64,000 nt of DNA from Octopus vulgaris (GCA_951406725.2 OX597814.1:162192001-162256000); one strand, 5' to 3'; counted from the first letter of the stretch, positions 1 through 64,000 are shown. The notes: generated by a model not told the origin, from the sequence alone. Numbers and translations: made by a program.

Positions 1-233
1 TGTAACAGTAATTGTTACTTTTTAGTTTTCAGAATTAGTGTTAATATATATAATAAAATTTAATAATTACCAAAATTTACTCCTGAAACGAAAATGTACA
101 AATTAAGCTTAAAATTTTAATGTATGGTAAGAGTTTCTATTCACCCAAGTGTTGTGTCAATACAAATACAAATGCCAGCACTAGTTCTACCATCACACCA
201 TTGAGCTGTGCAGATGAAAAATTGCAAACTCAC

Positions 234-391
234 CTTCTCGTTTCATTCCCATAGCCAAACATTTCATATAACGACAATACTGACATCGATTTCTTTGCCG
301 TTTGTCAATGATACAGTTTCTGTCATCACGGCAAGCATAAGTAAGGTCTTTCCGCACAGTTCTCTTGAAGAACCCTTTACAGCCTTCACAA
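234..391 (-). CDS. RXR: RXR coding exon: remainder of DNA-binding domain (P-box, second zinc finger, start of T-box)
   Basis: Manual translation gives (S)[52 protein letters not shown](A). Acceptor ...tctctaatAG at 393-392; donor GTGAGT at 233-228. The 158-nt exon starts in phase 2, matching the upstream exon. The ORF track shows it only in the wrong frame. Confidence 0.97.
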
Positions 392-2779
392 CTATTAGAG
401 AGAAAATAAAATCAAAAATTAAATACATGATTCGACATTCTTTCAGATGAAAAATAATGAACATTTTAATTTCTATTAAAAGGCCATTGCAACACATTGC
501 AGGGATAAAGGAAACTGTTGAATGTTTTTCTTAATTAAACTTTAAAATATTTTTAAATACTATAAAGTTAACATGAAAAGTATTTCAGAACAAACCAAGG
601 TTAAATTTAAAATCTAGTTCCATAAATGCAATATATTGAGCACTGATATAATTTAATCCTTCCCCTCAAATTACATTGATGAATATTGTCAGCATTGAGT
701 TTAAAATTATTCCTAACATTAGTTTCCAATGCAAAAATATTACATAAAAATATTAAATCACAAAAGAAAAACAAATCTTTTCAATTTCTTACAAATCTGA
801 TACAAGATAATTTATCCATTATAGGAAAACACGCACAAACAAAAGTTGTCTATATTAAGCCAGTCACTCCAACCTTCTTCCATTCAATAGCTCATAATTA
901 TTCAATTGTAATCTTTGTATACCGTTATTGTTCCACATTTAGCTAAATGAAATCTGATAATAGTTTTTCTTTTCTCAAACAAAAACTGATTCAGAAGAGT
1001 TTATACAAAATAACCCAAATCAGAACACTGAACTTTACAAATGAGCTGACTCAAGGTACATGAAAGAGATGAGATACTGAACACATGAACGTTGCTTAAT
1101 CTTTTCTTGACGTCAGAAACTAAATATGATGATATAGTATCATATCAAGCCAAATGAAGTGATAAATTTCTACTCTTAATTTGTATTCCCCTCTCTATAA
1201 TTCAACTTTTATGCCATTCACTAATTTTATTCAATCAAATTTGTTTATCTGACAATAGTACTTTGTTTATGTTTGCAATATTACCAAATAAAATGTTAGC
1301 TCTTTCAGTCTATGATGTGTGCTTTCAAATTTGCTTTGTGATCTCACAGTGAACATGAATTTAGCTATCTTTCTAGTCAATGATTTAATTTTAAAAACTT
1401 TCTTTTGAAATCAATTGCAATTTCTATAAGGTCACCAATCTTCAAAACCATAAGACATGGATCTCTACAGAGAAATCGAATGTCTTCATATATATTGCTT
1501 GTTTCTGGTACTTTGTTCTCCATTTTCATATTCTATTCTTTATTGCAATACAGGTGGAGTTAGTTCAACTAATCAGTACAGGATAGATGTGTGAGAACTT
1601 TCAAAGCAGCCCCCCTCCCCCATATCTGTCTGCTTATGGACACTTTTCATATTTTTGAAACATCTCCACATTAGTTATTTTAATTGAAGTGACCTGTGTT
1701 AACAATGGTAAAACTAGTGTTGGCATTATAGGAGCATCAAAAAGTTAACTGGAAAAACAACATGCTAACATTCTCTTTATGACTCTTAAACTGCTTTCAG
1801 TTTTGTTTTCTCTAGTTTTACAGTCTAGTTGATTTTAATGTGTATTTATCCCAAGCTGTCAGTAAATAGACAAGTCTACAATGCATTTCAATGTTATTTC
1901 ATCTGATTTATAGAAAGCTTAATTTCTTTCCTTTATTTAACTTTGTTTTTGGTTCAGATACCTTACTTCTTAGCCCTTTCATGACCATATTTCCATTGAA
2001 ATACACTACATATTGCAATTAACTTTGAAAATAAATCAAGAATTCAGAAATTGTGCATTATGGAAACCAAGGCATTCTCAGACAGGTAGATATCAAAAAG
2101 GATAATATATGAAATTTAGCTCTCAAAGTTCATTCATATTGTTGGTGTCTGAAACTTAGTTATATGCATCCATTTCTATCAAGCAGAGTATCGACTTATT
2201 AATATATGAAGCCTCTATCTTTGTTCTGATAGATTATGCCTCTAAATCTATTAACACTATCATAATAACCTCATTTTCTTCATGCCCCAAATAATTAATC
2301 TATATTATTATAAAGAAGTGGAAATTTTTACTTATCTCCACAATTACCCATTACAACCTTTCAGATATTGCTGCATAGTACATGTTTAAAGTTATGTTTG
2401 GAGTGCTTTCTTAGGTGGTAGGAGCAGATTCATGTCAAAGAGTAATGACCTACTAAATGGCTTTCCACGTAACAGTGTCCATAGATGAAGGGAAACCTCA
2501 ATGAATGTCATGTACCAATGTCAGAAGATCTGCTGTACCACAAGGAACTTCACAGGAGAGACTCCACCCAACCCTGTATCCAGTGTCATGCACTGGTAAT
2601 GTCTGGCAAGAGAGATGTTTCCCTATCTATAAAAAACCTATCCTTCTCAGTTCTGAACACAGCTACTTAGGTAAGGTGGAAGTAGACAATTTCTACTGCA
2701 GCATTTGTAGGCTGTGTTTGGCTTCCTGTAGATGGTTTGTGATTGGCCCAGATCCTCTGTTACTATGACCACTGTACTC

Positions 2780-3880
2780 CTCTGCCTTTCTTCATTTAGG
2801 GCACACGAGTTGGTCTGTCCAGGAAGTGTTTCCACTTGGATGCATCATGGGTGTGTTTCTGATTGGCTCATCAGCTGTGATCGAGCCTTTGATTTCAGTT
2901 ATCGTGAAGAGTCAGAGACTGAAGGGGAGATGGAGTGGTCAACTTTTTTAATGAGCACCTACTTGCCAACATGTATCTGGTGCTCAGTGGCATGGTTCCA
3001 TTTATCAAACAGGTGAATCATGCTGGATGAGCTGATTCTACATTGCTCTTGTTGATTTCATGTGAGGCACCTTGGTTGATACTGTGCAACTTAACAAGCT
3101 TTCTGTCGGGCTGACACCTGTTGTACTGTGTAGAGTTACACAGTATTTCAGCAGAATGTTGCGGACCGCATGTCTGGGGGCCCTGTCTATCAATGTAAGT
3201 AGTGTGGGTTACTTTGCCCAACACCCACAAAAGTTTTGGCAAATCCATTGCTGTCAAAGTGCTCTGGCTCAATGTACAAAACTTTGCTGTTTGGCATATT
3301 TCTGAAATTCCTGACTGGAAGGGAGGTTCATTTTTGCCTTTTATCACTTCTGGAATACTATGGGTGCATTACATTCTATGAAGCTTTGGAATCAAGTGGT
3401 CCACCTATGTTGTTATGACAATTTCCACTTCAGGGAAACGGCTGTACTTATCAGGGGAAAAAAAAGGAACTTTCTTCCAATAAATCCTTCAAAGTCCATG
3501 CACAAATTCTGCCATGGCCTTTCTGGAAGGCAGCTTGGTTTCAATGGATCATGGTGATGCTTTAAGACTTTATGGTTAGAAAAGCTTTACAGCTCGACAA
3601 ATTCTTTTGCCACTTTGTCCATATTGGGAAACAAGACTTTGCTTTGCAGGTATTGCTTTGATTTTGTCAGTCCTTGGTGCCCTTCATGGGCAAGTACAAT
3701 AACATCAGCTTGTATCATCTTAAGGATAACAAGATGAGTGCCCCTGAAAGCTAGTGATTTGTGAATAAATGTGTCTAAAAGGTTGTACTGCCAGGGTACA
3801 CTTCAATATGTCAACTTTAAGCATAGCTAGGGTGTTATCATTGTTGGTTTCCCTTTTCAACATTGATAGGTGTATCCATC
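2780..3880 (-). mobile_element. Degenerate Ty3/Gypsy LTR-retrotransposon pol fragment (integrase zinc-binding, core and C-terminus)
   Basis: Across frameshifts and stops the minus strand reads VLAHEGHQGLTKSKQYLQSKVLFPNMDKVAKEFVE, PLKPSCLPERPWQNLCMDF, DKYSRFPEVEIV, IPEVIKGKNEPPFQS (decayed SDNGPPF), VGK*VLIKK and THDASKWK. No LTRs recognised. Confidence 0.85.
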
Positions 3881-6694
3881 CAGAAAGTCAATTTCTGTAT
3901 AGCATTAGTAGGCTCTGCTTTCAAAGGGTTAACTATCAGATTTCTATAAACTTTTGCTAAATTTTAGACGTTGCTTTTTCAACTTAACTTTTATCTGTTC
4001 TCAGAAATTACATAGATGATATTTATGAATTAATGAGGATGTAACTCTCAACTTAGCTACATAAGTGGTTAACACTTCAAGCAGCTTTTAAAAGACCAGA
4101 AAATAGACAATTGAGGTTAATCAGCTGCACAATGTTATTTTGTAGTAAACATTTCAGAAATCAAATTGATAAATAATTAGGGAAGGAAAAAAAAGACAAC
4201 TATCTTTCAACTGCACATACAGCCTTTCAACATTAACTTAAATCATTTTTTTTTTCTTTCAGCTAATTCTTGAGACAGATTATCTTTGTTTTTATTTAAA
4301 TTTTCAATAATTCAGTATTCCAATATACAGAAACATTGGTACAATCTACATGAATGTCTAAAATAAATACTTGTTTTCACAAATGAGAGTACAGCCTAAG
4401 AAATGAAATAACTCAAACGAGAAATCAAGTTCTAGGTTGCTCACAGGGAGCTTATCTGCACTGAATGTCAATCCAAGCTAGCAGGAGCAGATTTGGAATG
4501 CCTTTAAGAATAACAGGATCATACTCTCTCTAAATTATTCTGATATACATTATCAATACACCACAAAAATAGACACACAAAATTAACTCGTACTTGATAA
4601 AAACATCAAATAAAATGCTTTTGAGACAAATCATATGACATTTCAATCTTTCCAAGGAACATTAGCTACATAAATAAAGTTGTTCCAAAACTGAATAAAA
4701 AGATATCAGTTCTATGAATTTGCTACTCATTAATAATACTAATGCAGGTAAAATGAATAAACTGACAAATGTTACACATCAGATCAGCTGTCAATTGTAC
4801 CAAAATTAGATTTTTTAAAAAAAATTTCTTACTGGCAACCTTTAATTATGATCAATATTGAGAAGCCTGAATGCTCAGAATAAAAAAATATTTCCACTAG
4901 ATATTTTGCAAAACAATACATAGAAAATAAAGACAAAATTACAATTCCCTGATACTATAGAGAAACTGGAGACAATTTAGATTACTAGTATATGCACTAT
5001 CTCAGTTGGTTTTTAATTAGTTCCAGACTAGAATGGAAATAAAAACAGCTTACCACTAGTGATATATAAAATAGGCTATGTACATTGAGTACTATACTAT
5101 CTACCGAAAAAGACCACAGAAATTTGTTTTTACACATTCCATTTTCCATACTGGAATATATAGATGCTTGAGGATAATCTAAAAACAACAAAAAAAAGCC
5201 CAAGCAGGCAAAGTGGGGATCTCCGAAGTTAACTTTCATGTATTAAAACTATCTATCAAAATTCTCTTTAAATAATAATTGAAATCAGGGGAAAATAGAA
5301 AAAAAAATGTAAAATTAACAGAAAAAAAAAATTCCAAGTGCAAAACAAAATTTACATTGAATGTTATATTGCAAATCATACCACCAACTCATTACATATT
5401 TCTAAAAGCTTAATCTAGAAACTGAAAAACAGTTATTTTTTTTTTAAATGTTACAAAGAAAATGTAAAATAAAATAATGGATTGTTTTACATGCCAAAAT
5501 TAAATATTCTCTTTGCCATTTGATATAATTCCCAAAAAGGATATTGCTGATTAACTACTAACCAAACTAATCAGTCATTTAATTTCCCACTACCTTGGAA
5601 ATAGCCCCATCTCATTCACATTGCATTCATTTTAGTAACCTACTTTAGCTACTAGCTCAGTCAAAACTGCAGTGAATAGCTTTTTGTGTTTTTGTACAGT
5701 AAGAATTTAGTTGGCTCCACATCACCAAAGCTATCTAACAAAAAGAAGAATTTCATCTGAAAATCAACCTCATTACAATAATTGTAAACAATTTCCTTTG
5801 CAATAATTTTAGCATATTTAATATCTTTAAAAAATACTTCCTCGTACAAATAACAAATGCAATTTATACTGATTAGCTGTTCAATAATAAAAAGTCTTTG
5901 TTCATATACCAACAATTGTTTCAGCTATTTTCATATTTGTGCAAGGAGTAAATAAATATGACTATTTTCTAGCTATCTGAAAATGCATTCCATTTTATTA
6001 TAATGATACACAGCCCAAACATATGGTGTAGTAGGGGATACACCAGCAGAATACAATTAATCTGTTCATACATTGCAAACTAAAGCACCTTCCCACAATC
6101 AGTTATGGAACAATTGAACAACTCATTCTTATTAACAGTTACAACAGGAAGAATCACATAATGTACACATCAATCAACACACTGCTTTAGGCAAGCTATT
6201 CAAATCAATTCAATTTTTATGTTGATTTCCCTGACATTTCAGTAATCATCTCCACTGACTGCTACCATTTAACATTTTACATTGATATATATATATATAT
6301 TTGTTTCTTAGTACTGATTAAGAGAGAGCAAGCTAAATGTGATTTTTACTGATCAAGAAGAGCTCTTGAAAAAGAATCACTTGAAAATAAAAGGCTTATT
6401 CGAAGCAGACTGCTATAACTTATCTCTCAATACTAAACTATCAGTTAATAGACCTTATTTAATGAGACATGTTAGGTTAAGTGGCTTTAGTTATCTTAAA
6501 ATAGTCAAGAGATTTATCCTACATTAAGAAATAAAAACAAAACAGAAAAATGTTACTGAGATGAAAAGGTCAGTAGGTAAGAAAACTCTGTATGGAGCCA
6601 ATCCAGCCATATACTCAGTTGCATGCTACTACACTCAAAACATCTAATTCAACACGCTTTTCACACCAGTAAAACTATTGACAAGTAAATTGTA

Positions 6695-6729
<35 letters not shown>

Positions 6730-7344
6730 CATACATGCATGCATGAGTGATAAAGGGAAGAAGGTTGAGCTCACAGTAGTAGGTACATCACACCCTTTAT
6801 GCATATTTCAGCATCTGACTCATACACAAGATAACATATTGCTTTCCCTAAATATTATTCACAACACAGTTTACAGTTGCAATAAAATAATAATAATAAC
6901 TAACTCTTAACTTAAATAATCCCTGACGAACAGTCAAGCAAAGTCCTGGAACCAAAGACATCACAGCAACTGGGTTTCTATGATCTATGCCCACAACAGA
7001 TTAACGGCTCCTTTTAAATTTATGAAGCAGCTAATAAGCATGAGAATTAGAGTCAGCCAATACAGAACCACCTACATTGAAGGTTTGTAAGACTGAGCAT
7101 CACAGACACATTTGATTTACAGCAGAATCAAACTCAGCTTAAGCAATTGTTTTTGTGTGACATCACCATATTCGTTTTCAACATCAATATTCATATAGAC
7201 TGAGCAGTAACATGAGTACCCCACTTTACATGTTTAATTATTTGGTGGGTTGTTTGCATGTACAAATGCCAAATCCAGGGCAAGCTATGGTGGATAAGCT
7301 AAATAACTTTCCCCGTCCATTTTTGGTGTAAAAATCTATGACAG

Positions 7345-7922
7345 AGTTTAAAGCAGATTTTCTAAAGATGGATGCCTATCCTGTCACCCACTTCAAAGCA
7401 AGGTAATATTTTCCCATGACCAGACATGTTTCTGCAGAATATTGGAAATGAACAATACTGTTTGTGTGGCAGTGACAATCATTTACAACTATCATGCATC
7501 AAAACAAGGACACACACACACACACACACACATCCATGACTCTTGCACTTTTTCTCGTTCTTTTCACCTTTCTTATTTCTTTCTACTCCCACTTTTCTCT
7601 TTTTGTCGCCACCATTTATACCTACACCGACATTCACACCCTCTCACCATGCCTGACCTCCACTCCTTCCATCATCCCTTCGCCGTTTTCTTGCCTTTTT
7701 TCCCCCCCAACAATGCTTGCACCTTCTCTTGCACTCTCCTGTCTTTGAAAGAAATTTTTCTTCACCCATTCCCTTCCGGTCATTCCAATATGTGACCGCG
7801 TGTGTATCGGTGATTTTCTCTGCTCGAAAAACGTTAAATCCTTCTTTCTTTCCTTTCCTGGGTGTCCAATAACACTATACTTGTTTCATGTCCTCGTGTT
7901 TTCTCTTTGCTCATGTTTGGAT

Positions 7923-7994
<72 letters not shown>

Positions 7995-8160
7995 TACATA
8001 CAATAGGCTTTTATAAGTTTCTATTTATTGAATCTATTCACAAGGCTCTGATCAATCTTGGGTTATAGAAGACATGAGCCCTGGTACCACACAGTGGATT
8101 TGAACCTAGAACCATATGGTTGTGAAGCAAACTTCTTACTATACAGCCACACCTGTGCCT
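7345..8160 (-). mobile_element. tRNA-type SINE interrupted at its internal microsatellite by a Penelope-like fragment
   Basis: Head (about 8000-8160) and tail (about 7345-7510) match other copies in the window, e.g. 9955-10410 and 43850-44290. Confidence 0.65.
7535..7927 (+). mobile_element. Penelope-like element terminal fragment
   Basis: The 3' part (gctcgaaaaacgttaaatcc...gtccaataacactatacttgtttcatgtcctcg...tttggattaac then (TA)n) matches the reverse complement of 57597-57720. The hammerhead core is deleted in this copy. Confidence 0.6.
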
Positions 8161-9954
8161 CATTGTATTTGGATTTATGAAATGGACACAAGATCATATT
8201 TTGAGGGAAGAATAAAGGATACAGCCGTCTTGATTTCAACTTGACTAAGATACTCAAAGTTTCATCATGAAGTTCCAATGGACACATCATAGCATAATTA
8301 AGAAATTAAATCACTTAAGAAAATTACTCAAATGCTACTTGCATGACAAACTGCTAAGTTATTGACATGTGTAATGCAACAAACATTAAAAAGTTAACTA
8401 AAAATAATAATGTGAGAAAACAAACTAGATTAACTCAGCAAGAAAGATGAGCCTTATGAAGGACCAAGCTATGTGGTGCATTGCTGTACTCAAGAGGACC
8501 TGCCCACTAAAACAGAACTGATATGCTAAAACCAAGATGCCACATGAAAAGCACTGGTGGCAGGAAACCAATGCCAAGAAATCAATATCTTATAAATATA
8601 TGTGGAAACAACTGTAATCAGCTTACCTGCTTTCAATCTATCTTGGCAGGTGAAAATTACATGAGTAAAAACCCCATTTACAATATATGTCAACAATTAT
8701 ATCACATTGGCAAATTTCATTTAAATTCATGAAAATGGTTATATTTTTATGGTTTATATCCTGGACTAATTGCATTTCATCAAAATCCTTAGTTTCTAAC
8801 AGGACTAGATTAAATAGGGAAAGCACTACAGGACTTTGAGGGTTAATGCATAGTTTGACCTTGTGAATTAGGGCAGCAAAAACCATTTCAAATTTGAAGT
8901 TTAAAAAATGCAATGCTTATGCTTAGCATCACGTTACACTCACATTTTCAGTCATGAGTGTTCAACAAGAGCAGTAAAAAGAAACATTCATATGACCTTA
9001 TTTATAAGATTGTGTTCTTGTTACCTACTTTTCATCCCACACAATTCAATGTAATAGTTAAAACAATGTGGCAGTGCTTGAATCTATGATCTTTAGATAG
9101 CCCAGAAATTTAACCACTTCAGTACCATATCTAATTCAGAACTGATGCAGAGAGCAGCTGGTTAAATATTCAACTCTCTTTCCAAAAGACCCTTCAAATT
9201 CTCTAACACCTAACTACTCAATAATAACCAGCTCATAGTGTTCCTTTTCAAATGAAAAGTGGTTCTCTATGCCATGTTGAAGACAATTCAAAAGATTCAT
9301 AGACCCAGATTAAATCAAATGTAAAGATGGCTCTTCAGCTTAGAATTCTTTCAACTCAAAAACACTCAGATATTGTACACAATGTCAAATGTTGTTTAGT
9401 TAAAAATATGAAAATAATTTCATTTCTGAATTCATAACTGCTTCTTACATTTAAACTTCAATAGATTACTCGGGCATTAATATTTTTGATGTTTGCAACA
9501 TAGAAATAGAGAAAGATAACAAAAAAAAAAAAAAAGAAGCTTGATTTGAATGTAAACAGACTGATAGACAACTTGACAGCTGATATTTCTAGGTTTTTAA
9601 ATCCTACAAAGTTCTAAATGATAATTATGAAATCAATTTCCAAGATATACTTGTTCAAATGTTTGTTTGAACAAGTATATTTGGGAAATTGATTTCAAGC
9701 TTTGTAGTATGGATTTAATCAAAATGTGAGGCATAATGTGATAAAGAAAAAACATTGTATGAGTGATGGGAATTACTCCAGCATTGAGTCTTAATACATA
9801 CTGGATTAAAGATTATATTTCACATAGTTCTTAATGTCTACTGGGCAGAAGAACATCCAGCCACAGAAACCATGCCAATTCAGACTGGAGTCTGGTGCAG
9901 CTTCCCAGCTCGCGTCAAACTATCCAGGATGCACAAAATACACACATACAAAAT

Positions 9955-10410
9955 CATATTTCCATCCACTTTCCATGCTTGCATGAAACAGATGGAATTT
10001 GTTGAAGTAAGTTTTCCATGGCCTGTTGCCATTCCTGTCACCAACCCTCACCTGTTTCCAAGCAAAGCAATAATTCCCTAGTCTATCAAACAACAAAACA
10101 GATCAGATATAGTTACAAGCCTCCTTTGGTTACAAAGACCACATAACATATCAAGAAGCCTGAAAGAGCCTTTGTGGTTGGCTGGAAGTATACAACACTG
10201 CTTGTATTTGGTAGTGAGACTGCTGTTTTGTTTACAAGCATTAAACACAAAGACAAAGATATCATACACATACACACATAGACAAGCTTCAGTTTCTGCC
10301 AATCCATTTCATTCACGAAGTACTGGACAACTCATGTCTATATGACAAAATGAGATCCAACCTCTAGCCATGTGGTTCCAAAGTAAACTTCTTAACTATA
10401 CAGCCGTGCT
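9955..10410 (-). mobile_element. Degenerate SINE copy
   Basis: Shares tccactttccatgcttgcatg...aaccctcacctgtttccaag and the head aaacttcttaac..cagcc with the copies at 43850-44290 and 48245-48505. Confidence 0.6.
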
Positions 10411-11543
10411 TGCACACATGTGCACACATACACATGTAATTATGTGTTTGTGTGTATGAGAGTAAACATTAAAATATAATCCTAACTTTAAACTGAATTT
10501 TTTCCTCTTCAGATTATCCTGTTCAGGAACTTCTTTATAGCTGGTTATTGTCTTAGATTTTCCCTAACCTTGGTTTAGTAGGGAACAGTTATTATATTTA
10601 AAACTCAGATAAGACTTAAAATAAGCAAAGCAATAGTTTAGCTCTCTTTCTTCCAAATTAGCAGAAACATTTTAGAGAGAACCTACAAGCAGTCTGCACA
10701 CTGTCCACACCTTTATTTTTCAGCTGTTGTTTTTAATTTTAGCCATTTTCATTTTCCGGGGGGGGTTTTTTTGGTCCTAAGGTTCCACCTTTTTTTGTAC
10801 CAGTCTCAAATGGCTGTATTTTGTCGATAGTGACAGTTAAATTAGAGCTTCACCCTCGCGATTATCTTCAGTTATTTTAAGAGCATTGGAACAAATGACA
10901 CTTTACACATTTGGTGTCTTCCTTAAGCACAAGTATACCTTGTCCTTTCTGAGCCTCTACAGAAACTGTAGAATATTCATTTTTGTTTCTGTTTGGACCC
11001 GAGATTCACCAGCAAGAATGTAGGAACAGATGAATCTGTTCTACTTTCTTTCACTCTAAGCCATCAAGTCATGGAATTCATAGCTCTATCTGCCATCAGA
11101 CTGTTGGATGAAGAACATTCAGCCAAATTCCATATCGTCAAGAAATAGCATATTTCCTTCACCAGCTGATTTCATTTAATTTTTTTGAAAACATTGTTTT
11201 TAATGATCTATACTAAAATAAAATCTACTTCGTTGGCATCCATCAGTCTAGTCAACCTTGACAAAGAAATTATTTGCCTGTTTAACTATCTTAAAATAAT
11301 AAGAAATGGTGAGATAGAAATGGGAACAGAGAAAGAGAGAGACAGTAAAAGAAGGATTAAAGAGACAAGTGTGTTTGGAAGATTAATATATTTTTAAGAG
11401 AAAGAACAGGATACAAATTCCATTCATAATGTACAGGTCAATCTCACAATACAGCTGAAGACACACACAAAATGATAAATTTAAGACCACAAAATAAACT
11501 ACATATTCACATAACATGCTTGCATCTGCCTATTTTATATATA

Positions 11544-11814
11544 TCTTTATATATAAAAGTCAAGTTGTGTGTCTGTCTCCTACGATTTAGATTCCTAATT
11601 ACTCCCACATTTTGCGGTGCAGTTTAACCAAAACCGGGTATCTTATAGTCGTGATTCATATCGAGCCCTTCTGGGTATTAGCGCGCGTCTACGATTTAAA
11701 AAAATTTACTATCATTTTTTTCCCATTTTTAATGCATTTTTTTGCTATAACTCTAAAAACGCTTACATAGTTATTTCCCTTACAAACCTGAGCAATGCCG
11801 GGCGATACCGCTAG
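11544..11814 (+). mobile_element. Non-autonomous Helitron
   Basis: 5' TC (TCTTTATATATAAAA) follows an A. The 3' end has a GC-rich subterminal hairpin cctgagcaatgccggg and then CTAG followed by T. No target-site duplication. Confidence 0.8.
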
Positions 11815-12343
11815 TATATGTATGTATATATATATATATATACATACACACATACATATATGCTTTATGTGTGTGTGTGTATATATACACATACACACAG
11901 GTAGGTATGATGGGGTGAAGGCACATAGCCTGGAGGTTAGTGTATTAAGATTACCATTGTAAGATTGAGTGCCTGACTTCCACATTAGGTGGTGTTTTAT
12001 GTCCATGAGCAAGGCACATATTTTATGTTACTTCATTCTACTTAACTGAAATGTCAACCATTAGTAGCTGTGACCTTACCCTTGCAATGTGTTGGCATTC
12101 CGTGCAGGAGAAGAGCTTGAACCCTCAGTTGCTTCCATAACCCAGAAAGTGGAATAAGCTCTGGTCAAATGAACCAGTGGGCTAGTAAAAGATTCAAGTG
12201 AGTGTGTGTATACACATACAGTGTACACTAAAGAAAGAAGCTAAACATAAGCAGCAATTTTAAAAGAGAAACTTGCTTACTGATGTGCTCACCAGGTAAC
12301 AGTTTCTAATTTTACTGTGTGACACTCACTATCTCAAGTAAGT

Positions 12344-12377
<34 letters not shown>

Positions 12378-12380
<3 letters not shown>

Positions 12381-12658
12381 GAGGCACAATGGCCCAGTGG
12401 TCGTAGGATTGCGGTTTCAATTCCCAGAACGGGCATTGTGAGTGTTTATTGAGCGAAAACATCAAAAGCTCCACATGGCTCTGGCAGGGGGTGGTGGCGA
12501 TCCCTACTGTACTCTTTCGCCGCAACTGTCTCTCACTCTTTCTTGTTGACCTGCTCGCTTAGCCAGCGGGGTGGTGTCATTTGAAGACTAAAACAATGCA
12601 AAGCGCATTGTGACCAGCGATGTGTAGTAACATTTTATATAGCCTGGTCGGTCACATG
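12378..12658 (+). mobile_element. tRNA-derived SINE inserted in (TA)n
   Basis: Head has A-box-like tggcccagtgg and B-box-like ggtttcaattccc. The GC-rich body is flanked on both sides by (TA)n. Confidence 0.65.
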
Positions 12659-12992
12659 ATATATATATATTTATATATATAAAACAGTTTTATTGATTTC
12701 TTTAATCTATATAAACATTTGTGTACAGCTAGTAAGCCATGACAAGGAAGGATGTACTGTACCCCTTATATAAGAAACAAACAAAAAAGAAAAAGATGTA
12801 GAGAATAGTTAAATTTTTTTGAAGCTTCCATGAATTGGAAACTTTTACATTGGAGTAAATTACACTATGGTTTAAGTAGTCTCCACAAGAGTATAAAACG
12901 GTGATTCCATACAATAATACAAAAATGTACAAGAGAAATTTTAAAGATTCCAATGAAACTATATAAAAAAAAACAATAAAAGTGATTACTTA

Positions 12993-13439
<447 letters not shown>

Positions 13440-13911
13440 TCAAATTAACTTCACACCAGGGATTTTTTCTTTTTTTAACAAGGTTACACAAAACTCTAAT
13501 TTTACAACATACCTACCTTGGACAAGTCCCTCACTGTTATCAATTTTATGTAAATATTCTGTGTAACATTAAACTCAAGTTATGACAAAGTTATAACCAA
13601 AATACATATAGGGTATAGCATGGACCATGAAGTCAAAAATAAGATGGTTATGATGTTTGTAAGGGAATTAGAAATGTAGAGAGGAACATATAAAATAAAT
13701 GAATAAGAATGATTAATTAAAAGTGAATGCAAACTAAGAGTCTCACATTAGAAATTAAACAATGAGAACTTCAAAAAATATCAGGTTACACTTGAAAACA
13801 TGAACAGACGTTATTTTGCTGAATCTTCCAACTCGAACAAGAGCCAAAAAATATAAGTCAACAAAGGAATGCATGGCAGCTCAACTTGCATAAGAGAAAA
13901 ATCTCCCTTAA

Positions 13912-14115
13912 CCCTTTAGCATTCAGATTATTTATTCAAAAGTAATGTTTATTTATTCACACTGTTTTGAATTAAGCATGAATTATCTTGTAGATTCCAG
14001 ATTTCGATGATGTGACTTTATTTTTACAATTACAGTAGTGTAGGTGTGACAGACCAGCTCAACTTGGTTTCAAAATAAAACAGGTAGAATATTTCAGCCT
14101 AGTATGGCCAAAGGG
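13912..14115 (+). mobile_element. piggyBac-type MITE, family 1
   Basis: TTAA|CCCTTTAGCATTC...AAAGGG|TTAA; body shared with the copies at 16658, about 55385, 56561 and 59262. Confidence 0.8.
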
Positions 14116-15679
14116 TTAAGACACATCTTACAGTTTTCAATAAGAAAAGACATAATGAGCAAATATCACCATAGATACAGTTCCTGAACCAAAGAAAAAT
14201 GGTCACTGGTGTAATGCTTTTGATAGCAGACCAACTTGAACAAAACTAATCTAGAGCTAAACAAGATGATGAAACACTGGATGAAAGAATATTTCTCCGA
14301 AAAAGTTTATCCAGTGAAATATTACTAAACTTTAAATTTTGAATTCCAAATTTGTAAATATTTTCTATCAATTACAGGCATTTGAAAATTAAATTAACAA
14401 GTTTAAACTATATATTTAAATAACTCCCTCTCATGTTCTGACATCCACTTCTTTCATCCATAAAACTTCTGACTGCACACTACCTCTGACTTTTTTTTTC
14501 AAGACAATGCCATTGTTCTCACTCTCAGACAAAAGGCAGATGCCTGAAAAATCAGATTCTCCATTCTGCACAGAAACTGAACTCTTCTGGGAACAGAGTA
14601 AAATTGTCATTGAAGCAAATCACCACCTGCTTCCAAGGACTAGATTTTATCATAAATTTCATTAAAAAAAAAAAAAAAAAAAAAAAAGTGACATTTTTGT
14701 CATGAGAAAAACTTTCAGTTACAAAATTACTGCATAGCTTTAGTAAACAACCTGTATATTCATCCCTCAATCTCATGGTTTCGCTCTCATATATATATAT
14801 TTGTACAAATATACATAATATGCACTCTTCTTTAATGAGGCAGTACTCAGTGTGTAATAAGGATCTAAAGTTATTACAAACTTTATTAGAAATATCACAC
14901 TACAGCTATTTCAATAACATTTGACAAAAACACTTCATTGAAACAAGTGTAATGTGGTAGATAATAAAGACTGTATGTATATTTGGAACAACAAAATGAT
15001 ATTAAATGTGAAATAACTCAAGAGAAAGAGTTGTCCCAAAATTAAGGATCAACAAATTTCATGTGAGGCTATTTCTATTTCCTTACAAATTATCCTAATT
15101 CTAGAGATAACCGTTTGGGAATTTTTTAAGCACACATTTAAATTTCCCTACAGTGACAGTTGGCCTCTCTCCAACTTGACACTAATTTGGATCTGCCTCC
15201 CCACCCACCACCTACTTCTTAAGACCATATTGAAGGTGTATTGAAACAAAACAACAACAAAAGCACATGCAGTACCAGAAAGTGTAAGTTGAGAGTATAT
15301 TGCATGGGGAGGTTGGCTAGGCATCTCTCAGGGATAGACATTTTTTTCTTAAGTTCTTAACCATTAATTACTTATCCAACAACAAAACCAAACATAATTG
15401 TCTAACTCATTTATCATAAGGTCATCTCCAAAACTAACTTAGCCATATTAACTCTCATCCAATCCTTCCATCCATCCTATTCAATGTAGGAAGATATTCC
15501 TGAAATATTCCCCCTCCCGCACAACCTAACTATCTAAAGAAGAATGTAAGGGAAAAGCGTATGGCAGAAAGCTAATACAGTAGTAGCTGTAAAGAAATAT
15601 AAAGATGATATTTTGACCCAATGTTCATAGATAAAAATACACTAACTATAAAAATAGAACAAAATAGAAGCTGAAATCA

Positions 15680-15950
15680 TCAGTTCATGCTGAGGTACTA
15701 CTTTGAAGGGAAACTAGTACTTTGTTTTTAAACTAACATCAGATGTGAAGTGGTGATTAGGGACAAACAACATAAAGACACACACACAGATAAATACATA
15801 TGAAAAGCTTCTTTCCGTTTCATCTACCAAATCCACTCACATGGTCTTGGTTAGCCCAGGGCTACAGTAGAAGACACTTGCTGAAGCCGCTACACAGAGG
15901 GACTGAACCCAAGACCAATGGTTGAGTAGTAAGCTTCTTAACCAGAGTCA
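15680..15950 (-). mobile_element. Degenerate tRNA-type SINE
   Basis: ctaccaaatccactcac...gaagacacttg...gggactgaaccc matches the SINE at 50390-50827. Confidence 0.7.
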
Positions 15951-16657
15951 CACAAGGACTCTCTCAAATCTGATTCTATTCTTTAAAAACTGCTATAGTA
16001 AACAAAAGTGTGACCACAAAGAGAATAAATTCCTGCAAAAGCAAAATAAAGGTTTGAATACATAAATATTACAGATATATTTATATAGGCTTTATAGATA
16101 TATGATAAATAAATAAAAACGTTTAATAGTGTGAAGGGGGGGTTAAACTTGTATTCTGCAAAAGCTATCAATTACTCTTATATGACACTCCCAAGTAAGA
16201 TATTTTCAAGTAAAAGCTAATTCGTTTTATTTTCAAACCAGAAAGATCCTAACATTGCAAGAATCTCATTTAAATTTCCCCCAGACCATGCATATTTAGG
16301 GATGTTCTATCTTTTTCTTTTTAAAAATCAAAATCAGTATCGGAAACTAAATTGCATGATATTCTATTTTCATCGAAGCAATTCATCCTGCATGTCTATA
16401 CTTATGTGTACACATGCACAAGCTATTTTCAATATTGTCTATAGTAATTGTGCTAAGTCATCCATTTTTCAGTTAATTGCATGTTGTAGTAACAAGTGTC
16501 TATTGCTTCATTCTCTTCTTAGCACTGTTCCTAACTGAATGAACATAGCTTTATAGCAGAATATACTCCAACTACAACCTTCATTTTGGAAGGTTGTATC
16601 AAACATCTAAGGCTGCTAAACCAAAGAACTACCATTATTCTCTATAGTCATTTTTAA

Positions 16658-16877
16658 CTCTTCAGCATTTAAACAGGTCATATCCAACCCAAATATGTTA
16701 CCCTGTTTTATGTGCTAACCAGTCAGATCCAACATATCACACTTACCCTTCAATGCCATTTTAAAAATATATACAATCACATCAAAATTTCAAAGCTACA
16801 AAATAATACACAATTAATTAGAAAGAATTTGAATGAAAAAGCATTACATTTGACAGAATAATCTGAATACTAAAGGG
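16658..16877 (-). mobile_element. piggyBac-type MITE, family 1 (inverted orientation)
   Basis: TTAA on both sides, ends ...gaatactaaaggg; body is the reverse complement of 59262-59479. Confidence 0.75.
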
Positions 16878-17824
16878 TTAAATTACATGCTCCCTTATTC
16901 CTTTATCTTGGGAGTAAGCCTAAAGATAATAGATTGGTTCCTCTTAGAATTTAGTATACCTGATACATACAAGTTACTCTAATAAGAGAGATAAACAACA
17001 GAAAATAGAGGCCAGTAGGATGTTAAAATACATTCACTTAAGCAAATATTTGTTGTGCAAGTTACAGTAAAAAAAAAAAATGACATTCAAAAGACTAAAA
17101 TATAAATATGGAACTATAAATATTTCAATTATAATGAAATATATAAACACACACACACACATATATATATATATAAACACACACACACACATATATATAT
17201 AACCACTGCAAATAAAAATACTAATAAAAAGAAAAAAAATCTATATTCAATAAAAATTTCTATTAAAACCTTTTTAACCTATTTAGTTACTTATTTTTTC
17301 ATCTACAACTAAAAAACACTAATGGATAAACTTTTTAACCTAATCCTGAATTAAAAACAGCTTATAAAATCCCAATGGTTTTTCCTCGCCCACATCAGAG
17401 TTGTTTGTTTAAGGCCGAGTCTAAGCAATCAACTCATGAAAGGGGCTTTTACAACTGTCTAAGCAATCAACTCATAAAAGGCGCTTTTACAGCTTGTAGC
17501 AAAATTTACTAATCCAGTAATGCTATTTTATTACTAATCCAATAACTATGATTCATTTACACACTAGGAGATAACAAGTCAGAATTTCCCAATTCTTTCC
17601 AGCCACTGAGTTTGATATCAAATCAATCATACAGAAAGCATGCTTTATATTAATTAAAATTTTGACACACAAAGTTATCTATTGTTCATTATCTACATTG
17701 CAGATAAAGAAAAATACATTTAAAATTTTGATACATTCTCCCATATAAAATATAAATTGGCTACACAAATTGCAAGATCAATTACTTTAGAAATATATAA
17801 TTTTAGTGTGTATGTGTGTGTACC

Positions 17825-18185
17825 CATATGGTTGTGTAGTTAGGAAGTTTGTTTCCCAACCAGTTTGGATTTGGGGTCCAATCCCATAGTGTAGAATCTT
17901 CGACAAATGCCTTCCACTATAGACCTGGCTGACCCAAACCTAATGAATTTGATAAAGTCCATCATATATTCATATATGGGTGTATATTGGTCTTGTCTTG
18001 GCATTGCATGATAATTACAAACAAACATTGTCATTCCAGCTATATCTCTCCATGGGGTAACATTGTTTTGTTTATAAACAGCTAGGGTTGACAACAAGAA
18101 GGGCATCTGGCCATATAAAATTGTTTCTCAATGAATTCTTCTTGAACCATGCAAGCATAAAAAAGTGGGTATTAAAATGATGATA
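17825..18185 (+). mobile_element. Degenerate SINE
   Basis: Head ggttgtgtagttaggaagtttgtttcccaacca and tail gaagggcatctggccat...ccatgcaagcat...aaaatgatgat, as in the 39505-40330 copy. Confidence 0.6.
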
Positions 18186-19684
18186 TCCAACAGACATTCT
18201 AATTCACAGAAATACAAAACTGTAAATTGACGCTTTTCAAAATTTTATTTGAGAATAGAAAAATCTCAATTTAAATTATCTTGCAAGCAGAATTTTTTTT
18301 TCTAATTTGATACCTCCATAGTTGTTTATGTTTTAGAGAAGATACTCTTTCAAAGATCTTTTAATAATAGTCTTTAGAATTTGTTGAAATTATTTTTAGT
18401 TAAAACTAAAACACAAGAACTTAATCAGGCAATTAGCTTTTGTAAGATAATTTTTAAATTGTAGCCTCTATACCTTTTGCAAGAAATTCATAAAAATATG
18501 TTGAAGAATAAAAAGCAAAGAGAGATTGAACAAAAATGTTTAGGAGAGATAATCATTAATTTATTTAGACTAATCTATATATACAAGAAAAAAAAAAAAG
18601 ATTATCATCATTATCTTTTGATAACTGAAATCCAAAGACTAATGAGCTAGATTGAAAAACATTCATGCAAATACCAATTTTTCGTAAAACCTCAAAAGGT
18701 ACAAAGAACACAATTCACAAAATAAAGACCAAAAATATTTTTAAAACTCATTAAAATTTATCAAATACCACATCTAAAATATGCTATGATGAGATACTTA
18801 TAAAATTTAGTTTGGAATATTCAATAGATAACAAAAATAAAATGGCAATTTGATAAATGTTTAGAAAGAAATATTTGAAGTAAAACTAGAAAAATACTTA
18901 GTAGATTACTGATGCAGAGAAAACAGAAGGATATTATTGGCTGCATCTTTTTACAGCATTAGATATGTCAAGTAGAATAACATCACTAAGAAAATTATCA
19001 CTTTATCAATAGCCAGTTAAATTACTAACCATTCAATTGATAACTATTATATAAAAATTAATAGTAAATAAACATATAAACAGTATGTATAAGAATGTAT
19101 AAGTAAAACAGAAATAAAATGCAGAAATGTTATTCTCTTGAATCTAAGCAAGTCTGAGTTGAAGCATCTAAAATTATCTTCAACAAAATATTCTAAAAAC
19201 AATCAAAATATGCTACTGAAGAAAAGAGCGAGTGAAAAGTAGAATGCAGTGAAAGTGACAGAATGGCTGACTGAATCACCTGAGAAATGTAAATTAGCTG
19301 AGTCAACTACTTAAAAAGAAAATAGCTGTCACAAAATTTCAGCAATAACAATATAAAAAAAATATTCGTTTCTGAAAGAAAATGTAAGAGTAAACTTGAA
19401 AATAATTCCAAAAATGGGAGAAAAAAAAATATCGAGCTTGATTTCAAACAAATCTGCATGTTCAAACTTCCAGGAAGTCAAAACACAAGAGACATGAACA
19501 CACACAATTAGAAAAAACTTATAAAGTATATACTATCTCACAAATCGAGATAATTAGGGAAGATGAAATAATTTTTAATACAAATAAAAGCAAAACCATA
19601 AAGAAGATTCATGTTGGAAATAATAAAACTAATAACTGAAAGAAAAAAAAAAAAGATACAGAGAACAGCAATTATGCTGCTTAC

Positions 19685-19745
19685 CAGGAATAGAGTTATT
19701 AGTTGTCTCATAGCCAGCCCTAGCACCATTCCCTATCAGCCACAT
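19685..19745 (-). CDS. RXR: Putative alternative RXR first coding exon C, MWLIGNGARAGYETTNNSIP(D)
   Basis: accATG Kozak-like start, 20 open codons plus G, then a CTG|GTAAGC phase-1 donor, in frame with the 13408 acceptor. Lies in a locally GC-richer patch of an AT-rich intron. Confidence 0.5.
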
Positions 19746-22700
19746 GGTAGAAGTTGTTTATCAGCAGTAATGCTGCTGCTGCCTTTAACAAAATATACAA
19801 TTCAGATGAGTTTCAATTAGTGAATGAGGAGGACCACTGAAGGAGAACCTAATCAATGTGGAACAAATAGAAAAAAAAAATGGGCCCAGCTGACATTTTG
19901 CTGGCATTTCCACCAGCATTCAAAAAAAAGAAAAAGGAAAACAAAAACGAAAAAGTAGAGACGGTAGTGGAGATGTAGCAACTGATGCTAGTTGTATGGA
20001 AGGTGAGAAGTAACTAACTAGTGTGAGAGGAACAGTTGTAACAGTGCCAGTGAAAGATAGCTTGCCACTTCCAGGGAATTATATTCAAAATGTAAAGCTC
20101 AAATATTTACATACTTAGAAAATTGCTTTTAAAGATCTATAGTTTCTGTAAAAGAGTATCACTCATACTATCTTCCTTTCTATGTTCAGAAAATCACATA
20201 TACAAGCTGTCTCTTAGCTTCAAACATTCAGCAGAATATTTGTAGTGTAGCTAGTCTCTTACAAAAGCCTTAAGAAATATCACACAGGAAAAAGATAAAG
20301 TAGATAACATTTAACTGGACAGAAAACAATGCAATTTAGAGATAAATCAACTGAAGAATTTGGGATAAAAGACAGTAAAAAGAGAATATTCAGAGATGAA
20401 AAAATTTCAAATTGTCTTTCAGTTATTTAACATCAAAAAAGAGTAAGCAATCATAAATTGTTATCATTCATCAGAAGATATCTTGGAGAAAATTGTGTAA
20501 TGACTATAAAAATATACTTTTGCTCACATTTAGATAGAATTTTAAAGCACAATTTCAAGAATTTTCTATAGACAAGTTACATGTAGGAATAATTAAATCA
20601 AGAATTTCTAGATGGAGTTGATATTACAACTAGAATTTAAGAACAAAAGAACAAAGGTTTATTTTTTAAAATCTATATTATATGATAAAAACTATTAACC
20701 ACTCAATTTCATTCTCTAATTTGAGGAGACTAGACAAAATAGGAAAGCAAAATTCCAGTCAGTTTGAAGTCTCTAGGGTATTTTTACCTTCTCTGGGTGA
20801 AGGAAGGAATATTGGTAAAATAACCAAAATTTTTTTTCTTTTTTACTCTGCCATTAAGAAAATTTTACCTCCAGCAATGAGATATTGAAAACAATGGTAT
20901 AAAAATGATTAATGAAGAAGCTATGAAAAAGTTATATCATTTTTCTCCCCTTTCCAATATGGGAAACTGTTTTTCATTGTAATACTGTTGAAAGCTATTC
21001 CAGTGTTTCAAGATTAATTCTCAAACAGAAAACTTTAACAATAAACAGTGGAGTTAACTGAGGGGGGGGGGATGACTAGGACAGAGAGCTCATTAATGGA
21101 ATATTTTGAATCTTTGTGAACTGCTTATAGATTAAAGTAGCTAAGCAACTAGAAAAGAGAAAAAGTCTTTAAGACTGTTTAACCCAACAGAGAGAAAAAA
21201 AAAGGTTAATATTTTAATATATATTAGAAGTTTCATAAAGTAATGATTTATTAAAGCTTTCCCTAGCTTTAATAAATCAGCAATTGCCAATTACAGCTAC
21301 TTTTGATAAGGTTAGTCAATGAAAAGAAATAACCTTGGATTCTTAATAAGAATACAATGTATTAAAATTATTTGAGAAATTCTAATATAAGTTAAAAATT
21401 CAAATATCTATGATCAAGACTTTTCATTTTAGTAAAATAGACTTAACATTTGATAAGCTATCATCTGCATGCCAATTTACCAGAATATCTCACTCAGCAT
21501 GCAGCTTGTCCATGACAGCTACAGCATAAAAGACACATTTTAAGTCAAGCCTTCTCACTAACAGCAAGCAAACTAGGTTCTCAGCAATGAGCTGAATATA
21601 GAATTCTTAAATGTTTGATGCTATCTTAACTACATGTAGAGCATTGCTGCTGATAATTATTACAACATCCATTTTCATTCACTATTTTTTAAAAACATCC
21701 TTTAGCTTTACAAACAGTTCAAATGGAATTGGAGAAACATAATTATCATTTCGGTTTACTTGTTTTTGTAATTACATCCAGCTGTCTAGCTAGAACTGTA
21801 TTTAGATCCAAACAATGCACGATTAAAACCTAAAACTATTTACTTTAGATATATTTATCACATCATTCAGTTTTTCCTTTTCTTCCTCAAAATCTTTCTT
21901 TCTATACACATGCTCAAAAAGTAAAGAAATTCCAGTCAACACAAATAGTTTACCATAAATGATTCTAATCAGTGCCAGCACTAAAAATACTGATAGACTA
22001 AAATATTCTCATCAACATACATTAGGTTGCCAAGGTAGAAAAATTTAACTACCATTGATCTTGTAGTGAATGAATGCCATATCAATACAGCCCCACCACT
22101 GTTTGCATATTCTACACTTTGGTATTTTATACTCTGAACAAAAGTGTTTACTTTTTTTTTTTTTATCTTTTTTTACTGATGCTTACAGGTCATATCTACT
22201 AATAGCTGGATCTTTACCACAACTAGGTCATCTGGATACTGAAGAACCAGGCTTTTTTTTGCGTGTGCAACCACTATTTAAAAATAAATCTAATACAAAA
22301 CAACTAAGTTTATTTAGAGAAGAATATGAATTAAGAAAAATTTGTTTACGTATTTAAAAAAATGCAAAAGAAACTGCATGGATTATGCATCCTAATAAAC
22401 AATGTTGCCAACACAAATCCATTAAAAACTATGAATAGATGTATATCATTTATATCTATAATTAGCAGTTGATTTATTGGAGCTAAAGAGACTTCCAAAT
22501 TATATCGATTTGTTCACTGTTCCACTTATATGAAAAATTTAAAAACTAATAAATGATTAGACTACACATTCATGTCAAAAATAAATAGAATTACACATTT
22601 AGTAAAAGATTAATTTATATTTTTAAGAAATCTTCAGAAACAACTTTAAAAAATTCTTAACAATGTATTGGATATGAACCCAACCCCACTCCCTCTGTAA

Positions 22701-25700
22701 TAGGATAATTATAATTTCTTTAACTTGCAGCAAACACAAGATTATTGATTGAAATGAAAAAAATTCTTTATTCATTAATAGAAGAAAAGATCTACAGGGA
22801 AAGAAAACAGAAACTAAAATCTAAATAATACTATTATAGAACACAGGAAGAATATTGAATGAACCAAGATGAACAAATCTTTTACTGACTTCATTATTGA
22901 ACTATTGGCTATGCTAGGGTACTACCTTCAAGGATTTTAGTTTATATGAAACCCAGTACAGTGGTACTTATTAATAGAAAAAGAGAGCAAAGTAAATTTG
23001 ACCAGGTCAAAAAAGAGATGAATACTGCAAAGAGAAGGTGGCAGTGATTCTGCCAACTTTTCCTTTTATATACCCACAAACCTACACAGGTGCTACACTG
23101 TGAGATTAAACCCAGAACCCACCTTGCAATTGTGAATCACTTCTTAGCAACACAGCCATGTCTGTCTGTACTTATAGGATTTTTTTCTTCACAACTAATA
23201 CTATAACTACCATTTTTAGAAACAGTTAAAACAAGCAGCAACATTGAGGTTAGTTAATAAGATAGAATTTATTGTTCTATTTTGACACATCTTTAAGTAA
23301 TATATTACCACCTTGTAACTATAAAGATATATTAAGCAATTACTACAACCTTCACCATTGAAGCAATTATTGCTCCACAATATCAGATGCAACTCAAAGC
23401 CAACCCTCTTCTAATTATTAAAGTATACGCTATTTTTTTTCTCAGAAGATTATGTAGATGAAAAAGCTGTATTTTGAATGACATAGCAATAACAACAATT
23501 GCAATAAAACATATCTACAAAATACATTTTAATATCTATTGAACAAAAAAGAATGTCAGAATTGATAGCTATGTCATTTTTATAAAATTGTTAATTTTTT
23601 TCGTACAAAAATGTTGAGCTAGCATTTAAATTTAAGCTAGTTTATCAGACTGGACATAAAAGAATCTGAAGAAATATTTTCCAAATATAAATACTTGATA
23701 ATATGAGATGAAGAGATTTATTTAGCTTTTTTAAAGTTTCATGCGATTTTAGTGAAGGGGAAAATATCTGAAACAGCTGAAATATAATTAAGAAAAAAAA
23801 AAAACCGAGTTCAACATTTGCCCGCCCACTAATCTATCACTGATAAAGCATCTTTATCAAATTTTCACAAGATCCAATAAATACCATCTTATAATGAAAG
23901 TTTCTCAATCAAATAACAGAAAGGGTAAAACGTGGGAACTTTCAACCCATTTACAAAATACACCACATAAACATGTGCGTATGCACATACACACACAGAA
24001 ACATGTACAAATACATACAAACACAGAAACATACGTACACATACAAATACATACACACACACGATATACATAAGCATTCAGTTTATTTATTTTTTTAGTG
24101 TGAGGTGATGGCAAAATATAGTTTTTTGAGCTATCAGAATGTGTAGAGCACAAGCAGTCTCGAAGAAAAAGAAATCAGGAAAACAAATTATCAGAAACAA
24201 ATTTAAAAAATATAAATTTTTAAACTTCTCCATAAACATTAAGAATGCATATAAAAATATAAATTTGTAAAAACATTCAAATGCTGTATTTAGTTTTGCT
24301 TTACGTTCATTTTTAACTCACACAAAAATGTAGTTCAATAAAGTCAAACTTGAAAACCAAATCTGACCATAAATTGCTATTACACCACCTTTGGTTTTAT
24401 TTTAGTCTAACCTTTGGTATATTGATTGAGCCCCTCCCTAATCAATCCTGTGATTATTTTTAAAACGCAAGTCATTAAGTATCAAACAACACTTTTCTTT
24501 AATCAATATAAGTTGATATTAACACATTGTTGCATCATAAAATCCTGCTTTGAGATAAACTAAACATACAAAACTGAAACTTATATCTAAGTAGAAAAGA
24601 TTGACAATTTTGCAAATACATTTGCATAATCTAGCTTCTTAATAGTTCTTATTTTTTAACGTACATTTGACCGTATCAAACTACTCGATTCAGAGACACA
24701 ATGTCAATGACCAAGCTTGAAGTTTCTAGCCATCCACCTTTCATAATGGTTTAGCTAACCCATAAAATCTGACGACCAAGTAAATACAGCTTGAACTCTT
24801 CTATTCATATTTGTACTGCTGTTTCTTTATTCAGCCTATTGATTCAATTCTATAACAAGTTTCTGCTCTCGTGGAGATTGATTACAGTAGATTCATCCAT
24901 AGATCGAATATCAGTGCCGCTTTAATATCTTCCTCCCATGCCTACCGCTTGCGCTGAAAATAACGTGATAGCTTTTAACAAATTTGATAATCAGGTCAGA
25001 TTAGGCTGACTCAGGTGTCTCCTCAACATGCTGACATTCGCCAATTATACAAGATACATACTGGATGCTGCATACTGAACGGTCTTCGTAATAATAATAA
25101 TAATAATAATAAAGAAAGAAAAATAATATCATAGTATAATTTTTTTAAATCTCTACGAATGAAATTTCATGAAAATACACTTTGATAATGATTTGCTCTT
25201 ATTTAATTTCTTAGTAACGAGATCTAATGAAACGTCTCTAGTTCTGCATAATTACAATGTTCATTTCGGGAACATTCTTGGTGTTTCGTTGAGACACTTA
25301 GAAGAATCGTCTAAGTCTAGAGAACCGTAAATACCATTATCTTTACATCATTAACATCTCTAGAATCTAGATATTTGTAACAATGTTAAGTTACTATTGA
25401 ATAAATTAAATTGTTCTTCCACATCAAAGTATTTTTAAAACTCCACAACGGCCATCATGAGATTAATTCTCTACTTGAAATAATAGCATCTGCAAGCAAA
25501 ATCTTCGTGTCTGCGGTGGGGAACAGAATATCATGTAATTTAAATCCATGAGAAAATCTTAAAATGCAGATTTGGGGTGGGTGAGAGTACATTTGTTTTT
25601 TTTTTTTTATAAATCAAATAGGATTTAATTAGGACTCATATTAACCGGAATAATAGCAGGGGTTGGTTGGCAATATAGTAAAAAAAACATTAAAACTAGA

Positions 25701-28700
25701 AAATGAACATGAATTAATAAAAAGGCAAGCTTCCGCATACACTTCCGACTTGTGACATGCAAGTTTCCTAATGAGATCCTCTTGATCATCATGAACAGCT
25801 CATAGGTAAAGAGGGAGTCAGGAAGTCAAGAGTAGCTAGCAGAGCGAGATAACTAAATGTATATTAGAACAGATCCCCTATAAACAAGTCATTCATTAAG
25901 CATTAATGCATTATCAAGACTTCTGCTTGTCACAAAAGTAAAAAAAAAAAAAATTTAAAAGGCCACATAATCGTCGATTATTTTATTAAAGAGTGAAATG
26001 CTCAACCAAATGAATGAAATCTACATAATCTATGAAATTTATTGAATCCCCATACAACATGAATATCTTAGCATACAGTGATTTTTCAAAAATAATTAGT
26101 GGTTATATTCCATTTCAAAAATTTAAGTTGCTCACTTTAAAGAAAACTATCCTTGACAAATCTGTCGAAAAAGTAAATAAGATGAAAATCAAAACAAAAA
26201 ACTAATGATCTGAAACTAAAGACTTGTAAAGAAACTTCAACTGTTTTAATGAGCTTTCTTAACACAAAAAAAGCATCTCCAATGGGAAAATATATACCCA
26301 TTATCAACAGAAGACTCAAAAGCTACTATAAAAGTAAATAGCATTTTTGGGGAAAAAAAGAAGAAAAAAAATGAAAGAAAAAGGTGGGGTGGAATCATCT
26401 TATTGACTTCCTATACATTGACAATCCATGTTTAGAACGAAAGAAAGGAAACGAGAAAGTAAACAAGATATATCCTTTGACACAAGCAAAGAATTGAGTA
26501 AACTGTTCATGTGTTCGGCTGTGACGACAAACAATAACGGAAAATATAGTTTATTGTATACATAAAGCAGCTAAATTCTAGAAGTATCGAATTAAATCGA
26601 AACGAATTAAATGCAATATAGCCAACTTTTTTTTTTTTTAAATAATTCATTTTGGATTAATTTAAGTTGAGATATAAGTCTCAAAAATTAGCTTCACGTG
26701 GGTTAAGGGATTAATTTTTATGTCTTTATGTCGCTGAATTAAATGAGTCTGGGAAGTGATAGGCAAGGACCTATCATGATGGATCATAGAGCAATCAATC
26801 ATAGGTAAAATATAAAACCATTCTATATATATATATAATGGAGAGAGAGAGAGAGAGAGAGATGAACCATATTTGCATGCCTTATGCCTGCTTAGGAATA
26901 TAAATATACACATAAAGATTTCCTATCTCTAAAGGTATGCAAATAAAATGGTTCACCTATTAACTGGTTATGTTACACTTAATAAAACTTGTGGTTTCAC
27001 TTCGAAATAACGAAAATATGGTGGGGTTGAGACAAAGTCAGGCATGTCTTCAAATAAATATCTATCAACTACAATGTAAGTCATTACGACATTCGCATCT
27101 AAGTTAAAAGTCAATGACATCAGAGTTATTTTCCATTAAAAAAAAAAATAATCGAAACCTGTGTTTCGGAACATATCTAATTTTTGCCATACAAAACGAA
27201 GTGAATTTCTTCATGCTGTAAATGTAAATAGGATCGTCTTGTTTGCATCCGTCTATGAGCAGCGACATTAAACAATGTGAAACTATGTCATTTAAATGAG
27301 TAAGAAACAACGATATTGGAAAGCAAGCATTAAGAATCTAGACTTCTTTCCACAACAGCAAATATCAACAATAAGCAGTTCGCCTATGTGACTACATGAA
27401 AAAATGTGACACAGCAGCGAGCGAGAGAAGGAGAGAGAGAGATATAAAGTGAGAATGATTTCAAGTTTATATAGCAACTATATGATTTAGTAAGCGTAAA
27501 TTACCATTAATTCGGACTAGCTCTACTCCACTTGCCCCCTATCTCAACATAGTCGTATTTAGTTGATGGAATTGAGAGAAATAACAGCTTACTTTACAAC
27601 CATAAATAACTGTTCTCCACAGTTGGCTCTGCCATTACTATAAACATACACATAAATGTGCATATGTATATACATACATACACGTTCTTTTTATAACTCG
27701 ACTGTCTGAGACAGGTTGGCCTACATTTACTGTCGGGGTCCACTGATCCGAATATGCTTAAGCTGTTTCAATCCACTACACACAACATATTCTCCCAGAA
27801 ACGTGATATTATATGGACGATTCATTTTAGTCAGAAATTATTAAAATACGCTGATCCTACCCTATTTAACTGAACTTTAATCGAAATAAAAAATAAAAAA
27901 TTCTGGGAAAACGGTAAATATTTTTGTTCAGTGAATGAAAAATAGGAATATATTAAATATCTCATAACTGCTAAAAAGAAACTTTGAAGAATATCTTTTA
28001 TTAACCGTTCACATTCAGGTACAGCAATTTATTGGGGTATTATTAATATGGAAATTGGCAGATAATAGTGAAGCCAGTGGAATGAACGTGAAGCCGCAAA
28101 TGTCCAATAATTACCAGGCCGAAGACCTAATTCTAGCAAAAGAAGAGGGCGGATGGATGGATAGATGGATGAATATACATATATATATAAACAGCGGCTA
28201 AGAGTTAAAAGATATTAGTCCTTAGAATAGAAAAGGGAATTCCATAAACAACATCTATTGAAGTTCAGCGAGATATCACACTAGCTCGACGCAATGGATC
28301 GTGCATGTAGTATCAGTTATGCGTTATCTCTGAATAATATATAGCAAACAAACATTTCTAGAAATGATAATAGAGGCAGACAACACAAAGATGTTTACCT
28401 TTACAAGTAATATTGGGTTAGCAGAACACACGTGCCGAGAACACTTTATTTTGAAATGGTTTAAAATAGAAGATGAGATGATGGCGGCTACGAGATAGTC
28501 GACTCGACAATGCAGTGTATACACATACATTTCATAGCTGAATAAACGGAATTTAAATAGGGGATATGCTATTAAGATGTGATAAACGTCATAAAATTTT
28601 ATTATTATTAATAGTTACTAATTATAACTTGGTATAAACATCATATTCCACGTGTTTTACGGAGGCAACATACAATGTAGGGGGTAGTTGTGATATGTGT

Positions 28701-28818
28701 TATTATACTCCAATATCACATCATTTAACTTTGAAGCTTTTACAGATATGTAAAAAGACTCGCTGGGGAAAAGATATAAAGGCACACATTCAGGAGGCAG
28801 AAAAAAACAATTGCTTAC

Positions 28819-28837
28819 CTATGTCTGAAGTATCCAT
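28819..28837 (-). CDS. RXR: RXR first coding exon A, MDTSDI(D)
   Basis: ATG GAT ACT TCA GAC ATA G|gtaagc. The phase-1 donor joins AT ACT TTG GAC to give [15 protein letters not shown], resembling the MDxSE..DTL/DN N-termini I recall for other molluscan RXRs. Confidence 0.8.
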
Positions 28838-29449
28838 CTGGTCGAGAAATCGAAGCTAAGGGGAGGGGATTACGGACTGGACAACATACATTCACATAAA
28901 CAGTAAAATAGAGAGGTCAGTGTAGGAATAATAGAGTGATGATAGAGTAAGAGATAAATAGAGAGAGGGAGAGAGAGATAAAGAGAGAAAGACAAATAAA
29001 AGAAATGCAAGAGAGCAGTAAAAGTGAAATAAAAAGCGATTTATATTACTAAAAGCCTAAACTAAAGCATACATAATTATATATACTGTTGTGGAAAAAA
29101 AATACTATTTTATCCAACACAACCGCTTTAATTTTACCATGTTCTCTCAGTGTCTAGTTGGAGTGGTAGTATGAGTAACGTTTCCAATGGAAGTAGCAAC
29201 TACACAAGTGAGCAGGCAGCGGCCATGATAATGTGCAGGAGCACCGTCAACTTTCGTCAAAATACGGAGCTTTCAAATGTACGGATGATCAGACATGAAT
29301 AAAAATTCGTAACTAACATCAAAGAAGCAAATATTTTGAAAATAATAATTACATCAAATAATTAGATACAAAAAAAAATCCAAGTTAAATGTTATGTATT
29401 TTTTTTTTGTAGCTTGCATTAAATTTTTTTAAAAAGTTACATAACTTAC

Positions 29450-29486
29450 CAGGGTTTCTATAGTGTCCAAATGGTAAATGAGCCAT
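29450..29486 (-). CDS. RXR: Putative alternative RXR first coding exon B, MAHLPFGHYRNP(D)
   Basis: ctaaATGG start context, 12 open codons plus G, then a perfect CTG|GTAAGT donor in phase 1, in frame with the 13408 acceptor. Confidence 0.6.
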
Positions 29487-32400
29487 TTAGTTTTTCCTAA
29501 CGGCGATGTTCATATAGGAAGATGATCTAGAGAATTTTATAGTACTATAAGTCATCCGTCAACAAGATAAGCATACTGTAAGGCTATCATAAGAAGCGGC
29601 TGGTCTCTAGGAAACGCGGTAAAAAGTGTTGGGTGAAGAGTTCAAGGTTTGGGGAAGGTTGATGTATTTTAAAAAAAAAAAAAAAGCCACAATGATTGAG
29701 AGAGGTCAATACTTCATAGTATATAACTTGATAAATCAAGTATTTCTCAAAAATCGCTGAGTATCACTTACTCCTCATGAGATCAACGGAAATTTTAAAA
29801 AATATTAAAAGTCTGATTTGTTTTCAAATGTTTTTTTTTTCTTTCAATTATTAATTTTATATATATATACAAATATATATAAATGTATATAGAAAATAAA
29901 GTGCTCTAAAAAATTTAATACACGTGAATATTAGCAACTCTTCTACAAGTGGCTTCAGTAATCACGGACGAAAGGTGAATAGTCAATGTAATTTCCACCA
30001 TTATCTCTGTAAGAAAATTATAAACTCCTCAGAATAGTTCTAATAACTTTTTTTTTCAAGCATGTGTAGATTGATGAAAACAAAAAGAGTTTGAATGGAT
30101 TTTTTTGTTTTTCATAAGTAGTTTGTTTCCAATAAAAAAATAAAAACTTAATCAATAGTTGCTTCTGTTCCTCATTAATAAGTTGTTAGATGATGAACTA
30201 AGTAATCAAGGTCGTATGTAACAGTACCATAGAAACAGAGGCAGTGTTTTACCACCTACTTGATGCGGCCATTCAGCAATAATGAGAAAACCTTAAGTAA
30301 ACCACAGCTTGTCTCTTATTACTGACGAAAGCACTCTTCCTACCCCTCCTCCACTGACCCCCTCCCTCTCACTTGCGTGCCCTCTCTCCTCCCTCTGTCT
30401 CTGTCTCTCTCACTTGCGTGCCCGCTCTCACTCTCTCCTTCCCTCTCTATCTCTCTCTTCATAGCTCCACTTCCTCTAAATTTTCGTTCTACTTTTCTGC
30501 TTATTTTTATTTAAATTTGTTTCCTTTTTCTTTCATCTCTACTTTTCAGTTTCTTCACTCTTTCGCTCCAATTCAATTTTTTTTTCTTCCCTCTTTTATC
30601 TCTAACTTTCTTTCGTTGCTCAAACTCGCCTCTCTTTAAAAAAAGTATCTTCTTTTTTACTAAAACTAATTGTTTTTCTCTTTCAAATTTCATCTTCACA
30701 TCTATCTCCCTCTTTAATAACATTCTATCCATTTTGTTCGCCAACTATCCCAATCCTAATCACTATCCACCTCTCTATTCAAATTCTAAGTTTTCTTGTC
30801 CGTCACTCGCCCTCACCTTCTGGATACTTTATTTCTATTTTAGTAATAATTTTTTTCTCTCAGATAAAATAACATTCCGCTCTATTACCTCTCTCTCTAG
30901 TACTAATTTTTTTTAATTACTTACAAAAAAATAAAGAGAAAATAATAATTCCCTTCCTCCTATGGCTGCCACCTTTTTTCAGCACTTTTCGTCTCCATTA
31001 TAGACTTTACTGCATCTAAGTCATACTTTATTTCTGTTTTCTTTATTTTTCTTTCCGTTCCTATTTACCTACCTACCTTTACAACAGATACATGTACCTT
31101 CCCTATCTACCTACCTACTTACCTCACACTGCTCTCTGTGTCCCTTTTCTTTTCCTCTCCCACTACTGAATCACTTTTTTTTTTTATGGTAGAATTATAT
31201 ACTTTAAACTAAATGGTATTTAACTAATCCGAAAACCGCATTTATCATAATTATCGAAACTACCATCATCATCACACACTTGGCATTTATACAACGTCAG
31301 ACTAGCGGAAGACGACATAAGGGTTCGGTGATAATTTCTAAGGGAATGGAGATTGCGCGCCGGTTTCGGTTCTACAGGGCAAGCACTACACTATCGATAT
31401 TCCCCCATGGTGTACGGTGTGATAACGCATGAACTTCACTATATATTTATGTTCCCTATTATCAGACATCAAAGCACACAACACATACACACCCACAAAC
31501 GCACACATATCAACAGGTTTGGAGTCTCTTTCCTCCTCCCTTTTTTTAAAAGTATTTAATTTGAAGCTAAATTTACAAAATGTCCTAATTACTTGCAATA
31601 CTTGGCAAGCAGAAAACTGCATATTAGTTTTTGATTCCCAAGTGAAATGGTAATATAATACAGCCTACCTCTATGATAACTCCAGTGCCTTTGAGAAAAG
31701 TAATTTTAAACGTCATCATTTAATAATTTTCTTCCCTTATAACACGATGTCTTAGTGCTTGTGCAAGAAAATCATTTCAGCCTTGTTAACCGTTACAATG
31801 ATAGTTTTGATTAAAGTTGCAATATATTAGCAGGAAAATAATATTCTGTTGAATCTATACTGTCACAGTTGGTAGTTTATCCACCAAATGACGAGTGAAT
31901 GACTAAATTTATCCAATCAAGACTTTAACTCAGAAAGGAACAAGAAAATATAATATTGGAAAGCATTTTATCTGACCTTCCATTATCAGCTACTTCAGCA
32001 TCCAATTAATTTTGATAATGCGGGGAATATTGTAAGTTTTGTGGATCAAAAGAGTTATATCCCATCAAATGGGAGGCTAAACCCATAAAATAGGGAGTTC
32101 ACTTACTACAAGGAGCGTTAATTCTAATGTCTCAGCCTTTGTCCTTCATCTCAGACAAAAAGGCAAGAATGGCCCTTTCCTATTGATTAATTGTTGTTGA
32201 CACAGACCATTAACAGTTTCCTTGAATCATCAGGATAGCAAGGGTTCTCAGTATCTGGTGACAAAGACATTTTAGGCACCTTCACTTTAATTAACAGTCA
32301 ATATAGACCAGATGAAATTTTATGCCTCTTCATTCCTACAACTGTATTCTCTCCTTTCCCCCACCCTCTTGCTATACTTGTACTGCACATCTGGATTTAT

Positions 32401-32715
32401 CCCTTCGAAACAAGTTCATAAGCCAGCGTCAACTGTTTGTTGCAAGTAATTTCATTTCACGAAATAAATGCATTTATAAATGTTATAACTTCCCACTTCC
32501 TGTTCTTTTAATATAGAAGTTTTGAACCTAGCAAAACGGAACTGGTATGATGAAACTGTTATTCATCATCAGTCTCATGACATCTTTTAAAAAAATAAAA
32601 ATAGTTATCATAGAATTTTTGAAATAAACATTCTAACTACAAGAAGCAGAATTATTTTGCTGTTGAGTACATAAACTTGGGAAAGAATGGGTGCAAGTGT
32701 ATCCCCTAAAATTAT

Positions 32716-33563
32716 GCAGAGTGCCTTGAGAGAAAAGTTGGACCTAAGAAGCATGAGATGTGGTGTGCAAGAGAGACGACTGTGCTGGTATGGTCATGTC
32801 ATAAGAATAGATGAGGATAGATGTGTGAAAAAGTGTCACACTCTAGAAGTTGAGGGAACCTGTGGAAAAGGTAGACCCGGGAAGACCTGGGATGAGATGG
32901 TGAAGCACGACCTTCGAACATTAGGCCTTATCGAGGCAATGACTAACGACCGAGACCTTTGGAAATATGCTGTGCTTGAAAAGACCTGGCAAGCCAAGTG
33001 AGACCATAATCCGTGGCCTATGTGTTTCCTTCATTGGACACTAAACTCTGCTTGCGAAGACCTGTTGAGGCAAGTGAAATCAAAATCAAATTCGATGACA
33101 GCACTGCATGACTGGCATCCTTGCTAGTGGAGTGCTAAGAACACCATCCGAGCATGATTGTTGCCAGGGTCACTGACTGGCTCCTGTGCCGGTGCCACAT
33201 AAAAAGCATCATTCAAGCATGATTGTTACCAGCATCACCTAACTGGCACGTGAAAAATAACATTCAAGCGAGGTCGTTGCCAGTGGTGCTAGACTCCTGA
33301 CTCCTGTGCAGGTGGCATGTAAAAAACACAATTTGAGCGTGGCCATTGCCAGTACCACCTGACTGGTCCTCGTGCCGGTGGTACATAAAAGCACCCACTA
33401 CACTCTTGGAATGGTTGGCATTAGGAAGGGCATCCAGCTGTAGAAACTCTGCCAGATCAGATTGGAGCCTGGAGCAGCCATCTAGCTTGCCAGTCCTCAG
33501 TCAAACCATCCAACCCATGCCAGTATGGAAAGCAGATGTTAAACAATGATGATGATGCTGATG
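32716..33563 (+). mobile_element. 5'-truncated RTE-clade LINE (ORF2 C-terminus, 3'UTR and (GAT)n tail)
   Basis: ORF reads ERRLCWYGHVIRIDEDRCVKK...GKGRPGKTWDEMVKHDL...DRDLWK, the RTE C-terminal motif RLxWxGHVxR...RGRPxKxW, with a stop at 33001. The 3'UTR has repeated ggcacgtaaaaagcac units and a gatgatgat tail. Confidence 0.85.
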
Positions 33564-34312
33564 TAGTGGGAGACAAGGAAAGCGTTTTGAACATCCTGAG
33601 TTGGACCTGGATTTGTACCTACTAAGCAAATTTTGTTCCTGCATTTATGGTTGAGTATCAGGTTAAATTGTTCAAAAACATTTGAAAGCAATTATATGAC
33701 TTAGTATTCAAAGGTTATAAGCATCTATCAATCAGAAAAGATGGCCTGACAGAGGGAAAGCATTTTACAATCTAGAGTAAATAAAAGGACTCACCACCAC
33801 TTTTGACTATTAGTATCTCAGTTGTTTGATCAACTGAACTACCTGCTCATTGTATTAGTATGTAACTGGCTGAGTATTCCACAGACATGCATCCTTAATG
33901 CAATCCTTGGATAGAATGAGTATAACAAGACTGACTTTTAATTATGGATACAGTGCATTCTACCCAGTCTAACCCAAATGTCTTGGGGTTGACCTGTGGC
34001 TATGGAAGGAGCATTATCCTAAGTTTACATACTGTGAGATCAAACCAAAAGCATCGTGATTGCAATATAAGCTTCCAAACCACTCAGCTACACCTGCACC
34101 AAAATTATATGTTATTTCAAAATAACATGATGATCACAGAATATTATCAGATATAATGACATATAGTCCCATACAATGTCTATTGAAAGGTCTGAATTTG
34201 TATCAGTATTATAACCCGTTACTCACTGTCACTACTGGTTGAGAATCTGCTATTTTTTGATGATTTAACCCTTTTTCTCATATTTATGATTGTCATTTTT
34301 ACGTTAATATTT

Positions 34313-34862
34313 TACTTGTTTCAGTCATTAGACTATGGCCATGCTTGGGTACTGCCATGAAGAATTGTTTTCTAGTTGAACGAATTGCTCCCCACAAGTA
34401 CTTATTTTTTTAAAGCCTGCTACTTATTCTATTGGTCTATTTTGCTGAACCACTAAGTAACGGGAATACAAACATACCAATACTGGTTGTCAAGCAGTGG
34501 TGGGGAACAAACACAAACACACACATACATCATCATCATTTAATGTCCACTTTCCAGGTTCACATGGGTTAAATGGTCTGACTGGGAGTTGTAAGCCGAA
34601 GAGCTGCACCAAGTTTTGGTTTGATTTGCATGGTTTCTATGGCCAGATACCCTTCCTAATGCCAACCACACAAAGAGTGTAATATAAATATATATGATGG
34701 ACGGTTTTTTTAGTTTCTGTCAACCAAATTCCACTCAAAAGGCTTTGGTCAGTCTGAGGCTATAGAAGAAGATGTTTGCTTGAGGTGTCATGCAGTGGGA
34801 CTGAACTAGAGACCATGTGGTTGGGAGGCAAACTGCTTACCACACAACCGTGACTCTGCCTA
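34313..34862 (-). mobile_element. tRNA-type SINE with nested RTE-type tail (about 34527-34680)
   Basis: SINE tail ttacttgtttcagtcatt and head cttaccacaca..; the internal catcatcatttaatgtcc..ccttcctaatgccaaccac matches the reverse of the RTE 3' end. Confidence 0.7.
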
Positions 34863-35099
34863 TCTATCCATGTATTTTAATGAATTTTAAAATATCCATG
34901 AATTTGGATGGATTTTGTAAAAAGAGTAACTTTTTTTAGTAAGCTGATATTTAAATGATAACAAAAGGCTCTCCAGAAGAAGATTTTAATTAAAAAACTG
35001 ATCTCAAGTCATTGAGCCATACAAAAGAGATGACTAAGGACTGAGATATTTGGTGCATTGCTGTACTCAAGAATACTTGCCTGCCACAGTAGAATTGAT

Positions 35100-35342
35100 A
35101 TTGGTGCTGGTGCCACCTAAAAAACACTCATGTTGGTCCCACGTACAAAGCACTGGTGCTGGTGCCTCGTAAAAAGCATCTGGTACATTCTGTAGTGTGG
35201 CTAGAAGGATATCCAGCTGTAGAAACCATGCTAGAACTGACAATATAGCTTGGTGCAGTCCTTGGTGTTACCAGCTATGGTCAAATTGTCCAACATATGC
35301 CAACATGGAACACAGATGTTAAATAATGATGATGATGATGAA
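35100..35342 (+). mobile_element. RTE LINE 3'UTR/tail fragment
   Basis: ggtgccac..aaaaa repeats, atccagctgtagaaac and a (GAT)n tail, matching 33350-33560. Confidence 0.7.
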
Positions 35343-36282
35343 TGATTATGATAAATTCCACTCACAAGATATTTGTTAATTTGAGACCATGGTAGAAGAT
35401 CTCTGCTCAAGTTATTGTACAGTGAGTTCAATCCCCAGAAACATGTGACTAACAGGTGAACTTCTTAACCACACAGTCATTATTGTACCACCTCTTCTCA
35501 ACTTACAGGAAATTTTAGTCATTTCATAAATATATTTCATCATAATGTCATAGGTTTAAATCCTGGTGCAAGAGATGCCTTTTGTTTTAGGGAAAAGTAT
35601 TTTACTTTAAATTGTTCCAGTTCACTCAGCAAAAATAGTTAAGACTGAGAGAGTAGTCAGTTAGCCTGAAGTTAGCATAGAAGTGTTAATAAGTTAGTGC
35701 TGCAACTAAAAACATGAAGAGAGATACATCAAACAGTGGACTTACAATGTTCTATCTTTACCCTCTATTTTAAAAGTTACATTTTGACATAAAAGAGAAT
35801 GCAATTCAAAACACTGTTTTACAATAATAGATGCACACACACACACACACACATTAAACATTTATTCAAAACTGAGTCACTAATTGCTGTTTCTCATTCT
35901 TGCGCCTCAAGCAATTTACATCAGTGTGAACTCATATATCATCATCATGATCATCACATCATCATTAGCATCACTGGGAGGGTTATGAGAGTAGAATCCT
36001 GAGACACCTTCTCCAGAAGTAACAGTCTTCAGATTTTCCAGCTGAATTCCTAAACATGGCCAACTGAGATGATGGATATCATCCAACCATTTTATTCTTG
36101 GTCTACTCCTGAGTGACATCAGTAGATGACCACCAACACGCTCTGAATGGATTCACTACCAAGTGCTGTAAGGCAATGAACGCAATTACAACAATGGCAA
36201 GGCATTCCAACAAAGGTGTCACTAACCAGTCCTCCTTATTTCTTTAGCCATGTCTCTCAAAAGTGGACTCTTCTTTCTTTAA

Positions 36283-36505
36283 CCCTTTCGATACCAACCC
36301 GGCTGAAACCGCTTCTCACTCTGTAGTACAAATGTTTCGTTTTCAAAAGCTCTGAATTAAAATCTGCCACCAAACCTTAGTCGTAATTTATGTTCCTAAC
36401 ACTAGGTTAATGATAACCAAGTTATTTTACTAAATTCATTGTTATATTTAAAGTAATTGAAAGAACTACAGGGGAAATCTCAAAATAAATACGGTAACGA
36501 AAGGG
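36283..36505 (+). mobile_element. piggyBac-type MITE, family 2
   Basis: 13-bp TIR CCCTTTCGATACC / GGTAACGAAAGGG (one mismatch) with TTAA duplication at 36279-82 and 36506-09. Confidence 0.88.
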
Positions 36506-37106
36506 TTAATGGTGTTTGATACTTTAGGTAGCTTAATGTATGATTTTTCTTTGGGAGAATGTTCTTTCCAGGACACATTCAAAATGGCATGGAGCATGCA
36601 CATGTAGATACTGTCCAACATGGTTTCAATTGCAATACAGAATAAATGAATAAAATGCAAGATTCAAATAACCATGATTACAGGAATGCTTTTAGTATCA
36701 CAATATGATACTAAAGAATGTTAGTTGATAGGGGAGAAATGATAAACACAAATTAAATAGAATTAGAAATAAGAGATGCAATGTGTTTATTTTCTATTTT
36801 TGCTTCCTAATAACAATTTCTGCTATTGAAAGGTTAGTCATTAATTTACTTCATGGAACACCAACATTTCCAATCTAATTAATTACTAGTCTACAAATTG
36901 TGACTATTGTGATATACAAACAAGACAAAATTCACAACAACAAAGAGATCAAATTTCTTGCTAAGATTTCAAATAGCATACGTATCATTTTAATTTATTA
37001 ATAATTGATAATACTGCAAAGCACTCAGTAGATTCTAGATTGTGAATAGTTGCTGCTTTTGAGACGAAGTTGTGGTAGGCTAATTTTCTCTCATCAGCAA
37101 TGTCTA

Positions 37107-37367
<261 letters not shown>

Positions 37368-38642
37368 GAGAGATGGGAGTTGGCAGGAGGGGAGGCAGGC
37401 AATCTTAGTTAAATGAAATATTGTTGATAAAAAGGAGAGCACTTGGAAATTCCTACCTATGCCAATAAAACCTGTATTTGTTTAACTGGTTACTTCAGAT
37501 ACATCTGTGAGTTTCCCCTCTGCCTTCTTCCTTTTTCACTGGCATTTATTCTCTCTCTTTCTCCTTACCACCATCATATGGAATATTTAAATCATGTTGT
37601 GAAACAAAGTCAGTACTTTCCCTTGCATTTCTACCATGAATGTCTATTCAATGTTAGTTTAAAAATAGTCACAGACCAAGTTTATTGGGGCTTCTTGCTA
37701 TTCATGAATAATCCGCATGCATAATATGGAAGCTGAGAAGGAGTAGGTAGGAATTCCATACATACATACGTATACATGTGTGTGTGTGTGTGTTTACATT
37801 TACAGTGAAAGAGGAAAATTAGGAAAAACTTCCATTATTTTGTCTTATAGAAATCTTCCTGTATATTTGTGGTCTATCATTTGCACCAATTACACAATGT
37901 AGATTTACTCACTATACACTATCCATACAGCAATGTTATTTCCATGGTGCTGTTGTGATTTTATGGCTCCTTTCTACTGCCATGAACCTCAATCCTGACC
38001 ATGTTCACCTTCAGTAATTTTGAATGAATCTAAACTTCAATGAAGTTTCATACACTTGATTTACCCCTTTTGCAATTCTTTGATTCTTGATGAGAAATGG
38101 TTGTCTTGTATCAGTAGGCATAACACAACTACTTCTGAATTACTTAAGTTAAGTTAAAAGTTTGGGAAGAAGTGAAAAGAGGTGAGAACATAGTGTTGAT
38201 AGATAATCACCTGTACACTAAATTATTTGCTTACCTTATGTCAATTATGACTTTTAATTTTACTATCCTCATACATTGCAAGTAAGTACTGACTTGTAGT
38301 TGTTAATTTTTTTCTTTCTCTCTTTTCTTTTTCTTTTTTGCTCACTTCATTTATAATGTGGAACCTTGTTGAAAACCACTAAATAGTCACATACTAGATA
38401 GAAATGTTTTTCTTTGGGAAAGAAATTCTCTTGTTAAATATAGCATTATTACTTCTATAAGGTTGTGAGCTGGTAGAATCATTAGTGAATTGAACAAAAT
38501 GCTTTGCAACATTTCTGCAGGCTCTTTAATTTTAAATTAAAATTCCACTAAGGTTGACTCTGCCTCTCATCCTTTTGAGATTGATAAAATAAGTACCAGT
38601 TGAACACTGGGCTTAACGTAAGTGATGTACCCACTCCTTTAA

Positions 38643-38862
38643 CCCTTTTGACAACAACCCATCTGAAACTGTTCCTTGTTCAATGGTATAAACCTCCTGT
38701 TTTAAAATGGTCTAAATTAAAACCTGCCATCATAATTTCATGTTAATTTGTTTCAGATACCATCTTAATAATGGTAAAGTTATTTTACTAAATTCTTTAT
38801 TATTTTCAAAGCTATCTGAAAGAAAGGCAGTGTATTTCGACAGAATTATGGTAACAAAAGGG
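38643..38862 (+). mobile_element. piggyBac-type MITE (family 2-like) nested in a SINE (about 38458-38900)
   Basis: TTAA|CCCTTTTG...CAAAAGGG|TTAA; the host SINE resumes with aactgctggccttgtgccaaaattt. Confidence 0.8.
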
Positions 38863-39504
38863 TTAAAACTGCTGGCCTTGTGCCAAAATTTGAGACCTTT
38901 ATTAGCTCTACATCTTCATACAAGATTTAATTGCACTTACCCAGCCCAACAAACAGGATTGTTGGAGTGTGGACATTTAGTTTTGGTCCTCTATATTCTG
39001 AGTCCCATTCTAGCCAAGATTGACTTTACTTCTCCCTATCACCATCATCTGCTGCACGCCCGAGGATTGATAAAATATGCATCGATCCCATGCTGTGAAC
39101 AATAATATCATTAGTTAAAAAAAATTTCCAATGAGTCAATCACTGGTTCATTGCATTTCCTATAGAGAGAGTAGCCATGTAATGTGAGCAAAACAAATAC
39201 CACAAGGTATTTTGTTTAAAAGCACCAGGATTGATATGATCAACAGCAGGTTAAAGTGCTTTGCATATGGTAGCCCAGCTGTCTGTTCAGTAATAGGCAG
39301 TTGCCAAACAACATAAACCTACAGGGGTCTAAAGTCACATGTACTCATGTGCAAAAACAAAATAACTTTAAGCAGCATGTTATTTCCTACCTTGAGGTAC
39401 TATTTTAAGTTCATTTATCTCCCCTATCATATATATTGTTTTATATATTGCCTGATGGTCTTGTTGCACTAGAAATCAGAGATAGAATTATTATTGGTAG
39501 GCAC

Positions 39505-39653
39505 GGGCATTGCTGAATGTTTAAGAAACTTGCTTCCTAACCATGTGGTTTCAGGTTTGGCCCCTCTTTGCTGCACCTTGTGTCTTCTACCGGACTGTCT
39601 AAAACCATGAGTGGATTTGGTCGATGGATACTGAAGAAACCTATCATATAAAT

Positions 39654-39718
<65 letters not shown>

Positions 39719-40330
39719 TGTATGTGTGTCAGAGAGAGAGTATGTGTGTCAGAGAGAGAGTATGTGTGTCAGAGAGAGAGTGTGTGTGTGTCTTTGTGTA
39801 TTGACATTGCACCATTATAAAACACAGGTGATGGTGCCACATAAAAAGCACCACTACTTATGTCACGTAAAAAGCAGTAATACAGGTGCCATGTAAAATG
39901 CATTGGTTCTGGTGCCACATAAAAAACACAGGTGATGGTGCCACATAAAAAGCACCGAGTACACTTTGTAAAGTGGTTGACATTAGGAAGACCATAAAGC
40001 TGTTGAAACCAAGCCAAAAATAGACTATGGAACCTGGTGCAGCTCCTGACCTTGCCAACTCCTTTCAATTCTTCCAACTCATGCCAGCATGGAAAATGGA
40101 CATTAAATGAAAATGATGATGATGATGATAACTGCATGATAGTAGTAAACAAGTATCAGCATGCTAGAAGTCATGTTGTTAGTTTCCAGCCTTCCATGAA
40201 AATATTTTCAGCTCAAGGGAAACATTACCTTTCTTAAAAACAAGTGAAGCTTGGCAACAGGAAGGGCATCCAGCCATAGAAAATCTGCTTCGATAAATTC
40301 CATCTGACCCATACAAGAATGGAAAAGTGA
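39505..40330 (+). mobile_element. SINE with nested (GT)/(GA) microsatellites and RTE 3'UTR fragment (about 39815-40130)
   Basis: SINE head aagaaacttgcttcctaaccatgtggtttcaggtt; ggtgccacataaaaagcacc repeats and a (GAT)n tail; SINE tail gaagggcatccagccat. Confidence 0.65.
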
Positions 40331-41136
40331 ATGCTAAAATGCTGCAACCACCACCATGGCTGCCACCACCACTGCTGCTGTTGTTGTTGTTAAGCAACAA
40401 GGTGGGTAAGGGTGATTAGGTGATGGTCTAGGGCTTAGTGGGGGAAGACCCCAGACCTTGAAAAAAAAAAACTTTGGTTGTCCTGTTGTAGTCAAGGGCT
40501 CTTCGTTGACGCCCGACACCACTGGGAGGTGGCCCTTGAAGTCGCTTGAAATGGAGATCTCCAGATCCAAATTTTTGAATGGCTGCTGCTGCTGCCACTG
40601 CTATCAGCTTCACTGACAGCAGCAGTGATGACAACACTGACGAAGATCATAATGGAAGTGTGGAAAAGTAGACTGATATCATTTTGACTATTTCTTAACA
40701 TTCTGGTACACTGATACAAAGTGGCACTATACAATATACAAGATACCTTAATCTCTCTTGGCATGGTACATTGGTAAACTTGTTTTCACTTCTAACTAGA
40801 TAAATCCACTGTTTAACTTTCTACTTAGCCTCCAGGACATATTCTCTGTTATTTATTTCTTCTGTTTCTTTTAAGCCCATCACTTATCTCTTATAATATC
40901 TTTCTGGCAATATTTGACCACAATGATGACAGCTTCTAGATAAATAAGTTTCTAGTTCTGTCAACTTTTTGGCTGTCCAAAGCACTTTCATCAGTTTGTC
41001 CTAAACATCTATGCTTATTTTCAAGCTAGTAGTCAGCCCTGGTTTCATATGCTCTGAGTAATATAGAGCTTTCTTTTCATAAGAACAAAGTTACTCTAGT
41101 GGTTGAAAAAATTAGCAATGTGTATCATAAGTCAAC

Positions 41137-41442
41137 ATCATCATCATCATCATTTAACGTCCTTTCTCCATGCTAGCATGGGCTGGACGGTTCGACCGGG
41201 GATCTGGGAAGCCAGAAGGCTGCACCAGGCTCCAGTCTGATCTGGCAGTGTTTCTACAGCTGGATGCCCTTCCTAACACCAACCACTCCGAAAGTGTAGT
41301 GGGTGCTTTTTACATGCCAGGCGAGGCTGGCAACGACCACGATCGGATTGGTGCTTTTTACGTGCCATCGGCACGGAAGCCAGTCAAGGTGGCGCTGGCA
41401 TCGGCCACGTTCGGATGGTGCTTTTTATGTGCCACCAGCATG
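41137..41442 (-). mobile_element. RTE LINE 3' end
   Basis: (CAT)n then ctccagtctgatctggcag..tttctacagctggatgcccttcctaa, the reverse complement of 33380-33560. Confidence 0.8.
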
Positions 41443-42021
41443 GAGTGATGTATAAGTGATGTATAAATACCAAATGTGATGTATAAATACCAAGGAAATA
41501 TGTTAGGCAAAGGGTTAAGAATGTCAAATTATATAAAAGTACTCTATGTCTAGCTCTCTGTTCAAATAACCATTTGCTACAATGCTACACTTTGGAGTCC
41601 AGTCATTTATTTTATTATTGTTTTATATTACACTTAGTGAACAATAGTGTTATCGGTTATAGACTTTCTGATGACCAATAACTGGTTCACTGCATTTCCA
41701 ATGGTGAGAATGACACTTGAATATCTATGCGGAACAAATACCAGCATATTTTTTTTTTTCCAGATTTGAAAGCACCAGTTTATCAGTTTTCTTGTTGATA
41801 TACATTGATGTAAAATGCACATACACATATACATGCGCACATATACTCTTGCACACACACATACACACACACAATTTTCATTTGCTGAATTTTGTTCATA
41901 AGGCATTGGCTAACCTGAGGTTGCAGTAGAAGCAGGTCCGTGCATTCAGTATACAAAATCTTTCACTTATACTCTAACTCTTCTATTTTTAATTGGACTG
42001 ATCATATATTTCCTATACTGA

Positions 42022-42241
42022 GGGCTTCAAATTTTGACACATGACCAGCAATTTCAAAGGAGTGTGTAAGTTGATTACATTGACCCCAGTGTTCAACTGG
42101 TACTTATTTTATTAACTCTGAAAGGATGCAAAGTAAAGTTGGCCTTGGTGGAATCTGAAGCCAGAACATAAAGATTCAGAGAAGAAATGCTACTAAGCAT
42201 TCTGTCCAACTCACAAATGATCCTACCAATTTGCTGCCTTA
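42022..42241 (-). mobile_element. Second SINE family (central gcctttcatcc..gtcgataaaataagtaccag domain, MetaSINE-like)
   Basis: Matches the copies at 48640-49012 and 51237-53382. The family name is from memory and tentative. Confidence 0.65.
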
Positions 42242-42379
42242 TTATATTTCTTATATTAATAGTCCCACTGCATGGCACCTTGGGCAAGTGTCTTCTACTA
42301 TAGCCTCGGGCTGACCAAAGCCTTGTGAGTGGATTTAGTGACTGAAAGAAGCCTGAAGTATATATGTATATATATATGC

Positions 42380-42815
42380 ACGAGCATGACTGTGTGGTTA
42401 GGGAGCTTGCTTCCTAGCTACATGGTTTCGGGTTCAGTCCCACTGTGTGGCACTTTGGGCAGGTGTCTTCCACTGTAGCCTCTAATCGACCGAAGCTTTG
42501 TGATTGAATTTGGTAGGCGGAAGTTACTGCCGTGTGTGTATATGTGCGTGTAGGTGCTCAGTGCCTCTCTGAAAGAGAGAGAGGGATATATATATATATG
42601 TATGCATGTGTATGTTTCTGTGTCTGTGTTTGTCCCCCAGCATCGCTTGACAACCAATGCTGGTGTGTTTACGTCCCCGTAACTTAGCCGTTCAGCAAAA
42701 GAGACTGATAGAATAAGTACTAGGCTTACAAAGAATAAGTCCTGGGGTCGATTTGCTCGACTAAAGGCGATGCTCCAGCATGGCCACAGTCAAATGACTG
42801 AAACGAGTAAAAGAG
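42380..42815 (+). mobile_element. Near full-length tRNA-derived SINE
   Basis: A/B-box head (tgtgtggttagg...ggttcagtccc), internal (TA/TG)n, tail ...gctccagcatggccacagtcaaatgactgaaac.agtaaaaga. Confidence 0.85.
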
Positions 42816-42944
42816 AAAACACACAACACACATGACCATTGTGAACCACCAAGATTCATCATCATGAGAACACCCTAACCTCTTAAAATTTGAACTGAAT
42901 GCTTATAGATATGCCTGTTGTGGCTTTTTATGTTATTCTTTTAT

Positions 42945-43248
42945 TCTTTTATTTGTTTCAGTCATTTGACTGTGGCCATGCTGGAGCACCACCTTTAGTT
43001 GAACAAATCACTGCCAGGACTTATTTTTTGTAAGCCGAATCACTAAGTTACAGGGACATAAATACACCAACATCAGTTGTCAAGCAATGGTGGGGGACAA
43101 ACATGCACACACATACACATATATATATACACACACAATGGGCTTCTCACCCACAAGACACTTGCCCAAGGTGTCATGCAGTGGGACTGAACCCAGAACC
43201 ATGTAGCTGGTAAGCAAGCTATTTACCACACAGCCACTTCTACACCTA
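42945..43248 (-). mobile_element. Internally deleted copy of the same SINE, inverted
   Basis: Reverse complement of 42380-42815 with deletions. Confidence 0.8.
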
Positions 43249-43849
43249 TATGTTTTTAAAGAATTTTTAAATGATGAAGACAAAACTTGTAAAGTTAATA
43301 AAAAGAAGCTGTTATTAAAAGGCTTAAAAGGATATAAAAGAAATAAATTATAAAAAAATTATAAAATCATAAAATTATCTTTCATAAAAAAAAATCAGGA
43401 ACATTGTTGTTTATCAGTTAAAACAAAATAGGTTGAACTCTTAAATCAAATTAAATGATCACCTTAAAAGAAATAAAGTCAACTTGATGCACAACTCTTC
43501 CTTTTTGAGATTAAAGCATTGTTTGAATATAAAACTGGAATGAATGTAGCATAAAAGATTCTATTGAATGAATCAAAAATTATATTGGAAAGAATTGAAA
43601 AGTTCATCCCTACATAATTCTTGAAGAAGCATTTTATTTACACAAGAGGAGTTAAATCCAAAATTCAAAATTTACGAACATCACGCTCTTAGAAACAGAA
43701 CTACTTCTCCTGCATTTACCTTCATAGTCATTAAATCCTGAATTGATTATTTTCAAATTAGTATATGTGAAAGTGGAAATTTAAATTCATTAGATTACAT
43801 GTTGCATTTAGTTGTAGACAGAATTAGTCTGAATTGGTATATTTTTATC

Positions 43850-44290
43850 ATCACCATTTTAACATCCACTTTTCCATGCTTGCATGTGTTGGACAGAGTT
43901 TATTAAGATAGGTTTCCTATGGTGGGATGCCTATCTTGTTACCAACCCTCAGCTGTTTCCAAGAAAGGTAATATTTCCACATGGCCAAACATGCTCTTGC
44001 ACAATTTGGAAACAAATGACACTACTTGTATGACAGTGACAATCATTTACAGCTACCACATGATGTCAAGACAAGGAGGCACAAACACACACACACACAT
44101 GCACGCACGTGCACGTGCACGTGCACACACACACACACACACACATGTAACAGGCTTCTCTCAGCTTCCATCTTTCTGCTTTCCAAATCCATTTACAAGG
44201 TTTTGGTTGGCCTGTGGGTTTATAGCAGAAAACACTTCTCCAAGGTTCCACACAACAGAATTGAAACCAGAACCATGTGGTTGGGACACT
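43850..44290 (-). mobile_element. SINE copy
   Basis: Same organisation as 9955-10410, with an internal (CA)n/(TGCACG)n tract. Confidence 0.65.
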
Positions 44291-47107
44291 ACCATAAGCA
44301 GAAAACATATATTTAAGGTACTGCACAATGAATTGAAACTTGGAGCCACATAACCATATCTGTGCTTTTGTTTGTATTATTCCTGATTTAAAAAAAAAAT
44401 TAACCAACTTGTAGCTAACTAATTGGATGGTTGTTATTGTGAACTTTACATTGCTCATAGTCAATGCCTTGACATTCATACTAATACAGGGTTTCATTTG
44501 TCTCTCTCTCTTACCATTTGTTCTGCTGTAGTGAAGTTCTTTAAGCATACTAGTGCATCTGTATTGTTAACCTGCTATCATTACAATATCTTTAGTCTAT
44601 TGTCTTTTATGTAGAGGTTTTTTTTACTAGGGTCTTATAAACAAAAATAGGGTTATAATTCTATTGTCATATTATTGTTATTGTGTAGCTCAAGTGTAAT
44701 TATGATCTAAGGCATTCTAACCATGACCATCTCATCCTTTTTTATTTATGTAATTTGTCCTTTATTAAAGATGATATGATGGTTGTTTTGCAGTTATTTC
44801 CAGCAGGTGAGCAACCACATACAGGCTTCCTTGGAGAAATTTAAGTGGCTATCATGTTTCCAATTAATAATTCAGTATCATAATTCAATCACTATGACTA
44901 CATCAGTTAAACTTGCAACTCATTTTTGTGTTGATTTGCCAAATTTCTACATGGATACCTGGTTAAGAAATCGTCTTCAGAGCTATGAGATTACAGGTTC
45001 AATTGCAGTGCACAGCACCTTGGGAAAATGTCTTTTAACATAGCATTGAATTAACCAAAGCTTTGTAAGTAAAACTTGGCAAATAATAATTTAGCAGAAG
45101 CTTGGAAAGTGGACCATTTCTGTTTTAGGGTGGAAGACTTAATTTGTCCCCCAGTTTAACACATGGCTCATGTGTGCTTTTAATGAGGCCCTTCCTGTTG
45201 GATTTATTAAGGTGAGATCTTCTCTATGAATATAACTTTCTCCTATCCTTCCATCAGTCTTGAAGTCCCTAGAAATAAAAATGAGTACTACCTTTCTTCC
45301 TATGATTAAGGTCTTACAAGAAATTTAATTCAAGACCAGAAGAACTTGTTTGCTCTCCTTCTTCATGATTCATTTTAACTTCTACAATCTTCTACCTTAT
45401 TTTTTACCTAGGTTAAGCTGTTAAACATTTTGCCAAGAAGCTTTCTTGACGATGTTGAAAGAATATTCACAACTGACACCAATTTAGAAGCCTTTTTAAT
45501 GTAGCTGATACTATTTGAGGTATAATTCTGTGCAGCATATTTAATTAAGTGTTGATGTTATGGTTGAATATCCTACAATGTTCATTTGTTGCTGTATCGG
45601 AATTCAAAATGTTACCAAATAAAGTCATCATTATTATATACTGCTGTTGGTGTTTATTGTTGATGTTTAGACTCTTATCAACTTCAATATTGCAAGCCTG
45701 CAATCAAAGCACTGTAGCAATGACCAACCTACTTTTAAGGATATATAAGGCTAAGAATATTATGTAAAATATTCTTGTTTTGTTTAATATAACAGATTCT
45801 AATTTTAAGGATATTCTGTGGCTATTTTTAGCATTCTTAGTCACTATATAGAGACTCCTTCACTGGTCTGGGTTCCATTAGTTTTATTTGGAAGCATTTT
45901 CTCCAGATGAGTTATTTTCAGACTGTTATACATTGCAGCTAGGACTTCTGGTTTTTTGCCAAAATGATATCTACTGACTTTGCAGAATCCTCATTTTTTT
46001 TTTCTGTTATAACTGCAAGCATAAAGATTCTACATTTGCTGCCTGATTTTCCCGATTCCATGCTGCATACGCAACAAATCACTTTCCAAAGTTGAACTGT
46101 TTTATCAATGCAAGTATATAGTGATCAAACATGAAAACTTACCAAATTGCTCCAACACAACAAAGCAAACATGTTTAACAGTGAGTGTACTTTCCATAGT
46201 CCTTTAATCTCTTCAGTTTTTCTCACATTACAAGAACCTATCCTAATTTATGTAAGCTCAAATGATGTGTCCAATTCCAAAGAAGGGCAACTCCTCTGAC
46301 CCTGTCAATAACTACCCTATTACTACTCATTTCCAATAGCTCAAAAACAATAGAAAGGGTCATAAACAACTGCCTTTATCACTTTCAGTCTTCCTCTCTC
46401 TTGTCAGTGAACACAAATATGATTCCAAAAAGCTGTCTTATACCCACACCAATGCTAGCTTACTCTTGAGAATTTTGGGGAAAAGCAGTAGTTTTGCTTC
46501 TCATGTGATCAGGTGTTTCCTGTCAAAATAGAGTGCTGCTAACATCTAAGGAACAAAGCTACTGTACACAAACATCCAAATATCTATCCAAAAGAAGGTC
46601 ATTCCACTGACTGAGAAGGATGCAACTGCTGATCTACAAACACCCTGCTCTTCTTCCCATCTCTTCTGTTGCTACTACAATCTCCTTTGTTCCTCTGAAG
46701 TAGCAAGCTGCACATCACCTCTAACCAAATTCATTTCATACTCCTACTTCTACTATGCCCACCTAAATCTATTTGATACAGTTACTTCTACCACCTAAAC
46801 TCATTTGATAAACCTACCCCTAACAACTTAATCTGTCAGGCCAATAAGAGAACCTCTACATGGTCATTTAATCTGTGAGAAATAGCAGCTAAATCTCCCT
46901 TAAATGGGGGAAGACATTTGGATCACATGATACTGGTTTCTCTGCACATAGGAAAAAATGGAGTGAGTTATATATAGAATGTCTGTAACAGAGCTCACCA
47001 GAGGATGACTTATTTTATCAAGGCTAACTTGAAACTTAAGAAAAACAACTTCCATCAAAAAGCCACATGACACACCAGCTATTCCTCCCATGCTCCACTC
47101 TGCAGAC

Positions 47108-47844
47108 CAGTGTTTCTCAACCTTTCTACCCTTAAATAAATTACATGTCTCAAAGAACCCCTGCACAAAAAAAACTATATACCATATCTTTCTCATATAT
47201 TTTTCATTGGTTTTACATGGTAAATATCATAAATCTTAGGTCAACAGGTTTTGGGGTCTGACGATACTCTCTCTCCCTCTCACCACCCACACCCCCACCC
47301 CCACACTCACACATACATACACACGTCCAGACCACCAGCCCTCTTTCACACGCACATACATATTCTCTTATACACACATGCACTTTTGTGTTGGGGGTAC
47401 CTTCGTATTGGAAGTCACTTGACCTGTTATCTTCTCTACTGTCCCTCTTGCGTCTGACCACTGTCCGAAGTCAGTATGCCATGATAGATCGTTAGCTCCT
47501 ACATGCATTTTTTTTTCTCCTTGTTTCTCTCCTTGTTTTTTTCTGTGTATCTTTCTGTAGAAGAGCGTAGGCTCAAAACGTAAAAGACTTTTTCTATTTC
47601 TATTCCTGAGCGTTATACTAATACATTTGTTTATTTGTACTCCACCTGCCTTTGTCTTTTGTTTATTTTCGTAAACTTTCCCATTATATATATATAATCA
47701 TATATTGTAATATTACAATATTACAATAACCAATAATATGCTGTGCATGAATAGTAATATTATGATCATGAAATTAGCATTAGTTTATCTCACTCTTTCT
47801 CACTGAACCCTAGGGTTCAGGAGAACCCTGGTAGAGAAACGCTG
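47108..47844 (+). mobile_element. hAT (Charlie-like) non-autonomous element with nested Penelope-like fragment
   Basis: TIR CAGTGTTTCTC / GAGAAACGCTG; 8-bp TSD ctgcagac (47100-07) and ctgtagac (47845-52). Confidence 0.85.
47550..47587 (+). ncRNA. Degenerate minimal type-I hammerhead ribozyme motif in a Penelope-like fragment (about 47230-47690)
   Basis: Stem I TCTTT/AAAGA; core CTGtaGA-a; stem II GAGC-gtag-GCTC; aAAA-CG-TA. A6 and G12 are mutated. Confidence 0.55.
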
Positions 47845-48639
47845 CTGTAGACACTACAAAAAACTGTCCAATCATTCTTTCTCATAGTTGCAGCTTTCCT
47901 TGAAAATGTTTTGTCTCAAAGTATCAACCTACAAAAGTTCAGACTGAATATCAACTGCATCAATCCCAACAGTCTGGGATTGTTTATTAAGATTATAGGT
48001 GTTACTGTTTTCCTATCCTGGCTAATTAACATTACAAAGCATGTGGAATTATAACCTCTGTTTGAATATGAATTAAGACATTGAGAACAGAGATGGTTAG
48101 GGTGAGAGATACAAAAGAAAGGTGCCAAGTAGACAGTGGCTGTATGGTAGGCCAAACATGTTAACATACTTTGTGGGAACCAAATGTAAGATGAATGTGA
48201 CAGATACCATGACCTTTCAAAAGTTAGCTGAGTTATGAAAGCAATCATCATTATCATCATTATCATCATCATTGTCCACTTTTCCATGGCTGCATAGACC
48301 AAACAGAATTTGTTGAGATGGATTTTCTTTAGATGGAGGCCCTTCTTGTTGCCAACTCTCACTTGTTTCCAAACAAGGTAATATTCCCCATGACCAGCCA
48401 TTTTTATGGAAGATTGGAAATGAAGAACACCACTTGCACTGCATGATGGTAACATACATTTACAACTATCATGTGAAGGTAAGGAGGCAATCACACACAC
48501 ACACAAGGCAGCCTTTGTCTTTTTCTATCCAAATGGGATTTTCAACCCAATATTAATATTTATAGCTTTATGTGATGTGCTTCAAGAACCAATGTTCCAA
48601 AAATGATATATGCGTATGTGTGAGTGTATCCTTTTCTAC

Positions 48640-49012
48640 TCTTGGACCAAGGCCAGAAATTTTTGGGGAGGGGGCCAGTCAATTAGATTGATCCCAGTAC
48701 ACAACTAGTACTTAATTTATTGACAGTTCTATATTTAAGAGATGTGGAATTATGTACTTTATTTACATTATTTACATTTGACGGATAATTGTCCTCATCT
48801 TGTTTGTTGTTAACACAACGTTTCGGCTGATATACCCTCCAGCCTTCAACAGGTGTCTTGGTCAATTAGATTGACTCCTGTGCGCAACTGGTACCTAATT
48901 TATTGACCCCGAAAGGATGAAAGGCAAAGTCGACCTTGGTGGGATTTGAACTCAGAATGTAAAGACGGGCGAAATGCCTGGCGTGTTAATATTTCTGCCA
49001 GTCTGCTGCCTT
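48640..49012 (-). mobile_element. Second-family SINE interrupted by a Penelope-like fragment (48725-48860)
   Basis: The SINE body is duplicated over 47 bp either side of an unrelated 136-bp insert. Confidence 0.75.
48812..48857 (-). ncRNA. Minimal type-I hammerhead ribozyme motif (Penelope pLTR type), one core mutation
   Basis: Minus strand: GACAC-CTGtTGA-A-GGCTG(gagggtatat)CAGCC-GAAA-CG-TT-GTGTT. Stems I and II pair, and stem III is reduced to the palindrome AACGTT. Confidence 0.7.
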
Positions 49013-50040
49013 ATGTATGTGTGTATTAAAAGGATAATGGAGAGGCAGAATTAGTTGAATGGTTATGTCCCTTTACATTCTTAATTCAAATCCTGTGTGT
49101 TTTAACTGTCTTTTATTTTTCCAGAATTGATATAATACAATAACCACGTATACACGTACTGTGATTAATTTAACCTTCTATATTCCTACCTTAAAACTGG
49201 TATCCATGTGCCCTTGTACCTATTTCAGAAACATATGTAATATTAATTCTGCTTGAAACTGAAAAGGCTGAGGAATGGAGATCATATATATAAGCAGTAA
49301 TGCATTTCCAACCAAGTTAAATATACAGGTTGTCAGAACATTACAAATAAAATGGCTTAAAGTGTTATAAAGAACGACAGCTGGCAATTCTTTGTAAGAA
49401 TCTAACTTGGCTGCAATTTTCAAAAAGAATCAACTAAATGACCTTTTCGTTTGATTCACTATGTAAAATTTATTCCTTCTTAAGCTTATTTCATGGAAAC
49501 AAGATGTCAAAAATGATTTCGATTATACACACCACACGCACTATGCTACACATCACGTATACACACATACACCGACTATATTCACAATTCTGTTATGTTA
49601 CAATAGATTGCCATGACATTTGACCTTATCCAAGCAAAATTTCCTGCAAGTCTTTGGCTCCAATGCTGAATTCACTTATTCTCTTATTGACCAATGATAA
49701 ATACTACTAATATTGATTTTATTTGATTATAAAAACCGTAAAACTGTTCTTGAGTAATTTTTATATATTCTCATGTATTGGTAGATTTAAGTAAATATTT
49801 TATCTTAATCATTGAAACATTACTGATAACTACATTTTACTGAAAGGAATAATGGAGGTCAGAGTTGTAACTTTTTTGCATTTTGCTTCTTTCATGTCAA
49901 CAATTACATTCCATTGAATGATTTGATTTATTTGATTTGTTTTCGGTTAGTCTGAAGGAACAGTAGTGCTTATAACCTTCCCAGATCCTCCAAGACTACA
50001 AAATTTAAGAAGTCTGTATAAAGTTGCTATTACTGCTTAA

Positions 50041-50378
50041 CAGTTGGCATTTAATGTTTACAGCATATGGCTGGTATTCAATGTGTACAGCAGTGTACAA
50101 TTGGTATTCAATACACACAGTGTACAGTTGGTATTCAGTGCACACAGTATACAACTAGTATTCAATGTGTAGCATACAATAGAGTGTACAGCTGGTATTC
50201 AATGCGTAGTGTACAATTGGCATTCAATGTGTACAGTGTGTGGTTGGTATTCAAAGCACACAGTGTACAGCTGGTATTCAGTGTGTACAGTGTGTAGTTG
50301 GTATTCAATGTATAAAATTGGTTTTCTACATGTAATGTGTACAATGGATATTTTATGTGTAAGTGTACAGTTGGTTTC
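50041..50378. repeat. Degenerate minisatellite, about 27-bp unit (cagttggtattcaatgtgtacagtgta), about 13 units; resumes at about 51060-51175
   Basis: Units read directly from the sequence. Confidence 0.85.
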
Positions 50379-50389
50379 CTATATTTTTT

Positions 50390-50604
50390 ACTTCTTACTT
50401 TTTTTACTTGTTTCAGTCATTTGGCTGTGGCCATGCTGGAGCACCACCTTTAGTCGAGCAAATCGACCCCAGGACTTATTCTTTGGAAGCCTAGTACTTA
50501 TTCTATCGGGCTCTTTTGCCGAACCGCTAAGTTACAGGGACGTAATGACACCAGCATCGGTTGTCAAGCGATGTTGGGGGACAAACACAAACACACAAAC
50601 ATAT

Positions 50605-50661
<57 letters not shown>

Positions 50662-50827
50662 TATATGACGGGTTTCTTTCAGTTTCTATCTACTAAATCC
50701 ACTCACAAGGCTTTGGTCGGTCCGAGGCTTTAGTAGAAGACATTTGCCCAAGGTACCACGCAGTGGGACTGAACCTGGAACCATGTGGCTCGTAAGCAAG
50801 CTACTTACCACACAGCCACTCCTACGC
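50390..50827 (-). mobile_element. Full-length, young tRNA-derived SINE
   Basis: High identity to 42380-42815 (reverse), 57377-58001 and 61178-61573; CpGs largely retained. Confidence 0.88.
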
Positions 50828-50840
50828 TATCTGTAGCTTA

Positions 50841-51057
50841 TGAGAGGATGCCAAAAAGTTCTTGGTTTTGGATAAGAGAAAATATAGGAGGATGAATTAA
50901 TTATAATTTTATACAACATATTCCCCTCTCAGATTTACACACTTATTTTAGCAGTCTTTCAGTTTTTCTAAGCGCTGTAAAAGAACTAGGAAGGCTGGAC
51001 CTCCAGCCATGCCTTTTATGATACCCTTAAAGCCAGGAACTTTTCAGCACCCCATCG
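50841..51057 (+). mobile_element. Tc1/mariner-type MITE
   Basis: TA|tgagaggatgccaaaaagttcttggttt ... aaagccaggaacttttcagcaccccatcg|TA: imperfect TIRs of about 28 bp with TA duplication. Confidence 0.75.
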
Positions 51058-51811
51058 TATACTGTTGATATTTAATGCGTCCTTTGTACTGTCGGTATTC
51101 AATGTGTAAATTGGTGGTATTCAATGAATACTTTGTACAGCTGGTATGTAGTTTGTAATGTATATAGTTGATATTAAGTTCGAATTATTGTAGATAAGTG
51201 GTTACAAAGAAAATACTACTACTAATAATTATGGTTTTAAATTTTGGCACAAGGCCAGTAATTCCAGGGCAGGGGATAAACTTGATTACATCAACCTCAA
51301 TGCTCAACTGGTACTTATTTTATCAATCCCAAAAAGATGAAAGGCAAAATCAACCTCAGTGGATTAATAATAGTAATCCTTTCTACAACAGGCACAAGGC
51401 CTGAAACTTTGGCGTCGGGGGCTAGTTGATTACATCGATCCCAGTGTGATCAACCCTGAAAGGATGAAAGGCAAAATTGACCTCAGTGGAATTTGAACTC
51501 AAAACATAAAGGACGAAATGCTGCTAAACATTTTGCCCAGCATGCTAATGATTCTGCCAGCTTGCCGCCTTAACCAAATACATAATAATGATTTTATATT
51601 TTGGATCAAGCAATTTCAGGGGAAGGCGTAAATTGATTACATTGACCTCAGTGCTCAACTGGTACTTATTTTATTGACCCCGAAAGAATGAAAGGCAAAG
51701 TTGACCTCGGTGGAATTTGAACTCAGAATGTAAAGATGGACGAAATGCCACTTAGCATTTTGCCTGAAGTGCTAATGATTCTGCGAGTTTGCTGTCTAAT
51801 AAAAGAATTGC

Positions 51812-51880
51812 TTCTCTGGTGGGGAATTGAACGCCGGTCTCCTATGTGACAGGCAGGGATACTCACCACTATACTACTGA

Positions 51881-51883
<3 letters not shown>
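51812..51883 (-). pseudogene. tRNA-Asp(GTC) pseudogene
   Basis: The minus strand ATTTCAGTAGTATAGTGGTGAGTATCCCTGCCTGTCACATAGGAGACCGGCGTTCAATTCCCCACCAGAGAA aligns without gaps to the conserved metazoan tRNA-Asp, with anticodon GTC. Acceptor, anticodon and T stems carry mismatches, largely CpG transitions. Confidence 0.85.
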
Positions 51884-51918
<35 letters not shown>

Positions 51919-52214
51919 TAATAATGATAATAATAGTGGTTTCAAATTTTGGCACAAAGTCAGCAATTTTAGGTGAAGGGGATAGTTGATTATGTTCACA
52001 CCAGTACCTGACTGATTCTTGTTTTATTGACACTGAAGAGACAAAAGGCAAAGTTGACCTTGGAGGCATTTAAACTCAGAATGTAAATAGTTCATGGAAA
52101 TACCTCAAAGCATTCTGTCCCATGTTCAAATAATTCTGCTAGCTTGCCATGACAATGGTGATGATGATGATAGTGATGGCAGTGGTATCGATGATGATGA
52201 TGATGATGATGATG

Positions 52215-52925
52215 ATAAAGCCACTCCACCAGAAGTCACCAAAAACATATAATGAAGCAGAATACAGTAAGCAACTGCAGAATATGTGGGGAAGAAACAA
52301 TTACATTATCTCTGGCTGTCCAGTCTTAGCCAAGGGAGAATACATCCACAGGTGTGTCAGAGTTTGGTATTACAGACACTGGAAATTATGTCATGAAATA
52401 TTAACAGAAAAAATATCTATAGGCAAGCCTCAGAAAAAGTTTCTAAGAATGACAAAGCAATCATGCTCTGGGGTAGCAACACAGTCATGGAGATCAAGCA
52501 TAATCAACTACATATTGTTTGGCAAGGACCATAGGGAAAAGAACTGCCTTCTAATTGACACATAGGTCCCAAGAGATGATAATATATCACCAAAGGAGAT
52601 GGAAAAATTACTCAATTAGAAAGATCTTGAAATAGAGATAATCTGATAGTAGGGCCTGAATACAGAAGCAATCCTTTTGGGAATAAAAGAAAGAAAAATA
52701 TAGACAAATACATCACCAAAATCCCAGGATTTATTAAAATGCATAACATAGAAAATTACACCTCTAAACATCTCATACATATTACATAGGGTACTTTCAA
52801 TATTGTAAAAATAACAAAATGAAAGCAAAGCACAGCACATATGCCAAGCATACAGAACAAGCACTGTTCAGTAGTGTAGTGAAAGCCCACAATAAAAATA
52901 TGACTGCTAACTAATTATAATAATA
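52215..52925 (+). mobile_element. Degenerate 3' end of an RLE-endonuclease non-LTR retrotransposon (R4/Dong-like)
   Basis: Across frameshifts it reads NCRICGEETI..IISGCPVLAKGEYIHR (CCHC knuckle), HWKLC, KDHREKNCLLID, PRDDNISPKEMEK..KDLEIEI and HILHRVLSIL*. Flanked by (GAT)n and (TAA)n. Confidence 0.75.
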
Positions 52926-53070
52926 TTATCAAATTTTGGCACAAGGCCAGCAATTTTGTGGAGTGGTAGAACTCAGTTGGTAGAACTTCAACTCAGAACA
53001 TAAAGATGGACCGAAATACTGGTAAGCATTTTGACCAACATGTTAATGATTCTACCAGTTCACTGCCTTC

Positions 53071-53130
<60 letters not shown>

Positions 53131-53397
53131 ATAATAATGATGATGGTAATGATGATGATGATGATGATGCTTTCTGCTGAAGGCACAAGGTCTGAAATCT
53201 GGTGGGAGGGGACTAGTTGATTACATCAACCCCAGTGTTTCACTGATACTTAATTTATTGACCCCAAAAGAATGAAAGGCAAAGTCGACCTTGACAGAAT
53301 TTGAACTCAGAATGTAGCGATGGGCAAAATACTGCTAAGCATTTCGTTCAGCATGCTAACGATTCTACCAGCTCACCACCTTAAATAATAATAATAA

Positions 53398-53809
53398 GTT
53401 GTTTGACCATAATCAGTTGAGCATGTCCCTTAGTGGCTGACGATATTTGCATCTCTGATCATGATCAGAAGTAGTGGGGCAGCATCATAGTCATGTGTCG
53501 AGAGGAATTCTTTGGAGTATGGATAATTCACCTCTGGAAACATGGGTGTTTCATTTAACATCCTAAAACAATCTTTATTCAGGGACCTTTTGAGTGGGAT
53601 GGGCTACTCAACAAGAAGAAAATTCTAACTAAGCCCCACCCGCAAGGTCATGTGTTGTTTATCTTGATATGAGATCACTATGTCGTGCACATATGGCTGT
53701 GATGCATGTGCCTGGTGTACCCTTATCAGATGGGTAGTCACGATGGGTATATTGGGCTTTGTATATTTTACCCCAGTGTCACTTTGATGGCATGCACTGC
53801 TCTCTCACA

Positions 53810-53810
<1 letters not shown>
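53398..53810. mobile_element. Unclassified GC-richer insertion within (TAA)n, probably an interspersed repeat
   Basis: Sharp boundaries with (TAA)n on both sides, no credible ORF, single copy in this window. Confidence 0.5.
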
Positions 53811-54050
<240 letters not shown>

Positions 54051-55654
54051 GGTGCTATAGAATAATTGCAGGTCATACTTTTTACCTGACAATAAATAGA
54101 GTAAATTGCTCTGTCCGGAAATGGAATTTATATACTAGCAGCCAACTGATTTGAGCTCATGGCCCATGAACAGATAATTCACTACCTTCATGTCCCTAAT
54201 TTTAGAAGGGTCAATGTTGCAATAATCTCTTATAGGCATTTTCTTAAAAATAAAAACTTTTGGAAAATTACTTCAAGAAAATCACTTAACAATTTACTAA
54301 AATTGATTCTATAGAAAATTTGATAAAAAGATTAAACTTCTTTTCCCCCCTCTTTAGAACTTCATTCCTCTATAAGAAGCTCACTTTCATGTTTGTATTT
54401 CCTTTTTCCTTTAACCACCAAATTTCAACAGCTGAAGCAGTTTAATCTTGCAATCAGATTAAAATAATAAAGGTGGTAGAATGCAAGCTCATCCCCAATC
54501 CTGATAATGGAGGATTAAACATATTTTTCCATGGCATTGCCTATACCTCCATCCAGGACTTCCAAGATTGGTGGCAGTATCAAAGCAGATGCTGTTAAAT
54601 GTACCCATATGCCATGTGGTTATTATTGTTGTTGTTATTGTTATTGTAGTTTAACCCCAAGTAAAATATGATCAAGTAGATGTATGATCAAAGGTATTCC
54701 AGCTGTGGCCATCTCAACTTTTTTATGCATCTAGGACAACAATGTTTAATGTGCCCTTCCTTTTTTTAACAGTGGGGTGTGATTGAAAGCAAGCTGGTTG
54801 TTATTTCTAGTGGGCTGAGCAAATACATAGAGATCATCACAATAGTTCAGAAGGTGGTGTTAACAAAAGCTACAACAGTAACTCCACACAAAATTTACCA
54901 ATACATCACCCATATATTAAAATGATTACTATTACTTTGGAAGGTGAGTTATCCAATTCATTAGTGCCCTCATTTAAGGAAGCATTGGACAAGGGTAGCT
55001 GCACCCACACTATTACACAGATTTGACAGTCCCTCCTTACAAATTATTGGGTATTAAAAAAAATTATTAGTTAGTAATTACACAAACAAATTTTGATAGA
55101 GTCTTTTGCTCATATAACTGAACTTTATATGTTTTAATCCAGCTCTGAGTCTTAAATAGCTTTAAATAAAGAGCTATATGCTGTAGTACTGTGAGCTGAA
55201 TTAAAGATTAATATTAATCTATTTCACCTCTTAACACAATATAGATACACCTTCTTTTCTGAGATGGCAAAATGAACCAACAATGAAGCTTCTATGCAGT
55301 AGCTCAACTTGCTAGAAAAAGCAGTTAAATTTTCTAAAATCACACTAATTGGATTGGTTATAAGGAAGACTGTACCCACGTCCTTTAATCTTTTGCCATT
55401 TAGATTACTGTGTCAAATATTATATTTATAATACTTATCTATATTGTTTTGAATTAATCCTGCATTATCTCATAGCTTCAAGATTTTGATGATGTGATTG
55501 TTTATTGTTAGAATGAAGTTGTGGGGTAAGTATAAGAGGGTAGATCTGGTCAGTTTGAACATAAAGCAGGTAGAATATAGGGGCCAGATATGACTAGTTT
55601 AAATGTTAAAGGGGCTAAAGATCTTCAGAGGCTGGTGAGATTAATGAAGCTAAA

Positions 55655-56150
55655 ATTCCTCTAGAACAGTTGTAAATCGATGGTAAATAACTGCAGGGAA
55701 GTTCTGGGAAGGAAGGACTCAGCATAATGATTATTGCAGGGCCTGTTGGGGTGGACACAATATGGATGACAAAAGAAAAAGAGAAAAGTAAGCCAAGATG
55801 GTCGACATTCTGGGAAGGAAGGAGTAAGAAAGATCGCTAGTGTGAGATCTGGGAGGTTTGACACAACACGGGTGATTAAAGGAGGAGTGATGTGTGATTT
55901 AGAAGTGTCTGAGTAGAAGTGATCTAAGAATAGTTAGCTTCATTATAATGGCTATTGAAAAGGCAGTGAGAGAAGACAACATGTGTTTGAATGAAAGGCT
56001 GGAGCATATCTGCAAATGACTATATATCAATCAGACTGAATGATCTTTTTTTGGATGCAATCTAGGATAACTGAGTTTGCAGCAACAGCACCAACAATAC
56101 TCCATTGTTTGGTTCATCTAACAGAAGGGAATATGAGAAATGGAGCTTCA
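55655..56150 (-). mobile_element. Degenerate CR1/L2-like LINE ORF2 C-terminus
   Basis: Minus-strand remnants PTMEYCW, ILDCIQKK and HPYCVH..NHYAESFLPRT...DLQLF resemble the terminal RPxMEYC..W / LDxIQ / SFFPRT motifs of these LINEs. Confidence 0.6.
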
Positions 56151-56560
56151 ACATATTCACAGTTTGATAAAAAGAACAACTCCAAAATATGTTGGCAATG
56201 TCATTATTTGTTTGCTGGTTAAATTTATTTTTCAAGCTTCACAAAATAATCTTCTTTTTCTTATGCCACTTATTTTATTACTGTTACTTGTTTCCAGTAC
56301 AAACTCTCAATGGTTAAGGAATTTCAAGTGCAATCATTCAAGATTTGTAATCATACAATGCCACCATAGGACCCTTCACATAGTCTGTACCTTGTTTAAA
56401 AGGTTTGCTCCCCAAATTATTAAGTCTTTTTGATTTAACCAACGATGTGTTCAACGTTATCTTTTATCTTTCACTTGTTTCAGTCAGTGGACTGTGGCCA
56501 TGTGGGGCATTGCCTTTGAAGGTTTAGTCAAACAAATTGGTCACAGAATGTATTTTTTAA

Positions 56561-56780
56561 CCCTTTAGTGTTCAGATTATTCTGTCAAATGTGATGTTTG
56601 TTTATTTAAAATGGTTTGAATTAAGCATGCATTATCTTGTAGTTTAGAGATTTCAGTGATGTCATTTTTTAGTTTTAGAACGACATGGTAGGGCTGAGGT
56701 GAGAGGTGAGATCTGGTCAGTTTCAATATAAAACAGGTTAAATATTTTGGCCAGATATGGCCGGTTTGAATGCTAAAGGG
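56561..56780 (+). mobile_element. piggyBac-type MITE family 1 nested in a SINE (about 56470-57062, minus)
   Basis: TTAA|CCCTTTAG...CTAAAGGG|TTAA; the SINE resumes at gcctggtgcttattctat. Confidence 0.85.
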
Positions 56781-57376
56781 TTAAGCCTGGTGCTTATTCT
56801 ATTATTTTTGTTTGCTGAATTACTAAGTTATGGTGGGGGACAGACATAACACTAACATATAAGACACACACACTCATTTGGGTGTGTATGTGTAAATAAT
56901 ATATGACAGGCTTCTTTCTGTCTACCAAATCCATTCACAAGGATTTGATTAGCCCAGGGCTATAGCAGAAGACACTTGACTGAGGTGCCACACAATTGGA
57001 AAGAACCCAAGACCAAATGGTTGGGAAGCAAGCTTTTCAACCACACAGCCACACCTACACCTATATAAAGAAATTTTAAAACAAAACAAAACAAAAACAA
57101 AAATCAAATAAGCCACTCATAATACAGTTTACTGAGAGTTGTAACTGGTGGAGGTGACAAGAAATTGGACTGTGAGTTGAAGGGTCATAATTCACAGTCA
57201 GTTACATTGTGTGATAGCCATACCCAGATACTTTATTTTCATTGACTATTTTCAGATACCACAATGAGATTGTTGTTGCAATTATAGTTGTTTAGCCTCA
57301 GATTAACCTTGACCAATATATGACCAAAGGTATTCCAGTCATATCCATTCTGTTTATTTTCAAACACAGTGTGTAT

Positions 57377-57543
57377 ACTCTTTATCTTTTACTTGTTTCA
57401 GTCATTTGACTGCGGCCATGCTGGAGCATCACCTTTAGTCGAGCAAATCGACCCCGGGACTTATTCTTTGTAAGCCCAGTATTTATTCTATCGGTCTCTT
57501 TTGTTGAACTGCTAAGTGACGGGGACGTAACACAGACACACAA

Positions 57544-57596
<53 letters not shown>

Positions 57597-57794
57597 AGTT
57601 TAATCCAAACAAGAAAGCACAAAAAAACACAACAACGCGAGGACGTGGAACAAATATAGTATTATTGGATGCTCAGGAAAGAAGGGAAGAAGGAGGGTTT
57701 AACGTTTCGAGCGGAGCTCTTCGTTGGAAACATAGGAGAAGGAAAGATCCCGAGAAGGGAAGACAGAGGAAAAAAATCGCCAATGGTACACACG

Positions 57795-57837
<43 letters not shown>

Positions 57838-58001
57838 CGACAGGCTTCTTTCAGTTTCCGTCTACCAAATCCACTCACAAGGTATTGGTCAGCCCGGGGC
57901 TATAGCAGAAGACACTTGCCCAAGATGCCATGCAGTGGGACTGAACCCGGAACCATGTGGTTGGTAAGCAAGCTACTTACCACACAGCCACTCCTGCGCC
58001 T
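57377..58001 (-). mobile_element. tRNA-derived SINE split at its microsatellite
   Basis: Tail 57377-57590 and head 57835-58001 match 50390-50827. Confidence 0.85.
57597..57798 (-). mobile_element. Penelope-like terminal fragment with degenerate hammerhead motif (57697-57731)
   Basis: Minus strand: GTTT-CcaACGA-A-GAGC(tcc)GCTC-GAAA-CG-TT-AAAC. Flanked by (TA)n and homologous to 7790-7927. Confidence 0.65.
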
Positions 58002-59261
58002 GTATCTAGGACTACACTACCCAAAATGCCCTTTTTGTGAGATGGTACAGTGTGGTTTAAAGAAAGTTTGACAGCTATTTCTAGCAAGTAAAAGCATCCT
58101 AGTTGGTTGGTGCATCCTAGTTGACTATCTGAAGATGGTAGGATGTGATGAGAGCGAGGTTTAGCTGTTACTCCTAGTAGGTCAAACAACTGTGTACAAA
58201 TATAAGCTCTTGCTGATTCACACATCATTCTTATTTGCTTAAGATGGTAGGGTTGATTTGAGAGATATTTTGGCCGCTTTGTCTAGCAACCATGTAAAGG
58301 CATCTTTGCAGACTTATTCCTTGTTTCATGCTGTTGTGTTACTATGGGAAAGAACTTATGTTGTCTTCAGGTTGCCTTAGGGCCATATCACTACCATTGA
58401 TTTATGGTATCTATTAAAGAAAGAATATATTTGTTCCCCATCATAATCAATAAAAATGAAAATAAAAAAACAAGAACCAATGAAGGAACCCTTACACAGT
58501 CGCACAACTTACTAGAAATAGCAGAAACAGTCACCTCAAATTACTTGTTACAAGCATTACAGGAATTACACACAAAATACTGTAACTGGGATAAATTATG
58601 TTTGAATAAAAAACAGCATGAGTACAACTGAAATGGCTTCAAGCATATGGTCTGCTTAATATGGGCAGACCTAAATTTCCACTGTCTGAAAAGACTAAAC
58701 AGAACCAATAACATATTGCAGTTTGAAGTTATCAGACCACTGCTAAAAGCTATTTAATTTTCATATAAAATTTAAAATTTAAATATGCTCATATATGTCT
58801 TTTAGTCTATTCATCTTATTAATTATTTACATACTTTTTCATATGGTATAATCAGACATTGTTGGTTCTACATTTTAGAGCCACTGAGACTGGGAGAGTT
58901 TATCTTTTCACCAGAGACATAACTCTCATGCTTGCAATAGAGAAAAATTTGCTAAAAGCACTCAATATTAAGATGGTGGATTAAGTCTACCCTCCATGAA
59001 GAGGAACAGTTTCTAATGAGCTTCCACATGGTTTCTGTCAGTAATTTCACTCAAAAAGCTTTAGTTAACCCAAAGCTATAGCAGAATTCATTTGCCCATT
59101 TCCCCACATAGTAAGAGTGATCAGTACTTTGTTGTACTGTTTAATTTCTCTTATTGAAGGACTTTTTTTCATAATCATTCCTTATGCCTTTACATGGTTG
59201 CTAGTCATAGCAGCCAAATTTTAGGGATATTTGACATCTAAATGAAGATACTCTGTATTAA

Positions 59262-59479
59262 CCCTTTAGCATTCAGATTACTCTCTCAAATGTAATGCTT
59301 AATTAGTCACATTATTTTGATTTAATTATGTATTACCTTGTAGCATTGAGATTTTGATGATGTGATTGTTTATTTTTAGAATGACATTGTAGGATAGATC
59401 TGAGAGGCCAGATCTGGAAGTTTGAACATAAAACAGGTAGAATAATTGGGCTGGATATGGCTGATTTAAATGTTAAGGG
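59262..59479 (+). mobile_element. piggyBac-type MITE family 1
   Basis: TTAA|CCCTTTAGCATT...aatgttaaGGG; body about 220 bp, matching 56561-56780. Confidence 0.8.
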
Positions 59480-61177
59480 TTATGGGTTGCATATTGAAGC
59501 TATGTGAAAATGATGATGTTGACAGCCTCTACCTTGCAGTGAGACTAAATTAGACATGTTTTCTGGACCAGAATAACCATAATATTTCTCTCTCTCTCTC
59601 TATCTCTATCTCTCTCTCTCTATCTCTCTCCCTCCCTCCCCCCTCTCTCTCTCTCACATGCACACACGCACACATCAATTCCTGAGCAGGTAAAGGAAAT
59701 AGATGTACAATGGTTGGAGTTTAATATTCTAGTATGCCAGATAAGGGAAGACCTAGGAGCTAAACAACAACAGCAGCAGTAGCAGCAGCAACAATAACAA
59801 ATGCTACGAATATACAACAGCCAATCCTGTATGAAGATAATTTTCTTTACAATTGTATTTCATTTGAGAGAGCTGATAATTATGTAATTGTATTGAGAAC
59901 AACCTTGAACGTAATCTTAGGAGAGAAACTTGTAAGACATTTGTGATAGACCTAATGCATTTCCAGGTTTTAATACCCTTGGGTGCATCTAGAGTGCACA
60001 CTGTTGCCTGCATCTGGGCCATGTCTATAGTCTAAGGATAACAATGCATTGTTTTCTACTGCAGTAAACTATGAGTAATGGGTTCTATCCCACTTTGCTC
60101 CCACACCAGCAACACAGAAATGGGATATAAGTACTACCTCTTCCTCCACTGAAAAAAATAGAATTACTTAGGGAGACAATAATAAATCTCTGAACGAGGT
60201 ATAAACAGTAGCTTACACTTTTTCGAGATCAGTGACTTTTCGTCACTGGAAAAAGGATATATGTATTTGCATTGGGATTGTCGTGCGCTGACGACAGGTA
60301 AATACCCAGAAACCTGGGTCCCATGCGTATCATGTCAAGTCGATGATGGGAAGGATGGCTTCTCTTTGCAAATACTGATAGGGCACAGAAAGTGCGTCAA
60401 CAGCCAGCTGGAGATGTTCTCCTGGGGCTACAAGCTACAGTAGCATCCACCCTTAGTGGTTAGCCACATTTAAGTAGCATATATACTTAGGAGACATTTT
60501 CCCAGTATTACAGAATTTGTTTGACCACAAAAACAATTGCTAAAAACTACATTCAGAATTCTACAAACAAGTTACATACTAAACAATGTTGATACCTTCA
60601 TTATGTTGATTTTTTTTTTTCGAAGAATTATATTTGCAAATGCAATTTATTTCAATGATAAACTTTAATAACAAAAAAAAAAAAGGAAAGAAGATCTAGA
60701 TTCTTATAATATGTTTCCTGGCAGAAGACCAAAGAAAGATTCTTTCAAGAAAATATTTGTAATTTTGCCAGAAAATGCAGACTTAAAATGATTTCTCTGT
60801 TCAATTAAAATTTTTATTATTTTACTTGCAGTTACAAAAGTTAAACAAAGAATTATAAATTTCATAACATATTTACAAATCATGAAAACTTTTGAACAAT
60901 TGATGCCGACCATTGTACATTTAATTCCCCTACCCACTCAGGAATTGATGAGTGCATGTGTGTGTGTGTATGCATGCATATGAGTCTGCATCTAAAGTAG
61001 GTATTCTGATCTAGAAAACAAATGCCTAATTTAGTCTCTCAGAAAACAATGTCATTATTTTCAGATGGTTTCCATGTACGACCGCCAAGAGATCAAATGA
61101 CAAATATCCCCAAATTCCTTGTTTCTCCTTAATCATCATCATCATCATCATCGTCTTCATTTAACGTCCATTTTCCA

Positions 61178-61356
61178 TGCTGGAGCACCACCTTTAGTTG
61201 AGCAAATCGACCCTATGACTTATTCTTTGGAAGCCTAGTACTTATTCTATTGGATTCTTTTGCTGAACCACTAAGTTATGGGGACGTAAACACACCACCA
61301 TTGGTTATCAAGCGATGTTGGGGGGACAAACACAGACACACACACATACATACATT

Positions 61357-61414
<58 letters not shown>

Positions 61415-61573
61415 TACGACAGGCTTCTTTCAGTTTCCCTCCACCAAATCCACTCACAAGGCTTTGGTCAGCCTGAGGCTATAGTAGAAGACACTTGCCC
61501 AAGGTGCCATGCAGTGGGAATGAACTCAGGACCATGTGGTTGGTAAGGAAGCTACTTACCACACAGTCACTCC
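61178..61573 (-). mobile_element. tRNA-derived SINE with tail replaced by an RTE-type (CAT)n end (61133-61180)
   Basis: Body matches 50430-50827. Confidence 0.82.
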
Positions 61574-62448
61574 AGAATAATTCAAGAGCAGTCAAACCAT
61601 AAAATAAAGTAATAGATAATGGTTTGTTTATACGATTAAGAAGTCCATATCACAACTATATAATTTCAGGTTCAAGAGTAAGTGTATTGCACTATAGCCT
61701 TAGGTTGACCAAAGCCTTATGAGTGAAATTTGGCCAACATAAACCATGTAGAAGCTCATCAGAGAGACCATTTCTTTTCTCGGAGGGTGGACTTAATCCT
61801 CCATCTGGACATTGAGAGCTTTTAGCCAAGTATACTCTAATGCAAGCATTTGAGCCGTGTCTCTAAAAAAGTATCAAGGGTGCTACCCATTCTCCTCTGA
61901 CTCTATCATTTGAAATAAACAAATAAATAAACGGAATAAAGCACATATATGAATAAATTTAAATTTTAAATTTCATGTGAAAATCAAACAACTTTCATCT
62001 GTGAGCTGATAATTACAAACGTTAATATTTTATTACTTCAATTTAGTTTTTTCAGGAAGAGCAAATTAATTTCTGATTGGTGTGGGTTCTTTCTATACAA
62101 ATTGTACTTTTTATACAATAATTGATTTCTCTTTACCAGTCGTAAACCAATTTTTATAGAGATGAGTATATAATTGATTGAATGAACCCTGATATATAAC
62201 TGTGTCTTAGTCAAGCCTTTGAGTGAAAAGCCTACATATGATCTCAGCCAGTTAGAAATAATAGATGAATCTTCCTCAGTTTCTACACTATCATTTTGCA
62301 AAAAAAATAAATAAATAAAAATAAAAATAAAAAAGAGAAAAAGAAATGGATGCTTTAGTTACTCCTAGAAGGATAAAAGGACAAGATGGTCATGGTTGGA
62401 GTGGCTCATGTATCTTCTCAAAGTTGATCTGGGGTTAAACAACAACAG

Positions 62449-62510
<62 letters not shown>

Positions 62511-62514
62511 ACTA
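62449..62514. repeat. (CTA)n(CTG)n microsatellite
   Basis: Read directly. Confidence 0.95.
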
Positions 62515-63761
62515 CATATTTTATTAGCCCTTGTGTAATAAATGGCAAAGCTATTACCAATGGGATTTGAAATGAAAGCATCAAAAAATGAGACTAAAAT
62601 CTCTATGGCATTTTGTCTCATGATCTAATTTTTCTGCCAACATACTATTCACATTTTCTTTATTATTGATTTCTCACATTGGTAGAAAGCTGGAAATATG
62701 TAAACACAGGTGCAGTGAGCCAATTAAATCGACCCCAGTAAATGCCTGTGTTTATTTTATCTTCAGTTAGACGAAAAGTTATGTCAACCCTCAGCAGGAT
62801 TTGAACTCAAATATCAAAAGAGACAAAGTTAATTACTGTAAGACATTTGCATCTGGTATGGCCACTGCTTTTGAAATTCCATTTCTCGTCACTGTTTACA
62901 TATTGATTGGAAAGGAAAATTACATTTCTAGCTATTTTGTTTAACTTTATATTATTTTGTATTGCTATTTCAATGTGAAGTTTATTATTTTATGATGGAA
63001 AAAGAATGTCTTTTTTTTATTTAACAGATGTTTCAGTTATTTTTGTATATCGCTGTTAAAAAAAGAGTTGTATATTAATTTTTCTAAGTCAGTTTTTTTT
63101 TAACAGTTAGACACAATCCATTTTATTGGCACCTCAACAATGAATTGAAATTGGTACTTATTATTTTCTAGTAAGGTAAACTGAAACAGGTGATTGAATG
63201 TATTTCAAAATTCTGTTTATTTATTCATATAAATAATATTTAAGCTTTGGTTTCCCCTTTTCCATTTTATTCATGAACCACAATTTCTGCTCCTTGAATA
63301 TAAGTAAATAAAGATTTTTCTCCCGCTATGACAAGGAGAAATGTTTTTATAGCAATTAATATTAAATATGAATTCCAACATCTAAATATATATCTAATGT
63401 AAACAATTATTTCGTAATAACTGTATGTTACAAAGAAAAGGAGCTTGAGGTTTTTGAGGAAGTTTTAATGGGAAGTTGTGATACCGATATTTGCTACCAA
63501 AATTAAAATAGGTTTGTGAATGGTAGAATAGAAATAATAGCACACTAAATATCATATATTTATTTATGGCTCTGCAAAAGGTCTCAATACAAATCTACTG
63601 AGAGTGGTTTTGACAGGAGTGCTAAAATACATGTTAGTTTATATATATATATATATACATCTTTTACCATTTCTCTTTTAGTTGTTTTTAGTCATTAGAC
63701 TGCAGCCACCTTGAAGAATTTTTGCTTGAATGAATTGACCTCAGGACTATATATATATCCT

Positions 63762-63978
63762 CATCATCAGCGTTTAATGTCCGCTTTCCATGCTAGCATG
63801 TGTTGGACGATTTGACTGAGGTCTGGTGAACCAGATGGCTGCACCAGACTCCAATCTGATCTGGCAGAGTTTCTACAACTGGATGCCCTTCCTAACGCCA
63901 ACCACTCCGAGAGTGTAGTGGGTGCTTTTATGTGCCACTGGCACAAGGGCCAGTCAGGCGGTACGCTCAAATGGTGCT
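63762..63978 (-). mobile_element. RTE LINE 3' end
   Basis: Near reverse complement of 33350-33555. Confidence 0.82.
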
Positions 63979-64000
63979 ATATATATATATATATATATAT

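What the first reader, a model, noticed from the sequence alone, without database searches (positions are those of the whole stretch)
19685..29486. Three mutually exclusive phase-1 first coding exons could give RXR three different N-termini
Seen: three short exons (28837-28819 MDTSDI; 29486-29450 MAHLPFGHYRNP; 19745-19685 MWLIGNGARAGYETTNNSIP) each start with ATG, are stop-free and end G|GTAAG. Each supplies the single G that completes the Asp codon with the AT opening the 13408 exon. Their coding lengths (19, 37, 61 nt) are all 3n+1, so they cannot be chained in frame and would act as alternatives. Known: vertebrate RXRs and insect USP use alternative promoters to vary the AF-1 region. Inference: a multi-promoter AF-1 switch in a cephalopod RXR; I do not know of it being described.
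Basis: partly seen in the sequence, partly recalled or inferred. Interest (0 to 1): 0.75.

Follow-up and report, generated by a model that had tools for sequence, protein, structure and literature searches.

The report
Octopus RXR with swappable start exons
The octopus retinoid X receptor gene has three short candidate start exons that are already in public gene models, plus a fourth one about 450,000 bases upstream that likely joins the same gene and encodes a short peptide shared by octopods, snails and bivalves whose role is untested.

Summary
All three N-termini are already in NCBI Octopus RXR models, so they are probably real and not new. They are not equivalent. MDTSDI is the ancestral start, with matches in snails, bivalves and a nemertean. 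MAH and MWL occur only in Octopus records. MAH and MDT sit in a CpG-rich island (o/e 0.74). MWL sits in CpG-depleted DNA (0.14) behind a strong acceptor-like site, so it is likely an internal cassette exon, not a third promoter. It is 23/23 identical to the Argonauta RXR N-terminus and on average 76% identical to 17 gastropod and bivalve RXRs, against 46% for the rest of the A/B region. My paper searches did not find it described. No junction reads were obtained. Verdict: a known kind of isoform switch with one overlooked, deeply conserved exon.

The parts
29450..29486 (-). MAH coding start exon segment (37 nt, phase 1); Octopus-restricted alternative N-terminus; inside the CpG-rich island
   Evidence: Sequence; starts P0116 (O. 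vulgaris CAI9716262.1) and P0118 (O. bimaculoides XP_052827775.1); single copy in G000
28819..28837 (-). MDT coding start exon segment (19 nt, phase 1); ancestral MD-type N-terminus; ATG directly follows a pyrimidine tract plus CAG (possible acceptor)
   Evidence: Sequence; starts P0001, P0117, P0122; MD-type starts in gastropods, bivalves, chiton and Lineus
19685..19745 (-). MWL coding segment (61 nt, phase 1); Octopus-restricted
   Evidence: Sequence; starts P0113 (O. bimaculoides X2) and 5 O. sinensis models; single copy in G000
19685..19848 (-). Predicted full MWL cassette exon (164 nt from the acceptor-like site ending 19849; 152 nt from 19837); a phase-1 upstream frame stops at exon nt 29 or 17, ahead of the MWL ATG
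   Evidence: Rough acceptor score at the 99.3rd percentile, true acceptors 97.7 and 99.5; CpG o/e 0.14 around it; inferred, no reads
24001..31500 (.). CpG-undepleted island (o/e 0.74; flanks 0.17 and 0.25); likely unmethylated promoter region for MAH and MDT
   Evidence: reading based on octopus gene-body methylation (PMC9476566, passages)
12994..13408 (-). Shared RXR exon: A/B region and first zinc finger; also holds a downstream ATG at 13391 (MPSVSS start). It is also the likely acceptor for a fourth start exon, MVAN (70 nt, phase 1), which lies outside the window at G000:C1:162659618-162659549 (L002 1581-1512), 454,141 nt upstream
   Evidence: MPSVSS starts P0110, P0111, P0112, P0123; MVAN exon: 23 aa equal to the N-terminus of Argonauta RXR P0002
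233..391 (-). Next RXR exon: second zinc finger (CEGCKG ... MKRE)

Best explanation
This is the 5' end of the octopus RXR gene, where several short ATG-bearing exons ending in phase 1 are likely spliced, one per mRNA, onto a shared exon at 13408, which would swap the first 6-23 residues of the receptor's A/B region. Shown: the exons, their frames and the matching annotated isoforms. Inferred, two ancient starts: MDT, likely from the CpG-rich promoter island at 24-31.5 kb, and MVAN, likely from a distal promoter about 454 kb upstream. Inferred, two Octopus-restricted additions: MAH, likely a second start in the same island, and MWL, more likely an internal cassette exon whose inclusion would stop the upstream frame early and supply a new ATG about 75 nt later. 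The MVAN peptide is likely a short linear motif (cofactor docking, localisation or turnover signal) that gives its isoform distinct regulation; I put that step at about 0.4. MAH and MWL probably act mainly through 5'-UTR and promoter choice rather than through their peptides.
For: Frames open for all three joins. All three N-termini are among the 15 listed of 29 Octopus cluster members: MDT 3, MAH 2, MWL 6, MPSVSS 4. The residue at the junction in 138 of 177 mostly molluscan RXRs with a recognisable junction is D 123, E 8, N 3, H 2, Y 2; D/N/H/Y differ only in the first base, as a phase-1 join predicts. MVAN exon found once in G000, same strand, E 3.7e-7, 70 nt, with a GT donor. MVAN heads RXR models of Argonauta, gastropods and bivalves; three unspliced read-throughs continue IT-G, the mark of the same G|GT donor. 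Mean identity to the Argonauta peptide is 0.76 over 17 representatives, against 0.46 for the rest of A/B and 0.97 for the DBD. No assembly N in the 564 kb examined; no cellular gene recognised among 100 selected ORFs in the interval, only transposon domains above cut-off. CpG o/e 0.76 around MAH/MDT and 0.14 around MWL; MWL acceptor-like site at the 99.3rd percentile, a strength found upstream of 12 of 151 sense and 8 of 182 antisense donor-like sites.
Against: No junction read was obtained for any of the four joins, so splicing in this animal rests on gene models. The O. vulgaris models may come from the same assembly as the window and are not independent conservation. None of the 15 listed Octopus models starts with MVAN (14 members were not listed). 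The ATG-donor pattern is a 25-33% chance event. Vertebrate RXR-alpha models show 24 largely unrelated N-termini before the equivalent junction, so automated models of this kind are often opportunistic. CpG depletion resumes at 31.5 kb and ends sharply near 158.5 kb, not at the MVAN exon, which this model does not explain directly. The acceptor score is my own rough one. Only 100 of 746 candidate ORFs in 13-170 kb, and none of the short ORFs beyond 170 kb, were scanned for a nested gene.
Confidence: 0.68

Rival explanations
1. One reading: all three exons are true first exons with their own promoters, and all three peptides are functional AF-1 variants.
For: All three are in gene models. MAH and MWL peptides are unchanged between the window and O. 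bimaculoides, a split put at about 34 million years (10.1101/2023.05.16.540928, passages). Tissue-specific promoters can be CpG-poor (own knowledge).
Against: MWL lies in CpG-depleted DNA behind a strong acceptor-like site. MAH and MWL occur in no non-Octopus protein among 263 stored. The start of the shared A/B exon is also identical among the Octopus models, so identity at this distance is modest evidence of selection on the peptides.
Confidence: 0.17
2. MAH and MWL are minor 5'-UTR exons whose ATGs are in frame by chance. They act as upstream ORFs or poison exons that tune RXR output or shift initiation to the ATG at 13391; only MDT and MVAN make real protein.
For: The pattern arises in 25-33% of such donors. 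Chained forms stop early. MWL has no G at +4 and MAH has no purine at -3. 4 of 15 listed models start at MPSVSS. Other molluscs have their own unrelated minor starts.
Against: ATG, open frame and donor phase are kept across Octopus species for both exons. 5 of the 7 listed O. sinensis models use MWL.
Confidence: 0.3
3. The MVAN exon is conserved for a DNA or RNA reason (an overlapping enhancer, promoter or splicing element), or no longer splices to RXR in Octopus, and the peptide has no special role.
For: It is 454 kb away and absent from the 15 listed Octopus models. It is 23/23 identical among six gastropod genera, unusually rigid for a disordered peptide. No DNA from other molluscs was available to test synonymous sites.
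Against: Changes between classes are mostly conservative around a fixed pattern MVAN.....T.S...GL.IP.I. with fixed length and phase. In this genome the ATG, frame and donor are intact and equal to the Argonauta model, which joins it to the shared exon.
Confidence: 0.2

Closest known systems
Vertebrate RXR alpha/beta/gamma N-terminal isoforms
   Same: One gene gives several A/B regions through alternative promoters, splicing or start sites (PMC3774650 introduction; PMC13262680 passages). RXR-alpha models vary just ahead of D-FSTQVNS, with D 23 times and Y once in 24, again fitting a phase-1 join.
   Different: No sequence likeness of MAH, MWL or MVAN to the vertebrate N-termini seen; the MVAN profile hit only molluscan-type sequences. 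Promoters and AF-1 activity are mapped in vertebrates and untested here.
Insect USP isoforms differing in the A/B region
   Same: N-terminal variation on a shared DBD and LBD (PMC3774650 introduction; listing only).
   Different: Different peptides; here at least four starts are spread over 454 kb.
Described molluscan RXR isoforms (Chlamys farreri a-d, Crassostrea gigas RXR-1/-2, Nucella, Thais/Reishia)
   Same: Same gene, alternative splicing; Octopus models also vary after the DBD.
   Different: The published isoforms differ only by T-box insertions (PMC3774650 part 1 of 4; PMC5398557 passages). The named cloned-type records P0006, P0046, P0059, P0134, P0147, P0204, P0205 and P0209 all start with the MD-type exon. 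One such record, P0028 (Parafossarulus), starts with MVAN.
NCBI/GenBank Octopus RXR isoform models (XP_029641195-202, XP_052827768/775, CAI9716262-267)
   Same: They already hold the MDT, MAH, MWL and MPSVSS starts.
   Different: They are automated models with no functional study found; none of the 15 listed holds MVAN.

Membership tests
RXR (NR2B) | C4 zinc-finger DBD with P-box CEGCKG and RXR-like sequence | tested here: met
   Exons 13408-12994 and 391-233; 100% match to O. sinensis RXR
RXR (NR2B) | RXR ligand-binding domain downstream in the same gene | tested here: met
   Four exon matches at G000:C1:162116456-162132312, same strand, 87-98%
RXR (NR2B) | Binds 9-cis retinoic acid and heterodimerises | not testable with these tools
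   Reported for other molluscs (PMC12965858 passages)
Alternative first-coding-exon isoforms of nuclear receptors | Several ATG exons with the same phase onto one shared exon | tested here: met
   Four exons, all phase 1; the three in the window join in frame
Alternative first-coding-exon isoforms of nuclear receptors | Each join exists in mRNA | tested here: inconclusive
   Gene models hold three of the joins in Octopus and the fourth in Argonauta and other molluscs; contig laying gave no usable junction
Alternative first-coding-exon isoforms of nuclear receptors | Each exon has its own promoter | tested here: inconclusive
   Indirect only: CpG island at MAH/MDT, none at MWL; MVAN lies in a broad undepleted domain
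Alternative first-coding-exon isoforms of nuclear receptors | Isoforms differ in AF-1 activity or tissue pattern | not testable with these tools
   Needs reporter assays and tissue RNA

The most novel reading that the evidence does not exclude
Gastropods, bivalves and octopods share a second, ancient RXR isoform, started from a distal exon (454 kb away in octopus), whose 23-residue MVAN peptide is a conserved binding or targeting motif. It has been missed because nearly all cloned and assayed molluscan RXRs carry the MD-type start. It could change how RXR responds to retinoids and organotins, or where it sits in neurons (Lymnaea RXR is non-nuclear in adult CNS, PMC9406730, and Lymnaea has an MVAN model, P0005).
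Probability: 0.35. Interest if true: 0.68.

Novelty: new member of a known kind. Interest (0 to 1): 0.42.

Why it matters
RXR is the target through which organotins cause imposex in snails and a main retinoid receptor of molluscs (PMC13262680, PMC12965858, passages). The papers I read describe molluscan isoforms only at the T-box. A class-spanning N-terminal isoform with a strongly conserved peptide gives a direct test: clone the MVAN and MD forms and compare activity, partners and localisation. The three exons in the window add little beyond existing gene models, apart from the prediction that MWL is a start-switching cassette exon.

Tried and rejected
RNA evidence: one search listed no holder on record as RNA (14 holders guessed RNA); 'no RNA holder listed'. 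Contigs of 4 runs laid on 12900-26200 were swamped by repeat matches and showed no exon junction; tables were cut, so this is no evidence either way. The MAH and MDT exons were not covered by any laying. Related genomes: none held for this genome. MVAN inside the window: not found by ungapped six-frame scans; MWL is not a diverged MVAN, since the true exon lies upstream. A single-sequence search with P0002 1-40 returned only itself. Transposon origin of MAH or MWL: each region matched only itself in G000 (that search skips common words). A nested gene between 31.5 and 160 kb: 100 of 746 ORFs scanned; above cut-off only mariner-type and reverse-transcriptase domains. Predicted docking of the MVAN peptide (P0002 1-32) on the RXR LBD: no answer, score 0.02, no evidence for or against. 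Protein-atlas look-up gave no result. Papers: 9 searches answered; none listed a study of N-terminal RXR isoforms in molluscs or cephalopods; the library lacks most subscription journals, and figures and supplements were not seen. Earlier scan findings: none on this locus; 8 shown of 37 concern other genes. In one search the exon-3 acceptor was scored at a wrong position; one search gives the corrected value.

Full report
1. Observation. Each runs from ATG to G|GTAAG without a stop. Joined to the exon 13408-12994, each gives an open frame through D-TLDSSMPS. The pattern itself is weak evidence. In the window 6 of 14 minus-strand G|GTAAG sites upstream of 13408 pass it, and 3 of 7 on the other strand. 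Over 13409-467700 (window numbering extended into the adjoining genome) it is 21 of 63 sense against 21 of 83 antisense.

2. The gene. The shared exon matches O. sinensis RXR at 100%. The second zinc-finger exon is at 391-233, and four hinge/LBD exon matches lie 60-76 kb beyond the window's low end on the same strand. This is an Octopus RXR gene.

3. The three N-termini are already in public models. Of 29 members of the Octopus cluster, 15 were listed. Three start MDTSDI (O. sinensis X5; O. vulgaris CAI9716263/4), two MAH (O. vulgaris CAI9716262; O. bimaculoides X3), six MWL (O. bimaculoides X2, 20/20; five O. sinensis models, 19/20) and four at the downstream MPSVSS ATG, which lies at 13391. 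The O. vulgaris models may come from the same assembly as the window, so I count only the other species as conservation. [quoted passage not shown] These are automated models; I obtained no junction reads.

4. The junction is an old swap point. Among 177 mostly molluscan RXRs, 138 had a recognisable junction. The residue there is D 123, E 8, N 3, H 2 and Y 2. D, N, H and Y differ only in the first base, as expected if upstream exons supply one base (inference). MD-type starts occur in gastropods, bivalves, chitons and the nemertean Lineus, so MDT is the ancestral start. MAH and MWL occur in 2 and 6 of 263 stored proteins, all Octopus. Other lineages have their own private starts, and vertebrate RXR-alpha models show 24 varied N-termini before D/Y-FSTQVNS. 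Young, possibly opportunistic start exons are therefore usual for this gene.

5. The three exons differ in context. CpG o/e is 0.74 in 24001-31500, which holds MAH and MDT, against 0.17 in 13409-24000 and 0.25 in 31501-64000; within 1 kb of MWL it is 0.14. In octopus, methylation is enriched on gene bodies and scant at promoters (PMC9476566, abstract and passages). The island is therefore likely a promoter region and MWL likely lies in methylated gene body (inference). An acceptor-like site ends at 19849, 103 nt before the MWL ATG. On my rough score it ranks at the 99.3rd percentile of minus-strand AGs, beside the true acceptors at 97.7 and 99.5; 12 of 151 sense and 8 of 182 antisense donor-like sites have one that strong. 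Spliced in after MDT or MAH, this 164-nt exon would stop the upstream frame at its nt 29 and offer the MWL ATG at nt 103. That would be a start switch by reinitiation or leaky scanning, or a decay-inducing exon. The MDT ATG also follows a pyrimidine tract and CAG (95th percentile); MAH spliced onto it is out of frame. So 'cannot chain in frame' does not prove three separate promoters.

6. A fourth exon, outside the window. Homolog searches showed a recurring N-terminus, MVAN...IT-D, on RXRs of Argonauta, gastropods and bivalves. It is not in the window. A search of the own genome found it once, at G000:C1:162659618-162659549 (L002 1581-1512), same strand, E 3.7e-7. It is a 70-nt, phase-1 exon ending CAG|GTGAGA, 454,141 nt from the 13408 acceptor, and 23/23 identical to the Argonauta model. 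Against 17 gastropod and bivalve representatives it averages 0.76 identity; the rest of the A/B region averages 0.46 and the DBD 0.97. The fixed pattern is MVAN.....T.S...GL.IP.I.. A profile search gave 15 hits: 10 molluscan RXRs, 4 short proteins carrying the exon without RXR domains (three continue IT-G, the read-through of a G|GT donor) and one chance hit. The motif is in 49 of 263 stored proteins. It was not seen in the listed models of chitons, heterodont bivalves, Aplysia, Elysia, Lingula or two nemerteans; absence from models is weak evidence. The 564 kb examined has no N. 100 of 746 candidate ORFs in 13-170 kb gave only transposon domains above cut-off. None of the 15 listed Octopus models uses MVAN, so the join in this animal is inferred.

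7. Mechanism. Shown: exons, frames, phases, models, conservation, CpG pattern. Inferred: promoter and splice choice decides which phase-1 donor reaches 13408, swapping 6-23 residues on the A/B region. MDT and MVAN are the old, conserved forms; MAH is a younger start in the same island; MWL is a younger cassette. I think the MVAN peptide is most likely a short linear motif for a cofactor, for localisation or for turnover (about 0.4), because it is far more conserved than its surroundings. A DNA-level constraint is not excluded, since I had no DNA from other molluscs. A sharp CpG boundary near 158.5 kb (0.29 below 160 kb, 0.83 above) may mark a further, non-coding promoter; I did not identify its exon.

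8. What is known. Vertebrate RXRs and insect USP vary the A/B region (PMC3774650, part 1 of 4; PMC13262680, passages). Described molluscan isoforms differ at the T-box. A 2025 review's inventory records RXR studies in bivalves, gastropods and chitons, not cephalopods (PMC12965858, passages). Lymnaea RXR is non-nuclear in adult neurons (PMC9406730, passages). Nine paper searches listed no study of molluscan N-terminal RXR isoforms or of the MVAN peptide. Subscription journals, figures and supplements were not seen, and P0028 (Parafossarulus) shows that an MVAN form has been deposited.

9. Verdict. Observation confirmed; interpretation partly supported. The finding as given is an ordinary kind of isoform variation already captured by automated annotation. 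The added value is the distal MVAN exon and the cassette reading of MWL. Novelty: new member of a known kind. Interest 0.42.

Noticed in passing
L002 1581-1512 (-); G000:C1:162659618-162659549: Fourth RXR start exon (MVAN, 70 nt, phase 1), outside the window, 454 kb upstream of 13408; conserved in octopods, gastropods and bivalves. It is treated in the main report.
   Followed up: yes
G000:C1 near 162,350,500 (L012 about 4500; extended window position about 158,500): Sharp CpG o/e boundary: 0.29 over 31.5-160 kb, 0.83 over 160-468 kb. It may mark another promoter with a non-coding first exon, perhaps the source of MPSVSS-start or MWL transcripts, or the end of an unrecognised gene.
   Followed up: partly
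window 31123 (-): Strong donor-like site GAG|GTAAGTAG at the upstream edge of the CpG island with no phase-1 ATG frame; candidate non-coding first exon.
   Followed up: no
window 16759-16747 (-): A further ATG/phase-1 G|GTAAG match (MALK) in the same intron, in CpG-poor DNA and in no listed model; likely chance.
   Followed up: partly
P0001, P0110-P0123: Octopus RXR models also vary by short insertions after MKRE at the T-box and by an insertion after YIDTQ in the LBD, like the T-box isoforms of other molluscs.
   Followed up: no
P0124 and P0003 (unnamed, about 92% identical to Octopus RXR): A related cephalopod-like RXR has yet another start, MAVYHLIRSG-Y, besides MDSSDI; no good match in the window.
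   Followed up: partly
G000:C6:40,512,955-40,529,429 (+): Many nuclear-receptor zinc-finger matches within one open frame of 2990 aa and nearby; possibly the multi-DBD gene listed as e1-8663334; not checked.
   Followed up: no
window 13908-14009 and 16780-16881: 102-nt inverted pair, 77% complementary, a common repeat that dominated the contig laying.
   Followed up: no
window 3000-3800 (-) and L006:7668-8276, L004:6675-6923, L003:2800-2943: Transposon fragments in the RXR introns: mariner-type and reverse-transcriptase domains by Pfam for the three loci; the window stretch looks retroelement-like by eye only.
   Followed up: no
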